A DNA stretch of 50,703 nt from an uncultured Nitrospinota bacterium. GTDB lineage: Bacteria > Nitrospinota > Nitrospinia > Nitrospinales > VA-1. Both the position numbers and the translations under genes were made by a program. Location of the stretch: assembly GCA_905612265.1 (NCBI GenBank), contig CAJQRI010000002.1, positions 1 through 50,703 on the forward strand, in the 5' to 3' direction. The notes under the pieces were generated by a model. That model was not told the origin of the DNA. It saw only the letters and a program-made list of their open reading frames with translations, and searched no databases. The first letter of the stretch is position 1, and each line of letters opens with the position of its first letter. Shown here piece by piece: positions 1 through 50,703 of this stretch.

Positions 1-2
1 TC

Positions 3-611
3 GCGATTAACGAAGAACTTGAGGAGAAAGACCAGATCACCAATGTAGTTTTTATGGGAATGGGCGAACCTCTCGATAATTATGTTCCGGTTGTCGATGC
101 ATTGCGTCTTATGATTTCTCCGGAAGCCATGAAAGTGTCAACTCGCAAGGTAACCGTTTCAACCTCTGGGTTGGTTGAAAAAATGAAAGCTTTTCAAGAG
201 GAAAATCTACATATAAATCTTGCCATTTCCCTCAACGCTTCCGACAATGTCACCCGTGATCGGTTAATGCCCATCAACAAAAAATATCCCATTGAAGTGT
301 TGATAGATTGCCTTAAAAAATACCCTTTGAAACCACAAAGAAGACACACTATCGAATATGTCCTTTTGGAGGGCATAAATGACTCTGATGATGATGCCCA
401 GAGGCTGGCAAAATGGTTGATAGGAGTTCCCTGCAAGATCAACCTGATTCCCTTTAACTCTTTTGACTCCTCTGAATATAGACCCCCCTCTGATCAGAGA
501 GTCTTGAAGTTTCAAAATTATTTGATCGAACAGAATTTTTCTGCCTTTGTTAGAAAAAACCGGGCTACAGACATACTCGGGGCCTGTGGACAACTTGCCA
601 GCCAAGTTTAA
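3..611 (+). CDS. rlmN: Dual-specificity RNA methyltransferase RlmN (radical SAM), 5'-truncated by window edge
   Basis: Frame is open from position 3 (AINEELEEKDQITNVVFMGMGEPL); hallmark motifs MGMGEP, VSTSG, LAISL, EYVLL, NLIPFN and C-terminal GACGQL. Confidence 0.95.
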   Translation, partial: AINEELEEKDQITNVVFMGMGEPLDNYVPVVDALRLMISPEAMKVSTRKVTVSTSGLVEKMKAFQEENLHINLAISLNASDNVTRDRLMPINKKYPIEVLIDCLKKYPLKPQRRHTIEYVLLEGINDSDDDAQRLAKWLIGVPCKINLIPFNSFDSSEYRPPSDQRVLKFQNYLIEQNFSAFVRKNRATDILGACGQLASQV

Positions 612-770
612 GGCTTACAGTTTTGTATAACTGGTTCTTCAATGAATTTATTTTCCAATTTCATATTTGAGTATCAGACTTACATTCCTCATCTCAGGAC
701 AATTCTTAATAACTCTATTTAATGTCCCGACCCTCCCCTTTATAAATATTGAATTCAAAAAAAATATTAA

Positions 771-799
771 TTGCATATATACTTAATTTTTTCTATAAT
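771..799 (+). promoter_or_regulatory. Sigma70-type promoter of exbB-exbD-exbD-tonB operon
   Basis: TTGCAT (771-776), 17-bp spacer, perfect TATAAT (794-799). Confidence 0.7.
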
Positions 800-807
800 C
801 AATGATC

Positions 808-827
808 GGTATTGATAATCATTTTCA
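808..827. promoter_or_regulatory. Fur box
   Basis: GGTATTGATAATCATTTTC (808-826) matches GATAATGATAATCATTATC at 16/19; the 7-1-7 core TGATAATCATTTTCA has one mismatch. It lies just after the predicted start site of an iron-uptake operon. Confidence 0.85.
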
Positions 828-939
828 AATATAAAAGGTTGATTTTATTCACCTTTCTTAATTAAGCAAGTTGAGAGAGGCTATCAATATTTGTGCTGAA
901 TCAAGAAACCAAAAAATTAACTAATAAAGGCAATGAAAA

Positions 940-1647
940 ATGATCGAAACTTTTTTGTCTGGAATTGAAATAATGGGAAAAGGGGGCGTTATGATGTACC
1001 CCATATTCCTTGCTTCTATAATAGCTTTTGCAATTATCATCGAAAGGTTGATTTTCTATAGAAATAGCAAAGAAAATCCAGATGAAATTCTTCAATCAAT
1101 CAAGGATTTGGTAAACAATAAGAATCCAAGAACACTTGATTCCAGCCAAATAAATGAAGGCCCTATCTCTCGAATGTTAGCAGTCGGTGTTCAAGCACAA
1201 AAAGATCCCCTGTGGAAACTTGAGGAAAAGTTGGCGATCAATGGTCGAGAAGAAATCCAAGGACTAAGAAAGAATCTCCGAGGCTTGGAAGTTATAGCCA
1301 CCATTTCTCCTCTTATGGGATTACTCGGCACCGTATTGGGAATGGTTAAAGCTTTTAACAAGGTAGCCCAATACAAAGGACAAGTTGACCCTAGCCTTTT
1401 GGCAGGTGGCATTTGGGAGGCTCTATTAACAACTGCTGCAGGGCTTGCCATAGCAATCCCAATAGTCATCATGCTCAATTATTTTGAACGAAAAGTAGAG
1501 TCTATTACCATCCTATTGGAGAAATACGGACAGTATTTGGTTCACCATCTTCATGAAGAGCAAGGAGAATCGCCGAGTGGTAACGGTGAAAGTCGAAGTA
1601 CCCCAAAGAAAGAAATTCCATCCGAATTGACAGAACAAAGGGTTTAG
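940..1647 (+). CDS. exbB: MotA/TolQ/ExbB proton channel protein
   Basis: GGVMMYPI, SPLMGLLGTVLGM, GIWEALLTTAAGLAIAIP motifs; upstream of two exbD genes and tonB. Confidence 0.93.
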   Translation: MIETFLSGIEIMGKGGVMMYPIFLASIIAFAIIIERLIFYRNSKENPDEILQSIKDLVNNKNPRTLDSSQINEGPISRMLAVGVQAQKDPLWKLEEKLAINGREEIQGLRKNLRGLEVIATISPLMGLLGTVLGMVKAFNKVAQYKGQVDPSLLAGGIWEALLTTAAGLAIAIPIVIMLNYFERKVESITILLEKYGQYLVHHLHEEQGESPSGNGESRSTPKKEIPSELTEQRV

Positions 1648-1664
1648 AAAAAAACACAACGTCT

Positions 1665-2057
1665 ATGCTGAATTTATCCCAAACAAATGTAAAACGTTAC
1701 GGGATTGATATGACTCCACTAATTGATGTAGTTTTCCTTCTCCTGATTTTTTTTATGCTCACTTTTGCGATACAAGGACAAGGATTAACTATCAGTCTTC
1801 CTCAAGGCGCAGAAACAGAACAGAAGAATACTGAGAAAGACCTCATCGTTAAGATCAATCAAGACGACAGCCTCCGCTTAAATGGTAAACATATAATGAT
1901 CGATTCTCTCAGAGATGCATTAGAAGAGCTTGTTCAAAGTAGGTCTAACAAATTAGTTATTATTGATTCTGGACCTAGAGTTAAATATGGACTTTTTGCC
2001 CAAGTTCTCGATATTTCACGCGAGGCAGGCGCAGAAAATTTTTCGATCATAAAGTAA
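1665..2057 (+). CDS. exbD: Biopolymer transport protein ExbD/TolR
   Basis: IDMTPLIDVVFLLLIFFM transmembrane motif with the conserved Asp. Confidence 0.93.
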   Translation: MLNLSQTNVKRYGIDMTPLIDVVFLLLIFFMLTFAIQGQGLTISLPQGAETEQKNTEKDLIVKINQDDSLRLNGKHIMIDSLRDALEELVQSRSNKLVIIDSGPRVKYGLFAQVLDISREAGAENFSIIK

Positions 2058-2464
2058 TGGTTAAATTTCAATATAAAGAAAAAATACCGTTCAAACTCGA
2101 TTTGATACCGATGATCAATATTGTTTTTCTATTGTTGATCTTTTTTATGCTGACAGCCACCACCCCTACAAAAGAAGGCAGGGAAGTAGACCTACCCAAA
2201 GCCAGGACTGCTGAGAAAAGCAATAAACAGTATTTCACGGTGACAATTGACAAGGTGGGTGCTCTACAACTAGATGGAAACGAAGTCACTCTTAAGACAT
2301 TGCAAGGTCAACTAGAAAGTAAAATAAGAGGACAAAAAAATACAGTAATTTCCATTCATGCAGATAAGGTAATTGAGTTTGAGCTTTTTGGTCAGGTGAT
2401 CGAACTTGCTAAGCAGGCAGGTGCTGAAGACTTCATACTTGCAACAGAACAGGCAATGCCCTAA
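2057..2464 (+). CDS. exbD: Second ExbD/TolR paralogue (TM Asp replaced by Asn)
   Basis: LDLIPMINIVFLLLIFFM, VDLPKA, IHADK motifs; start overlaps the previous stop (TAATG). Confidence 0.9.
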   Translation: MVKFQYKEKIPFKLDLIPMINIVFLLLIFFMLTATTPTKEGREVDLPKARTAEKSNKQYFTVTIDKVGALQLDGNEVTLKTLQGQLESKIRGQKNTVISIHADKVIEFELFGQVIELAKQAGAEDFILATEQAMP

Positions 2465-2490
2465 ACCAATAATAGATATTGAGCAAAATC

Positions 2491-3438
2491 ATGATTCAGA
2501 ATAAATCTACATTTTATTCCCTGGCCGGTTCCCTGGCGGTTAATATGATGATTACTATGGGAGCAGGAAGTTTTCTTATAAGTATCAATAAGAGTCTTGC
2601 TACACAAAAAACCTATAAACTCGAATTCGTAAAAAAGAAGACCCCTCCCCTGATCAAAAAGAAGAAAATCAATAAAGAGATCGTTCGCCAGGAGGTTAAA
2701 GTAGCTAGTCTACAGCCCAAAGCCGTGCCAATTATACAACCTAAAGTGACCGTCCGACAAACTAGCTCTTCACTTCCTTCTGTCTCAATCCCAAATTATG
2801 CGCCAAGACAGATTCAAACACAGAAAGTTCCTGCAATGCGATCGGCAGTTATTCACACTGTCAGGTCAACAATGAGTAGACGGGTTACCGCCAACATTCC
2901 CACGGCCAGATCTTTTGCATCTGTAAACAAAAAAACGTCACAAAACAGCATGAAAAAAATGGCTATGGTTAATAGCGCAAAACATATTAAAACTCATAAA
3001 ATACCGACACTAGTCGCACGGTTATCTGCCAACACATCAACTTCCAAGAGTTCAAAGGGTCGTGTTACTCCTGTACTAACTGGAATGAAACATGCTTCCG
3101 TATCTTTCCCAGTTAACCCCAGAGGAATACCAAACATAGTCGACAGTGGTGCTTTAAATGGTTATCTTGGGCAAATACAACGCATTATTGAAGGTGCCAA
3201 GGAGTATCCCGAAGCCTCACGTCGGGCAGGTCGAGAAGGTAAGGTAAAAGTCCAGTTCACCATTTTCAGGAATGGTGATGTGCGCAACATAAAATTGCTC
3301 ACACGAACACCCTTCCCAAACCTGAATCAAGAGGCCATTGATGCAGTTGAAAGATCCGCCCCTTTTTCGGGGTTTCCTGATAGTATGATGGAAAAATCTG
3401 TAAAAGTTATTCTGCCATTCAGGTTTGAGTTGCGATAA
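2491..3438 (+). CDS. tonB: Energy transducer TonB
   Basis: N-terminal anchor (SLAGSLAVN), long linker, C-terminal TonB domain YPEASRRAGREGKVKVQFTI...LNQEAIDAV...LPFRF. Start ATG 2491 (alternative TTG 2479). Confidence 0.88.
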   Translation: MIQNKSTFYSLAGSLAVNMMITMGAGSFLISINKSLATQKTYKLEFVKKKTPPLIKKKKINKEIVRQEVKVASLQPKAVPIIQPKVTVRQTSSSLPSVSIPNYAPRQIQTQKVPAMRSAVIHTVRSTMSRRVTANIPTARSFASVNKKTSQNSMKKMAMVNSAKHIKTHKIPTLVARLSANTSTSKSSKGRVTPVLTGMKHASVSFPVNPRGIPNIVDSGALNGYLGQIQRIIEGAKEYPEASRRAGREGKVKVQFTIFRNGDVRNIKLLTRTPFPNLNQEAIDAVERSAPFSGFPDSMMEKSVKVILPFRFELR

Positions 3439-3526
3439 ATTTTAGTATATAAAGTAAATAATATTAAAATTCTTCTTTACTATAAGTAAGCGAAATAAAT
3501 TCGATGGTTTACGAGGTTTAGTCCCT

Positions 3527-4255
3527 ATGAGATTCAGAAAAGTATCAGTCATGACAATGCTGGTCTTCCTCGTCAGCGCTCTACCTTGTATGGCTGAAGT
3601 GAATGAAATAGATTCTAACTTTGACGGTAAAATAGATCAGTGGCAGTATGTCGACTCTCAAGGAAGGGTCGAAAAAATAGAACACGATGGCGATTTTGAC
3701 GGTAAGGTAGACCAGAGAGAATTCTTTAAAGGTGAAAAGATTCTTGACCGAGTTGAATTCGACCGTAACAAAGATGGAAAAATGGATCACCTGCAATACT
3801 ATGCAAATGGTGGTAAGCTTTCTAGAGTTGAAAAATCAAGCAAGTATAACAACACGTACGACTGGAAAGAGTTTTTCAATCACACCGAGAAGTTAACGCA
3901 TATAGCTATCGATGAAAATGGTGACGGAAAAGCTGACACCACTCAATTTTATGATTCATCAAATAAGTTAACGCGCATAGATACGGATTCAAATCAGAAT
4001 GGCAAGATTGATCGTTGGAGCCATTTTCGTGGTAACTCAGTGTTAGATCGCACAGCCTTTGATACCAATGGAGATGGAAAAGCAGACCAGTGGCAGTTTT
4101 ATCATGATGACCAAAGCTTAAAAAAAACAGATTACGATACTAACAGTGACGGAAAGGCTGATCGTTGGGAACATTTCAATTCAATTGGTAAACTTGTAAA
4201 AACTGAACTGGATCGTAATTATGATGGTAAAATTGACATGACTCAGAAAAAATAA
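3527..4255 (+). CDS. Exported protein of nine 25-aa repeats carrying DxN/DxDG(K)xD metal-binding-like loops
   Basis: Signal peptide ending ALPCMA; repeats DSNFDGKID, DGDFDGKVD, DRNKDGKMD, (SSKYNNTYD degenerate), DENGDGKAD, DSNQNGKID, DTNGDGKAD, DTNSDGKAD, DRNYDGKID. Confidence 0.8.
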   Translation: MRFRKVSVMTMLVFLVSALPCMAEVNEIDSNFDGKIDQWQYVDSQGRVEKIEHDGDFDGKVDQREFFKGEKILDRVEFDRNKDGKMDHLQYYANGGKLSRVEKSSKYNNTYDWKEFFNHTEKLTHIAIDENGDGKADTTQFYDSSNKLTRIDTDSNQNGKIDRWSHFRGNSVLDRTAFDTNGDGKADQWQFYHDDQSLKKTDYDTNSDGKADRWEHFNSIGKLVKTELDRNYDGKIDMTQKK

Positions 4256-4436
4256 TCAAATATTTTATTTATTTGTTTTTTTACTCAATTGAGAATGAAA
4301 TTCAAAGTCTTAATAAAGCTTTATAGTATTGAATTCATTATCGTAGTTTCACCTAAGACGTACCTCAATTAGTCCTATAAATTTATAATAGTTATTCCCA
4401 TCTTTTATATATAAATCAATAATTGACAATAAACTG

Positions 4437-4479
4437 TTGACAAATAAACGTTTTACCTCTATTTTGATAACGAAAATCA
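4437..4479 (+). promoter_or_regulatory. Promoter of the TonB-dependent receptor with overlapping Fur-like box
   Basis: TTGACA (4437-4442), 17 bp, TATTTT (4460-4465); TGATAACGAAAATCA (4465-4479) has 3 mismatches to the Fur 7-1-7 core. Confidence 0.55.
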
Positions 4480-4551
4480 AAGTCGCTTGTAGTTTTTATT
4501 ATTTCAAAAAATACAGAACCATAAACTTCACTAATTAAGAGGAGATTTCGG

Positions 4552-6840
4552 ATGAAGTTAAGATTTAATAAAATTGGCCTGGCAGGGTTGCTTATGTTGG
4601 GATCCGTGTCCGCCGCATTTGCCGCTGATAAAGAAGTTCTTACTCCTTCCGAAGTATTAATGCAGGAGGTTTCAATTATTGGCTCGAAATTTAACATAAA
4701 AAATATTGCCGGTTCTGCCGCATACCTTGACGTACAGGATATTCGCGAGCACAATATTTCTGATATAAATCGTTTATTAAGACGTGTTCCAGGTGTCAAT
4801 TTACGTCAGGAAGATGGGTTTGGTTTGTTTCCAAATATATCCCTGCGTGGTGTAGACCCTGGGCGAAATAATAAAATAACAGTGATGGAGGATGGAGTTT
4901 TAACATCTCCTGCTCCCTACTCTGCTCCTTCAGCTTATTATTCCCCAACAACTGCTCGTATGTCCGGAGTCGAAGTTTTAAAGGGCTCCAGCCAAGTCAA
5001 GTATGGACCTCACACAACTGGTGGGGCTATTAACTTTCTTTCTACTCCAGTTCCTACGACTGAAAAATATTACACAAAGTCATCATTCGGAACATTCAAT
5101 GAAGTTCGTAATCATTCCTATTTTGGTAAAACGAACCAAACAGATTCAGGGAAATTCGGTTATTTACTTGAATATTACCAAAGAAGCAACACTGGCTTTA
5201 AGGTTACGGACACCAATCCTGCATCTGTTAATGACGAACATGAAGCAAATACTGGTTTTGATAAACAAGAACCCATGATCAAAATGTTTTGGGAACCTAA
5301 ATCAGATATGTATCAAAAGTTTGAATTTAAGATGGGTTACACAAACCTAGATGCAAACGAAACATATTCAGGACTTACCACCACTGATTTTAATAATTCT
5401 CCTAACCGCCGATATGTAGGGAGCCGGTTTGATGAAATCGAAACTACTCATTTCCGAACATATCTTCGTCATTCTGCGGAGATTAATAAAAAGACCAATC
5501 TAGTAACTACTGCTTATGGAAATACTTTCGGTAGAAACTGGTCAAAACTCGATAAAGCTGGTGGCAAAAATATTAGTCAAGCTCACTTTATACCTGGTGC
5601 TTTGGCGGTTCTTAAGGGGGAAGGAGCTGGTACCCTCAAAGTTAAAAATAATGCCCGAACCTATTATCTTTATGGAATCGATAGCAACTTAACTCATAAA
5701 ATGGATATGGGTGAAACAAAACATAAACTCGATATAGGGGTACGTGTTCACTATGATCAGATACGCCGACTTCAAAATTCCACCTCTTACAAACAAGATG
5801 CTAATGGGAATGTAACCTCAGCATCTACTACAAATTTGGGAGATGATGGTAATAAGCTGCAATCTACATACGCAACAACTATTAACGCTTCAGATGCAAT
5901 ACAAAATGGAAAATTCACTTTCACTCCGGGAGTAAGATTAGAGTACATAAATTCAAAATATATTCAATATAGTGAAGACACCCAAGTTGACCACAGCGTA
6001 ATTGTAGCTGAAGGAGCTCAAGACTGGATGGTTCTTGTGGGAGGTGGTAGCTTAAAATACGATATGTATGATGATGGAAATAAAGACATTGATCTATTCG
6101 GTTCAATCAACCGAGGGTTTTCTCCCCCTAGTCCTACTGGAGCCATTAAAAATGGATTGCGGGAAGAAAGTAGCATTGGTAGCGAATTAGGAGTTCGATA
6201 CAAAAATGCAAAAAAAGCATTCTCAGCCGAGGCAGTTTTATTTCATACAATAATTGATGATCTAATTGTTGTTGATTCAGTCGGGGGTTCAGGATCAGGT
6301 GACACTACAAACGCAGGAAAAGTTAGAACTCAAGGCATCGAACTTCAGGTAAACTATGATCCCGGATTGGCTAAAAACTGGTCATTTCAAATGCCTTTGT
6401 ATGTTGCGGCAACCTATACTGATGCAACTTTCAGGGAAGATATAAGTTCCACAGATGAGGAGTCGATTTTTGCCGGAGCAAAAAAAGGAAACGAACTTCC
6501 TTACATTGCAAACGAAGTTGTAAGCTTTGGCTTAGGATATATTTATAAAAAATTCTCAGCTAATTTAGATGCGAATTATACTGCCGCGGTTTGGGCCGAT
6601 GGCTCCAACAGGACAACCGAGGAGAACCCAGAAACAGGAAAAGCAGACTCGCGATTCGGAAAAATTGAAGACCAGTTTGTTGTAGATGCTAGTTTGGGTT
6701 GGCAGTTCAACAAGAACGTTCGAACGTTCTCGAGCTTTAAAAATATCTTTGATGATAAATACATGGTTTCTCGTCAACCTCTCGGACCTCGACCTGGGAT
6801 GCCATTCTCAATGATGGCAGGGTTAGAATTTAGCTTCTAA
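4552..6840 (+). CDS. TonB-dependent outer-membrane receptor, FecA-like (probable ferric-chelate uptake)
   Basis: AAGGAG RBS; signal peptide AAFA; TonB box EVSIIG; plug motifs LRRVPGV..EDGFGLFPNISLRG, EDGV, VEVLKGSSQVKYGPHTTGGAINF; C-terminal KNIFD..Y..GLEFSF. Confidence 0.93.
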   Translation: MKLRFNKIGLAGLLMLGSVSAAFAADKEVLTPSEVLMQEVSIIGSKFNIKNIAGSAAYLDVQDIREHNISDINRLLRRVPGVNLRQEDGFGLFPNISLRGVDPGRNNKITVMEDGVLTSPAPYSAPSAYYSPTTARMSGVEVLKGSSQVKYGPHTTGGAINFLSTPVPTTEKYYTKSSFGTFNEVRNHSYFGKTNQTDSGKFGYLLEYYQRSNTGFKVTDTNPASVNDEHEANTGFDKQEPMIKMFWEPKSDMYQKFEFKMGYTNLDANETYSGLTTTDFNNSPNRRYVGSRFDEIETTHFRTYLRHSAEINKKTNLVTTAYGNTFGRNWSKLDKAGGKNISQAHFIPGALAVLKGEGAGTLKVKNNARTYYLYGIDSNLTHKMDMGETKHKLDIGVRVHYDQIRRLQNSTSYKQDANGNVTSASTTNLGDDGNKLQSTYATTINASDAIQNGKFTFTPGVRLEYINSKYIQYSEDTQVDHSVIVAEGAQDWMVLVGGGSLKYDMYDDGNKDIDLFGSINRGFSPPSPTGAIKNGLREESSIGSELGVRYKNAKKAFSAEAVLFHTIIDDLIVVDSVGGSGSGDTTNAGKVRTQGIELQVNYDPGLAKNWSFQMPLYVAATYTDATFREDISSTDEESIFAGAKKGNELPYIANEVVSFGLGYIYKKFSANLDANYTAAVWADGSNRTTEENPETGKADSRFGKIEDQFVVDASLGWQFNKNVRTFSSFKNIFDDKYMVSRQPLGPRPGMPFSMMAGLEFSF

Positions 6841-6864
6841 TTCGAACTCAAGCACCAAATGTAA

Positions 6865-6947
6865 GCAAAAGGTCTCCTCCAAGAGCATCCTTTTTTGCAT
6901 GAATGTATAGAGTCAGGGATTGGGCTTTTGCTCAAAACCTGGCTCTA
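6865..6947 (+). terminator. Tandem hairpins downstream of the receptor (terminator or 3'-stabiliser)
   Basis: GCAAAAGG(6865-6872)...CCTTTTTTGC(6889-6898); then TAGAGTCAGG/CCTGGCTCTA enclosing TTGGGC-TTTT-GCTCAA (6908-6947). Confidence 0.45.
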
Positions 6948-7101
6948 CTCATTACCCTCCTAACTTCCTTTTGAAAAAAGATACCCAACGAATCAAACTA
7001 AATAATGTCTCAAGTTTCTCTTGAAGGTTAACTCAGCCATAGTAAAGTGAATATCATAAAGAAATCAACTTACCCTAAAGGCTAACAAGTGAAATATTAT
7101 C

Positions 7102-7878
7102 ATGATTATTGTAAGTCCTAAAACCTTGAAAATCTTTGCCTTTTCCCTCGCCTTCTTCATCACATCTTGTGCTGCTTTTAAGCCAGAAAAGACTTTTTCA
7201 AAGAACGGCTTGACGGTGACTTTCCGTAGCCTAAACGCTTTGGATGATATACAAAGCATCAAGTTCCTATACCCAATAATACTTTCGGAAAAACAGGTGC
7301 TCAACCACCTTTTATCTCTATGGCACCAAAGAATTGTCTCTCCGGGAAAACCCAAACCAGTGTTTTCCCTTGATGAAGTTGCCAAACTATCATCTCTTTT
7401 TAGTGCTGCACTAAAAAAAGTAGAGCCGACAAAGTACCTGAATTTTCAATTCAAATCTTCCAAAGGTCTAATTGAAGGGCAGGTTTTCGCTACTGCTAAA
7501 AAACTCCATTGGCGTTTTTTAAAAATAAATAATGAGGACTTCTCTAACGATCCTTTAAGGATTAGAAAGCCTTCATGGAAATTGGTTCGTATGCCTGGTC
7601 AGACATATCAAAAGTTACAATCCAGCAGTTTCATAAAAATATTTAAAAATAGAATTATAGCCAATATAAACCTTCCATTTCCAAAACAGCGATCTCAGTC
7701 TCGCCCGACAACCAGAACGTCCCAAAAAAAGGCCACTCAATCTGCAAGCGAAAAGCTGGAATTGAAAAGCAAGCTAGATGCTCTGAAAAAGTTTTTGGAC
7801 GTCGGTATTATTGAAAAAAATGAATATGAGAAAAAAAAAGAATCCCTAATGAAACAATATTTCAAGGTTCGTGATTAA
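7102..7878 (+). CDS. Hypothetical lipoprotein with C-terminal SHOCT-like domain
   Basis: Lipobox ITSC; C-terminus KLDALKKFLDVGIIEKNEYEKKKESLM fits the SHOCT pattern. Confidence 0.7.
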   Translation: MIIVSPKTLKIFAFSLAFFITSCAAFKPEKTFSKNGLTVTFRSLNALDDIQSIKFLYPIILSEKQVLNHLLSLWHQRIVSPGKPKPVFSLDEVAKLSSLFSAALKKVEPTKYLNFQFKSSKGLIEGQVFATAKKLHWRFLKINNEDFSNDPLRIRKPSWKLVRMPGQTYQKLQSSSFIKIFKNRIIANINLPFPKQRSQSRPTTRTSQKKATQSASEKLELKSKLDALKKFLDVGIIEKNEYEKKKESLMKQYFKVRD

Positions 7879-8101
7879 CAGTTTCCCCAACCTTTAGCCG
7901 GCTCCGGTATTTCTATTATCAGGTTCGATCCAAATCATTATACTTTTACAAATCCATTTTGTTCTAAAAGTCGTATTCCGTGTGTTAGAATGGCTTTTTT
8001 TGTAGAACACTGTAATTGGTTAATCTCTTATTCCCTCGAAGCGAGGCCTACCACAGTGAGGAAATTGAGCAAACCATTTTTTTATTACTCCCAATACTCC
8101 C

Positions 8102-8833
8102 ATGAACAGTCCTGACTTTCAAAACCTTGAGCTGTCTATTGTCATCCCTGTATATAATGAACGAGATAATCTGATTCCCCTTGAAGACAAGTTGGAGGCA
8201 GAGCTTACAAAGCTAAACAAGAGTTATGAAATCATTTTGATAGATGACGGAAGCAGCGATGGAAGTGCCCATTTGATAGAATCTATGCAAAAGCACAACC
8301 CACGCATCCGACTTATTCAGTTTGGCCACAACCATGGACAGTCAGCAGCATTTGCGGCTGGTTTTAAAACCGCAAAAGGAAAGATTTTTGTCACACTTGA
8401 TGCCGACTTACAGAACAACCCTGCCGACATCCCCTTGCTTCTTGAAGAGATGGAAAATTATGATGTGGTGTGTGGCTGGCGTCACAAGAGAAACGATCCA
8501 TGGATCAAAAGAGTCTCTTCAAAAATTGGCAATGCAGTCCGGAATAAATTGAGCGAAGAAGAAATTGCCGATACCGGTTGCTCATTGAAGGCGTTTCGTC
8601 GAGAGTGCTTCGATAATGTTAAGCTTTTCAAAGGAATGCATCGATTTTTTCCCACCTTGATGAAAATGGAAGGCTTTCGCGTTACTCAAGTCAAGGTCAG
8701 CCACCACCCAAGGCTTCATGGGGTTTCAAAATACAACATACGTAACCGTCTGGTTTCTTCTTTTCAGGATTTAATGGCCATCCGTTGGATGAAAAAGCGA
8801 CAGATTAATTATGATATTATCAAGGAGGATTGA
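8102..8833 (+). CDS. Glycosyltransferase family 2 (polyprenol-phosphate glycosyltransferase, ArnC/DPM-like)
   Basis: SIVIPVYNE, IDDGSSD, NHGQSAA, DADLQN, DTGCSLKAFR, MHRF motifs. Confidence 0.9.
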   Translation: MNSPDFQNLELSIVIPVYNERDNLIPLEDKLEAELTKLNKSYEIILIDDGSSDGSAHLIESMQKHNPRIRLIQFGHNHGQSAAFAAGFKTAKGKIFVTLDADLQNNPADIPLLLEEMENYDVVCGWRHKRNDPWIKRVSSKIGNAVRNKLSEEEIADTGCSLKAFRRECFDNVKLFKGMHRFFPTLMKMEGFRVTQVKVSHHPRLHGVSKYNIRNRLVSSFQDLMAIRWMKKRQINYDIIKED

Positions 8834-9136
8834 ATGACAACAAACCAATGGTTAATCATTGGGTTTGTGGGGCAAGCTCTTTTTGGTGCTCGTTTTATTA
8901 TCCAGTGGATTGTTTCCGAAAAGAAAGGTGAAAGCACCATTCCACTCTCCTTTTGGTACTGTAGTATTGGTGGCGCAATAGTGCTTTTGACTTATGCAAT
9001 CTATAAAGAGGACCCTGTTTTCATTGTGGGGCAAAGCTTGGGAAGCATCGTCTATGTCCGCAACCTGATACTCATCGATCGCAAACGAAAATCCATGGCA
9101 TCAATGGGAGCTGATAGTGAACAACTGGAAAATTAG
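8834..9136 (+). CDS. Lipid A biosynthesis N-terminal (LAB_N) domain membrane protein
   Basis: GFVGQALFGARFIIQWIVSEK..S.IP..FWY.S..G...LL.YA....DPVFIVGQ...YVRNL signature. Confidence 0.88.
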   Translation: MTTNQWLIIGFVGQALFGARFIIQWIVSEKKGESTIPLSFWYCSIGGAIVLLTYAIYKEDPVFIVGQSLGSIVYVRNLILIDRKRKSMASMGADSEQLEN

Positions 9137-9317
9137 AATAGGCGGTTTGGCGCTCATGGTTCTGGGTGGATTCCTTTTTGTCTGGTCAGTAAAATATATT
9201 CAATCCGAATGGCCGCAAATATTTGTGGGTTTACTCTCTGTTTTCAGCGCAGCTATGGGGTTTGCCATTCTCATCATGCCTCTAGATTTACACGAAGACA
9301 ACTCAACACCTGAATAG
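9117..9317 (+). CDS. Small two-helix membrane protein
   Basis: GGAG RBS then GTG; two hydrophobic helices; overlaps the LAB_N stop as in an operon. Confidence 0.6.
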   Translation: MNNWKIRIGGLALMVLGGFLFVWSVKYIQSEWPQIFVGLLSVFSAAMGFAILIMPLDLHEDNSTPE

Positions 9318-9552
9318 CATCGCCTTTCTTCATTTTTCCTCAAAGCCCACCTTATTATTCTTACTCAAAAAGCAAGACAAGCCTTTAGTTAGCAACAGTT
9401 TTGAAAGTTCTTGACATTACCTAACCCGTATGATATTTCTCTACTTTCTTTAATTAATTTCAACCTCAAAAGAGGTTAAAATATTAGAGAATAGAAGTTT
9501 CCCATAGTTGGGAAACGGGTACTTACCGCCTTCTTCTAGGCCTTTCATTTAA

Positions 9553-11646
9553 GTGATGATGAATCAATTTCAAAGTTTCTTCAAGAGCACCTTTTTAAAA
9601 TCCCTTATCTGCCTTATTTTTGTTTATATGCTAGGGCATTTAACCCCATTCATTCCCGCTTCTTTCAGTTCTATCTTTACAAGTCTAAATATTCAGTCCG
9701 TGGCATACGCTGACGAAGATGACGAAGATGACGAAGAAGAAGATGAAGACGATGAAGACGAAGACGATGAGGGAGAAGAAGGAGAAGAAGGAGAACCCGA
9801 AGAAGAGGATCTTTCTTATTTAACTGATATTGGGCCGGCCGCAGAGCACGAATTTGAAGATTACTCATTTCTCGGTATGAGTAATCGCAAGTTCACTTGG
9901 GCAGCGGCTCAGCTACATATACTATTCGCCTCTTTCATTCTAGGGTGTCCGATGTTCGTGGTCATTATGGAAGTTATGGGTGCTAGGCGTACACAAGGCG
10001 TTCGAAAAGCAATCATCCTCTCAAACGTATTTTTAGCGGTTCTTATAGGGGTTGTTATAGGCATCACCGGCGAAGTCATAGTCGGAATCCATCATGGTGT
10101 TTTATATGGTCTATGGGCCTGTGCCTTTGGCGCTCTGATAGTTAGCTTTCTGAACTATTTCCACCGTTTGATGAATATCCGGGCATCGGCCTTTGTTGGA
10201 GCGGTGTTTGGGGCCCTGATTTCTATGGCACTAACACCCGTAGAACATTATGAAGTCTCCGGCATTATTCTCGCTTTGGTCAATGGAGCCGTTGGAGGCT
10301 TGATATCAAATGGCATCATGTTCGCCCAATCAGATTTTAAATTTGAAAGATTGGCTCACGAAATCACCAAGGTCATCGGCATTTGTTATAGTTTTACAGC
10401 ACTAACAGGAGGACTATTCCTCTTCGTTATGCTGGTCGCCTATCAAGACTTCATCACCTATCTCATCTCCTCTTTTCCGACACTTTTCATGGTGGCCTAC
10501 CCCACCCTGTTTATTCTGGAAACAGTGGTTATGTACATCTACGTTTATTCATGGGACCCTCTTAATAAGTCAAATAAAAAAGGGAGGCATATTGTTACAG
10601 GTGTAATTCTAAATGTACTTGGACTTACACTTCTTCTCGCTCTTGACGGCCCTACAACATTCATGCAAACGCCGCCAAAACCCCTTGATCAACTTCTAAA
10701 TATCAGCGAGTGGGATAAGATAGCCAATATGGCCTGGATGCCCTTGAACTATCACAGGCTAGTCGGTAATGGCACTTTTGGTGGGTATATGGTTTGTATC
10801 ATTGGTGCATATATGTACCTTTGGTCAGACAAAACAGAAGAACGAGAATATTATGATTGGGTAGGATACATCGGCAACCTTATTGGCGTTGCCATCATGA
10901 TTCCTCTGCCTGCTATGGGTTATATTTTCGTCCGCGAAATTTACCAATACGATGCAACCATTGGCATGTACATCATGTCTGATCGAGAGTCTATGTTTAT
11001 GCTGGTACAAGGACTTCTGGTCGGAACTATGTTCAGTGCCAGTAATATTTATATGTGGGTCAGTATGAAACGTATAGAAAACGCTGAGAGATTTTTTCCA
11101 GCCATGAAGTTCGGCTTCGTATTGATTGTTATTTCCGCGACAATCTGGTTCACTCCCCGACGTTTTTTCGCCACCATGCTTCCTGAACCCAGTATGAATC
11201 CGGATATGGTTTTGCCCGACAATTTAGCCTTTCTAGCATTGATGATCTCAAAGAATACGGCAGCATTTTGTCTGGTGACCGTTACTTTCATCAACTATAT
11301 TTTCTACACTATCGCTACAAAAACTGGAAAAGTTCATTACGGCAAGATAAATCCATTGGGTCCTTACGTTCTTATTTTCCTCGGGTTCGCTGATATTTGG
11401 CTAATGAGTTGGATGGGTACCATTCGTTCATTATCTAGAATGAACTGGCATGTATATAAGGTGTTCAAAGATGTGACGCCTGAAAAATTTGCACCTAGTC
11501 TGGCTGAGTCAGGCTTTCACGTCACAACATTAGTCTGGACATTTTTCATTCTGATGACAGCCATTATCTGGGTCGGAATCAAATACCCAAAAACCAAAAA
11601 GAAAGAAACTGAGCCTACGCAAGCAGCACCGCAAATGGCCGAATAA
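9553..11646 (+). CDS. Cytochrome bd-like oxidase subunit I-family membrane protein with N-terminal acidic tract
   Basis: AQLHILFASFILGCP, FILE..MYIY.YSWD, TFMQTP, W.PLNYHRLVGN motifs correspond to CydA-like heme-ligand regions; many TM helices; followed by a diheme cytochrome c instead of cydB. Confidence 0.8.
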   Translation: MMMNQFQSFFKSTFLKSLICLIFVYMLGHLTPFIPASFSSIFTSLNIQSVAYADEDDEDDEEEDEDDEDEDDEGEEGEEGEPEEEDLSYLTDIGPAAEHEFEDYSFLGMSNRKFTWAAAQLHILFASFILGCPMFVVIMEVMGARRTQGVRKAIILSNVFLAVLIGVVIGITGEVIVGIHHGVLYGLWACAFGALIVSFLNYFHRLMNIRASAFVGAVFGALISMALTPVEHYEVSGIILALVNGAVGGLISNGIMFAQSDFKFERLAHEITKVIGICYSFTALTGGLFLFVMLVAYQDFITYLISSFPTLFMVAYPTLFILETVVMYIYVYSWDPLNKSNKKGRHIVTGVILNVLGLTLLLALDGPTTFMQTPPKPLDQLLNISEWDKIANMAWMPLNYHRLVGNGTFGGYMVCIIGAYMYLWSDKTEEREYYDWVGYIGNLIGVAIMIPLPAMGYIFVREIYQYDATIGMYIMSDRESMFMLVQGLLVGTMFSASNIYMWVSMKRIENAERFFPAMKFGFVLIVISATIWFTPRRFFATMLPEPSMNPDMVLPDNLAFLALMISKNTAAFCLVTVTFINYIFYTIATKTGKVHYGKINPLGPYVLIFLGFADIWLMSWMGTIRSLSRMNWHVYKVFKDVTPEKFAPSLAESGFHVTTLVWTFFILMTAIIWVGIKYPKTKKKETEPTQAAPQMAE
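9712..9810 (+). repeat. Low-complexity GAN-codon tract encoding a 33-aa Asp/Glu run
   Basis: DEDDEDDEEEDEDDEDEDDEGEEGEEGEPEEED (29 of 33 residues acidic). Confidence 0.9.
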
Positions 11647-11669
11647 GATTTTTCAGGAGCAAATGATTA

Positions 11670-12929
11670 ATGAAAATTGATTTTATCATTGTTGGCTTAA
11701 TTGCTGCATTGAGTGGTCTGTACGCGCTTTACAGCACTTTTGGAGTTGTGGGAGCTTGTGCCGGTTTGGCAGTGATGGTAACTTATGTCCTGCTCCTCAA
11801 GGTCAAATCCAAAAAACCACAAGAAAAAACTCTTTCGCAGAATATTCGATTTAAACTCCCAATTACTATCGTCATAGCCGGCGGTATTTGGTTTCTGGCT
11901 GGAAAATTCAACTTCCCTATTTGGTGGCAAATAGAATTTGTGTCTTTCGCTTTTGTGGGCTTCTTTTTCTTTGCGCTTTTGGACTCGAAGACACTAAAAC
12001 TGGAAAAATCAAACTTTGATTGGATAAAGCGACTTCTTGCTACCTACGCACTTGCCTCCACAATATTTATTGGAGTGACAGCACAACTTCCACAGTTTGA
12101 CCCTGAATATGAGCTTACCAAGCTTAACAGGCCTCCCGTTGTGTTAAGCGGTCTGGCAGGACCTGAAGTCATTGCAGCTGGACGCGAAGTATTCGAAAAC
12201 AATAAATGTTTTAACTGTCATAAAGTGTTCTGGGAAGGTAACTCAGACCGTGGACCGAATCTAGGTACTAAACAGATTGGTCTTTACGCTGAAGACTATA
12301 TTAAAGAGCAGATCCTTGATCCCCGCATAAAACAGTCACCAGGATTTGATGATCCTAAGTCGAAAAAAGCTATGCCAACTTATTATGGCGATGATATAGG
12401 TGATGATGAAATGATAGCTCTTGTTTCATATTTAAAAACTATGCGTGATCCGACTCATATGCCGGTTGAGGGAAAGTTTGGCGCGCAATGGACTTGGTGG
12501 GATGATAAAGACATACTTGCTGAAGGTCAACAGGTGTTTGAAGGTGTTCACCCTGCCACAGAAGGGCTCAGTTGTGCAGTTTGTCACGGTAAAGATGGTA
12601 CTCCAATGATGACTGGGGCTCTCGATTTTAGAGATGAAAACAATAAGGACACTGATAAAATTGAAGGCGATCATACCGACAAGTTGCTAAAAGACTGGCC
12701 GGATGACCTTTGGTATCGCCGAGTTACACGTGGTGTTCCCAATACGCCTATGGCTCCCTGGGGAATGATTTTTGAGCATCTTTATCTCTGGAAGGCAGAA
12801 GCTTATGCCCGAACATTTCATGATCCTTTTGACAAACGTACAGCCAAACGGCCTGTACCACCCGTCCCTACGAAAGAAGATGTTGCAAACTGGACATCCA
12901 AAGAGATGTTCCTCGATCCATTGCTCTAA
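11670..12929 (+). CDS. Membrane-anchored diheme c-type cytochrome
   Basis: AGGAG RBS; about five N-terminal TM helices; CFNCH..GPNL..AMP and CAVCH..PMAPW class I heme c domains. Confidence 0.88.
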   Translation: MKIDFIIVGLIAALSGLYALYSTFGVVGACAGLAVMVTYVLLLKVKSKKPQEKTLSQNIRFKLPITIVIAGGIWFLAGKFNFPIWWQIEFVSFAFVGFFFFALLDSKTLKLEKSNFDWIKRLLATYALASTIFIGVTAQLPQFDPEYELTKLNRPPVVLSGLAGPEVIAAGREVFENNKCFNCHKVFWEGNSDRGPNLGTKQIGLYAEDYIKEQILDPRIKQSPGFDDPKSKKAMPTYYGDDIGDDEMIALVSYLKTMRDPTHMPVEGKFGAQWTWWDDKDILAEGQQVFEGVHPATEGLSCAVCHGKDGTPMMTGALDFRDENNKDTDKIEGDHTDKLLKDWPDDLWYRRVTRGVPNTPMAPWGMIFEHLYLWKAEAYARTFHDPFDKRTAKRPVPPVPTKEDVANWTSKEMFLDPLL

Positions 12930-12947
12930 AGTAATTTATAAAACACG

Positions 12948-12985
12948 TAAAGCCGATCCCGTTTAACGGGGTCGGCTTTATTTTT
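12948..12985 (+). terminator. Rho-independent terminator
   Basis: TAAAGCCGATCCCG-TTTAA-CGGGGTCGGCTTTA followed by TTTTT, just after the cytochrome c stop. Confidence 0.85.
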
Positions 12986-13059
12986 GCCTGATCGACAAAA
13001 CCCACACGGGTTTGCTAGAATGATGTTACTGTTTAGTTTGACCCTCTTTGGAGATTGTA

Positions 13060-13539
13060 ATGAGTAAAATTGATGTTTTTATAAAAGAAAACCTGCTGGA
13101 GAATGGAACCATCCTTCTTCTTCGAGATAAATACATAGGAATACGTGGCTGCATGGAACTTGCAACAAAAGAACAATTAAAAACCGTCATACAGCTAATT
13201 GTACCGGGAAACCAGATTGCAGATGAAGGGCTAGAGGCTCTTGCCGCCTCTCCTCATTTGGGAAACCTGGAAGTTCTCAACATCAACCACAACGATATTG
13301 GTGATGACGGTGCAGTAGCCTTGGCAAACTCACAAAACCTGCCAAAATTAAAGAATGTCACCATGTTTGGAAATGTAGTGGGAGATATTGGAGCTCAGGC
13401 TTTTGCCAATTCTCCGACCAGCAAGAAATACGTCAAGTTTGATCTCTATAAAAACCAATATACTGAGATCGGCTATAAAGCTCTTACTGAATCAGAGAAC
13501 CTTAAAAACTGTGAGGAACTGGAGGTTTATCGGGACTAA
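13060..13539 (+). CDS. Short leucine-rich-repeat protein (RI-like)
   Basis: GGAG RBS before ATG 13060; repeats NQIADEGLEALA, LEVLNINHNDIGDDGAVALA, NVVGDIGAQAFA. Confidence 0.8.
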   Translation: MSKIDVFIKENLLENGTILLLRDKYIGIRGCMELATKEQLKTVIQLIVPGNQIADEGLEALAASPHLGNLEVLNINHNDIGDDGAVALANSQNLPKLKNVTMFGNVVGDIGAQAFANSPTSKKYVKFDLYKNQYTEIGYKALTESENLKNCEELEVYRD

Positions 13540-13546
13540 TGCAGCT

Positions 13547-13831
13547 TCAACCTTTCGCGCTCCATTCAGCAGTATCAAAAGTTTTGACCTGCAAGGCGTG
13601 AATGAGTTTGGGAGTGCCTGTCATTTCCACGTCGAGGGCTTTGTGAACCAGCCTAATTCGGTCCATGACATTGAGTTTTTCGAATTGTGGTGAGACGACA
13701 ACGATTGAATAATGTCCACCGCCTCCGGCAGCTTTGTGCCCTCGGTGCAAGTGGCTCTCATCGATGATCTCTACATGTTCTGCAGCAATTTTATCCTTGA
13801 GATTGTCATTGATTATTTCTGCGGTATCCAT
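13547..13831 (-). CDS. bolA: BolA family protein
   Basis: DESHLHRGH, GGGHY.I.VVS..F, R.RLVH.AL, IHALQ.KT. Confidence 0.9.
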   Translation of the reverse strand: MDTAEIINDNLKDKIAAEHVEIIDESHLHRGHKAAGGGGHYSIVVVSPQFEKLNVMDRIRLVHKALDVEMTGTPKLIHALQVKTFDTAEWSAKG

Positions 13832-13864
13832 ATGATTTTAAAGTCTTTTTTGTATTGTTAAATG

Positions 13865-14080
13865 TTATTCGGGAGGCTTGGATCGAAGTCCAATGTCCGG
13901 AAAGTCTTTAAACTGGTTTAGGTTATCCTGAAATTTTTGGAAAGCCTTATGCTCGCTTTCATCCATCAGTTTTGTTCGGCAACGAGCACAAACGGGTACT
14001 TTACCCGAATCGCAATTTCGAATCCTGTTTTTGACTCCACATTGCGGACAAGGTATGATGGCTAAATTGGGATCACTCAT
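13865..14080 (-). CDS. Small zinc-ribbon protein (TrxC N-terminal-like, no thioredoxin domain)
   Basis: CPQCGVKNRI....PVCARC. Confidence 0.7.
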   Translation of the reverse strand: MSDPNLAIIPCPQCGVKNRIRNCDSGKVPVCARCRTKLMDESEHKAFQKFQDNLNQFKDFPDIGLRSKPPE

Positions 14081-14142
14081 AATTTATCTTAACAAACCTA
14101 CACTCGAAATTAAAAGAGTTCTTATAACTTTTCGATAAAAAA

Positions 14143-14415
14143 ATGTTTTTCTTTCAACAAGTCGGCCCCAGTCAGAAGATCCCTTTCACAACTAAGTTGG
14201 CCTTGGTTTTTTGGGTCATCCTTAGTCTAGCTCTGTTGTCATTTTTTGCGTTCGGTATTTTTTTAGTTGCCTTGATGGTGGGTCTGTTTTTATTTGCAAC
14301 AAAGCTATTCCAGAAAACAAAACGACCCAATTCAATCCCCTACCCTAGTACACAAACTCGGCCCTATACAACACCCCGGAACATAAAAGATGGTGATGAC
14401 GTCATAGATATCTAG
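14143..14415 (+). CDS. Hypothetical small membrane protein
   Basis: Long hydrophobic stretch and a C-terminal DDVIDI motif typical of small membrane proteins. Confidence 0.6.
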   Translation: MFFFQQVGPSQKIPFTTKLALVFWVILSLALLSFFAFGIFLVALMVGLFLFATKLFQKTKRPNSIPYPSTQTRPYTTPRNIKDGDDVIDI

Positions 14416-14471
14416 AAGGTTGCTAAAAAACTCCTGAAATTGTCATCCTTAAGAAGTCGAAGGATCTCGCT

Positions 14472-15866
14472 TTATTTCTTCTGTCTTTTATAGATATGGG
14501 TGGCCTCTCCGTAAAATACCTCAGCACTTTCCATGATAGTTTCAGAAAGAGTTGGATGTGGGTGGATGGAATGCGCCAGATCTTTTGCTTTTAAACCATT
14601 ATCGACCGCCAAGACGCCCTCCCCGATCAATTCTCCAGCCCCAACACCTGTTATGCCCATCCCCAAAACTTGTTCTGTATCCGGGGCAAGGATCAACTTG
14701 GTCACACCATCCGGCCGACCCAAGGTCTGGGCTCTTCCTGATGCTCCCCAAGGGAATTTCGCAATCTGAACCTTCATATCTTTGTTTTTAGCTTCCGTTT
14801 CGGTCAATCCGCACCATGCAATTTCTGGATCAGTAAAAACTACTGCAGGGATAGTGCGTGCATTTTGACTGGGTTCATAACCTGTTAGAATCCCAACCAC
14901 ATCTTTTCCCTCTGCAGATGCTTTATGAGCCAGCATGGCACCACCAATAACATCACCAATGGCAAAGATGGAGGATTCATCAGTTTGAAATTTTGCATCC
15001 ACCTGAATAAAACCATGACCATCTGTCTTAACACCTGTGGACTCCAGGCCAATATCTACCGTGTTGGGTTTTCTGCCTACCGCTACCAAAATTCGATCAT
15101 AACTAGAAGCCTTAACTTCGCCTTCAAATTGAACCACAATCCTGTTATCTTTCAACTCGCAGGAAACAACCTTGGTATTTAAATAAATATTGTGGAATTG
15201 CGATTTAAGTCTTGTAAACAAAGGACGAACCAGGTCACGATCCACCCCCGTCAACAAGTCACCAGTCATTTCCACCACCGACACTTGACTGCCCAGAGAG
15301 GAATAAACAGTTCCCATTTCCAGTCCAATATATCCACCGCCAACCACCAATAAGCGCTCTGGAACTTCTTCCAGCTCAAGCGCTGAAGTTGAAGTTAGAA
15401 TACGGTCACCGATTTCGGAGAATAATGGCGGGCAAATTGGCTGAGAACCTGTTGCCAGAATACAATGATCAAAGCTCAACCGATCTTTATCGTTGATGAT
15501 AAGATTATTGCCATCAAGAAACCGAGCTCTTCCATTTACAAACTTCACTCCACGTTGTTTGCAAAGAGAAATCAGTCCATTGGACATTTTATTAATAATC
15601 TCACGATTCCATTCTCGAACCCGATTCAAATCAATTTCAGGAGCTTGGAATTTCAAACCACAAGTCTCCGCATTGCGTGTCTCCTCTATCAATCGAGAAA
15701 AATGTAGTAGAGACTTGGATGGAATACAACCTCTATGCAGACACACTCCACCCGGCTTCGAGTTCTCATCAATGAGAGTCACGCTCATACCGCGGTCGGC
15801 CGCAAGAAATGCAGCTGTATAGCCTCCAGGGCCAGCACCAAGAATGGTTATTGTTTGTTCAGTCAC
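14472..15866 (-). CDS. lpdA: Dihydrolipoyl dehydrogenase
   Basis: GAGPGGY, GGVCLHRGCIPSK, GGGYIGLE, MLAHKA, HPHPTLSE. Confidence 0.95.
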   Translation of the reverse strand: MTEQTITILGAGPGGYTAAFLAADRGMSVTLIDENSKPGGVCLHRGCIPSKSLLHFSRLIEETRNAETCGLKFQAPEIDLNRVREWNREIINKMSNGLISLCKQRGVKFVNGRARFLDGNNLIINDKDRLSFDHCILATGSQPICPPLFSEIGDRILTSTSALELEEVPERLLVVGGGYIGLEMGTVYSSLGSQVSVVEMTGDLLTGVDRDLVRPLFTRLKSQFHNIYLNTKVVSCELKDNRIVVQFEGEVKASSYDRILVAVGRKPNTVDIGLESTGVKTDGHGFIQVDAKFQTDESSIFAIGDVIGGAMLAHKASAEGKDVVGILTGYEPSQNARTIPAVVFTDPEIAWCGLTETEAKNKDMKVQIAKFPWGASGRAQTLGRPDGVTKLILAPDTEQVLGMGITGVGAGELIGEGVLAVDNGLKAKDLAHSIHPHPTLSETIMESAEVFYGEATHIYKRQKK

Positions 15867-15877
15867 TGATATATTCC

Positions 15878-16468
15878 CTAACGATGTCGTTTACGGCTCA
15901 GCTGTTCCCAAACCTTTGGTTCAGCTTTAGAACCTGCCTTGCCAAACATATAATGAAAAAGCTTTTGCGCATCCTGTTTGTCAACATATTCACCAATAAG
16001 TCGAGAGACAACAGACTCTTCTATCTGCAAAAAGGGTTGCAGTTGTTTGCCAACCTTTTTCACAATCTGAAGGTTGCTCAAGTTTGAAGCGGGCTTGCCA
16101 TGAGGAACAGACTCTTTACATTTTTCGTTCGCACTTTTAGAATCGGAACTACCTGTTATAGTAAAAAGTGGCTTCTTGTTTAAGTCCTTATAACCAATGA
16201 AATAAGACAGAGCGAACCCAGGTTCGGTAGCACTTAATAATTCAAGATCGCTTTGAACCTTTAATATCAATTTTTCCGAATCAACGGGAGAGTCACAATC
16301 CTTCCATTGCCACATATTATCGTCAACTAAAACCAAAACTCCGAGTTCTGTAAGGTGTCGTATAAAGGATTCTGTAACGTCTTCCTTCAAATCATCGAAA
16401 AGGATAAACTCCATAAAAAATCTTATCCATTTAGGTCTTTCCATTGTGCTTGAATAATTTTTTTTCAT
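15878..16468 (-). CDS. Hypothetical protein
   Basis: 196-aa ORF with AGGGG RBS, tightly packed between the MOSC gene and lpdA; no motif recognised. Confidence 0.6.
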   Translation of the reverse strand: MKKNYSSTMERPKWIRFFMEFILFDDLKEDVTESFIRHLTELGVLVLVDDNMWQWKDCDSPVDSEKLILKVQSDLELLSATEPGFALSYFIGYKDLNKKPLFTITGSSDSKSANEKCKESVPHGKPASNLSNLQIVKKVGKQLQPFLQIEESVVSRLIGEYVDKQDAQKLFHYMFGKAGSKAEPKVWEQLSRKRHR

Positions 16469-16500
16469 AAACTATCCCCTGGAAGCTATATAAATAGCAC

Positions 16501-17166
16501 TCATATCGCTGATGATTCTTTGTCAGAGTTTAATCTATTTAAACGCTTTTGAAGCATTCCCCTCCAGTCATCTGACAATTCCGGAAGAGAAATTAATTCT
16601 TGCATTTGTTCCTCATTTGCCCCCCCCTTACGTAAGAGAGCATTGGCTTTTTCAATTGAAAATGAGCCTTTTTGAATTTTTTTCACGAGCGAACCAGGTT
16701 CTACCAAACCAGGTTTAAGAACCCTAAAGTAGTACCCGCTGAAACCAGTTGTCTTTACACTGCAGGCCATGCTCTGGTCTTTAAACACTTTATTTAGTTT
16801 AAAACAAGGCTGGCGAGGTTGTGAGACTTGGACCTGAGCCGCTCCCATTTTAAAAATATCTCCAATATTAACTTCTGTTTCAAGCATGCCCAACAGGCTT
16901 AGGTTTTCTCCAAAGGAGCCGGGTAAGAATTCACGCAGCAACTTATCAGTCCAATAAGAGAAATGTTCAGTGCAGTAGGCACATACAGCCTTATCCACTC
17001 CACCATGGATTTTGCAGCTTCCAACACCATCACCTTCAAATCCTTGATAGTCCAAAAATGTAGATTGGGTAACAGGTAACTTGAAATAACCTGATCTGAC
17101 TTTATTGGGACCCCCATCTAGGGAAACGCGGGAAGGAGAAACAATATTAATGGAAATAATCTTCAT
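16501..17166 (-). CDS. MOSC domain protein (YiiM-like)
   Basis: HGGVDKAV, GSFGEN, IGDIF, VSQPRQPCFKL, SGYYFRVLKPG, C-terminal 3-alpha segment. Confidence 0.9.
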   Translation of the reverse strand: MKIISINIVSPSRVSLDGGPNKVRSGYFKLPVTQSTFLDYQGFEGDGVGSCKIHGGVDKAVCAYCTEHFSYWTDKLLREFLPGSFGENLSLLGMLETEVNIGDIFKMGAAQVQVSQPRQPCFKLNKVFKDQSMACSVKTTGFSGYYFRVLKPGLVEPGSLVKKIQKGSFSIEKANALLRKGGANEEQMQELISLPELSDDWRGMLQKRLNRLNSDKESSAI

Positions 17167-17280
17167 TTTTTTAACTTCTTTAAACTCTCAAAAAGATGAC
17201 TAAATAAGTCCTAAACCACCAAAGTGTAGGAGTTAAGCTTATCATTTTTAAAAATGGTTATAAATATTACCCTTAAAGCT

Positions 17281-18252
17281 TTAAGGCATCCAAAGGTATA
17301 AAAAGTGAGGGCTTAGAGTACTTCTATCTAATCCTAGATCCAAGTTGATCAGGTTAAAGGTAGGAGGTTGTGGGGAAAATGAGTAAAGATTAGATTTATA
17401 ATCCCCTTGGCGATGATAGGTAATAACTTTAAGGTTAGGATTTTTAAGTTTCAGCCTGATCCGTTCTACGGTATCCGAGATATAACCAATTCCATCAATC
17501 AGGTTGAGGTCCATAGCTTGTTTTGAGTCAAAAACACGTCCATCAGCAAGCGGTTTTACTTCATCTATATCAAGCTCTTTTCTGTTTTCAGCAATAATGG
17601 TGACAAAACGCGTATGAAAATTATCAATGGTATTCTGAAAAAGTTTTTTTTCTTCAACTGTGAAAGAACGAAATGGAGACATGAAATCTTTCTTATCTCC
17701 AGATTTCACAATCTCCCACTCCACACCAATTTTTTCCATCAGGTTTTCCATATTCACTTTAAGTGCTATCACACCGATACTGCCAATCAAAGAGGTTGGG
17801 TGCGCAATTATTTCATCCCCAGCGAGAGCGATATAATATCCACCAGAAGCGGCAAGGTCGACAACATGCACATAAACAGGAATTTTATACTTTTCCTTAT
17901 AGGTCACCAGTTCATGAAGAATGATATCGCTCGCAGTAACTGTGCCACCAGGGCTATTCATCTTAATTAAAAGAGCCTTGATGTCATCATCCTTCGCCGC
18001 CTTGGAAATAATTTCTCGGACCTGTTCAACCATACCCAATGCTGTCGTAGCGCCTGTGAATGCTTGATCTTTTTGATTGTTAATTACACCCTGCAAATTG
18101 ATCAGGAGGATTTTCTCAGCCCCCTCTCCCTCTAAAAGGGTTTCTTTCAAAGGACCCATGGACGGCCCTAGGTTAAAGGACGCACAGGCACTGTTAAAAA
18201 AAACAGCACAAAATAGAAACAAGCCATATTGAATGAGTTTAAAGCTTTTCAT
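17281..18252 (-). CDS. sppA: Signal peptide peptidase SppA (36K type, S49)
   Basis: NSPGG, AASGGYY, GSIGV, KSGDKKD, DGRVF; start moved to ATG 18252 (lipoprotein-like signal FNSAC) to avoid overlap with the upstream gene. Confidence 0.92.
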   Translation of the reverse strand: MKSFKLIQYGLFLFCAVFFNSACASFNLGPSMGPLKETLLEGEGAEKILLINLQGVINNQKDQAFTGATTALGMVEQVREIISKAAKDDDIKALLIKMNSPGGTVTASDIILHELVTYKEKYKIPVYVHVVDLAASGGYYIALAGDEIIAHPTSLIGSIGVIALKVNMENLMEKIGVEWEIVKSGDKKDFMSPFRSFTVEEKKLFQNTIDNFHTRFVTIIAENRKELDIDEVKPLADGRVFDSKQAMDLNLIDGIGYISDTVERIRLKLKNPNLKVITYHRQGDYKSNLYSFSPQPPTFNLINLDLGLDRSTLSPHFLYLWMP

Positions 18253-18274
18253 TTCCAAAAATTTAAAATAGGCG

Positions 18275-19183
18275 TTAAGCCAAAATACCCAAAAAAGGTT
18301 CCAACTTTTTCTGAAATGGTTCAGAATCAGTTTCGGACTTAAAAACTTTATCAAGGTTATTACGAATCTTCTGAATAACTTCTTCGTTACGTTTTTCTTT
18401 TTCCAGCATGGCCTGACTGGTCAAATCAAGCAAACCGTGAACGATTTCTTTGAGGTTTAAATTCAATTTTGCGGCACGCATTTTAATTTCCTTACGCTGA
18501 TCAGCAGAACGACCGGACCAAACAGTACTTTCAACAGATTTTATTTCTGTCACATACATCTTGATGATTTCATCCACAGGGGTTAAAGCCTCCTCATCAC
18601 AACCAGAGGCCTGCAGTTTATTGCAAAGGATTTTCAAATTTTGCAGTGGGTCAATAACCTGCAAATCAATCAAAACAGATTCATCCACACCATACATACG
18701 GCTCAATTCTGAAGGTTGAATTCTGTCGGAACCACCAATTTCGACCTCCAGTTTCTCTTGCAGCTTTGTTACTTCCGTGTCCACCGAGATTTTAGCTCCT
18801 TTAAGCATTTGTGAAGCCTTTTCATCAAACACATCTACGCTCCTTCTTTGCGCATGAACGCTTCGGTACTTCTTGTTTAAATCTTCCAGGATTATTTCAA
18901 CCTCTGTATTCCAACTACCGCGCAATTTATTGGCCCTTACGCTTTCAAGAGGTACCAAATATTTCAGCCGCACCTTTTTTTCAATAGTAACGAGTCCTCT
19001 TATAAGAGTGCGTATCAATCGTTCATAAGAAACAAGCTGAGCATCCAAATGTTCCTGAGAATGTTTCATATTTGTTTTGGTAAATTTAATATTGTTCTTT
19101 TTCAAGCGAACCGAATTTTCAGCTAAGAGGGAAGTGCATTTATCCCTTTCCATAATATCCAGGGTCTTATCTAGATCTTCCAT
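18275..19183 (-). CDS. Hypothetical alpha-helical/coiled-coil protein
   Basis: 302-aa K/E/L-rich ORF co-oriented within a gene run; no family recognised. Confidence 0.7.
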   Translation of the reverse strand: MEDLDKTLDIMERDKCTSLLAENSVRLKKNNIKFTKTNMKHSQEHLDAQLVSYERLIRTLIRGLVTIEKKVRLKYLVPLESVRANKLRGSWNTEVEIILEDLNKKYRSVHAQRRSVDVFDEKASQMLKGAKISVDTEVTKLQEKLEVEIGGSDRIQPSELSRMYGVDESVLIDLQVIDPLQNLKILCNKLQASGCDEEALTPVDEIIKMYVTEIKSVESTVWSGRSADQRKEIKMRAAKLNLNLKEIVHGLLDLTSQAMLEKEKRNEEVIQKIRNNLDKVFKSETDSEPFQKKLEPFLGILA

Positions 19184-19220
19184 AATTAAATTTCAAAAAT
19201 AGTGTTATTGAGATGAGTCA

Positions 19221-19988
19221 TTAATCCGCGCTTTTGGCACAACGACACCCTATACCGTAATAATCCTTGGCGTCACTATCCCCATAGCGGCTTGAGGATC
19301 GAAGATAAACGGGAAGGCTGTTCCAGGCTCCTCCACGAATAACATGGTATTTCCCTTTTTCTGGTCCTTTGGGGTTTTTATAGTGACCTTTTGTATAATA
19401 TTTTTTATCATACCAATCATACACCCATTCGGCAACATTGCCCCCAAGATCAAACACCCCGTCAGGACTTTTACCCTGATCGAAACTACCGACTTCGGAC
19501 AATACCGTCCCCTTCTGTATAAAGCAACAATTCCCAAAGTTAGCTCGTTTATCGTCTGGAGGCTCGTTGCCCCAGGGATAGGCTCGATTCTCAGTACCCC
19601 GTGCAGTACGCTCCCACTCTGCTTCTGTGGGTAACCGCTTATCTTTCCATGCACAATATTTCTTACAACGCTTCCACATGAGCCCAAATATGGGCTTGTT
19701 CAACATATCAGGCCGGGCCTTTCGATCAACCCAGCCAGTTATGGTTGGGTATTGCTTGCTATTCGCAGCCAGATATTTTTCAAAATCCTCAAAGGTCACT
19801 TCATACTTATCTATATAAAAACCATCCAGATAAACTTTATGGCTCGGATGCTCATTGGATTTCCCCTCACCACCTGGACTGCCCATTTCAAATTCTCCCG
19901 CAGGGATATGGGCCATCTCAGGATTAGGATTAGCCTCAGCCTGAGAAAACAGGGCCAAAGCCAAACAAATGTATAAAAACTGTCTCAT
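19221..19988 (-). CDS. Exported FGE-sulfatase (SUMF1) domain protein
   Basis: IPAGEFEMGS, E.P.H.V.L..FYIDKYEVT, RLPTEAEWE, YPWG, GNVAEW, RGGAW, G.RC. Confidence 0.9.
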   Translation of the reverse strand: MRQFLYICLALALFSQAEANPNPEMAHIPAGEFEMGSPGGEGKSNEHPSHKVYLDGFYIDKYEVTFEDFEKYLAANSKQYPTITGWVDRKARPDMLNKPIFGLMWKRCKKYCAWKDKRLPTEAEWERTARGTENRAYPWGNEPPDDKRANFGNCCFIQKGTVLSEVGSFDQGKSPDGVFDLGGNVAEWVYDWYDKKYYTKGHYKNPKGPEKGKYHVIRGGAWNSLPVYLRSSSRYGDSDAKDYYGIGCRCAKSAD

Positions 19989-20197
19989 AATCTCTATTAA
20001 TTACAATCAAGGCCACAATGTATTGAGCCTTAAAATTTAAAAGTTTATTATAGACTACGATATGGATACGATAGTGTTGCAAACCCATCATTTTCCCCGA
20101 CCTTATTAGTCATGCACATCTTAAAACAAATTGACCGGTTTCTGGAAAAAATTGAAAGCCACTTTTTGGTCTATTGGGTTTCTCGTTAATAGATATA

Positions 20198-20731
20198 ATG
20201 AAAAAAAAATACAACCACAGCCTGGATAATAAAACAGTTTGTTACACCGTCTTTAAAAATCCAATTGGGTTAACGGGTCTTGCGGCGACGCAAAAAGGCT
20301 TGATCCGCTTGGCAAACAAAGTTCCCAACGAAAAATCTTTTGAAACACTTTTAATTAAAAATTTAGGGTTTCATATTCTAAAAAACCCCAATCATTTTGA
20401 TGGTCTTGTCGAGCAGTTTCAAAAATACTTTAAAGGCAAATTAGAGTCCTTTCAATTTCCATTGGATTTAAGACTAGGAACACCGTTCCAGCAAAAGGTC
20501 TGGAAAGGCCTTCTCACAATTCCCTATGGTTCCACGCGCAGTTATAAATGGTTAGCTAAATCTATCAAGCATCCCGACTCTGCCAGAGCTGTTGGCAACG
20601 CAAACGGTCAGAACCCTCTTCCTATAATCATTCCCTGCCACAGGGTGGTTCGTGAAAATGGCGACCTCGGAGGATACACAGGAGGTATCCAGACTAAGCG
20701 TTACCTACTAGAATTAGAGAAGGCAATTTAA
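20198..20731 (+). CDS. ogt: Methylated-DNA-protein-cysteine methyltransferase
   Basis: GTPFQQKVW, IPYG..RSY, ARAVG.ANG.NP, PCHRV active site. ATG 20198 preferred over TTG 20174. Confidence 0.93.
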   Translation: MKKKYNHSLDNKTVCYTVFKNPIGLTGLAATQKGLIRLANKVPNEKSFETLLIKNLGFHILKNPNHFDGLVEQFQKYFKGKLESFQFPLDLRLGTPFQQKVWKGLLTIPYGSTRSYKWLAKSIKHPDSARAVGNANGQNPLPIIIPCHRVVRENGDLGGYTGGIQTKRYLLELEKAI

Positions 20732-21486
20732 TGGCTCTCTATAAAACCCGAGCCATCGTCATCAAAAGTATGAACCTGTCAGAGTCCGACCGGTTAATCA
20801 CTTTTATGACAGAGAACCACGGAAAAGTTAAGTGTGTTGCTAAGGGTGCCAGAAAAGCTAAGAACCAGTTCTGGGGCTCTCTGGAGCCCATGTCTTTAAT
20901 CCACCTGATTTATTTTGGTAGGGAGCATCAGAGCCTTTTCCGCCTTAATCATTCGGATATCATAGAATCCTTTCAAACGATCCGCGATGATTTCGAAAAA
21001 CTTTATACAGGAATCTATTTTCTTGACCTGATTGATGCCATGATTCTTGAAGGACACTGGGAACCAAAAGTTTTCGGCCTTCTTTACCAGGCACTGGCGG
21101 CTCTTAATCAACAGAACGAGTTAGAGCCTTTACGCCGACTTTTTGAAATTCGTTTGCTTTCATTATCCGGGTACAAACCGCAATTGGAGCAATGTGTACT
21201 TTGCAGAAAAACACCCGCAAATGGCATGATTCCTTTCAGCTATGCTCATAATGGAATTCTTTGTAGTTCATGCGCCAACATTACAAGGGTTGACATACAA
21301 TTCAGCGTCGGAACAAGAAATTACATAAAAAAATTATTAGAGGTGGAAATCAAAACCTGTGAAAGGTTAAAATTCCCCAAATCTCAGACAGAAGAAATCG
21401 AGAAGGTGACCCATCGTCTAGTCCTTTCTCATTTAGGTCGTGAGTTGAAGTCTTATCCCTTCATTAAATATATGGCAAAAATTTAG
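20731..21486 (+). CDS. recO: DNA repair protein RecO
   Basis: ESDRLIT..T..HGKV..VAKGARK; FE.RLL..SGY.P; CxxC...CxxC zinc finger. Confidence 0.92.
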   Translation: MALYKTRAIVIKSMNLSESDRLITFMTENHGKVKCVAKGARKAKNQFWGSLEPMSLIHLIYFGREHQSLFRLNHSDIIESFQTIRDDFEKLYTGIYFLDLIDAMILEGHWEPKVFGLLYQALAALNQQNELEPLRRLFEIRLLSLSGYKPQLEQCVLCRKTPANGMIPFSYAHNGILCSSCANITRVDIQFSVGTRNYIKKLLEVEIKTCERLKFPKSQTEEIEKVTHRLVLSHLGRELKSYPFIKYMAKI

Positions 21487-21496
21487 GAATACTTTT

Positions 21497-21877
21497 ATGA
21501 AAAAAAAACAGATACAAACAACCCAAGCCCCATCAGCAATTGGACCCTACTCTCAAGCCATTCGTATTGGTGAGTTTCTGTATACTTCCGGGCAAATCGC
21601 TCTCAACCCAGAGAACATGGAAATGATGAATGGCGCAATTGAAGAAGAGACTGAATGGGTCTTGAAAAACCTAGAAGCTATTTTAAAAGCCGACGGCATA
21701 AGTTTGGCCCATGTTATTAAAACCACGGTTTATCTAACCGACCTGGGAGAGTTTGCCAGAGTGAATCAGGTTTATGAAAAGTTTTTTGGCGAAACCAAAC
21801 CCGCCCGAGCTTGTGTGCAGGTTGCAGCACTACCTAAAGGGGCAAAAGTAGAAATTGACGCAATTGCCCACTCCTAA
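21497..21877 (+). CDS. ridA: RidA/YjgF reactive intermediate deaminase
   Basis: APSAIGPYSQA, SGQI, KTTVYL, PARACVQVAALPKGAKVEIDAIA. Confidence 0.93.
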   Translation: MKKKQIQTTQAPSAIGPYSQAIRIGEFLYTSGQIALNPENMEMMNGAIEEETEWVLKNLEAILKADGISLAHVIKTTVYLTDLGEFARVNQVYEKFFGETKPARACVQVAALPKGAKVEIDAIAHS

Positions 21878-21906
21878 AACAATTTAACGCAGCAGGCAAA
21901 ATTACC

Positions 21907-22164
21907 GTGGCTAAAAAATCAAACGGAACAAGAAATTTTTATAGATTTATGATGTTGATTGGAATTGGTGTGATTGGTAGCTTAGGCTATTCATTCATAA
22001 GTGCGGCACCAGACTTTAGAATATCAGAATATCATAAGGCCTCTCTCCCCGCAGAGCAGTGCATGCAATGTCATATACAGGGAGTAGAAGAAATCCCCAT
22101 CATGCCGCACCGTCCTATGGGAAACTGTGTCATGTGCCACACCCCTAAAGACAGTCCCTTTTGA
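21907..22164 (+). CDS. Small membrane-anchored diheme c-type cytochrome (NapB-like compact fold)
   Basis: N-terminal TM; CMQCH and CVMCH 17 aa apart; candidate distal His in EYH and MPH. Confidence 0.75.
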   Translation: MAKKSNGTRNFYRFMMLIGIGVIGSLGYSFISAAPDFRISEYHKASLPAEQCMQCHIQGVEEIPIMPHRPMGNCVMCHTPKDSPF

Positions 22165-22212
22165 TAGCAGTTAGATCTGAGAATCAGTTTGAACAACGGC
22201 ATACTACTGTAA

Positions 22213-22743
22213 GGCACCTCTAAAAACAGTCTAAAAAGTTGATAAGTAGATTAGAAAAAGGGCTATAGGTTAATGATAGGATCTTTTATCTAATGAAAAA
22301 GAAAGTTCTCATGGCCCAGCCCGGATTTTTTATGTCGATAACCATTATGAGACGATCAGCAGACTGGGTGATCCTATGGAGGTTATGGATCAGTCTATTT
22401 CGTGGAAAACGTTTCGACCTTTAGAGAGTAAAGCTCTGTGCAAATTCAAAAAAAGCAATGCGGGTCGTAAACCTTACAATAGTATTTTTATGTTCAAAAT
22501 CCTTGTATTGCAAATCCTCTAAAAATTAAGTGACGATCAAACGAAGTTTCAGATCAAAGATCGTTTATCGTTCATGCATTTTCTGAGTCTCGACTTCGAA
22601 GACAGGGGCCAGATGCGAAAACCCTTTGGTTGTTTCGAGATACCATCGATAAGCTATTCCGTAGACTCGATCGGCACCTCAACCACAAAGATTTGTTTGT
22701 ACGTCAAGGGTAAGTCTTTGATGCCAGCATTGTCCCGGTTCCT
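22213..22743 (+). mobile_element. Decayed IS5-family insertion sequence (left end and transposase N-terminus)
   Basis: Terminal IR-like GGCACCTCTAAAAA at 22213. From ATG 22311, across frameshifts and stops (TAA 22520, 22711): MAQPGFF..LGDP..SWKTFRP..AGRKPY..MFKILVLQ..LSDDQ..FQIKDRLSFMHFL..PDAKTLWLFR..IDKLF..DASIVPVP, matching IS5 transposases up to the first catalytic Asp. Confidence 0.85.
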
Positions 22744-22765
22744 GATTCGCTCAGTGTCCAAGACC

Positions 22766-23719
22766 CTACTCAGTTAGCCCTTGCTCAACGAGCCAGCGTT
22801 CTGCTTCCAGAGATGCGGCGCAACCGGTGCCTGCAGCCGTGATAGCTTGACGGTATATATGGTCATGTACATCCCCGGCAGCAAAGACTCCTTCAATATT
22901 GGTTTCCTGAGTCCCCAGCTTCAGCTTGATGTAACCAGCATCGTCTAAGTTTAATTGTCCATTGAAGATGGATGTATTGGGAGTATGCCCGATAGCATAG
23001 AAAATGCCCGCAACTTCCACTTGCCTGGCTTCTCCAGTCTTTATATTTTTTAGACTGGCACCGGTCACATAATCTTGGCCTACTGCGTCTTCTAGAACTG
23101 TGTCCCAAAGGATTTCCAGTTTGGGATGCTTGAGAGCTCTCTCCTGCATAATTTTGGAAGCTCTGAGTTGATCACGCCGATGCACCAGATACACTACAGA
23201 ACCAAATTTGGCCAGATAGGTGGCTTCTTCCACCGCCGTATCCCCTCCCCCAATTACCATTAGGGGCTGGTTGCGGAACATGGGAAGAGCTCCGTCACAA
23301 ACAGCACAAGCCGACATACCATTGTTCCACATTTTTTCTTCACTAGGCACACCCATCCGCTTTGCCGTCGCGCCAGTAGAAATGATCACCGAATGCGCTT
23401 TCACTTCACGATTTTCGGATTTCAATACAAATGGACGCTGACTTAAATCGGCGGAGATCACATCTTCCTGAACCATTTCAGTGCCGAATCGCTCTGACTG
23501 CTTGCGGAACAATTGCATCAATTCCGGTCCTTCAATCCCTTCAGGAAATCCAGGATAGTTTTCAACTTCTGTAGTGGTGGTCAGCTGCCCTCCTGCTGAG
23601 CCCCCCATGACATAACCTTCAAACATAAAAGGGCTAAGGTTAGCCCTAGCAGAATAAATTGCGGCAGTATGCCCAGCGGGCCCAGAACCGACAATGACAA
23701 CATTTTTAACATCTGACAT
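22766..23719 (-). CDS. trxB: Thioredoxin-disulfide reductase
   Basis: GSGPAG, GGQLTTTTEVENYPGF, SACAVCDG, GGGDTAVEEA, AGDV..YRQAITAAG; start ATG 23719. Confidence 0.95.
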   Translation of the reverse strand: MSDVKNVVIVGSGPAGHTAAIYSARANLSPFMFEGYVMGGSAGGQLTTTTEVENYPGFPEGIEGPELMQLFRKQSERFGTEMVQEDVISADLSQRPFVLKSENREVKAHSVIISTGATAKRMGVPSEEKMWNNGMSACAVCDGALPMFRNQPLMVIGGGDTAVEEATYLAKFGSVVYLVHRRDQLRASKIMQERALKHPKLEILWDTVLEDAVGQDYVTGASLKNIKTGEARQVEVAGIFYAIGHTPNTSIFNGQLNLDDAGYIKLKLGTQETNIEGVFAAGDVHDHIYRQAITAAGTGCAASLEAERWLVEQGLTE

Positions 23720-23736
23720 AAGCTTATAAACCCTTT

Positions 23737-24432
23737 CTACTGTTGGGTCTTTATACAACGAAACCCAACATCGCTATATCTCAATTCGGGATCTTTTCCA
23801 ACCCGATCAGAGGTTCTTAAAAAATGGCTCGCAGAATTCCATGCGCCACCCCGTACAACCTTATTTTTTCCAGAAGGACCATACTCGCTCAAAGTCCATT
23901 CATAGACATTACCCATCATATCAAAGAGGCCGTGGGAATTGACTTCAAATTTTCCAATAATTTCAGGAGAACCATTCCCATAAGGCTGACCAAAGTGAGC
24001 ACCGCCCAGTTTCTCACCTTCAGCTGCTACCTCCCATTGCATCTGCGTCGGGAGGTTGCCCCCACGCCACGAACAATAGGTTTTGGCATCCTCCCAGCTT
24101 ACAAAAACCACCGGCTGGAGAGGCTTATTAAAATCCTGCGGTCTGTCTTCATGCAACACAGATGGCTCGCAAACACCGGCAATAAAACATTCCCGATAAT
24201 TAGCGTTGCTGACCTCATATTTATCGATCCAGAAAGCATCGAGCTTAACCTTACTCGGTAACTCATCGTTGCACCAGTCCGCGTTACCCTGTTCTTCCTC
24301 ACAGTAAAGACTACCAAGGCTATATTCTCCTCCCGGAACTAAAACCCTCGCTTTGTCTGGCTCTGCATAAACTTCAAGAGGAGAGCACATCATGAAAACC
24401 AGCAAAAATAAAATTTGTATAAGGAAAGTCAT
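23737..24432 (-). CDS. Exported FGE-sulfatase (SUMF1) domain protein
   Basis: [44 protein letters not shown]. Confidence 0.88.
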
Positions 24433-25766
24433 ATTTCTATTTTATCCAAAATCGCGTTTTTAATCTGCTCATAATCGGCAGGTAATTCAATTGGAGAGAA
24501 TGCATGCTCTGAATCGACCCCCTCTATTTGATTCGTATGGTATTTGAAAAGAAAGTCGGTGAACTTCAATCCGTTAGCAGTAGAGATCACAACCACTCGA
24601 TCCTTTTTCTTTATTTCTCCACTCTGGACCAGTTTTTCCAGAACTGCTAAGGCTACTCCGGTATGAGGACAACAGAGCAATCCCGTTTTATTAGCTCTAC
24701 CTGCCGCGTTGGCCAATTCACTTTCTGTTGCTTTTTCAACGATGCCGTTAAAATTCTGCAGAGCACGAATGGCTTTTTTATAACTGACCGGATCACCAAT
24801 CTGAATAGCACTTGCCAAGGTAGTTTTGGCCTGAACCGATTCGAAGGTTTTAAATCCATTGATGTAACTACGATATAGAGGGTCGGCCTGCTCCGCCTGA
24901 GCACATACCAGACGTGGGAGCGTGTCGATCAAACCCAGATCATAGAACATCTGAAAGCCTTTGCCGATCGCGCTGACATTGCCTAAATTACCGCCGGGAA
25001 CAATTACAAAATCCGGTACCTTCCAGTTAAACTGCTGGACAATCTCAAAGCTAATAGTTTTTTGGCCTTCAATTCTCAAAGAATTCATAGAGTTTGCCAG
25101 ATAGATATCGTTTTTCTGACATACTTCTTGAACCAGTTGCATACATCCGTCAAAATCGGTATCAAGAGACAAGGTGAGCACGCCATGTGTGATCGGCTGA
25201 ATCAATTGTGTCAGCGAGACCTTATCCTTGGGCAAAAATACAATGGCAGGGATACCAGCTAATGCACAATAAGCCGCCAGTGCGGCAGAAGTATCTCCCG
25301 TGGAAGCACAAGCCACTGCCTTGATATTTTTTCCGGAAGCAATCATTTGCTTGACCATGGAGACCAACACGGTCATTCCTAAATCCTTAAAGGACCCTGT
25401 ATGCGCCATGCCGCATTGTTTGACCCATAGGTCATCGAGTCCAATCTGGTTACCCAGACGCTCAGCCCAGAAAAGATTCGTGCCTCCCTCATAGGTAGAC
25501 ACAATATTTTCGTTTTCGATACCAGGACAAACCAGTTCTCTTTTTCCCCATACGGCACTACCATAAGGCCATTCATTAAGCCGGTAGCGGCTTTCAAATA
25601 AAGCTTTCCATTTTTCTGGTGAACGTTGTTTTAACAATTCCATATCATGTTGCACTTCCAGAAGTTCATTACACTCCTTGCAACGATAGACAATGTCTGT
25701 AAGCTCATACTTGCTTTGGCATTCCGGATTAATACACTGAAACCAGGCTTTAAATTCCATTTTCAT
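24429..25766 (-). CDS. thrC: Threonine synthase (plant-like subfamily)
   Basis: [14 protein letters not shown]-lysine motif, [34 protein letters not shown]; coupled to hom. Confidence 0.93.
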
Positions 25767-27067
25767 CTTTCCACACGAATCAGGTTAGATTTTTCGCACA
25801 CGACATCCAATGCTTCTATTTCCTTTAAAGCCGACTGAATATTTTTTTCGCTAGACTTGTGACACATCATCACCAGAGGCACTCCTTCTCCGCGATCGCC
25901 TCTTCCTCTCTGTATCATAGACTCAATACTGATTGAATGCTTGCCCAGTATCCCAGATATTTTTGAAAGCACGCCTGGGTTGTCCAACACACTGAAACGC
26001 AGAAAATATTCAGACTCGATTTCACTGATACTCTTAAAGGGGATTTTTTTAACCTCTTTATCTTGAAAAGATCCAGCAGGTAACCTTTCTCCCACACCAG
26101 AAAGAATATTGCGGGCAATTTCGACAACATCACCGACCACTGCACTACCCGTAGGCAAAGCACCTGCACCATGCCCAATCAAAACATTTTCTTCCATCAT
26201 ATCATCGCAGATACGGATGGCATTTAAGGCTCCATTAACATTGGCCATCGAGTGTGCAATCGGAATCATAGCAGGATGAACACGAATATCAATCGCCTGA
26301 CCGTCAAATTTGGAGATGGCAAGCAGTTTGATCCGGTAGCCAAACACCCTTGCGCATTCTATATCTTCAGAGGTAATACCTGAAATACCAGTAACAGTTA
26401 TATCGTCAAACGGCACAGGGGTTCCATAAGCCAGACGGGTCAACACGGCTATCTTGTGGGCAGAGTCAATGCCTTCAATATCAAATGTAGGGTCTGCTTC
26501 GGCAAAACCTTTTTCCTGTGCTTCTTTTAAAGCAGTGTCGAAGTCGCAATTCTCATCAGACATTTTACTGAGAATATAATTTGCGGTTCCATTAACGATA
26601 CCTTCGATGGACTTAATACGATTAGCAACAAATGCCTCCCTAATAGACCTGATTATCGGAATGGCCCCCCCTATTGAAGCTTCAAACCCAATAGACAGAC
26701 TCTTTTTAGCAGCTGCTGAAAAAATTTCATCACCATGTTTAGCCAGCAGAGCCTTGTTGGCCGTCACCACATGCTTGCCTTGATCAATAGCCTGAAGAAG
26801 AAATTTCCTGGCTGGTTCATACCCACCGATCAATTCAATCACTACATCAATATCAGGGTGGTTGATCACTTCATCGGCAGAAGTCGTCAACACATCGGGG
26901 GCCAGTTTCACACCTCTATCTGTGGTGATGTCCAAATCCGCCACTTTAACCAGCTCCACCCCGGCTCCTAACCTATGCCTTATAATTTCACCGTTACCCG
27001 CAAGGATTTTAGCTACACCGGCACCTATAGTGCCAAAACCGATCATTCCTACCTTAATCATTTTCAT
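25763..27067 (-). CDS. hom: Homoserine dehydrogenase with C-terminal ACT domain
   Basis: [55 protein letters not shown]. Confidence 0.95.
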
Positions 27068-27070
27068 CGT

Positions 27071-28249
27071 CTACTCAGATCCCTTAAAATATCTTTCAAT
27101 TCCCCGAACCGCCTGTCTAATCCTGTGCTCATTTTCGACCAGCGAGAAACGTACAAAATGATCTCCGCCTTCTCCAAATCCGATACCCGGTGCAACCGCA
27201 ACTTTGGCTGTATCCAAAAGCTTCTTGCAAAACTCCAGAGATCCCATTTTCTTAAAATGGTCAGGAATTTCTGCCCAGACCATCATTGTCGCTTTCGGCG
27301 GTGTCACTTTCCAACCAATTCGATTTAACGACTCGCACAGCACATCTCGTCGGCTTCGATACGTTTCACAAATTTCTTCCACACAATCGCGCGGACCATT
27401 AAGAGCCACCGTAGCAGCTATCTGAATCGGCTGAAACATACCATAATCCTGATAACTTTTGATGCGTGCCAAAGCATTAATAATTTCAGCATTTCCCACC
27501 GCAAAACCAACTCGCCAGCCAGGCATATTATAACTCTTAGACAAGCTAAAAAACTCTATTCCAACATCTTTCGCTCCGGGAACCTGCAAAAAGCTGGGAG
27601 CCTTATATCCGTCAAAAACAATGTCCCCATAAGCAAAATCGTGAATCACAATCAAGTCATGTTCTTTAGCAAAATCGACGACCTTCTCAAAGAAATCTAT
27701 ACCCACCAACAAAGTAGTAGGATTATGTGGAAAATTGATAATCATCACTTTAGGTCGCGGCCAGTTTTTCTTAAACGCATCTAACAGTGCATCAAAAAAA
27801 TTTACGTCAGCACTAAGGGGGACATTAATGACATCACCATTTGCTAAAATGAAAGCATAAGTATGAATAGGATAAGTGGGTGTCGGCACTAGTACCGAGT
27901 CACCGGGACTAGTGATAGCTAGAGCCAGATGAGCAATGCCCTCTTTCGATCCGATAGTTGCAATCGCTTCCGAGTTTGGGTCCAGGTCTACATCGTGATT
28001 ACGCCTGTACCAGTCAGTGATAGCAAGGCGTAGTTTATATATACCTTTGGAAACAGAATAGCGGTGATTAGCTTCCTTCTCAGAAGCCTCTATCAGTTTA
28101 TCCACAATATGTTTAGGGGTCGGCATATCAGGATTTCCCAAACCAAAGTCGATAATATCTTCTCCGCGTCGACGAGCATCATATTTAAGTTCGTTGACGA
28201 TTCCTAAAACATAGGGCGGGAGACGCTCAATTCTGGAAAATTTTCTCAT
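27071..28249 (-). CDS. alaC: Class I/II aminotransferase, AlaC-like
   Basis: [60 protein letters not shown]; alaC-hom-thrC order is common. Confidence 0.8.
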
Positions 28250-28427
28250 AACTCATTACAGGTAAAAGGGGCAGATCGCGTCCCGAGCATTGATCACCGC
28301 AAATCTAAATCTTAAACATTAAGAATGACTCAGGATAGGTCAAACAGCAAAAAAAGATCCTGGTCCGTCAGGGTCTGTGAGGAGGCAACCTGTTAGGTTC
28401 TAAGGAAATCCGGCCGAATGCCCGCGT

Positions 28428-28456
28428 AACATAGCATAATTTGCAAAACCCGGCAA
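28428..28456 (-). promoter_or_regulatory. Promoter of alaC-hom-thrC operon
   Basis: Minus strand TTGCCG (28456-28451), 17 bp, extended TGc-TATGTT (28433-28428). Confidence 0.5.
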
Positions 28457-28639
28457 ACCTAAACCCAAAGTCAAAACTAAATTTTATGCCTTAACCAATC
28501 CGCTAATTTTTTTCTTGATTCTGGTATATTACGGGGAGTAATATCTTCCTGAGCTACCAACAATCCATGTTGGTTCCCACAGTATTCGAATGACAAAACC
28601 CATTCCCAACGGGTCCGACCATCTTCCCCAAATAAACAA

Positions 28640-29446
28640 ATGGAATTTTTTCAGATCATTTTATTGAGCATAATTCAGGGACTCACTGAATTCCTGCCAA
28701 TTTCTAGTTCCGGGCATTTGATATTAGCACCTATTATCTTCAATTTTGACGACCAGGGCCTTGCTCTGGATGCCATTCTGCATTTAGGTACCCTCCTGGC
28801 CATTATAATATTCTTCCGCAAAGAACTGATAGATTTAATCAAGGCATTATTTGATCGCCAAGGGTCCCCAAAAACGCATCATCTAGCCTGGTGTATTATT
28901 CTTGCTTCGTTCCCAGCAGGACTGATAGGGCTGTTTGGAGGGGAATGGATTGAGATCAACCTGAGGAGCCCCACTTTTGTCGGGTATAACCTTTTTTTCT
29001 GGTCCCTTATATTCCTGATCGCCGACCGGTACGGATCAAAAATTTCAAGTACGGATAAAGAGTTGAACCGTTTGAGCCTACGACAAGTTTTATTTATAGG
29101 ATGCGCACAGGCCATCGCCCTACTGCCAGGAACCTCGCGGTCTGGCATCACCATTGCGGCAGGACTTTTCAGCAACCTTTCGCACACTTCAGCAACACGG
29201 TTTTCTTTTCTACTGGGAACTCCAATTATTTTCGCGGCAGGCATGCACAAGCTGATGCAGTTTATTTCGCACCCGGCATCAGAACAGACCTATTCCAACC
29301 TCCATCTTCTAATCGGGATGGGAATAAGCTTTCTGGTCGGTTTGCTGGCTATCCAGCTTCTTCTTAAGATTGTCGCGAAAGTGGGCCTTCTGCCCTTTAT
29401 CATTTACAGGCTGATTCTTGCTGGCGGGATTCTTCTCTATTACTGA
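28640..29446 (+). CDS. uppP: Undecaprenyl-diphosphate phosphatase
   Basis: QGLTEFLPISSSGH, LHLGT, PGTSRSG.TI, FSFLL, YR. Confidence 0.95.
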   Translation: MEFFQIILLSIIQGLTEFLPISSSGHLILAPIIFNFDDQGLALDAILHLGTLLAIIIFFRKELIDLIKALFDRQGSPKTHHLAWCIILASFPAGLIGLFGGEWIEINLRSPTFVGYNLFFWSLIFLIADRYGSKISSTDKELNRLSLRQVLFIGCAQAIALLPGTSRSGITIAAGLFSNLSHTSATRFSFLLGTPIIFAAGMHKLMQFISHPASEQTYSNLHLLIGMGISFLVGLLAIQLLLKIVAKVGLLPFIIYRLILAGGILLYY

Positions 29447-29457
29447 GGACTTATTGG

Positions 29458-29494
29458 AAAAAGAAAAGCCGACCTGAAAAATCAGGCCGGCTTT
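29458..29494 (-). terminator. Terminator between convergent uppP and the secreted-protein gene (probably bidirectional)
   Basis: Minus strand AAAGCCGGCCTGA-TTTT-TCAGGTCGGCTTT followed by TCTTTTT. Confidence 0.8.
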
Positions 29495-29514
29495 AATTTA
29501 AAACTTGTCAGGAA

Positions 29515-29976
29515 TTAACCGCAGTTCACGCTTAGGTTAGTCGTTCCAGTATTGGTAATTCTAACTTCACCACTGATGTCTCCAATGGAGTCACCACGAC
29601 TAAAGTTATTTTGTGAACCTAATACAACTTTGTTTCTTCCCATGGAATGTTTACTTGACATATTTACTTTTTCATTACCACCCTTGCCCTTGTAGCCAGT
29701 ACTACCCCCACCATTGCCAGGAAAACCTTGATTAGCACTCGGGCTCAAACTAATTGGAATCGTCGTGAAATTTGACGACTTCCAGATCGAAGCATTTCCC
29801 TCATTACGTTGCGTTCCAAAGTCTAACGGTGCACCACCACCCGTATTTTCCAAGGTGATAGAACTGGCATTATTACACTTTGTCATCTGACCCGGTGCTA
29901 ATGATCCAGAAAAAGCAGAACTGGCTAAACAAAAAGAAGCAACATTAACAAATAATAAAATAGCGAGTTTCTTCAT
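29515..29976 (-). CDS. Secreted Gly/Ser/Asn-rich protein of unknown function
   Basis: AAAGGAGGA RBS, signal peptide SSAFS, Cys near both ends of the mature chain, own promoter and terminator. Confidence 0.8.
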   Translation of the reverse strand: MKKLAILLFVNVASFCLASSAFSGSLAPGQMTKCNNASSITLENTGGGAPLDFGTQRNEGNASIWKSSNFTTIPISLSPSANQGFPGNGGGSTGYKGKGGNEKVNMSSKHSMGRNKVVLGSQNNFSRGDSIGDISGEVRITNTGTTNLSVNCG

Positions 29977-30201
29977 TGTAAATCCTCCTTTACCCTAGTT
30001 AACAAACGTTACCTACTAAATATTCTAAACGAGGCAAATTCAGAGGAATGAGCCTCCTCCCATTAGAAAGATAAAGTAACTTTTCAAAGAACGACTCAAT
30101 GCTAAAACTCCGACGAATGGAGTACTTTTTAGCATTTTTTCCAAAACCAAAAAGGTAGGATAAACCCTACTCTTATTATTCCCGCCCTTGGTTATCAACA
30201 A

Positions 30202-30229
30202 AGTATACTTATGCATTAAAACATGTCAA
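30202..30229 (-). promoter_or_regulatory. Near-consensus sigma70 promoter for the 29515-29976 gene
   Basis: Minus strand TTGACA (30229-30224), 16 bp, TATACT (30207-30202). Confidence 0.6.
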
Positions 30230-30381
30230 TCTTTATTTTTACTTATAAACATAAATCATTTATTTTCAATGGTTTAAATAACAAATCAGCATCGACTCGA
30301 ATCAAGTTGCGACACTATATCCTATTAAGATTTAAGTGTTTATCCTATAAATATATGAGAATAAAATCTTATACCCGAATA

Positions 30382-31743
30382 TCATCCTTGGCGGGTTTCA
30401 TCTGCTATTACCACTCCTGCAGGAAGAGTTAATTCGTTTTTTAACCCTTGCAAATGAACCTTGCCTTGGATAGAAGCCGCACCTTCAAAACGGACAGCAC
30501 CCTTTATTTTTAACTCCTCCAAATTCACAAGATCTGGAATAACAGGAAAACTGTTTTGAAAATTTTCTATATTCTGCAGAAAGTCACCTAACTCTATAGC
30601 GGGCAAAGAAGCCGACTTCCTCTGGGGGTTTCTGACAAGCTTGCCATTGCTCAAGCTAAAAAGATTGGAGCGAACCAACAAAAGATCATCCGTCTTTTTT
30701 ACCGGCAAAAAACGTTCGCGTGAAACAGAGAGACCTACCGCCTCCTCAAAGCATTCCAAGCCAGAACCAATAGCTATCTCAAGTTGTACAATGGGAGTTT
30801 CATCAATATTTTTTCGGTTCAACATCACGCTTAACTCCAAAGGGCCCTTTTTCAATCTGTCATTCAAGGCCACTAGGTTTATCCAAATATTATTGGTATT
30901 GAAAACCTTGAATTTTTTTTGATCATAAAACTCGTCAATCTTATCATCGGGAACACGGGCAAGCTCCAATAGCTTGAGCTTTCCACCTTGCTGATAAAGA
31001 GTACCGCCCTTAACATCGGCCGGAGTTTTAGCCGTCACTTCCATCAAAAAGGGTACGTTAAACTCATCCATATAATTCAGGATAACAGGGTCCACAACGG
31101 CACCAAGGTTATCCGCATTTGAAATAAAAAGAATCTCTCTACCTGCATCTACAAGCTTTTGCAAAACCCCCTGTTGCCAGATACTTTGATAAAAGTCACC
31201 ATGACCAGGAGGATAGTATGCTTGCTCGCCCCACTTAGAAGTGGAAAGCGGACTCAAGCCGTCTGAATGCAGACGAGGGAATTTATTTTGCTGAAAACCG
31301 ATTATCTCTGAAGAAAAACTCAAGTTGCTCAAATGGGCCTGGGTTTTCTCATGCGTGTAGAAACTGTTCATCAGGAGAAGAGGAATTTTTTGACTCCATT
31401 CCCGATTCAGGCTCTCGATTTGCTCCAGTATTAAATCTAGAAAAGATTTATTGTCCCGCACTTCAACCAGCGACTTGGGTCCCCCACAGCCCATGCTAGT
31501 ACCCATCCCACCATTCAGTTTGCCCACAACAAGCTTTGACAGCTGAAGCGCAGTGCGGGAAGGTTTCGGGAATGGAAGACTTGAAAAATCTGGCAGGTTT
31601 TTGGAGTCGGGAGACTTTATTGAATTCCAGTCCTCGACTTTTGAAAGTCCTTGACGGAACTGGCTAATCATCTCCCAATAATTATTTAATTGAGGGCCCG
31701 AAAGCGATTGAGTCAACTCATTCCATAAAGAATCATCTGGCAT
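30382..31743 (-). CDS. UTP-glucose-1-phosphate uridylyltransferase, eukaryote-type (UDPGP family)
   Basis: KLNGGMGTSMGC.GPKS, LLMNSF.T, YPPGHGD, SNADNLGA, DVKGG, FNTNNIW, QLE.A.G, RFLPVK. Confidence 0.9.
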   Translation of the reverse strand: MPDDSLWNELTQSLSGPQLNNYWEMISQFRQGLSKVEDWNSIKSPDSKNLPDFSSLPFPKPSRTALQLSKLVVGKLNGGMGTSMGCGGPKSLVEVRDNKSFLDLILEQIESLNREWSQKIPLLLMNSFYTHEKTQAHLSNLSFSSEIIGFQQNKFPRLHSDGLSPLSTSKWGEQAYYPPGHGDFYQSIWQQGVLQKLVDAGREILFISNADNLGAVVDPVILNYMDEFNVPFLMEVTAKTPADVKGGTLYQQGGKLKLLELARVPDDKIDEFYDQKKFKVFNTNNIWINLVALNDRLKKGPLELSVMLNRKNIDETPIVQLEIAIGSGLECFEEAVGLSVSRERFLPVKKTDDLLLVRSNLFSLSNGKLVRNPQRKSASLPAIELGDFLQNIENFQNSFPVIPDLVNLEELKIKGAVRFEGAASIQGKVHLQGLKNELTLPAGVVIADETRQG

Positions 31744-31826
31744 ACTGAAATCCTAAATATTTTTTTGCGTGACAAACTCACAAGGACTTGCTTTACTTTT
31801 CAAGTTGCTTTTTATAAGGTCTATTT

Positions 31827-32426
31827 ATGCTTGTATTTAAAAAAAATATCTACGAAATTTTTCACTCTCATCATCCTGAAAATGGAACACAACAGAACCT
31901 GGATCCGCGCGACTTCATTTACAGGTCATTGACCACCGACCGGGAAATTTTTTACGGACTGCAACAGCTTTCTCAAACAGAAGGTAAGGACCGTTTCAAA
32001 ACTTTATTCCCTCATGTGTCCCGATTTGGGTCTATCTCGCTAATCAACAACTTTTGCCGATCACTTCTCGAAGGACTGGTTGATAAAAAAAAATGGTACA
32101 CCATGAATGCATACCATATGACATATCTATTTGACAGTCTTCATGGCACTTTTGAGGAATATAGCTACTCAGAAATAGCACAAAGGAAAGAAATATTCCC
32201 AGAGCTTCTGGGAGAAACTATTGACTTCGACCATTTCCTTGAAAATTATTTTTTTGGGACCGGATTTTTAATGGATGCAGAACGTTTTAACAATATACCT
32301 CCAGAAGAAAAGAAAGACCTGCAACTCACAGACCCCTGCCTGTTCGGGGTGATCAACAGACTGATCCCTGCTGAGGAAGAGGTTGCTCTAAAAATAAACC
32401 CACATCCCCCCTACTCTCCAGAATAA
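31827..32426 (+). CDS. Hypothetical protein
   Basis: 199-aa ORF divergent from the UGPase with protein-like composition; no family recognised. Confidence 0.65.
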   Translation: MLVFKKNIYEIFHSHHPENGTQQNLDPRDFIYRSLTTDREIFYGLQQLSQTEGKDRFKTLFPHVSRFGSISLINNFCRSLLEGLVDKKKWYTMNAYHMTYLFDSLHGTFEEYSYSEIAQRKEIFPELLGETIDFDHFLENYFFGTGFLMDAERFNNIPPEEKKDLQLTDPCLFGVINRLIPAEEEVALKINPHPPYSPE

Positions 32427-32448
32427 AAGTTATACGATGAGAGGTGCG

Positions 32449-33030
32449 CTATTTTTTTAATTCCTCTTCCAGTTGAAAAGTCAGAATGCTGGAGTTTGGA
32501 GCCACCTCACTCAAAAAACTGGCCACCGGAATTCCATTTTTTCCGACCAAAAATTTATGAAAATTCCACTGCGCCTCATTTTTAGATGGCGCATACTTTC
32601 CTTTTATCCGGTACAGTATACTTTTTACCAACCCGAAAATTCGCGATCGCCAACCTCCTCCCCCTTGATGCTTCAAACCACAATCATATAAGTATTGGTA
32701 AAGATCTAGTTTTTGCGGACCCAGCAAAGTCACCTTACTAAAAAGGTTAAACGTTACATTGAAATTTGTCTGGCAAAAACCTTTGATCTTCTCATCATTA
32801 TTAGGTTCCTGCGCACCAAAGTCGTTACAGGGAAAAGCTAAAATACTCAAACCCTGCTCACTATATTTCTCATACAGTTTCTGCAGATCTGAATATTGAG
32901 GTGTGAACCCACAATTGGAAGCCACATTGACAATCAGCAATACCCTTCCCTCAAAATTGGAAAGCTTGCACACCTCGCCACTAATGCTTTGAACATCAAA
33001 ATTATAAATACTTTTTTTGGCGGATTTCAT
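32449..33030 (-). CDS. Glutathione peroxidase family protein (Cys-type)
   Basis: NVASNCGFTPQY, AFPCNDFGAQEP, WNFHKFLV. Confidence 0.92.
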   Translation of the reverse strand: MKSAKKSIYNFDVQSISGEVCKLSNFEGRVLLIVNVASNCGFTPQYSDLQKLYEKYSEQGLSILAFPCNDFGAQEPNNDEKIKGFCQTNFNVTFNLFSKVTLLGPQKLDLYQYLYDCGLKHQGGGGWRSRIFGLVKSILYRIKGKYAPSKNEAQWNFHKFLVGKNGIPVASFLSEVAPNSSILTFQLEEELKK

Positions 33031-33162
33031 ATTTTACAATCGAACATTAAAGGCTGAAAATTCAATCTAAAACCAAAAAGAATGAAAATCTATAAATTCC
33101 TGTCTAAATACTTCATATCTTTACTTAATAAACAAGATCTTGCCATAAAAAACTTAAGGGGT

Positions 33163-33407
33163 GACATAGAAATAAAGGGATGAATGGACTGGAGTTTTTA
33201 AAACGAGTCTGTCGTAGTAACTGTGTAAAAGGTTTGATGAATTATCATAATCGTGAATGGGATGAAGCCAAAAAGTGCTTTGAAAATTCCTTGATATCCC
33301 GACCCGAAGATGGCCCTCAAAAATCTACCTGAAGCGATGAGACAACTTTATCCACAATCCTCCTGCTGACAGCTGGGATAGTGTCTTCTACCTCAGCAAC
33401 AAAGTAA
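33163..33407 (+). pseudogene. Remnant of a receiver-domain/adenylate-cyclase-type signalling gene
   Basis: DIEIKG/MNGLEFLKRV (receiver DxxMPGMNG motif) runs in frame into KGLMNYHNREWDEAKKCFENSLISRPEDGP, then after a frameshift KIYLKR*DNFIHNPPADSWDSVF, the C-terminal TPR-like tail of class III cyclases. Confidence 0.65.
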
Positions 33408-33424
33408 GCATTATAAAGGAAAAC

Positions 33425-34213
33425 TCAGGAATCAGAGGGCTCAGAATCCATAGAGCGGTGATAGTCCTGCAGAATGGAATCCTGAGTTTCCTGATCGGCA
33501 GATTTATAAATACGGATGGTTTCAAAGTGGCGGGTTTGTTGAACACGCAATAATTTAAGACGCATCAATTCCAGAATAGCTAAAAATGTCACTACAACTT
33601 CTTGTTTGGTATTTAACACCGTGAACAAGGATTCAAACGTCACACTTTCCGAGGCGTTGAGAATTTCCATAATGTGCTGAATCTGGTCTGTGACTGACAT
33701 TTCGGTGATTTTAATTTCATAATCTTTCTCAAACAACTTAGTATCCAGAATCTTCTGATAAGCTTTAAGTAAATCAAAAACCGATGCATCGACCAATTCC
33801 TTCTCTTCTGTGCTGTCATCAAGTTCAATCTGACCACCGCGCACAAAAACCTGCTGCCGGTCATGTTCCTTCATTCTCAGTTCAAATGCCGCATCCCGAT
33901 AGCGCTGGTATTCTTTAAGCCTGCGCATCAACTCAGCACGCGGGTCTGCCCCGCCTCCCTCATCAAACTCTTCCTCTATTTCTGGAGCAGGCAGTAAAAT
34001 TTTTGATTTGATACGCGTCAATTCGGCAGCCATCACTAAATACTCTCCGACCATATCAAGGTTCAACTCCTGCATCATATCCAGATACTGCATATACTGC
34101 CGGGTGATATCAGCAATAGGAATATCGTAAATATCCATCTTCTGTTCTTTAATCAGATGAAGTAGCAGGTCTAAAGGACCTTCAAAAATGTCAAGCTTGC
34201 ATTTATAGGTCAT
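33425..34213 (-). CDS. scpA: Segregation and condensation protein A
   Basis: FEGPLDLLLHLI, DIYDIPIA.IT.QY, EYLVMAA.L..IKS..LLP, DPR.EL, VVTFLAILEL. Confidence 0.95.
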   Translation of the reverse strand: MTYKCKLDIFEGPLDLLLHLIKEQKMDIYDIPIADITRQYMQYLDMMQELNLDMVGEYLVMAAELTRIKSKILLPAPEIEEEFDEGGGADPRAELMRRLKEYQRYRDAAFELRMKEHDRQQVFVRGGQIELDDSTEEKELVDASVFDLLKAYQKILDTKLFEKDYEIKITEMSVTDQIQHIMEILNASESVTFESLFTVLNTKQEVVVTFLAILELMRLKLLRVQQTRHFETIRIYKSADQETQDSILQDYHRSMDSEPSDS

Positions 34214-34296
34214 GGTCGGATCATAGATTCAAGGTTTCAAAAAGGGCCCAATTTCAACTCAATCATAACTAAGTTTTTAATAATGAGCTTAATTTT

Positions 34297-35031
34297 TCAC
34301 AAGTCTCCCCAAAGTGACTGCAAAAGTGCCAAAGCAACAATAGGGGCTGTATCCGCCCGGATAATGCGAGGCCCCAGACTCATAGTCTGAAAACCATATT
34401 CCCGAGTCTTCTCGATCTCATCCAAACTAAATCCCCCTTCGGGTCCAATTAAGACAGCAACTGAACGGGGTTTTCGATCCTGCTTAATGTCTTTAAGAGA
34501 GTTATCTCCCTCCATTTCCCAAAAGACCAGTTTAAGGTCTCGGTCATCACTATTGCGGCAAAATGTTTTCAGAGTTTCAATCCTCTCTGCTACCAAAGGA
34601 ACTTGGATACGCCCACATTGTTTTGAGCTTTCCAGTGCGATTTTTTTCCAGCGTTCGATTTTTACTCCAACCTGATGTGTTTTTACCACGCATCGTTCAG
34701 TGGTCAAAGGAGTGATAGAACAAGCCCCCAACTCTACAGACTTTCTTAACGTTGCATCAAACTTATTGCCTTTGGTCAACGCCAATCCCAAATGAACCGA
34801 TAAAGGAGATTCTACATCAAACTTTTCAGATGCAATGATTTCTCCTTGTATCTCTTTCGCTTGGACCTCAACCAGTCGAACGGTGAGCAGTTTATCCGAA
34901 CCACCTATGACTTGAATGGAGGCCCCCACCTTCAACCTTAATACGGTTCTGATATGCGAAACATCTGACCCCGTAAGCGTCACTCGGTTACCGACAATCT
35001 GTCCAGCAGGAACAAAAAATTTATGGCTCAT
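34297..35031 (-). CDS. rsmE: 16S rRNA m3U1498 methyltransferase
   Basis: HI..VLR, K.VELG, E.SKQCGR, IGPEGGF, SLGPRIIRADTA. Confidence 0.93.
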   Translation of the reverse strand: MSHKFFVPAGQIVGNRVTLTGSDVSHIRTVLRLKVGASIQVIGGSDKLLTVRLVEVQAKEIQGEIIASEKFDVESPLSVHLGLALTKGNKFDATLRKSVELGACSITPLTTERCVVKTHQVGVKIERWKKIALESSKQCGRIQVPLVAERIETLKTFCRNSDDRDLKLVFWEMEGDNSLKDIKQDRKPRSVAVLIGPEGGFSLDEIEKTREYGFQTMSLGPRIIRADTAPIVALALLQSLWGDL

Positions 35032-35750
35032 GCCTCAACCCAATGGATCCGTAATAAGTCTTCCAGAGAGATCAGTTCATAGTCGGGGACAATATCAGCC
35101 TGACCTTGCTTGCGGTTTATCCAAGCTGTCTTCATTCCCACCTTCTGGGCTCCAAGAATATCTGCCGAAAGACTGTCTCCCACAAAAAGAATTTCGCATG
35201 GCTCCAATTCGAAATGATTGATCGCAAGCTGAAAGATTGAGGGGTGCGGCTTGCGATAGGGAAGGCCTGAAGAGTAAAGGGTGAAATCAAAATACTTCTT
35301 CAAGCCTGTGTCCTCCAGTTCTAACTCCTTCATAAAAACCGGATTGGTGGTGTTGGAGATAATTCCCATGGAAATATTCCATTCACTCAATTGCTGAAGA
35401 ACATTTTTCACCTCGGGGAAGACCTCCCTTTCCCGATAGACTTCTCGATAATAAACCTGCAAAAGCTCCTGAAGCGAAACCTTTCCTTTCCAGGAAATTT
35501 TAAAATAAAAAAGTAAGTATTGTAAAACCTCCTCGTAACGAGCTTCCATATGATTTGTTCGGGATAGCTCGATCATCGACCTGAACAATTCCCGTGATTT
35601 TTTCAGACACACCTCAAAGTCAGGCAAAGCAATTTTTTTTTCCTCAAGGTGGGTAAAAACTTTTTCCAGAGGACTCCGATCACCTTCTTCTCCTAAATCT
35701 ACCAGAGTATGTGCCCAATCAAAACCAATCGCCTTAAAAGGAAAATCCAT
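35028..35750 (-). CDS. HAD-superfamily hydrolase
   Basis: FDWAHTLVD motif I, ISN, KPHP.IF, VGDS...DI.GA. Confidence 0.88.
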   Translation of the reverse strand: MDFPFKAIGFDWAHTLVDLGEEGDRSPLEKVFTHLEEKKIALPDFEVCLKKSRELFRSMIELSRTNHMEARYEEVLQYLLFYFKISWKGKVSLQELLQVYYREVYREREVFPEVKNVLQQLSEWNISMGIISNTTNPVFMKELELEDTGLKKYFDFTLYSSGLPYRKPHPSIFQLAINHFELEPCEILFVGDSLSADILGAQKVGMKTAWINRKQGQADIVPDYELISLEDLLRIHWVEA

Positions 35751-35981
35751 TTATCACCCGTTGTTGCTGTATTACAGTCCGTAATATTTGAGACATTAAC
35801 ATCAACCTATTTAAAACGATAAGCCCTTAATAATCAATGATTAAAATGATAGACTCTGAGCAGGTTGATTTTTAGAAGCTTGCTTTGACAACATCACAAA
35901 GTATGCTCTTGACCCAAAGCCCTATCCACTAAATAATAGCAATACAAAAGAAATAAAGAAACTGCCGAAACATAAGAGCCC

Positions 35982-36521
35982 ATGCTACCGGAAAACATAA
36001 AATCTATACCCGAAAATATCAGAATGAATCAAGAGTTGATTCAGGAGGCTATCTTCTTAGGCTGTACCAAAGCAAAAATAATCTTAACAAAAACCATTTC
36101 CATTGCTAATTGGATGAAGTTGCAATGCCAATATGGTTGTTCTCAATATGGGTCACTCCACACCTGCCCTCCCTTCACCCCCGATTCTGAACAAATGTCG
36201 GAAGTTCTTATAGAGTATGATAAGGCACTGCTCATCAATGCCAGCCCGGAAGTAAATGTAAGAGAAATAGTTGTTCATCTGGAAAAACTTTTAAAGGATA
36301 AAGGTTTTAGCAAAGCTTTCGGGTTATCTGCTAAACCTTGTGACCTTTGCGACCCCTGCACCATTGCAACAAATTGTAAGTACCCTGAAAAAGCCCGACC
36401 CACTCTGCAAGCTTGTGGAATTGATGTAAACGAAACCATCAACAGTAACGGATGGGACGACCTCGGAAAACAGAACCCTTGCACTCCAACTCATGCCATT
36501 GGCATGGTGTTGATGTATTAG
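35982..36521 (+). CDS. Cys-rich predicted metal-binding protein (DUF2284-like)
   Basis: CQYGC..YG....CPP and PCDLCDPC....CKYPEKARP..ACGIDV pattern. Confidence 0.75.
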   Translation: MLPENIKSIPENIRMNQELIQEAIFLGCTKAKIILTKTISIANWMKLQCQYGCSQYGSLHTCPPFTPDSEQMSEVLIEYDKALLINASPEVNVREIVVHLEKLLKDKGFSKAFGLSAKPCDLCDPCTIATNCKYPEKARPTLQACGIDVNETINSNGWDDLGKQNPCTPTHAIGMVLMY

Positions 36522-36547
36522 AACCATCTATAATCACTCCATCTCAA

Positions 36548-36664
36548 ATGACCACACCCGCAATCAGTATCTATTCTGAAGCTACCACACAAGAAGCGGC
36601 TTAATTGATGAAGGAAAAGGATAAAATCTCAGGTATTCTCGCTGTTAAAAATCTGGCTTATAGA
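36548..36664 (+). pseudogene. CBS-domain gene remnant
   Basis: MTTPAISIYSEATTQEAA*LMKEKDKISGIL: CBS start motif with an in-frame stop (36602) and apparent internal deletion. Confidence 0.5.
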
Positions 36665-36701
36665 AATAAAACACCTGCTTAAAACATTCAACTATTTCCC
36701 T

Positions 36702-37940
36702 TCAACTTGAAGGCCAAGGTTTCACTCGACCTTCGCTAGATATCTCATCTAATTCCTGAAGGTCTTTACCATTAATACCTAAAAAATAAAGGATTAATCT
36801 CAAATCAGACTGATTGATGCTGGCCTGTGCCTGACGTTGCACAATCGGTTTAGCGTTGAACGCAATGCCTAATCCAGCCCGTGCCAGCATTTTAATATCG
36901 TTGGCTCCATCTCCAACTGCCACCACTTGGCGTAGGGAAAATCCTTCCTTTTCCGCCAGAGAAATCAAGGCTCGTTCTTTAGCCTCGGCATCGATGATCT
37001 CACCTTCAAGCTCACCTGAGACTTTGCCATCTTCTATCTTCAACTGATTGGCGATGCCATAGTCCAGTCCATAACTATCGCAAATCTTGCTGATAAAAAA
37101 CTGAAACCCACCACTGACCAGAGCAATTTTATACCCCAAATGCCGTAAGATATTAACCAGAGATTCTGCACCGGGTGTCAGAGGCAGGGAGTTGGATAAA
37201 TGATGCAGACTTTCCACAGGTAAGCCTTTTAGCAGTTTCACCCTTTTGAGCAAGGCTGATTTGAAGTCTATTTCTCCACTCATAGCCTGGTGGGTGATTG
37301 CCGCCATTTCCTGGCCTACTCCTGCCAATTTCCCCAACTCATCAATGACCTCACATTGCAGGAAGGTCATATCAGCATCCAACACAATCAATCTTTTATT
37401 ACGCCTAAAATAAGTTTCCTCCTGAACAGCGATATCGACGCCGTAGTTTTCCTTGAATCTCACCAGAGCGTTCAACACTTCCTCCGATGAGTGTGCCTCA
37501 CGGGTTCCTATAATAAATTCCAGCGCGTGGATATCTCCCGAATCTAATTGTTCTATACGTAAAATATTGATATCAAGTTCAGCGAAAATTTGGGTGATTT
37601 CTAGAAATCCGGCTGATGGCATGGAGTCACAAAGTAGTGTCACGACTGAACGATGAACATAAGGAGCATCTGGCCGGGTAACTGTTTTCCAGGGATAGAC
37701 GGTGGCCTTAAAATTCATTTTCTCGGCGTAGATAGATAACGCCTCTCGAAGAGGAAGAATATGGCTCTCATCACAACCATCAAGGAGAATGGAAAGATTG
37801 AGCAATCCATTGAAGACGAATTGCTTGATATCGACCACATTCCAACCAGTTTCGACAATGAATGTCAAAGATTCAGCAAGAATTCCGGGCCGATCCTGTG
37901 CAGAGATATGAATATGTAGTTGGCTGGAAGAAAGAGACAT
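36702..37940 (-). CDS. serB: Phosphoserine phosphatase with two N-terminal ACT domains
   Basis: DRPGI ACT, DADMTF..CEVIDEL, ITHQAM.GE.DF, SGGF, VGDGAND, AFNAKP. Confidence 0.93.
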   Translation of the reverse strand: MSLSSSQLHIHISAQDRPGILAESLTFIVETGWNVVDIKQFVFNGLLNLSILLDGCDESHILPLREALSIYAEKMNFKATVYPWKTVTRPDAPYVHRSVVTLLCDSMPSAGFLEITQIFAELDINILRIEQLDSGDIHALEFIIGTREAHSSEEVLNALVRFKENYGVDIAVQEETYFRRNKRLIVLDADMTFLQCEVIDELGKLAGVGQEMAAITHQAMSGEIDFKSALLKRVKLLKGLPVESLHHLSNSLPLTPGAESLVNILRHLGYKIALVSGGFQFFISKICDSYGLDYGIANQLKIEDGKVSGELEGEIIDAEAKERALISLAEKEGFSLRQVVAVGDGANDIKMLARAGLGIAFNAKPIVQRQAQASINQSDLRLILYFLGINGKDLQELDEISSEGRVKPWPSS

Positions 37941-37943
37941 AAA

Positions 37944-38399
37944 TCAGTTCTGCGGCTTGTAACGCCACCCTTCCCTTTTTTTACAGGTCCAGCCTTCATC
38001 GATTTGGAAGGTCGCCAGACTCACCAACGTTTCGGAGTTAAATAATGAGATGAGGCCTTCTCCGTTGATCGAGTTTTCTTTCAGGTGTAAACGCTTGAGT
38101 TTGCCCAAGTGTTTGGCCTTGGCTAGAAACTTTAAACCTTCATCGCTAACACTGTTCTGATTGAGGTTCAAATACTGGACGTTTTCCAAATAGGCGCATT
38201 CGACCATATCCTGAACTCCCTGGTCCTCCAGATTGTTATCATCCAGATCCAGCCAACTGATTTCCTGCATTCGGGGTGACTGCCATAACAGACGCGCTTC
38301 TTTTGCATTGAGCCCCTTACCGCTTAGCATCAGTTGATTGCCGCGCAAGCGACCCTCAAAAATCTCTTCAACATCTTTAAACCTGCAATTATCGTTCAT
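37944..38399 (-). CDS. Short leucine-rich-repeat protein
   Basis: WLDLDDNNLEDQG, YLNLNQNSVSDEG, LKRLHLKENSI repeats; AAGGAAGAG RBS. Confidence 0.8.
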   Translation of the reverse strand: MNDNCRFKDVEEIFEGRLRGNQLMLSGKGLNAKEARLLWQSPRMQEISWLDLDDNNLEDQGVQDMVECAYLENVQYLNLNQNSVSDEGLKFLAKAKHLGKLKRLHLKENSINGEGLISLFNSETLVSLATFQIDEGWTCKKREGWRYKPQN

Positions 38400-38463
38400 C
38401 GCTCTTCCTTAAAATCATAATCTATGGGTGTTTTCTATAGCACGAAGACCGCAGACCGCCAAT

Positions 38464-39726
38464 TCATTTTTTTTCGGAGCAGGGTACATATTTTCTACCC
38501 TTTAAAACCTCTGGCAGATATTCCTGTTCCACAATAGAGTCGGGGAAATTATGCGGGTATTTATAGTCCACGCCAAACCCATATTTGGACTTGGCATCCT
38601 TATAATGCGTGTCTTTCAAATGATCCGGGACGGGATAAGATAAACCCTTATTCTGAATATCATCCAACGCCTGGTCAATAGCTACAATAGCCGAGTTATC
38701 CTTCGGTGCCTGAGCCACATAAATCACCGCTTGAGCAAGTGGAATGCGGGCTTCAGGAAACCCCAGTTTTTCTACCGCATTTGCTACCGATTGCACCAAT
38801 ATAAACGCTTGCGGGTCGGCATTGCCCACATCTTCGGCCGCCGTGACCAACAGTCGTCGAACAATAAACTTGGGGTCTTCCCCACCTGCAATCAATTTTG
38901 CCAGCCAGTATATAGCCGCATCGGCATCTGAACCACGCAGACTTTTCTGAAACGCCGAGGCATGGTCATAATGTTCTGACCCTTTTTTATCATAGAGGGT
39001 CGCGGCTTGCTGAATAATCCCTTCAACAATTTTTAAATTGACTTGCTTTGAGTCTCGTGGTGCGACCACATCATGCACCGCCTCCAGAAAATTTAGGGCG
39101 CGACGGGCATCCCCATTGGCATGGCTGACCATCATATCCATCGCCTCTGGAAAAATTTCAAGTCCAGATTCCCCCAATCCTTTTTCTTTATCCACCAAAG
39201 CCCAGTTCAGGATACCTCTGATTTGTTCACGCTCTAAAGATTCCAAGCGAAAAGTCTGGCATCGCGAACGCAGCGCGGGGTTGACTTCAAAAGAGGGGTT
39301 CTCCGTGGTGCTACCTATCAGGCGAATCGTTCCATTCTCTATGTGAGGCAAAACAGCATCCTGCTGAGCCTTGTTGAACCGATGAATTTCATCGATAAAT
39401 AAGACCGTTCCCTTTTGCTTCGCCTTCCAGGTTTGACGAGCCCCCTCAATGACCTTGCGAATATCTGCGACCCCGGCATTCACCGCACTGATCTCATAAA
39501 ACTCGCTTTCAGTCAGCCGCGCCGCAATTCGCGCCAAGGTTGTTTTACCCGTCCCCGGCGGCCCCCACAATATGAAAGACAAGTTTGAGCCAGATTCCAC
39601 CAAATCTCGCAGTGGAAGACCCTCACCAATCACATGTTCCTGCCCGGCAAATCTTTCCCAACTTTCAGGGCGCAAGCGATCTGCCAATGGCGCAAGGGGG
39701 GATTCATATTCGGGGAATAATTTCAC
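38464..39726 (-). CDS. rarA: Replication-associated recombination protein A (RarA/MgsA)
   Basis: PLADRLRP, GPPGTGKTT, DEIHRFNKAQQD, TTENPSF, SAFQKSLRGSD, AAEDVG.ADP. Start GTG 39726 preferred (ATG 39762 alternative). Confidence 0.93.
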   Translation of the reverse strand: MKLFPEYESPLAPLADRLRPESWERFAGQEHVIGEGLPLRDLVESGSNLSFILWGPPGTGKTTLARIAARLTESEFYEISAVNAGVADIRKVIEGARQTWKAKQKGTVLFIDEIHRFNKAQQDAVLPHIENGTIRLIGSTTENPSFEVNPALRSRCQTFRLESLEREQIRGILNWALVDKEKGLGESGLEIFPEAMDMMVSHANGDARRALNFLEAVHDVVAPRDSKQVNLKIVEGIIQQAATLYDKKGSEHYDHASAFQKSLRGSDADAAIYWLAKLIAGGEDPKFIVRRLLVTAAEDVGNADPQAFILVQSVANAVEKLGFPEARIPLAQAVIYVAQAPKDNSAIVAIDQALDDIQNKGLSYPVPDHLKDTHYKDAKSKYGFGVDYKYPHNFPDSIVEQEYLPEVLKGRKYVPCSEKK

Positions 39727-39745
39727 AACTAATTCTCTAAAGTCA

Positions 39746-40013
39746 TTAAAAAGCTCGATCATTCAAGGAACGGATTCCAAATAGTAACGGGATATGGACA
39801 ATGGCCCAGGTCATAATAAAAAATCACCGCATAATATACAGGAACCTCCAGCCCGCCAATCGACTTGAAAAAAAATTTCATTCAAATGACCATAAATCGA
39901 GCGGGAACATAACATTAACATCAAGCCGATATAACTCAATACTAAAATCATGAACAACACACCCCCTGTAATGGGGCACCAGCCTATACTTTTAAAAGAA
40001 GGCGGATCTTCAT
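39746..40013 (-). pseudogene. Possible fragment of a membrane (ABC-permease-like) gene
   Basis: Broken frames give GGVLFMILVLSYIGLML and MTWAIVHIPLLFGIRSLNDRAF*, resembling permease C-termini; no intact ORF. Confidence 0.3.
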
Positions 40014-41011
40014 TATGGATTGCCTCCCGATTCATGCAATTCTCTAATCCATTCCAACACCGCATAGTCCATCCAGCGCCGATCACCATGCGAGGTAGTA
40101 TGTCTTGAGATATATCCCATATGCCCACCATTCTCGGGTTTGTGCAAAGCTATCCTTTCACTCATCACAACCTGATCAAACAAATAACCTGGAACAAAAG
40201 GATCATCTTCGGCAGACAAAATAGAAGTGGGTATTTTGATCCCTTGCAAGAAATATTTAGAGCTTGATTGGTCATAATAATCATCAACATCTTTGAATCC
40301 ACCTGCGGGAGCGGTATAGTTGACATCAAAATCCCAGATAGTTTTTAAGTTTTTGAGTGGATTCAAAGCCAAAGGGAACTGTTTCACCAAAGCAACCGCC
40401 TGATTTCTAATCAATCTCATATAATACTTATTGAAGAGAACGCAACTCCATTTTCTCGAAATGATGTCACTCGCAACCCTTAAGTCGATAGGCGGGTTTA
40501 CCGCGAGTGCACCTGAAATATTTCTAGGAACCTTTCGACCTTCCCCCAGATATTTTAAAAGGACATTGCCACTCAAGGAAAAACCAACTGGAGCAAGGGA
40601 CTTTTTGGGGTATCGCTGAACTGCAAAATCAATCATTTTGGCTAGGTCATCGCTTGAACCCCCATTCCACATTCGCGGGCTCAATCCCATACCCGGCCCG
40701 CAACCTGATTGATTTATCAGTATCACTCCATAACCCCGCATCCAGAGTTTGGTGGAAATCCTTTTCATATAACCAGACTCGGAGCATCCCCCCATACCAT
40801 GAGCCAATAAGACAATAGGTAGAGTTTCATTTCTGGGTTCAATTTCATATATAATTGCCCTTCCTTGGTCATTCAAATGCAACTCATGCAAAATTCGAGG
40901 AGGACTGGGCAAGCTCTTGTCCCGAAGTTGAGAACCGACAATAGTCTGGACAACGCCACCTGGGGCACCCCAATGCGCTTCAAAAGACTCTATCAACGAG
41001 ATGGACTTCAA
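40013..41011 (-). CDS. Alpha/beta hydrolase, YheT family
   Basis: HGMGGCSES.Y, GFSLSG nucleophile elbow, FD..YTAP..GF....DYY, DDPFVP, GGHMGY. Confidence 0.88.
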   Translation of the reverse strand: MKSISLIESFEAHWGAPGGVVQTIVGSQLRDKSLPSPPRILHELHLNDQGRAIIYEIEPRNETLPIVLLAHGMGGCSESGYMKRISTKLWMRGYGVILINQSGCGPGMGLSPRMWNGGSSDDLAKMIDFAVQRYPKKSLAPVGFSLSGNVLLKYLGEGRKVPRNISGALAVNPPIDLRVASDIISRKWSCVLFNKYYMRLIRNQAVALVKQFPLALNPLKNLKTIWDFDVNYTAPAGGFKDVDDYYDQSSSKYFLQGIKIPTSILSAEDDPFVPGYLFDQVVMSERIALHKPENGGHMGYISRHTTSHGDRRWMDYAVLEWIRELHESGGNP

Positions 41012-41124
41012 ACTTACCCCTTTACCAAATTAAGACACCAAGCAACTTGGTGGAATTTTCAAACTCTTACGAGTATCTAACAAGTGATTGAATTTTTGAG
41101 GTCTCCAAGACATAAAACCGGAAG

Positions 41125-41153
41125 TTGACACTCTACCCAAGTATTGTTAAATT
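41125..41153 (+). promoter_or_regulatory. Sigma70-type promoter
   Basis: TTGACA (41125-41130), 17 bp, extended TGt-TAAATT (41148-41153), 32 bp before the GTG at 41186. Confidence 0.6.
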
Positions 41154-41185
41154 AAAAAATTCAACTTTCAAAATATATTACCAAA

Positions 41186-42574
41186 GTGAAAACTGTTAAA
41201 TCCTATAAAAAATCCAGCCTGAGCTTCATAGCCTTCTGTCTAACTTTTTTGCTCCTCTGTCCTGCATCTTTTGCCGCTTCTAATAATGAAGCAAAGGCTC
41301 ACTACAAAAAAGCCCTAAAACTGAGTCAGCAAAGATTATGGGACCAAGCCGTAACCGAATTCATGAAAGCCGCTGAACTTGCTCCGCAAGACAGCCTCAT
41401 TCACGCGAACCTTGGCGTCGCCTTCAGCAAGACCGGAAAGCATAAACAAGCCTTGCTCTCTTTTGAAAAAGCATTGCGGTTGGGCTACGACTCTCCTGGT
41501 CTTCGCTATAACAGAGGCGTTTCCTTTGCCCGAGTCAAATTGCTCGATGAGGCCGTTCAGGAGTTGGAAAAAGCCCTGAGCATGGATAGTCGAATGGTAA
41601 AAGCCGAATATGACCTGGGGGTCTTATATAATTTGCAGGGAAAACGCGAAAAAGCTCTAAAACAAGTTGAGATGTTATTCAAAAGAAATAATAAGCTTTC
41701 AAAAAAACTGTTCGACCAAATTGATTCTGCTTATACCGTAGTTACCGTTGATAATGGAGGGACGTTAAAAGGCCAAGTAACGCTTTCCGGCCCGGTCCCC
41801 AGAGTCCGTTCTTTTCACCTGATCCACGCCCCAAATGTAGAGTTTTGCTCAAGGATATCCGATGGGAAAGGCCACCGGCTGCTGTTTGATTTCACAGTTT
41901 CAAAAAACCGGGGACTCAAAGATACAATCATCCGTCTGGTGAGGGTTGAAAAAGGAAAACCCTTTTCGACCAAAATGCAAACCTTTTACATCGACCGTTG
42001 CCGCGCTAACGATTACGTGATTGGCGCAATAAATGGAGAAAATATTATGGTGGAGAATACAGACCCTATCCAGCATGAGATCGCGACTTATGAAGTCCGC
42101 AATATTTATTCAGATCAAACCAGCAACCGACCGGTACCGCCTAAATCCAGTCAGGTCCGAAGTATCTTTGTACGTAAAGACGCAGATCATTACATCATAA
42201 AATGTAATCTACATCCTTTCCTTCAGACCACTGCCTATCTGGTACAAAACCCTTACTACACTGTGTCCGACGCAAAAGGTAATTTCAGCATCGAAAATAT
42301 TCCACCCGGAACTTATGATGTCATCGCCTGGCATCCCTATATTGCCGAACAAAAAGGTACAATCACCATTCCCGAAAAAGGGGACGCTAAATTAGACTTC
42401 GATTTTAACGGGAAAGACGAAAAGAGAAAGCTGTATCACGACGATATCGAAGGTTACCGCTTCAACACCTGGTTTGACAGCAAAGAAAAGTTCTATGGGG
42501 GAGAAAGAATTGATGACCCGGTTGAAGAACTTCAAGCCTTCTGTGACGATGACCACCTTTGCAGTAAACCCTAA
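41186..42574 (+). CDS. Exported TPR protein with carboxypeptidase-regulatory-like/cupredoxin-like C-terminal region
   Basis: Signal peptide ASFA; about four TPRs; GGTLKGQV, N.DP.QH, IKCNLHPF, NPYY.VSD..G.F.I.NIPPG.Y..AWHP. Confidence 0.8.
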   Translation: MKTVKSYKKSSLSFIAFCLTFLLLCPASFAASNNEAKAHYKKALKLSQQRLWDQAVTEFMKAAELAPQDSLIHANLGVAFSKTGKHKQALLSFEKALRLGYDSPGLRYNRGVSFARVKLLDEAVQELEKALSMDSRMVKAEYDLGVLYNLQGKREKALKQVEMLFKRNNKLSKKLFDQIDSAYTVVTVDNGGTLKGQVTLSGPVPRVRSFHLIHAPNVEFCSRISDGKGHRLLFDFTVSKNRGLKDTIIRLVRVEKGKPFSTKMQTFYIDRCRANDYVIGAINGENIMVENTDPIQHEIATYEVRNIYSDQTSNRPVPPKSSQVRSIFVRKDADHYIIKCNLHPFLQTTAYLVQNPYYTVSDAKGNFSIENIPPGTYDVIAWHPYIAEQKGTITIPEKGDAKLDFDFNGKDEKRKLYHDDIEGYRFNTWFDSKEKFYGGERIDDPVEELQAFCDDDHLCSKP

Positions 42575-43218
42575 CCAGTTTTACGAACCACTACCGCGTT
42601 CAGCTTATACTCATTTTTGATCAAGTTGGCCGCATCCTGTGCTTTTTGCTCATCTGCATACCTTCCCAGAAAAACCCGGTACCAGGCTTCATTGGCGAGT
42701 TCCGTGTGCATTAAAAACGCGTCGAATCCGTTTTTTTGCAGACGCACTTTCAATGCACCTGCACGTGCCTCATCACGAAACGAACTTACCTGAACAGCAT
42801 AACGAGTCGGTCTTTTAATTTCAGGGCTGACGCTTGTTACACTTTTGGGGTTCTTCTTACTTTTAGTTTTTATTGCAGGTTCTAATTTGGATATTTTTTC
42901 AACAGGCGCTATCGAAGCGGGAGTTAACTTAATTTTAGCAGTAACAACTTTTATTTTTTCAGGTGTAATTGCTGTCCCTATCACCCCACCCTTGAGGTCC
43001 ACATATTGGGTCATCGTGGGATCAGCCAAGGTCTCAAAAAAAGTATAAACTGGCTTGCTGGATACAGGCTCTTTAACTTTATTGCGAATGGATTCAGGTT
43101 TAACAGCCCTCTCCCTTGTAGGAGAAGTTGCACTTTCCTGAAACTTACTGATGATTCCCGAAAAATGTAACCCAGCCCCGGAAGCCACCACAAAAATTAT
43201 TACAAGGAAAAATCTCAT
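42571..43218 (-). CDS. SPOR-domain cell division protein (FtsN-like)
   Basis: N-terminal TM, YTFFETL, YAVQVSSF..WYRVFLGRY; directly after argS. Confidence 0.85.
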   Translation of the reverse strand: MRFFLVIIFVVASGAGLHFSGIISKFQESATSPTRERAVKPESIRNKVKEPVSSKPVYTFFETLADPTMTQYVDLKGGVIGTAITPEKIKVVTAKIKLTPASIAPVEKISKLEPAIKTKSKKNPKSVTSVSPEIKRPTRYAVQVSSFRDEARAGALKVRLQKNGFDAFLMHTELANEAWYRVFLGRYADEQKAQDAANLIKNEYKLNAVVVRKTG

Positions 43219-43266
43219 AAATAAATTAATTGTTAGTGATTGCTCATTGCCATCGGCGGGTACACT

Positions 43267-44925
43267 CTACATTTTTTCTGGAGACGATATACCCATCAAC
43301 TCAAACCCATTACGAATGGTAATTCTCAAAGCGTCCAACAAAAATAGTCTCGCTTGCGTGAGCAACTTATCATCAGAAATGACTCTGTGCCGGCTGTAAT
43401 AACCGTGAAACCTTGAAACAAGATCAAGCAGGTAATGGGAAATTCGATGTACCTCCAAAGCTCGTGCGCTTTTTTCAACTACCTCAGGAAAAGACAGTAT
43501 TGCCTGAATAATTGCAAACTCCTCGTCCTCATTAAGCGGGGCAAGGTCCACTCCAGCTGAGCTGTCCCAGATCACACCATTTTCTTCGGCGGCACGAAAG
43601 ATACTGCAAATTCGAGCATGCGCGTATTGAATATAAAAAACCGGGTTGTCCGGGGTTTCCTTTTTAGCCAGTTCCAGATCAAAATCCAGATGTGTGTCTG
43701 AACTACGCATCAGAAAGAAATAACGGGTCGCATCTACCCCAACTTCACTCACTACATCCTCCAGTGTTTCAAACTCACCCGACCGGGTGGACATGGACAC
43801 TTTCTCTCCTGCTCGCAGGAGACTGACAAACTGGACCAAAAGAATCTTGAAGATTTTCTTATCATAACCCATGGCCTCCAGAACGGCTTCCATGCGGGGC
43901 ACATAGCCATGATGGTCGGCACCCATCAGGTTGATGAGCTTTTTAAACCCACGATTGATCTTGTTCTGGTGATAGGCGATGTCTGAACAAAAATAAGTCC
44001 GCTCTCCTGTTTGCTTCACAATGACTCGGTCCTTGTCATCATCAAATGCGGACGACTTCAGCCAGACGGCGCCATCTTTTTCATAGATATGCCCCTGACC
44101 TTTCAACCAGTCAACAGCATTCTCCACCGACTTATCCTCATAAAGGGATTCTTCACTGAACCAGTTATCAAAATTCACCCGGAACTCAGAAAGGTCCTTT
44201 TTAATTCCCTTAAGGATATTATCCTTTGCAAACCTTCTAAAAAAAGGGATGCATTCTTCTTCCGATTTATTTAAAAACACATCACCTTTCTGGTCAATGA
44301 CTTCCTGGGCAATATCTTTAATATAGTCGCCTCGATAATGGTCTTCGGGGAACTCAATCTCCTCGCCCTTCAGTTCCCGGTAACGCAGCCAAGTAGAGCG
44401 CCCGAGAAAATTCATCTGGTTTCCCACATCATTGATGTAATATTCGGTGCTCAAATCATAGCCAGCTTTTTTCATAATTCTGGCCAGACAATCCCCAACA
44501 GCCGCTCCTCGCCCATGACCAACATGCAACGGACCGGTAGGGTTAGCACTGACAAACTCAATCATGACTTTGGTGCCCTGCCCGGAATCAGAACTTCCAA
44601 AATTTTCTCCCTGCGAAACAGCATTTCGCAACCGTTTCAGAAAAAACTCCTGAGACATTTTGATATTGATGAACCCCGGACCGGCAACTTCGACCTTACT
44701 AAGGTCCCCGCTTTTAAGGTGACGGGCAACACTTTCGGCTATCGTTTTCGGATTTTTGCGCTCACTCTTAGCCAGCGTCATGCCAATATTTGTTGAAAAG
44801 TCTCCCATTTTTTCGTCCTTAGGCTTTTCCACCACTATCTCAGGAAACGAGGGAAGTTCCAGTTCACCTGCCTGCTGGGCTTTTTCCAGGGCATCATGAA
44901 TAATTTGTTTAATCACAGTTTTCAT
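43267..44925 (-). CDS. argS: Arginine-tRNA ligase
   Basis: GDFSTN, AGPGFIN, EFVSANPTGPLHVGHGR, GADHHGY, MSTRSG, NPVFYIQYAHAR, PEKM. Confidence 0.97.
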   Translation of the reverse strand: MKTVIKQIIHDALEKAQQAGELELPSFPEIVVEKPKDEKMGDFSTNIGMTLAKSERKNPKTIAESVARHLKSGDLSKVEVAGPGFINIKMSQEFFLKRLRNAVSQGENFGSSDSGQGTKVMIEFVSANPTGPLHVGHGRGAAVGDCLARIMKKAGYDLSTEYYINDVGNQMNFLGRSTWLRYRELKGEEIEFPEDHYRGDYIKDIAQEVIDQKGDVFLNKSEEECIPFFRRFAKDNILKGIKKDLSEFRVNFDNWFSEESLYEDKSVENAVDWLKGQGHIYEKDGAVWLKSSAFDDDKDRVIVKQTGERTYFCSDIAYHQNKINRGFKKLINLMGADHHGYVPRMEAVLEAMGYDKKIFKILLVQFVSLLRAGEKVSMSTRSGEFETLEDVVSEVGVDATRYFFLMRSSDTHLDFDLELAKKETPDNPVFYIQYAHARICSIFRAAEENGVIWDSSAGVDLAPLNEDEEFAIIQAILSFPEVVEKSARALEVHRISHYLLDLVSRFHGYYSRHRVISDDKLLTQARLFLLDALRITIRNGFELMGISSPEKM

Positions 44926-45002
44926 TCAGGCTTTATCTTTAAAAATGTCATGAATATTATAGACAGGGGAAACAGGGGGCAGATATCAGGCAGGCAACAG
45001 GA

Positions 45003-45317
45003 TTAGTCTTTCCGGCTGCGAACAGCTTCCACTTCTTTTTCCATTTCTTCTTCCAGAGTTTTCTTATCAAATCGAAACTGTTCTTCAAGCTCTACTTTGT
45101 GAGCTTCAATTTCTTCAGGGTGGATTCGATCTGGTAGTTTGCGGATCTTATCTTGAGAGGTAATATCCCGATCGGCAATCTTTGCGGTATATTCTTTTCT
45201 AATTCCGGCAATTTCCTGCTTTTGCTTTTTAGTCAGCTTTTTTTGACTTTTAAGCTCTGGAGCCAGCTTATCAGAGCGTTCCAGACTCAATTCCCAAGCG
45301 CTTTTCAGTCCCGACAT
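45003..45317 (-). CDS. Hypothetical coiled-coil protein
   Basis: GAGGG RBS; N-terminus MSGLKSAWELSLER resembles a recurring bacterial KSAxElA/SxER family. Confidence 0.7.
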   Translation of the reverse strand: MSGLKSAWELSLERSDKLAPELKSQKKLTKKQKQEIAGIRKEYTAKIADRDITSQDKIRKLPDRIHPEEIEAHKVELEEQFRFDKKTLEEEMEKEVEAVRSRKD

Positions 45318-45350
45318 ACCTAATCCCTCAAAAAAAGTTTAACTTCTTAA

Positions 45351-46106
45351 CTATAACAGAACGGGCTTGAAGTCGGAGAGTTTAATGACGTACCTTTGTA
45401 AAATATGGTCATCTTGCTTGAGAGTCTGATCAATGCGGTGAACCCACCAAATCCCCTTAGACTTTCTATAGGTATAGCGAGTGACTTCCAAATATTCTCC
45501 CTCATCCACCTCGAACCGGGTACGAGTTTCAGAGATAGCGGGTTTTCCCTCCAGCTTTAAATAGCTGAACTCTCCCTCTATATATTGTGGTGACCGCGAT
45601 TGTTTAAACCGTAATTTTCGGACGACCCACTCTTTGGCATCGACCAGAAGTTTGTATTCTTGATCAGAGGATACTTGTGTTAGACCTACAACAAACTTAT
45701 TTTTTTTCGTTGCATGAACCTTGCCGGCAAAGCTGGAGAATTTTTGCTGCAGTGTAAGAGGAATGATTGGCTCACTAAAAGGGCTGATATGCAGACTCAA
45801 TTCCTGAACCCGGTCTTCAGAAAAATGTTCCTGACCTTCAGCCAACTCAAAACGGCCCAGTTGGGAGCCCCCCTTCCATATAAAATTAAAGTCAGGATTA
45901 CGCAGGAATTTTCCGGAGCCGGAAACCACATCTAACTGCTCCCACTGAACTCGAACGGAAAGGCTTTTCAAGCCTTGCTTCTGAGGGTAATAGTAGTTTT
46001 GGTCTAACTTCAAAAGAACTGAGTCGAGGGATAGGCCCCAGGCAGAACTTATGAGAATTCCCACAAGTAATGGAGCAAAAACAAAAGAGATTTTTAATCG
46101 AGGCAT
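45351..46106 (-). CDS. Exported beta-rich protein of unknown function (possibly LolA-like fold)
   Basis: Signal peptide ending SSAWG from ATG 46106; strand-like alternating pattern; downstream of the TlpA gene. Confidence 0.65.
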   Translation of the reverse strand: MPRLKISFVFAPLLVGILISSAWGLSLDSVLLKLDQNYYYPQKQGLKSLSVRVQWEQLDVVSGSGKFLRNPDFNFIWKGGSQLGRFELAEGQEHFSEDRVQELSLHISPFSEPIIPLTLQQKFSSFAGKVHATKKNKFVVGLTQVSSDQEYKLLVDAKEWVVRKLRFKQSRSPQYIEGEFSYLKLEGKPAISETRTRFEVDEGEYLEVTRYTYRKSKGIWWVHRIDQTLKQDDHILQRYVIKLSDFKPVLL

Positions 46107-46122
46107 GTAATCAGTTTTGGAT

Positions 46123-46701
46123 CTAATCTTTGAGTATTGACACACGATCTACCAACGGTAAGTCATCATTGGAGTCATTGCTCTTCAGAGACAGAAACAA
46201 GTCCTGCGAATCTAAACTATCCCAGGATCTAGCCCCTGAAGCATAACCTCGGATTTTGCCCTCGCCATCAATCAGGTAGCTGGTAGGAATTCCCCTGACA
46301 TGATATTGCTTTCTAACTTTTTGGTTCTGATCCAGAAGCACTGGAAAGGTCAAATTGTTTTTCTCTACGTATTTTTGAATACGATCCTCGTTCCACCGAT
46401 CAATGGAAACAGCCAGCACTTCTACTCCATCTTTCCCAAGAGACGAGTACAGGTTTTGCATAGAAGTCATTTCTTCCCTACAAGCAGCACACCAAGTAGC
46501 CCAGAAGTTCAACAAAACAACTTTCCCGTTAAAATCAGAAAGCATGACATCTTGGCCTTTAAGGTTCTTCACCACAAAATCGGGTGCAGGCTGAGAAGTT
46601 TTTGGAGGCACCACTCCCACCTTGTTAAAAAAGTCATGCTCTGCATAGGCTTTTACTGGCAACCACACCAACATCATTATTAAAACCAGTATTGACTTCA
46701 T
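46123..46701 (-). CDS. TlpA/ResA-family periplasmic thiol-disulfide oxidoreductase
   Basis: APDF, GKVVLLNFWATWCAACREE, GIPTSYLID; GAGG RBS. Confidence 0.9.
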   Translation of the reverse strand: MKSILVLIMMLVWLPVKAYAEHDFFNKVGVVPPKTSQPAPDFVVKNLKGQDVMLSDFNGKVVLLNFWATWCAACREEMTSMQNLYSSLGKDGVEVLAVSIDRWNEDRIQKYVEKNNLTFPVLLDQNQKVRKQYHVRGIPTSYLIDGEGKIRGYASGARSWDSLDSQDLFLSLKSNDSNDDLPLVDRVSILKD

Positions 46702-46711
46702 GAGTAGTTCC

Positions 46712-46984
46712 TCAATTTGCGTTCCTGTGTAAGTAATCTCGAATCAGCTCTTTTTCCTGATTAGGGAATTTAATATTTTTTTGTTTCATAAAACCATCCA
46801 TCATCACCAAGAGGAAGTCCCATTGCTCCGGCGTATGCCTTGTTACACCTGGCAAACCGTGGCACTGGGTGCATCGTTCTTGATAGAGCCTTCCGCCGAG
46901 ACTCTCCGGTTCAGGAATCATTTGAGTCCCGGCACAAGATATTACGAATAAAGACACCAAAATCATTGGCAATACTTTATACAT
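46712..46984 (-). CDS. Monoheme cytochrome c lipoprotein
   Basis: Lipobox VISC; LYQERCTQCH; W...L..M distal Met region. Confidence 0.82.
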   Translation of the reverse strand: MYKVLPMILVSLFVISCAGTQMIPEPESLGGRLYQERCTQCHGLPGVTRHTPEQWDFLLVMMDGFMKQKNIKFPNQEKELIRDYLHRNAN

Positions 46985-46986
46985 TG

Positions 46987-48117
46987 CTAGAAGCCAAGTG
47001 ATTTAGGCGGACTGAACCCTTTATAACGCATGCTTTTCTTTGTAGGAACTTCAGCGTAATAAGTGAACTGAACCATCCAGTTATCCTGCAATTGTGGACC
47101 ATTCAAGTCCTGATGAATCGGCACGCTTGCCGTCAGTTCCATAACATGCAAAGGAAGAGGTTGGAACTGAACTCCCAAACCAAAATGCAACTTATGTCCG
47201 CCATAATTGTCCGGATCGAACAAGGGGCTAATAAGGTTATTAGCCGTGCTCAATGCATTATGACCGGCCCCCAAAACTCTTACATCATAAGCCTCATCGC
47301 TGAATTTTCCTTCATACCAACCATTCAACTGAGCATGAACAACCACCTTGTCATGAACCTGTTTCATAGCATAAAAATCATAACGGAGCTCTTGCGCCCG
47401 GCGATAGCCCTGTTCATTATCATAGATATGGCCTTCTAACTGGGTATTGAACCCCCACCAGAAAGGATCGCGTGAGCCTTGATAGGTTAAACCAATGATG
47501 GGGTCAACAGTGCCGCTCCCCAGTTGCATCTTAAATGGGAGAAGAGATCCATTGAACGTATCATTCGTGTGATTACTAAACTTCTTGTTGATCGATCCCG
47601 AAGGCAGGGACAAACCAAACAAAACTGATACCTGGTTTGTCGGAACCAGGTTATCATCAGCATAGGCACGATATTTAGCAAGTAAGGTAACATCTCCAAC
47701 ACCCCCCGATGTCATCGTGAAATCATTTCCATTATTTAAATTCATACGCATAGTATTTTCGATATAACTGGTCATTCCCATCACAGCAAAATCATCTGAG
47801 AAAGAATATGCGGCTCCAATCATAGTCATATACATCTGCATGTTAGTGGGAAGAGCAGGAAAATTGGTTCCGTTTGCAGAACCAATAAGATCGTCATTAC
47901 TAATCTCATCCGTACCGTCACGAAGGGGGCCCATCTCCATAATCATCTGACTAAATTTGAAACGGAACTCCTTGGGCTCAGGGATACCGCCGCCGAAAAT
48001 ATTCAGAGGCATATTTCCACCACAATGGGCACAGCAGAGCCCAATATAAGCTTGGGCTACAGATACCCAAGACAACATGATAAAGCTAAGAAAAAATACA
48101 ACTTTGTTTTTGAGCAT
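46987..48117 (-). CDS. Outer-membrane beta-barrel transporter with Cys/His/Met-rich N-terminal region (putative metal uptake)
   Basis: AGGAG RBS; signal peptide AQA; CCAHCGGNMP; MIMEM..RDGT, PTNMQMYMTM; barrel motifs G.GD, GLSLPSG, MQLGSGTVD, P..QDLNGPQL. Confidence 0.7.
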   Translation of the reverse strand: MLKNKVVFFLSFIMLSWVSVAQAYIGLCCAHCGGNMPLNIFGGGIPEPKEFRFKFSQMIMEMGPLRDGTDEISNDDLIGSANGTNFPALPTNMQMYMTMIGAAYSFSDDFAVMGMTSYIENTMRMNLNNGNDFTMTSGGVGDVTLLAKYRAYADDNLVPTNQVSVLFGLSLPSGSINKKFSNHTNDTFNGSLLPFKMQLGSGTVDPIIGLTYQGSRDPFWWGFNTQLEGHIYDNEQGYRRAQELRYDFYAMKQVHDKVVVHAQLNGWYEGKFSDEAYDVRVLGAGHNALSTANNLISPLFDPDNYGGHKLHFGLGVQFQPLPLHVMELTASVPIHQDLNGPQLQDNWMVQFTYYAEVPTKKSMRYKGFSPPKSLGF

Positions 48118-48242
48118 GAAACTCCTCTAGCTGAAATAAAGTTAAAATAGCAAATGGAGATAGATGGAGTGACAGACAAACAGTTTAATAAAGCTCACGC
48201 GAGCGCACTACCGCTTTTACTTAAGCCTGTCAGAAGTTCTCA
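48117..48242 (-). promoter_or_regulatory. SD-sequestering intercistronic RNA structure
   Basis: Minus strand UG(A)GAACUUCU (48242-48232) pairs with AGGAGUUUCA (48126-48117); inner stem UGACAGGC (48232-48225)/GUCUGUCA (48177-48170). Confidence 0.55.
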
Positions 48243-48668
48243 GATGAATTGTGGGGGATGATCGATAGATCGAGGGTAGTTCTGACTCAGGGTATCCGTA
48301 TGTGTTTTTATTCCCGAATAAAATTGTAACGGAAAGAAGCCATCTTGATTGATATCATTAAATAAAATTTTGGCTCTAGATGAAGCCGAAGAGTTAGCAG
48401 TTCCTGTTGAAGAACCACATTCAGATCTAATAACTCCCCTGGATTTTTTCTCATTCTGGTCTTTATGCGGACATGGTGTGTTTAATAAATGCTGGTGCAT
48501 TTTCAAAACACAATGTAACGGCCTAATTTTCTGGATTTCATCAAAGGGAGACACCACATCTGCATGGTGATGATGTAAAGACCCGGCCTGCGCTAACGAA
48601 GCGCTAAAAAAGACAACACAAAATATAAGTAAGTCACTTAAAATTCGGATTTTTGGTCGAAAATTCAT
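48240..48668 (-). CDS. Secreted His/Cys-rich upstream ORF with C-terminal HPP motif (candidate regulatory arrest peptide)
   Basis: Signal peptide SLAQA; HHHH, LHC..MHQH..CPH, EC; C-terminus YPRSIDHPPQFI. Confidence 0.7.
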   Translation of the reverse strand: MNFRPKIRILSDLLIFCVVFFSASLAQAGSLHHHHADVVSPFDEIQKIRPLHCVLKMHQHLLNTPCPHKDQNEKKSRGVIRSECGSSTGTANSSASSRAKILFNDINQDGFFPLQFYSGIKTHTDTLSQNYPRSIDHPPQFI

Positions 48669-48937
48669 TAGCGTATTACAGTTATCATTTTAAAACTAAG
48701 TCCATCGATTATGTTTATTTTAACAACTTTTGACTTAAAAATTCAAGTTTATTGCAACAAGAAAGCTCTTACCACACTATCTATAACTCAAATCCAGTTA
48801 AACCAACAACACTTAACACTTGATTTTAAAACAACACATCTAAGTAGATAGAATAAGAAACTTTTTATTCCACCCTGATCACAAATTCTCCATATGGTTT
48901 GTTTTATTTACGCCTGTTTGCTATTCTTACGATTAAT

Positions 48938-49660
48938 ATGGAAACACCTAAAAGAGAGCCCCTGCTAAGGGAATTAAAAGATTATCTCATCCACTTAAAA
49001 GACGTGGGATATACAGAAATCCCTTGTGAGGCAGAATTACTTGTAAATTTCCAACAGGGGACGACAAAACCTTCTCAATCACCCAACGAAATGGCTAAAA
49101 ATAAATCTCTGACTGCAGTTCAAAAAGAGCTGGGCGACTGCACCCGCTGTAAACTTTCAGGAACAAGAAAGAATATCGTCTTCGGATCGGGAAATCCAAA
49201 TGCCGACCTTGTCTTTGTGGGTGAAGGGCCCGGTGCCGATGAGGACGAGCAAGGTCTCCCTTTCATAGGTCGGGCAGGAAAAAAGCTGACAGAGATCATT
49301 GAAAAAGGTATGGGGCTGAATCGGGAAAAAGATACCTATATCTGTAACATCGTCAAGTGTCGTCCACCTGGCAACCGCGACCCGGAAGCGGAGGAAATTG
49401 AAGCCTGCAATCCCTTTCTCATCCAACAATTAAAAGCGATCAAACCCAAAGTCATTGTCGCTCTGGGCAAACCCGCATCTTCCACACTTCTCGGAAGGTC
49501 CGTGCCGATCACCAAAGAACGTGGCACCTGGCATGAATATGCAGGTATAAAGTTGATGCTCACTCTTCACCCCTCCTACCTGATTCGGTTCTACACTCTG
49601 GAAAACCGTAAGGCCGTGCATGAAGACATGAAAAAAGTGCTGAAAGAGCTAAAGAAATGA
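48938..49660 (+). CDS. Uracil-DNA glycosylase family 4 (Fe-S)
   Basis: CTRCKL, VFGSGN, GEGPG, PFIGRAG, NIVKCRPP, HPS motifs; start ATG 48938. Confidence 0.92.
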   Translation: METPKREPLLRELKDYLIHLKDVGYTEIPCEAELLVNFQQGTTKPSQSPNEMAKNKSLTAVQKELGDCTRCKLSGTRKNIVFGSGNPNADLVFVGEGPGADEDEQGLPFIGRAGKKLTEIIEKGMGLNREKDTYICNIVKCRPPGNRDPEAEEIEACNPFLIQQLKAIKPKVIVALGKPASSTLLGRSVPITKERGTWHEYAGIKLMLTLHPSYLIRFYTLENRKAVHEDMKKVLKELKK

Positions 49661-49774
49661 AGTCGGCACAGGATAACCTGAGTCGGCTAAAAAAATATTG
49701 AACAGGTCATTTTTGGGAAGAGCAAAACCATAGACATTGCTGTGACCTACCTTATCGCCAAAAACCATCTGCTA
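49657..49774 (+). pseudogene. MoxR-family AAA+ ATPase 5' remnant
   Basis: ATG overlaps the udg stop; MKSAQDNLSRLKK, frameshift in the A7 run, then NIEQVIFGKSKTIDIAVTYLIAKNHLL, ending just before the expected EDVPG.GKT Walker A. Confidence 0.65.
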
Positions 49775-49966
49775 AAGGCGTATAGCCCTTCTTTTTAAAA
49801 CCGGATACAAAAGCCTCTGCATTTCTCTATAAATGGAATGAACACAATTGAACCAACCAGCCTTTTGCAGAAGTTTCGCCAGCTATTACCGACGAGGAAA
49901 ACATCAAAAGACCAAACACAACTACTAAAGTTGCTTGTCGGCTCTGTGTTTAAATTAGTTTCTCCA

Positions 49967-50464
49967 TTAAAGCATTTTTTTAATATAAGTCACCAATTGG
50001 TCAGCACCAACAGCCGGAACCCGGGCGTTCAAAACACCCTTTTGATCAATGATTAAAACGGTTGGCATTTCTCTTTGCGAATATGATTTATAAACCCCTT
50101 TCACAGGATCGAACAAATAAGGGAACTCTACTTTCTCCGGGAACTTACTGAGATACTGCGCAACCGCTTCCTTAGAATCACCATTCGTATTGATCCCCAA
50201 CACCACCACTTGATCCTCACTCATCTGCTTTCTAACTTTATTGAACTCCATGGCCTGATTCATACAAGGAACACATATATGGAACATACCGATCACAACC
50301 ACCTTCCCTTTAAAATCGGACAACGCCACTTGCTTATCATTCATGTTTTTCAAAGAAAATTCAGGAGCCTGTTCTCCTGGAGAAAGTGCCCCTGCAAAAG
50401 CGGGGACCACACCTAAAATCATAATAATTAATGAAAGAAATATTTTTTGCATTACACGCTCCAT
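49967..50464 (-). CDS. Exported redoxin (TlpA/AhpC-TSA family)
   Basis: Signal peptide PAFA; APEFSL, LSDFKGKVVV, CVPC, PT.LIIDQKG. Confidence 0.87.
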   Translation of the reverse strand: MERVMQKIFLSLIIMILGVVPAFAGALSPGEQAPEFSLKNMNDKQVALSDFKGKVVVIGMFHICVPCMNQAMEFNKVRKQMSEDQVVVLGINTNGDSKEAVAQYLSKFPEKVEFPYLFDPVKGVYKSYSQREMPTVLIIDQKGVLNARVPAVGADQLVTYIKKML

Positions 50465-50703
50465 TTCATGGAATATTTTACTGGGAAACCCTCTCTTAAA
50501 ACGAAATATGTTATATCTCTAATTCCATTTTAAAGCAGGCTTCACTGATTTGAAAGGGGTTTCAAGAAGACAAGAACAAAGACCTTTTTGAGGTCAAAAC
50601 TCTCCCTTGACTTGCTCCGTGTTTTATACTAAAAACCTGGTATAATTCTTTAAGTCTATTAGGTTTTGTCCTGAAATTAAAACTAGATTTTCAAGATATG
50701 GTT

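Follow-up and report, generated by a model that had tools for sequence, protein, structure and literature searches.

We propose, with moderate confidence, that five adjacent minus-strand genes of an uncultured Nitrospinota bacterium form an operon of the cell envelope whose products handle a thiophilic metal, most likely copper, at the outer membrane, most likely taking it up. If this reading is true, the unit represents a route for copper across the outer membrane that has not yet been described. The genes lie in a 50,703-nucleotide stretch of DNA (GenBank assembly GCA_905612265.1, contig CAJQRI010000002.1; hereafter the window) whose host is a marine nitrite oxidizer. They encode, in order, a leader ORF, an outer-membrane barrel, a cytochrome c lipoprotein, a TlpA-like thioredoxin and a putative LolA-fold protein termed P4 (Table 1).

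Organization and conservation of the gene unit

The first-pass annotation had described four exported proteins at spacings of 2, 10 and 16 bp, and these ORFs and gaps (barrel to cytochrome c to TlpA-like protein to P4) were recovered unchanged. The fifth member, the leader-like ORF, was absent from that description. Read by eye, each of the four proteins begins with a hydrophobic signal-like segment, with apparent mature starts at VAQA/YIG in the barrel, AYA/EH in the TlpA-like protein and AWG/LS in P4 and a lipobox VISC in the cytochrome. P4 is 251 aa long from the ATG adopted earlier, and an alternative GTG at 46145 would give 264 aa. A promoter-like site was looked for between the leader and the barrel and none was found there.

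Table 1. Features of the five-gene unit and their positions in the window
Feature	Position	Strand	Basis
Sigma-70-like promoter match (TTGAAT-18-TAAAAT with TG), 5' of leader ORF	48717..48746	-	Consensus match only
Leader-like ORF, 142 aa	48240..48668	-	ORF type in 18/18 Nitrospinota loci with upstream sequence
Leader-tail Pro-Pro codons (DHPP-QFI-stop)	48252..48257	-	PP invariant in 12/12 aligned sequences
Leader-barrel spacer, 122 nt; Shine-Dalgarno-like AGAGGAG ahead of barrel ATG	48118..48239	-	Sequence
12-strand barrel of the outer membrane (PF13557/COG4313 type), 376 aa	46987..48117	-	Pfam, AF2 and VIA
Mature N-terminal Cys tip YIGLCCAHCGGNMP, barrel residues 24-37	48007..48048	-	Pattern conservation
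Met ladders, barrel strands 1-3: M58/60/62, M93/95/97/99, M113/115/123/125	47743..47946	-	Alignment, hydropathy parity
Mono-haem cytochrome c lipoprotein, 90 aa	46712..46984	-	Motifs and profile match
Periplasmic TlpA/ResA-like thioredoxin, 192 aa, WCAAC active site (70-74)	46123..46701	-	Pfam, NCBIfam
P4, exported protein of putative LolA fold, 251 aa	45351..46106	-	AF2 and Foldseek

Conservation of the operon across genomes had been named as a check, and the unit proved to be co-conserved. In 20/20 Nitrospinota loci the barrel, cytochrome and TlpA genes sit side by side in the same orientation; P4 accompanies them in 18 of the 20, and the leader is present in all 18 loci having upstream sequence. 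The flanks change between families, with ArgS kept in 8/20 and UDG in 7/20 of these loci. Nearly all open-ocean Nitrospinota have the unit, a near-full-length orthologue being found in 57 of 101 genomes. In metagenomes, barrels of the Cx-H-C type are followed by the cytochrome (21/21), TlpA (12/12) and P4 (9/10), with the leader at 16/19; K-type loci keep the barrel, cytochrome and TlpA and have P4 in 0/17. The compared loci are kin and these counts overstate the independent support, the link between Cys tip and TlpA representing roughly two to three independent lineages. 'Ca. Nitrohelix vancouverensis' carries the barrel (P0107) and is described as lacking a canonical haem-copper oxidase (PMC8026999); the unit cannot, in general, exist to supply oxidases of this kind.

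Fold and ligand motifs of the barrel

The barrel is a 12-strand channel of the COG4313 type and not a TonB-dependent transporter. It matches PF13557 with 36.6 bits (cut-off 22; E 6.4e-9), as do the precomputed annotations of its homologues. The AF2 model (pLDDT 91, pTM 0.86) aligns to Pput2725 (4rl8_C) with a VIA Z of 24.8 and an rmsd of 2.5 Å over 254 residues (Foldseek E 6.8e-12), to FapF with a Z of 23.4 and to PcoB (7pge) with a Z of 12.0. Membership in this channel class explains why the barrel has no TonB box, in agreement with the earlier remark that none could be recognized.

In the N-terminal segment of the model, residues 21-30 have a pLDDT of 57; the structural alignments begin at model residue 39 for Pput2725 (its residue 2) and at model residue 24 for FapF (its residue 88). 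The first ~14 residues of Pput2725 are reported to sit in the lumen on the periplasmic side (PMC4493636). The N-terminal segment of the window barrel aligns with those of Pput2725 and FapF, which insert into the lumen, and its Cys segment may likewise be a plug.

The motifs pointed out in the first-pass annotation were found again, YIGLCCAHCGGNMP at residues 24-37, MIMEM at 58-62 and MQMYMTM at 93-99, and when checked for variability in orthologue and family alignments they gave an invariant Cys tip and near-invariant methionines. The N-terminal pattern [YF][IVL]GLCC[ATS]HCGGNMP[LM]N is kept in 20/20 orthologues spread over the phylum, and its core, C-x-x-C-G-x-N-M-P, is invariant in these 20 and also in 9/9 Cys-type proteins that are more distantly related. 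Among 101 aligned family members, which are 24-86% identical to the window protein, positions 60, 62, 93, 97, 99, 115, 123 and 197 are Met in 93-100% and 13 positions are Met in at least 50%. Conservation of this order puts the Cys and Met features well beyond chance. Hydropathy parity places the Met side chains of strands 1 and 3 toward the lumen and is ambiguous for strand 2; the ambiguity of strand 2 weighs against a Met-lined path through the barrel.

The subfamily is very large (~1,500 clusters at 50% identity), and most members carry an N-terminal His/Met motif in place of the Cys tip, with near-invariant Met ladders throughout. At ~30% identity, relatives have H-x-P-x-G-V-M-G-D-H-x-H and His-rich tails at the position of the Cys tip. 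The N-terminal metal-ligand motif of the subfamily is His/Met in most members and Cys-x-x-Cys...Met here.

Putative redox partners and P4

The cytochrome has lipobox Cys17, a CTQCH haem motif at 38-42, R49-H50 and invariant M62 and M66. A profile of the protein hits 1jju, the haem domain of quinohaemoprotein amine dehydrogenase (E 3.5e-5), its neighbours in the Atlas are DHC/Cytochrom_C clusters, and its score to Pfam Cytochrome_CBB3 (17.8 bits) is under the cut-off of 27. By motif and profile match it is a mono-haem class I-like module of the QHNDH/DHC type. The thioredoxin matches Pfam AhpC-TSA (E 6e-34, 117 bits) and Redoxin (E 1e-26, 94 bits) over their cut-offs. Because it scores below the NCBIfam cut-offs for the ResA subfamily (134.2 bits against 170) and the TlpA equivalog (104.5 against 230), we label the putative reductase TlpA/ResA-like and not an equivalog of either.

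A TlpA gene lies behind Cys-type barrels at 20/20, 12/12 and 16/20 loci in three locus sets. Within 3 kb of 80 His-type barrels, in contrast, a cytochrome was found once and TlpA in 0/80. A second, unrelated PF13557 barrel with a Cys tip (mature end ACGGxNC) has a paralogous leader before it and a TlpA-like gene after it at 2 loci. This comparison of loci supports a link between TlpA and the barrel cysteines, a link that the earlier note had put forward in proposing that TlpA keeps a Cys plug reduced; its naming of the segment as a plug goes beyond the data. Further, a dihaem cytochrome-TlpA fusion occurs as 11 full-length clusters from sources naming Candidatus Scalindua. This fits a cytochrome that exchanges electrons with the thioredoxin no less well than one acting directly on the metal.

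That the barrel gene neighbours the gene of a small cytochrome c lipoprotein, the two being translationally coupled across 2 nt, would also suit a split porin-cytochrome conduit, Cyc2-like, for electron passage or Fe(II) oxidation at the outer membrane. We regard such a conduit as very improbable. CxxCH occurs nowhere in the barrel, where the motif reads CCAHC followed by G, and the third residue of the C-C-A-H-C motif varies (H, K or N); there is little space for a haem domain inside a 12-strand barrel whose N-terminus is inserted; and in the sole fusion family found the cytochrome is joined to TlpA and not to the barrel. Longer proteins that include the cytochrome were searched for without a hit, which is weak evidence in the same direction.

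If the unit takes up copper, Cu(I) would move along the Met-lined barrel wall and be taken by the CxxC...M tip, which lies on the N-terminal segment, in this fold at the periplasmic mouth of the barrel. Because cysteine ligands oxidize, Cys-type barrels would need a TlpA-like reductase. The small cytochrome and TlpA would form one redox module, with the cytochrome either feeding electrons to or draining them from the thiol/disulfide state of the tip, or else reducing Cu(II). Reduction of Cu(II) is the role proposed for the CrpH haem protein of the Bordetella cruR-crtA-crpH operon (PMC12914433).

P4 has no match in Pfam or NCBIfam. Its AF2 model (pLDDT 90) is weakly similar to the LolA-superfamily protein 3buu (Foldseek E 6.4e-7, TM 0.40-0.45), with many further LolA, LolB and RseB matches at E 1e-4 to 1e-3, and its automatic Atlas name is 'outer membrane lipoprotein-sorting protein'. 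It carries a YYYPQ motif at 38-42, and its conserved residues include no Cys, His or Met. P4 may be read in two ways. With copper uptake as the function of the unit, it would be a Nitrospinota-specific accessory without metal ligands that may cap the barrel or hold the lipoprotein. Its putative lipid-carrier fold, together with the presumed hydrophobic cargo of characterized COG4313 channels, counts against the copper reading: TcpY, SphA and Pput2725 have been linked to hydrophobic substrates, with transport proposed for the family (PMC4493636). The barrel would then import a hydrophobic or thiol-reactive molecule (a lipid, quinone or organosulfur compound) that P4 carries in the periplasm, and the cytochrome and thioredoxin would either process this cargo or shield the channel. 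We consider this quite unlikely, since P4 is missing from 2/20 Nitrospinota loci and from all 17 K-type loci and is not core, because loci without it retain the barrel, cytochrome and TlpA. The exchange of Cys for His/Met at one site, the 13 conserved methionines and the Pro-Pro Cys/His leaders are also hard to explain without a metal.

The leader ORF and the proposed metal

The leader has a signal-like N-terminus, an HHHH run (32-35) and invariant C53 (HC.L), C66 (CPH) and C84 (CG), and its Pro-Pro pair (P138-P139) stands 3 residues before the stop. Among 13 leaders the pair is 3 residues from the stop in nine and 3-8 in the others, preceded by D-H, D-P, E-H or K and never by R-A, and the spacing from the CG cysteine to the pair is 53-55 residues in 13/13 despite 22-65% identity. 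In 11 adjacent orthologous loci the leader and the barrel are 94-169 nt apart. In its layout the leader resembles the copper-sensing leaders CruR and CutF, for which an arrest motif 3 residues before the stop, a fixed Cys-to-motif spacing and then a long spacer have been described, and which head copper operons with TonB-dependent transporter, PepSY_TM, Sco, PCuAC and AhpC_TSA genes (PMC9426467, PMC9973294). By analogy, the leader ORF would sense the metal during its export, and the Pro-Pro tail would tune expression of the downstream genes.

By sequence the leader is no DUF2946 protein. None of 12 aligned leader sequences has a Pfam hit, and none matches DUF2946 (PF11162) even at E<=10; comparison with leaders of His-type loci by hhalign gave a probability of 1%. 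A CXXC or CxxxC copper motif was sought in the leader and is absent, three separate cysteines and the His run standing instead, and the RAPP arrest motif was likewise absent, the tail reading D-H-P-P or D-P-P-P. In tested peptides the Arg and Ala of RAPP are reported to be essential for arrest (PMC12992588). The predicted fold of the 122-nt spacer is not stabler than those of shuffled sequences (z 0.04).

At the family level, we scored upstream same-strand small ORFs as Pro-Pro-tailed Cys leaders when they had at least 2 Cys and PP within the last 12 residues. Such ORFs precede 50/75 His-type loci, compared with 10/423 control ORFs, and one of them (L119) matches DUF2946 (E 7e-5). Among 59 His-type loci scanned for same-strand neighbours, Sco1 with PCuAC was found at 3, PepSY_TM at 5 and a multicopper oxidase at 1 (9/59 in total), and the downstream genes at these 59 included none specific to Zn, Ni, Co or Fe. 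The low share of copper-linked neighbours, the non-DUF2946 leader with its Arg-free tail and the ordinary fold of the spacer all count against the proposed copper operon. Taken together, the earlier proposal of an import system for copper or another soft metal stands as far as a soft metal, most likely copper, is concerned, by the leader, the 50/75 leaders and the 9/59 neighbours; copper as the metal and import as the direction are the likeliest readings.

Met ladders accompanied by CxxC or His/Met sites typify the binding of Cu(I)/Ag(I) (CusABF, Ctr1, CopC, OprC) and, to our knowledge, not that of Zn, Ni, Co or Fe. This argues against the same machinery serving zinc, nickel, cobalt, cadmium or ferrous iron, as does the contrast of 0/59 loci with a Zn/Ni/Co/Fe-specific downstream gene to the 9/59 with copper-linked ones, and we hold a metal other than copper to be unlikely. 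It would nonetheless suit the HHHH run of the leader, the CDF exporter genes upstream of two His-type loci and the high iron demand of nitrite oxidizers. Among the scanned loci of paralogous leaders in Nitrospinota, the gene headed is a TonB-dependent receptor at 6, a PF13557 barrel at 2 and a BBP2 porin at 1; the generic receptors among these have siderophore or haem types as their nearest NCBIfam models, and therefore the sensed metal could be one other than copper. Nor is copper the specificity of every CutF-like leader, since clusters with His only adjoin HupE/UreJ (PMC9426467, PMC9973294).

The same components could also serve defence against copper, silver or mercury: the barrel would release or sequester periplasmic Cu(I) like PcoB/CopB, the cytochrome would oxidize Cu(I), and the leader would induce the unit on a rise in metal, as CutF-type leaders are reported to switch on the detoxifying oxidase CutO (PMC9426467, PMC9973294). 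PcoB is described as a 12-strand barrel that has a His/Met-rich N-terminal region toward the periplasm and mediates the efflux of copper (PMC12509749). The window barrel does align to it, and the multicopper oxidase downstream of one His-type locus and the CDF genes upstream of two would suit defence as well. However, the barrel has no Pfam match to PF05275 (CopB) at E<=0.1, and its fold is much nearer COG4313. Most of the copper-linked neighbours serve assembly or uptake, and paralogous leaders head uptake receptors and ExbBD-TonB genes. Dissolved copper in the open ocean is nanomolar or lower, and this is where the unit is near-universal in Nitrospinota. Defence therefore seems improbable to us.

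Returning to copper uptake, a wider reading, which we put forward as a speculation that is probably wrong, is that these barrels are widespread undescribed TonB-independent copper channels, that transport in the Cys-tipped Nitrospinota/Scalindua branch is redox-driven or redox-gated, and that the leaders form a new arginine-free Pro-Pro family. The haem-thioredoxin relay would cycle the CxxC tip, the thiolate capturing Cu(I) off the Met ladder and the disulfide freeing it to periplasmic acceptors. If true, redox cycling of the tip would give transport its directionality without TonB or ATP, and the leader family would set the whole unit and also TonB-dependent receptors and ExbBD-TonB genes.

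The unit shares parts of its design with several known systems. With Pput2725, TcpY and SphA the barrel has in common PF13557, the 12-strand fold and an N-terminal segment before strand 1; unlike them it has ~15 extra N-terminal residues, the CxxC among them, and the conserved-residue list given for those channels contains neither a Met ladder nor an N-terminal motif of Cys or His (PMC4493636). PcoB/CopB (7PGE) resembles the barrel in strand number, in a periplasm-facing N-terminal metal-ligand region and in having no need of TonB, but belongs to another family, has a long disordered His/Met tail and is paired with a multicopper oxidase in an efflux role (PMC12509749). In the Bordetella pertussis cruR-crtA-crpH operon for copper acquisition, whose layout the window unit shares, a small exported Cys leader with a Pro-Pro arrest-type tail 3 residues before the stop (PMC9426467, PMC12914433, PMC13038864) is followed by a long spacer and then by an importer of the outer membrane and a haem protein with a proposed copper-reducing role (PMC12914433, PMC9426467). 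The Bordetella importer is a 22-strand TonB-dependent transporter and CrpH a PepSY_TM membrane protein, in place of a 12-strand COG4313 barrel and a 90-aa cytochrome c lipoprotein. The window leader differs from CruR in lacking a DUF2946 match, a CXXC and an Arg-Ala ahead of the Pro-Pro pair, and in a Cys-to-Pro-Pro distance of 53-55 rather than the 45 published for DUF2946 leaders (PMC9426467). AhpC_TSA (TlpA-type) genes are among the listed members of cruR-headed operons (PMC9426467), as in the window unit. First-gene position, long spacer, an outer-membrane transporter behind and fixed Cys-Pro spacing are what the window leader shares with CruR/CutF leaders in general.

The proposed role of the window barrel also resembles that of OprC, namely outer-membrane Cu(I) import with sulfur ligands. 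The OprC binding site consists of Cys, His and Met ligands. OprC is a TonB-dependent outer-membrane importer proposed for non-chelated Cu(I) (PMC12914433). It is a 22-strand, TonB-energized protein; the window barrel has neither a plug domain nor a TonB box. TlpA of Bradyrhizobium reduces the copper chaperone ScoI and CoxB, and the likeness lies in a periplasmic TlpA-type thioredoxin that keeps the Cys pair of a copper protein reduced before metallation. Here, by contrast, the presumed client is the barrel tip, and TlpA is partnered with a c-type cytochrome, to which it is fused in Scalindua-type genomes.

Organization and conservation of the unit

Four consecutive minus-strand ORFs encode an outer-membrane barrel, a cytochrome c lipoprotein, a TlpA-like thioredoxin and P4, the last gene of the unit. 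The gaps of 2, 10 and 16 nt reported in the first-pass annotation were reproduced exactly by our ORF calls, and the N-terminal and methionine-run motifs that it quoted are present in the barrel sequence. Its statement that all four products are exported also holds, as read by eye from signal-like starts and a lipobox in the cytochrome. The first-pass observation is confirmed, and we extend it here by a fifth gene, a leader ORF, and by a wider barrel family.

Features of the unit, of the surrounding window and of compared loci (L numbers)
Feature	Position	Strand	Basis
Leader-like ORF, 142 aa	48240-48668	-	Signal-like start, HHHH run, three invariant Cys, invariant PP
Barrel	46987-48117	-	ORF call, PF13557 match
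Cytochrome c	46712-46984	-	ORF call, lipobox, haem-module profile match
Thioredoxin-like protein	46123-46701	-	ORF call, Pfam
P4	45351-46106	-	ORF call, no family match
Lys/Glu-rich ORF, 104 aa	45003-45317	-	
Second TlpA/ResA-like thioredoxin, 165 aa	49967-50464	-	
TPR-repeat protein	41186-42574	+	
Haem-TlpA fusion	L213:2350-3294		
Replacement of P4	L048:2257-4431		
IPHGCNG protein	L169:1164-1973; L045:7887-8867		
Sco1+PCuAC	L068, L075, L081	Same as His-type barrel	Neighbour scan
PepSY_TM	L078, L095, L101, L104, L111	Same as His-type barrel	Neighbour scan
Multicopper oxidase	L115	Same as His-type barrel	Neighbour scan

A barrel match was found in 73 of 101 sampled Nitrospinota genomes, with a near-full-length orthologue (at least 50% identity) in 57 of the 101. 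Across 20 loci drawn from different Nitrospinota genera and families, the barrel, cytochrome and TlpA genes were adjacent and co-oriented in every case and P4 came next in 18, while the genes that flank the unit in the window recur little (ArgS 8/20, uracil-DNA glycosylase 7/20). P4 is absent from L040, where crcB-like genes take its place, and from L048 (genome G082), where a second leader-like ORF of 177 aa (tail RPPQFFS) stands instead, with ExbB-/ExbD-like genes behind it. Cys-type barrels on metagenome contigs fall into two types, with Cx-H-C (H type) or Cx-K-C (K type) at the mature N-terminus. H-type loci contain the cytochrome (21/21), TlpA (12/12), P4 (9/10) and the leader (16/19); K-type loci contain the cytochrome (28/29) and TlpA (16/20), and P4 in none of 17. 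The Nitrospinota leader profile gave no hits on 29 K-type loci; nonetheless, Pro-Pro-tailed Cys ORFs lie upstream in K-type loci L205, L208, L221 and L227.

P4 matches no family in Pfam or NCBIfam. Its predicted model is confident (pLDDT 90) and resembles a LolA-superfamily shape (3buu, E 6e-7, TM 0.40-0.45), and no Cys, His or Met is found among its conserved residues. The 104-aa Lys/Glu-rich ORF, which lacks a signal peptide and lies 33 nt past P4 and ahead of argS, is kept only where argS adjoins (8/20 loci) and is therefore probably outside the unit. Elsewhere in the window, one gene encodes an exported protein whose N-terminal part has TPR repeats, with MamA as their best NCBIfam similarity (well under its cut-off), and whose C-terminal part has a CarboxypepD_reg-like domain. 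It adjoins a SPOR-like gene in family f1, an arrangement that is conserved, and has a 34%-identical paralogue in L035. The second exported thioredoxin, with active site CVPC, is located 1.3 kb upstream of the leader, and a 66%-identical copy occurs near the operon in L035 beside the TPR-protein paralogue.

The barrel, its Cys tip and the redox pair

The barrel matches PF13557 (Phenol_MetA_deg) above the Pfam gathering score. Because phmmer found no match to it among PDB sequences at E<=10, a fold search was needed to place it. The nearest solved structure to the confident AF2 model (pLDDT 91, pTM 0.86) is the COG4313 channel Pput2725 (Z 24.8, rmsd 2.5 Å, 254 residues); FapF is also near (Z 23.4) and PcoB is far behind (Z 12.0). 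In the available text of the Pput2725 report, the first ~14 residues of that channel are folded into its interior at the periplasmic end (PMC4493636). Structural alignment to Pput2725 begins at residue 39 of the barrel model, which suggests that the Cys-bearing residues 24-38 would extend a Pput2725-type lumen segment. The plug assigned to the barrel in the first-pass annotation is plausible from this fold, the plug itself remaining a prediction.

The tip motif does not vary among the 20 Nitrospinota loci. A full search recovered barrel relatives in 1,509 clusters (cluster representatives, E<=0.001). Relatives of ~30% identity, in contrast to the Cys type, have no Cys tip and carry H-x-P-x-G-V-M-G-D-H-x-H at that site, often after His-rich tails; these His-type members occur in Gemmatimonadota, Bacteroidota, Cyanobacteria, Pseudomonadota and Planctomycetota. 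Among 101 aligned members of both kinds, Met is present in at least 50% of sequences at thirteen positions and in 93-100% at eight. The conserved Met positions are grouped on strands 1-3 and at the PYxMQLGSGT motif; by hydropathy parity the strand-1 and strand-3 Mets would face the lumen, strand 2 being ambiguous by the same measure. Haem attachment to the CCAHC tip was rejected, as the tip lacks CxxCH and the position between its cysteines can be H, K or N. A Cyc2-like porin-cytochrome conduit was likewise tried and rejected.

The cytochrome is a 90-aa mono-haem lipoprotein, and its profile hits the haem module found in quinohaemoprotein amine dehydrogenase (E 3.5e-5); no longer protein holding this module was found among 5 candidates scored, a null result of little weight. 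The third protein is a TlpA/ResA-like thioredoxin with active site WCAAC, scoring above Pfam cut-offs and below NCBIfam equivalog cut-offs. Within 3 kb around each of 80 His-type barrels, a cytochrome of the unit's kind appeared once and a TlpA of the unit's kind never. K-type loci have a dihaem cytochrome, which in L213 is joined to TlpA, so that one lipoprotein chain contains both haem c modules (PF09626) and a TlpA-type thioredoxin. This fusion family comprises 11 full-length protein clusters (P0288-P0298; source names Candidatus Scalindua and Planctomycetes), and its genes sit directly behind K-type Cys-tip barrels.

A second Cys-tipped PF13557 barrel of 330-337 aa, with the mature end ACGGxNC and few Met, is present in L162 (G024) and L167 (G021), two genomes in which the window barrel has no match. 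At both loci a leader paralogue heads the barrel and a TlpA-like gene follows it directly, with no cytochrome and no LolA-like gene. ACGGxNC barrels are a second lineage in which the Cys tip travels with TlpA. Since the redox pair goes with Cys-tip barrels and also occurs as a cytochrome-TlpA fusion, cytochrome and thioredoxin are best seen as one module that would serve an oxidisable tip. The earlier proposal of a soft-metal system in which TlpA serves the Cys tip is supported by this comparison of loci. The haem of the unit may also reduce Cu(II), as proposed for CrpH, the haem protein of a Bordetella operon, in the part of that report available (PMC13038864).

The leader ORF and its relatives

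The leader shares the barrel's strand and ends 122 nt ahead of it; its invariant Pro-Pro falls three residues ahead of the stop. In 13/13 leader homologues the third Cys and PP are 53-55 residues apart, at identities down to 22%, and a leader-type ORF precedes the barrel in 18/18 Nitrospinota loci with upstream sequence. A promoter-like site was found upstream of the leader and none in the spacer, which is weak evidence. The 122-nt spacer gave no support for an RNA switch (z 0.04): 94 of 200 shuffled sequences folded equally well. Small same-strand ORFs with at least 2 Cys and PP in the last 12 residues also lie upstream in 50/75 His-type loci, as against 10/423 among the remaining ORFs of comparable size at these loci; several of these His-type leaders end in RAPP and one matches DUF2946.

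CruR/CutF are described, in the available parts of two reports, as small exported copper sensors with a Cys motif and a C-terminal arrest motif three residues ahead of the stop, with fixed spacing and a long spacer, heading operons that transport copper at the outer membrane (PMC9426467, PMC9973294). The window leader resembles them in its small size, signal-like start, Cys, PP near the stop, fixed spacing, long spacer and position ahead of a barrel. Unlike them, it has no CXXC, and the tail is DHPP or DPPP, not RAPP; in the accessible text of another report, Arg was essential in the arrest peptides assayed (PMC12992588). DUF2946 was matched by 0/12 leader sequences (Pfam), and hhalign of the window leader to His-type leaders gave a probability of 1% with only the PP tail aligned, so that homology to either was unsupported. 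With no DUF2946 match, no profile support, no CXXC and no RAPP, membership of the window leader in the CruR/CutF family fails; it is built like such a leader, and we do not call it one.

Leader paralogues are present in 25/26 Nitrospinota genomes. In six scanned loci (L163-L166, L168 and L175, from G023, G089, G054, G032, G010 and G043), a paralogue with tail ...LDPPP plus 2-3 residues heads an operon of a TonB-dependent receptor, a BNR-repeat propeller protein and, at some of the loci only, ExbB-ExbD-ExbD-TonB genes. L176 has genes of the same sizes. Other genes behind paralogues encode a BBP2 porin, or an OMP-like barrel with an FMN-binding protein. The receptors resemble siderophore/haem types in NCBIfam, and none received a copper-type assignment there. 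Gene neighbourhoods clearly link the leader family to uptake at the outer membrane, and its metal may be copper or another one. A conserved ...IPHGCNG... segment marks an exported protein of 269-326 aa that has no hit in Pfam or NCBIfam; its gene follows a leader paralogue in L169 (G010) and is found near the operon in L045.

Copper and comparison with known transporters

Same-strand copper-linked neighbours occur in 9/59 scanned His-type loci (see table). No downstream gene specific for another metal was seen in the 59 loci; CDF exporters lie upstream in two. A conserved ORF of 140-157 aa without a Pfam match follows, on the same strand, the His-type barrel or its PepSY_TM neighbour in Bacteroidota loci L089, L095, L101, L104, L105, L108, L113, L115 and L123. 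We infer that copper is the best-supported metal for the unit and that uptake is the more likely direction of transport.

New here are the cytochrome partner of the barrel and the cytochrome-TlpA fusion, the LolA-like accessory, the family of leaders without arginine in the tail, and the way in which Cys-type barrels differ from His-type ones. They provide testable examples of a redox pairing between cytochrome and thioredoxin, of an outer-membrane channel with a LolA-like partner and of leader peptides off the RAPP rule. The Cys-tipped form is found in Nitrospinota and a close K-type form on marine metagenome contigs, the fusion bearing the source name Candidatus Scalindua. In oxygen-poor seawater, Nitrospinota and Scalindua are both key groups of the nitrogen cycle, and the finding therefore bears on how trace-metal supply restricts nitrite oxidation and anammox in the sea.

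No description of a PF13557-type copper channel was found in the literature searched, where the neighbour-family lists of the CruR/CutF papers (figures and supplements) might name PF13557, and the available portions of papers naming Phenol_MetA_deg held no tie to copper. PcoB is presented as an outer-membrane copper efflux protein in the accessible text of PMC12509749. The available part of a January 2026 paper (PMC12914433) calls bacterial copper acquisition poorly understood and describes the known copper-specific outer-membrane transporters as few and all TonB-dependent. If copper uptake is the true function, the very large small-barrel family would be a second copper route that is independent of TonB.

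Follow-up and report, generated by a model that had tools for sequence, protein, structure and literature searches.

The leader gene and its genomic setting

The window analysed is the whole 50,703-nt stretch of contig CAJQRI010000002.1 (assembly GCA_905612265.1) from an uncultured Nitrospinota bacterium. It contains a small ORF for a His/Cys-rich protein, predicted to be exported and here called the leader, followed on the same strand by an outer-membrane channel gene and a row of four further genes:

48240..48668 (including the stop), minus strand: leader ORF, a His/Cys-rich, predicted exported protein of 142 aa with the C-terminal end IDHPPQFI
48242-48240, minus strand: stop codon of the leader ORF, three codons past PP
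48111..48126, minus strand: translation start region of the channel (barrel) gene, with SD AGGAG at 48126-48122 and ATG at 48117-48115
46987..48117, minus strand: outer-membrane channel (PF13557), 376 aa, mature N-terminus YIGLCCAHCGGNMPLN
46712-46984, minus strand: small CxxCH protein of the syntenic gene row
46123-46701, minus strand: ResA/TlpA-like thiol-disulfide oxidoreductase of the syntenic gene row
45351-46145, minus strand: 264-aa gene of the syntenic row, function unassigned
45003-45317, minus strand: 104-aa gene of the syntenic row

The gene following the leader, whose ATG (48117) lies 122 nt downstream, matches PF13557 (E 6.4e-9; 36.6 bits, cut-off 22), and AF2 models its product as a β-barrel (pTM 0.74) with the COG4313 channel 4rl8 as the best fold match (E 2.5e-12, TM 0.75 on the target). 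Both the Pfam match and the 12-strand barrel fold place it among the COG4313/PF13557 channels; a sequence search of the PDB gave no match at E ≤ 1. The mature N-terminus of the barrel bears CCAHCGG, a cluster of Cys and His that is invariant. The order of the genes in the barrel operon with the leader is the same in 6/6 genome loci, and among the fetched loci an outer-membrane transporter gene follows 38 of the 43 distinct leader copies (24 COG4313-like CCAHCGG barrels, 13 Plug-domain TonB-dependent receptors and one other PF13557 barrel); three copies precede genes for an IS200 transposase, a DsrE-like protein and an unknown protein. Genes for EF-P and Rho are present in the genome of the window and in 4/4 relatives checked.

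A consensus scan found one sigma-70-like promoter match upstream of the leader:

48717..48746, minus strand: TTGAAT-18-TAAAAT with TG, a match to the consensus only

The scan returned four sites in the region against 5.1 expected, no more than in shuffled sequence, and the match is therefore a lead and not evidence. The 122-nt spacer between leader and barrel holds no sigma-70-like match, for a scan consensus that may differ from Nitrospinota promoters. RNA-library contigs cover the leader, and one of 1008 nt spans the barrel and the spacer and runs into the leader. In 4/4 RNA runs the leader contigs were deeper than those on the barrel, which is a hint only, because genes cannot be ranked by the depth of contigs. 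A high-depth contig stops at 48160, immediately beyond the hairpin described below, and a contig of another run stops at 48214; such ends and depths are not transcript ends or levels, and uncovered parts carry no meaning.

The leader protein family

The leader has 27 homologues with 39-97% identity, and a profile search extended these to 117 relatives; the family is present in 89 of 120 Nitrospinota genomes, with one to six copies per genome. The protein has no Pfam or NCBIfam match, no Pfam match recurs among 102 family members, and the database names of cluster members are all 'hypothetical protein' (4 named clusters of the 10 looked up). Four parts can be told apart along the chain:

48585..48668, minus strand: signal peptide, residues 1-28, MNFRPKIRILSDLLIFCVVFFSASLAQA followed by G, with a K/R N-region, a hydrophobic core and an AQA site
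48417..48575, minus strand: putative sensor region, residues 32-84, with HHHH, VSPFD, LHCxL, HxH, PCPH and ECG
48276..48416, minus strand: low-complexity spacer of the protein, residues 85-131, free in sequence and fixed in length
48249..48275, minus strand: C-terminal motif PRSIDHPPQ, residues 132-140, with the PP codons at 48252-48257 and HPP at 48260-48252

A first sequence-only reading of this DNA had proposed an exported arrest leader at this locus, and the features it named (the ORF, the signal peptide, the 10 His and 3 Cys of the mature part, the HPP, the 122-nt spacer and two pairings discussed below) are all literally in the sequence. The conservation on which that proposal depends is borne out at the protein level. 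The signal peptide, called from the sequence, a crude three-part rule and an AF2 helix at residues 4-22, passes the crude rule in 91 of 102 family members; in alignment A1, S24, A26 and G29 are invariant and Q27 and A28 at least 90% conserved. C53, C66 and C84 are invariant among the 102 sequences, and P41, F42, H52, L55, H58 and P67 are conserved in at least 90%. The Cys residues lie in the local motifs LHC, PCPH and (D/E)CG, separated by gaps of 11-14 and 17-21 residues. Between C84 and P138 the distance is 52-55 residues in 100/102 sequences (overall range 51-56), through a spacer with 15.6% Ser, a mean column identity of 22% and an AF2 pLDDT of 52-69. The AF2 model of the leader (pTM 0.24) has helices at 4-22 and 51-55 only and predicts no globular fold.

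At the C-terminus, 22 leader sequences all share I135, P138, P139 and Q140, and I135, P138 and P139 are constant while using three synonymous codons each among 21 orthologues, so that selection acts on the peptide. Family-wide the motif reads [ILV][DE][HPR]PP[QRK], in the C-terminal form [DE]-x-P-P-[QRK]-x-x-stop. Exactly three residues follow the last PP in 109 of 141 proteins, four in 10 and two in 5, most of the other proteins with a different count being fragments. The leader of the window has IDHPP in this place and its paralogues LDPPP; PPP occurs in many paralogues and is absent from the window leader. EF-P is encoded in the same genome, and D-H-P-P-Q is a candidate stalling motif only. 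Judged by these comparisons, the leader ORF is a real, conserved gene under peptide-level selection, and both it and its C-terminal motif clearly exceed chance.

RNA structure between leader and barrel

Four features of the mRNA lie between the end of the leader and the barrel start:

48232..48242, minus strand: putative anti-SD arm, the stop codon plus 8 nt, UGAGAACUUCU, which can pair with AGGAGUUUCA (48126-48117)
48170..48232, minus strand: conserved hairpin, its base formed by UGACAGGC (48232-48225) with GUCUGUCA (48177-48170)
48204-48201 with 48196-48193, minus strand: inner stem of the hairpin, GCUC with GAGC
48129..48169, minus strand: G-poor stretch rich in pyrimidines, for which no structure is predicted (composition over 22 orthologues below)

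It had been proposed that the stop codon and the following nucleotides sequester the SD of the transporter gene. The pairing of UGAGAACUUCU with AGGAGUUUCA, which includes one bulged G and one G-U, has a duplex energy of -8.2 kcal/mol and ranks 81st when 481 windows of 16 nt from that mRNA are set against the SD region; folding of 48100-48275 gives z = -0.20, with 82/200 shuffles at least as stable. The pairing is complete (10/10) in the three rows of the window clade only, declines to 7-9/10 with several G-U in 10 rows and falls to 5-7/10 in nine, so that it decays in the more distant orthologues. As a conserved switch the anti-SD:SD helix was rejected, being not above chance and perfect only in the window clade.

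The second proposed pairing, an 8-bp stem thought to loop out the 122-nt spacer, is present, conserved and covarying but encloses about 47 nt rather than the whole spacer. Over 22 orthologous spacers 91.5% of the cells of the 8-bp base are paired, with four pairs changed on both sides, and 92.6% of the inner helix is paired; on this alignment the conservation of the 8-bp stem does exceed chance. A search of Rfam over 47950-48900 gave no family at E ≤ 1. The G-poor stretch contains 5.3% G, 51% T and 21.5% C in the 22 orthologues, against 22.7% G for the whole strand.

A different long-range contact emerged between the end of the leader uORF and the barrel start codon with its first codons. In 16/22 orthologues the uORF end pairs with positions -4 to +22 of the barrel gene at energies between -9.2 and -16.5 kcal/mol and z ≤ -2.6, and the terminal uORF window is the best of about 120 windows in 7/26 loci and within the top 5% in 16/26. 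The consensus register instead matches UGAG (48242-48239) to CUCA (48114-48111), which lies at the second barrel codon. Shuffle and permutation figures overstate significance here because related sequences are not independent, and it is with this caution that 93.1% of a three-helix structure is found paired, compared with 29-46% after sliding, that it contains seven double-changed pairs against 2.2 ± 1.1 in shuffles (1/500), and that cognate arms average -12.17 against -9.26 kcal/mol for non-cognate ones, a value reached in 0/20,000 permutations. The count for helix 3 is lowered because the MAFFT alignment (A5) misplaces the shorter inner hairpin of the window clade. The last two residues of the leader covary with barrel codons 3-5 at the RNA level.

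The contact varies in strength across the loci. It is weak in the window clade (-5.5 kcal/mol, z -0.7), where 27/121 internal windows are equal or better and the cognate pair ranks 9th of 15, and it is absent from four paralogous barrel loci (L034, L038, L047 and L050). When a partner for the uORF end was sought in the whole 250 nt downstream, the median of -15.1 equalled that of internal windows (-15.1), and the uORF end was best in 0/45 loci. Strong-looking duplexes in TonB-receptor paralogues (e.g. -19.1 in L046) were discounted and carry no weight alone, because internal windows pair equally well. By sequence comparison, then, the conserved long-range contact is with the start-codon region of the barrel gene (-4 to +22) and not with the SD, and it is weak in the window itself.

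Comparison with known arrest leaders

That the leader lies outside DUF2946, the domain of CruR and CutF, had been surmised from its motifs, and the domain and profile searches agree. PF11162 (DUF2946) matched 0/22 leader sequences at E ≤ 10 and 0/102 at E ≤ 1, and no DUF2946 protein above the gathering score (23.7 bits) was found in 120 Nitrospinota genomes; as a positive control, 5/7 RAPPA-type proteins of the L007 group match. With hhalign, the 102 leader sequences (A3) gave 14% probability against A4 (7 sequences) and 13% against A6 (66 RAPP-ending relatives, a few of them annotated DUF2946), the signal peptide alone being aligned in both, in a profile-profile comparison that covered one short DUF2946 subfamily. 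With alignment A1 against one L007 ORF, hhalign brought together no more than HHHHADVV and FHHHNDGV, at a probability of 3.7%. Membership of the leader family in DUF2946 was rejected, neither the Pfam model nor profile-profile homology placing it there. Its three invariant Cys form neither the CXXC of CruR nor the CXXXC of CutF; the C-terminal PP followed by three residues is present and RAPP absent, and the spacing between metal motif and PP (C84-P138) is conserved, as it is in CruR.

CruR (Bp2923) of Bordetella pertussis, according to its report (PMC9426467), has RAPP at residues 139-142 of 145, keeps a CXXC-RAPP spacing of 45 within 1-2 residues, is described as poorly structured and acts via Rho with a 162-nt spacer, its signal peptide being dispensable; its arrest has been demonstrated in vitro in a second report (PMC12992588). 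The leader resembles CruR as a poorly structured, predicted exported protein of about 145 aa, with a Cys-containing metal motif at conserved spacing from a C-terminal x-x-P-P and exactly three residues after PP, encoded by the first gene of an outer-membrane transporter operon (TonB-dependent receptors follow 13/43 leader copies) ahead of a long spacer, of 122 nt as compared with 162 nt in CruR. It differs in having no detectable sequence homology, in its HC, CPH and CG motifs (three invariant Cys that stand apart, plus His) in place of CXXC, in its D-H-P-P or D-P-P-P as against R-A-P-P, in a ruler of about 54 residues as against the 45 of CruR, and in belonging to another phylum.

CutF of Rhodobacter capsulatus controls a multicopper oxidase, copper induces its stalling and a stem-loop shields the SD, as described in two reports (10.1101/2022.11.11.516240; 10.1101/2025.02.05.636593). 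The likeness lies in a sensor motif whose distance from PP would place it in the periplasm while the ribosome pauses, in an RNA structure that connects the end of the leader with the start region of the next gene, and in the PPP that leader paralogues carry as CutF does. The controlled gene differs (a multicopper oxidase for CutF, outer-membrane transporters after the leader), as does the conserved contact, which in the leader is the start codon and first codons, spanning about 120 nt, and not the SD. By the rule-based 'CutF-like' filters of Ozturk et al. 2022 (10.1101/2022.11.11.516240), the leader qualifies as a candidate CutF-like protein, with 142 aa, PP at 138-139, a signal-peptide-like N-terminus and the barrel 122 nt downstream on the same strand.

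The RAPP-like (RQH) motif, (R/Q/H)(A/G/D)(P/G/S)(P/G) in its report (PMC10987492), does not describe the leader, for D-H-P-P and H-P-P-Q fail at the first or second position. According to that report (PMC10987492), SecM and RAPP-like peptides share with what is proposed for the leader an exported chain, a Pro-containing arrest site a few codons from the stop and control of the next gene, and their pause is thought to be released by pulling force; they differ in monitoring Sec or YidC and in having no metal motif. The nearest named cluster by language-model features (ESM Atlas; score 0.95, 137/256 shared) is CzcI, a likeness that is a lead only, having no alignment or E-value. CzcI (Pfam PF28244) is a small periplasmic protein encoded upstream of czcCBA. 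In 10.1101/2022.11.11.516240 it is counted among the CutF-like proteins, but without the C-terminal proline motif.

Proposed mechanism and alternative explanations

Taking these comparisons together, the leader probably acts in cis as a regulatory peptide of the CutF/CruR type, from a separate, Nitrospinota-wide family. Of the original proposal, the full anatomy of an exported arrest leader stands by comparison, and the specific RNA switch as written does not. It is proposed that the nascent chain is exported via Sec and that the His/Cys region (residues 32-84) would be in the periplasm as the ribosome arrives, about 54 residues later, at D-H-P-P-Q, where the slow peptide bond between Pro138 and Pro139 would make it pause. 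The paused ribosome would cover codons 138-142 and reach the stop codon, a stretch that in most orthologues would be the 5' arm of the long-range helix whose other arm is formed by the first codons of the channel gene; since this arm would be covered, the channel start region would stay open and the operon on. Metal binding or a disulfide in the exported part may alter the pulling force and hence the length of the pause, and by analogy with CruR we favour a ligand that releases the pause, giving negative feedback on the uptake system. The gene with its conservation, the fixed spacings, the place ahead of transporter genes and the conserved RNA helices are observed, whereas we infer that the chain is exported and stalls, which ligand acts, in which direction control runs and what the output is (translation initiation or transcription read-through). 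The conserved hairpin starts 9 nt past the stop, beyond melting by a ribosome paused at PP, an observation that counts against the proposed mechanism, as do the departure of D-H-P-P-Q from the RAPP-like motif, the weakness of the contact in the window clade, its absence from four paralogous barrel loci and the three copies ahead of other genes.

An output at the level of transcription would retain the same sensor: as in CruR, a pause or slow termination would keep Rho off the G-poor spacer, its relief would let Rho stop transcription before the barrel, and the hairpin would mark or stabilise the short transcript. The G depletion and pyrimidine richness of the 41-nt hairpin-to-SD spacer in 22/22 orthologues, the Rho gene in the genome and the precedent of CruR with its 162-nt spacer (PMC9426467) speak for such an output, with the deeper leader contigs and the contig end at 48160 as a hint. 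The stretch is, however, short (~40 nt) and U-rich rather than C-rich, an RNA-library contig bridges the spacer, the contig ends of two runs differ (48160 and 48214), and the covarying stop:start pairing would be superfluous; we regard this output as unlikely.

We find it quite improbable that the leader acts in trans as a stable periplasmic metal-binding accessory protein, for example in handing metal to or from the channel or the TonB receptors, with PP as a docking or processing signal. Invariant Cys and His, transporter genes adjoining 38/43 copies, the CCAHCGG of the barrel itself and abundant leader RNA in metatranscriptome contigs would all suit such a protein, but no fold is predicted, a spacer of fixed length and free sequence takes up about one third of the mature chain, the exact PP-to-stop count is not required of a docking motif, and the last two leader residues covary with barrel codons 3-5 as RNA. 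That same conserved and covarying stop:start helix could be opened by any terminating ribosome, so that plain translational coupling, with no regulated pause and PP unrelated, might tie barrel translation to passage over the leader. Such coupling leaves unexplained the conservation of IDHPPQ as peptide with synonymous variation, the PP-to-stop distance fixed across paralogues with unrelated spacers and the 52-55-residue ruler, and the window clade has only a weak form of the helix and four paralogous barrel loci have none; we hold coupling alone to be very improbable.

Within the preferred reading of a CutF/CruR-kind leader, we advance a fuller version tentatively, as plausible rather than probable. 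A family of transmembrane nascent-chain sensors peculiar to Nitrospinota would exist, without detectable homology to DUF2946 and with one to six members per genome, each combining an exported His/three-Cys head, a free-sequence ruler of about 54 residues and a [DE]-x-P-P-[QRK]-x-x-stop arrest module, and gating outer-membrane channels and TonB-dependent receptors. A new kind of RNA read-out would go with it, the last three leader codons and the stop pairing across about 120 nt with the transporter start codon and first codons, so that leader tail and transporter head would co-evolve as RNA.

Significance

To our knowledge, the only descriptions of an exported nascent peptide that stalls and so senses extracytoplasmic metal date from 2022 to 2025 and concern two DUF2946 proteins of Proteobacteria. 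If the proposal is true, the same logic operates in a protein family unrelated to theirs and in another phylum, one of globally abundant marine nitrite oxidisers, and the differences in proline motif, sensor and ruler length would argue for a general principle that arose more than once. The variation of ruler, motif and stop:start pairing across about 100 sequences constitutes a natural mutant series. The proposal, if true, would also give an annotation to a family that databases now call 'hypothetical protein', and a handle on the control of trace-metal uptake in organisms that are hard to grow.

The leader ORF and its locus

The sequence-only reading described the leader as a 142-aa ORF with a signal peptide, ten His and three Cys and an HPP motif near its stop, and this description proved correct on re-reading the sequence. 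The N-terminus is signal-peptide-like with AQA at its end, the mature part contains the 10 His and 3 Cys, and the C-terminus is IDHPPQFI; a Pfam/NCBIfam search of the ORF returned no match. The features discussed are:

48668-48240, minus strand: leader ORF, 142 aa (from the sequence)
48260-48252, minus strand: HPP of the leader, three codons upstream of the stop
ATG at 48117, minus strand: barrel gene, 376 aa, 122 nt 3' of the leader (PF13557, E 6.4e-9)

AlphaFold models the barrel protein as a beta-barrel (pTM 0.74); among solved structures the closest fold is that of the COG4313 outer-membrane channel 4rl8 (E 2.5e-12, TM 0.75 on target). The barrel protein's mature N-terminus YIGLCCAHCGGNMPLN (48040-48087, region of residues 11-26), a Cys/His cluster opening a COG4313-like channel, is nearly invariant in the alignment of orthologues and paralogues (A7), including paralogues about 50% identical overall; AlphaFold confidence is low at residues 14-43 (pLDDT < 50), covering the cluster region. 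The genes 3' of the barrel encode a small CxxCH protein, a ResA/TlpA-like thiol-disulfide oxidoreductase and two proteins without a Pfam/NCBIfam family. Two AhpC/TSA-Redoxin-type periplasmic thiol-disulfide oxidoreductase genes lie on either side of the locus, one within the operon (46123-46701) and the other (49967-50464) past a divergent uracil-DNA glycosylase gene (48899-49660).

A large family with a conserved C-terminal motif

A word-based search found 27 leader homologues (39-97% identity), and a profile of 22 homologues retrieved 117 proteins at E<=1e-3 from 1.84 billion representatives, nearly all of 130-150 aa. Genome-wide, the profile matched 89 of 120 Nitrospinota, including 50 of the 57 high-quality genomes, with 1-6 copies per genome; the window's own assembly, 57% complete, has one. 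All six loci from named genomes belong to Nitrospinota MAGs. Ten clusters were looked up, and in the four with names each named member is a "hypothetical protein" from Nitrospina, Nitrospinaceae or Candidatus Nitronauta. These searches indicate that the leader gene is real and part of a large unannotated family.

In the alignment of 102 members (mean column identity 22%), C53, C66, C84 and P138 are invariant, and P41, F42, H52, L55, H58, P67 and P139 are conserved in at least 90%. A crude rule requiring K/R, a hydrophobic core and a small-x-small site, in this order and ahead of the His run, assigns a signal peptide to 91 of the 102. The C-terminal consensus is [ILV][DE][HPR]PP[QRK], and the last PP is followed by three residues in 109 of 141 proteins, by four in 10, two in 5 and five in 2, the other 15 being mostly fragments plus one repeat-made false positive. 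The checks proposed in the sequence-only reading, namely conservation of the signal peptide, of His/Cys and of the PP-to-stop distance, thus turned out in its favor. The Ser-rich segment from C84 to P138 is little conserved, with a length of 51-56 residues (52-55 in 100/102). AlphaFold, given the 102-sequence alignment, predicted helices only at residues 4-22 (the signal peptide) and 51-55 (pTM 0.24).

Across 21 orthologues, codons 135, 138 and 139 each occur as three synonymous codons with the amino acid constant, and codons 136, 137 and 140 behave similarly; therefore selection acts on the peptide and not on the RNA of the terminal-motif stretch. Just before the motif, Arg133 (48270-48272) is CGA in 19 of 21 orthologues despite the free variation of the other motif codons.

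Genes downstream of family members

Forty-three distinct copies were counted in the fetched loci, a biased set taken from two scans with patterns from the window's orthologues and a third comprising the 30 best matches. The next gene is a barrel with the invariant N-terminus YIGLCCAHCGGNMPLN in 24 copies, a Plug-domain TonB-dependent receptor in 13 and a different PF13557 barrel in one; in three further copies it codes, respectively, for an IS200-type transposase, a DsrE-like protein and an unknown protein, and the last two copies lie at contig ends.

Several loci depart from the common arrangement. At L039 a paralogous leader (C-terminus LLDPPPRFS) is followed by the IS200-type transposase (PF01797, E 2.2e-15) and no transporter. 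At L054 (G074:C1, about 911551-914964) an orthologous leader and its spacer are intact, including the hairpin and the stop:start pairing described below; the frame past the ATG does not run into a CCAHCGG barrel, and the next long ORF begins 344 nt downstream, which may reflect loss or replacement of the barrel gene. L056 (G012:C1:33000-38500) carries two members 2 kb apart, the first (IKPPPRFL) upstream of a 143-aa protein and a 178-aa CxxCH protein and the second (VDPPPKLS) upstream of a 783-aa TonB-dependent receptor; the neighbors of the first therefore indicate that the leader also heads operons whose first gene encodes no outer-membrane protein. In L026 and L029 an extra short ORF preceded by a strong SD of its own (AAGGAGGA) lies between leader and TonB-dependent receptor and is Cys-rich at its first residues (MLVSDMAVCDQH...AECFYCD in L026). 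Spacers before TonB-dependent receptors (L031, L032, L033, L042, L043, L049 and L051) share a motif, roughly UCCCAAAAUAAUUU, about 15-25 nt past the stop, which is found in none of the barrel-type spacers.

Comparison with CruR and CutF

CruR, as described in PMC9426467, is a poorly structured, predicted exported protein of 145 residues with a CXXC-RAPP spacing of 45 residues, constant within 1-2; it heads an operon in which a TonB-dependent transporter follows after a 162-nt spacer, and it acts via Rho. In vitro, CruR arrests with RAPP codons three and four positioned in the P and A sites (PMC12992588). CutF, as outlined in 10.1101/2022.11.11.516240 and 10.1101/2025.02.05.636593, stalls at a PPP motif in co-translational export once its periplasmic CXXXC binds copper. 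In sequence features the Nitrospinota family matches this architecture point for point, and it passes all four rule-based "CutF-like" filters of 10.1101/2022.11.11.516240. The D-H-P-P ending lies outside the RAPP-like definition given in PMC10987492.

Membership in DUF2946 is not detectable: PF11162 matched 0 of 102 members at E<=1 and exceeded its cut-off nowhere in the Nitrospinota genomes searched, and profile-profile comparison with 7 and 66 RAPP-ending DUF2946-like proteins (sets seeded with a RAPPA-ending ORF from another Nitrospinota genome, L007) gave 14% and 13%, aligning the signal peptide alone. The earlier guess of a family distinct from DUF2946 is thus upheld. The seed ORF (L007:1297-1698, G005) is short, carries HHH/HPDCPIC, scores 21.3 bits against the DUF2946 cut-off of 23.7 and lies upstream of a 418-aa signal-peptide protein without a family; it has 87 relatives, mostly of 87 aa, some annotated as DUF2946 in Geobacter. 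A full-text literature search, supplementary CutF-like lists being outside its range, found no paper combining "Nitrospin" with CutF-like, CruR or arrest peptide.

RNA pairing around the spacer

An 8-bp stem proposed earlier within the spacer is real and conserved: across 22 orthologous spacers it is 91.5% paired, with four pairs changed on both sides (e.g. G-C to A-U in L006 and A-U to U-A in L025), and the inner hairpin is 92.6% paired. Within this inner hairpin, behind 48192, contigs from the RNA libraries of two studies contain 6 additional bases, as do the window's relatives; the inner stem of the window lineage is thus the shorter one, of 4 bp with a tetraloop. In the orthologue at L019:2409-2460 the T of the usual TGA stop is absent (a 1-nt deletion versus relatives), and the leader is therefore three codons longer, stopping at a UGA that belongs to the hairpin's 5' arm; either natural variation or an assembly error may account for this. 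The 41 nt between hairpin and SD are G-poor (5.3% vs 22.7%, in 22/22 orthologues), a composition compatible with a single-stranded region on which ribosomes or Rho could land.

The sequence-only reading had also proposed a switch in which the leader stop and next 8 nt sequester the barrel SD. This anti-SD:SD helix is not supported: the fold of the leader-end, spacer and start region is unremarkable (z -0.20), the duplex comes 81st among 481 windows of its mRNA, and it is fully paired in the window's clade only. What the orthologues do conserve is another long-range pairing, which is weak in the window. RNAalifold on seven sequences pairs the stop codon and next three bases with the UG of the barrel AUG plus UUCA, and this six-pair helix is 96.1% paired in 22 sequences; at one of the pairs, 15 sequences have A-U and 4, from two separate lineages, have G-C. 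Single-sequence folds lengthen the helix to the leader's last three codons and barrel codons 3-7, as in 17 of 22 minimum-energy structures (dot-brackets judged by eye), and the AUG has an unpaired probability <=0.2 in 14/22. Pairing of the leader end with barrel positions -4 to +22 reaches -9.2 to -16.5 kcal/mol (z <= -2.6) in 16/22; the terminal window outperforms every one of ~120 internal leader windows in 7 of 26 loci and ranks within the top 5% in 16 of the 26. Cognate arms pair more strongly than non-cognate ones by 2.9 kcal/mol on average, a difference reached in 0 of 20,000 permutations. Other results count against this start-codon pairing model. With a 250-nt target allowed, the leader end pairs no better than internal windows, and four paralogous barrel loci have no such pairing.

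In the window's clade the helix consists only of UGAG:CUCA and a further, weak distal segment; at -5.5 kcal/mol (z -0.7) it is equalled or bettered by 27 of 121 internal windows, and it ranks 9 of 15 in the cognate tests. Relative to its nearest relatives, this clade carries changes that make the start-codon pairing weaker and the SD pairing stronger, which may, speculatively, represent a register shift.

When codon 138 occupies the P site, the ribosome covers some 12-15 nt further 3'. A ribosome paused there would sit over codons 139-142 as far as the stop, exactly those bases that make up the 5' arm of the lengthened stop:start helix. The hairpin, which begins 9 nt past the stop, would lie out of its reach but at the leading edge of a terminating ribosome. 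If the footprint of a paused ribosome must end at a defined RNA element, a fixed three codons after PP would therefore be expected.

Expression and proposed function

Contigs on the leader occur in marine metatranscriptome libraries from four studies, and one of 1008 nt extends from the barrel (47303) through the spacer into the leader (48304); DNA carry-over is possible in these libraries, and transcript ends and levels are not read from them. Genes for EF-P and Rho are both present in the window's genome and in 4/4 relatives checked.

Altogether, the identification of the ORF as a candidate arrest leader is well supported at the sequence level because of the peptide-level selection on the terminal motif, the fixed PP-to-stop distance, the spacer of fixed length and free sequence, the lack of a predicted fold and the position before transporter genes, conservation patterns that are otherwise hard to explain. 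The description and leader-peptide part of the earlier proposal is thereby borne out, and its specific RNA switch is not. Copper is the precedent for the ligand that would be sensed, and a thiophilic metal or a redox signal would suit both the thiol-disulfide oxidoreductase and the barrel's Cys/His cluster. The output of the leader would be either translation initiation or Rho-dependent termination.
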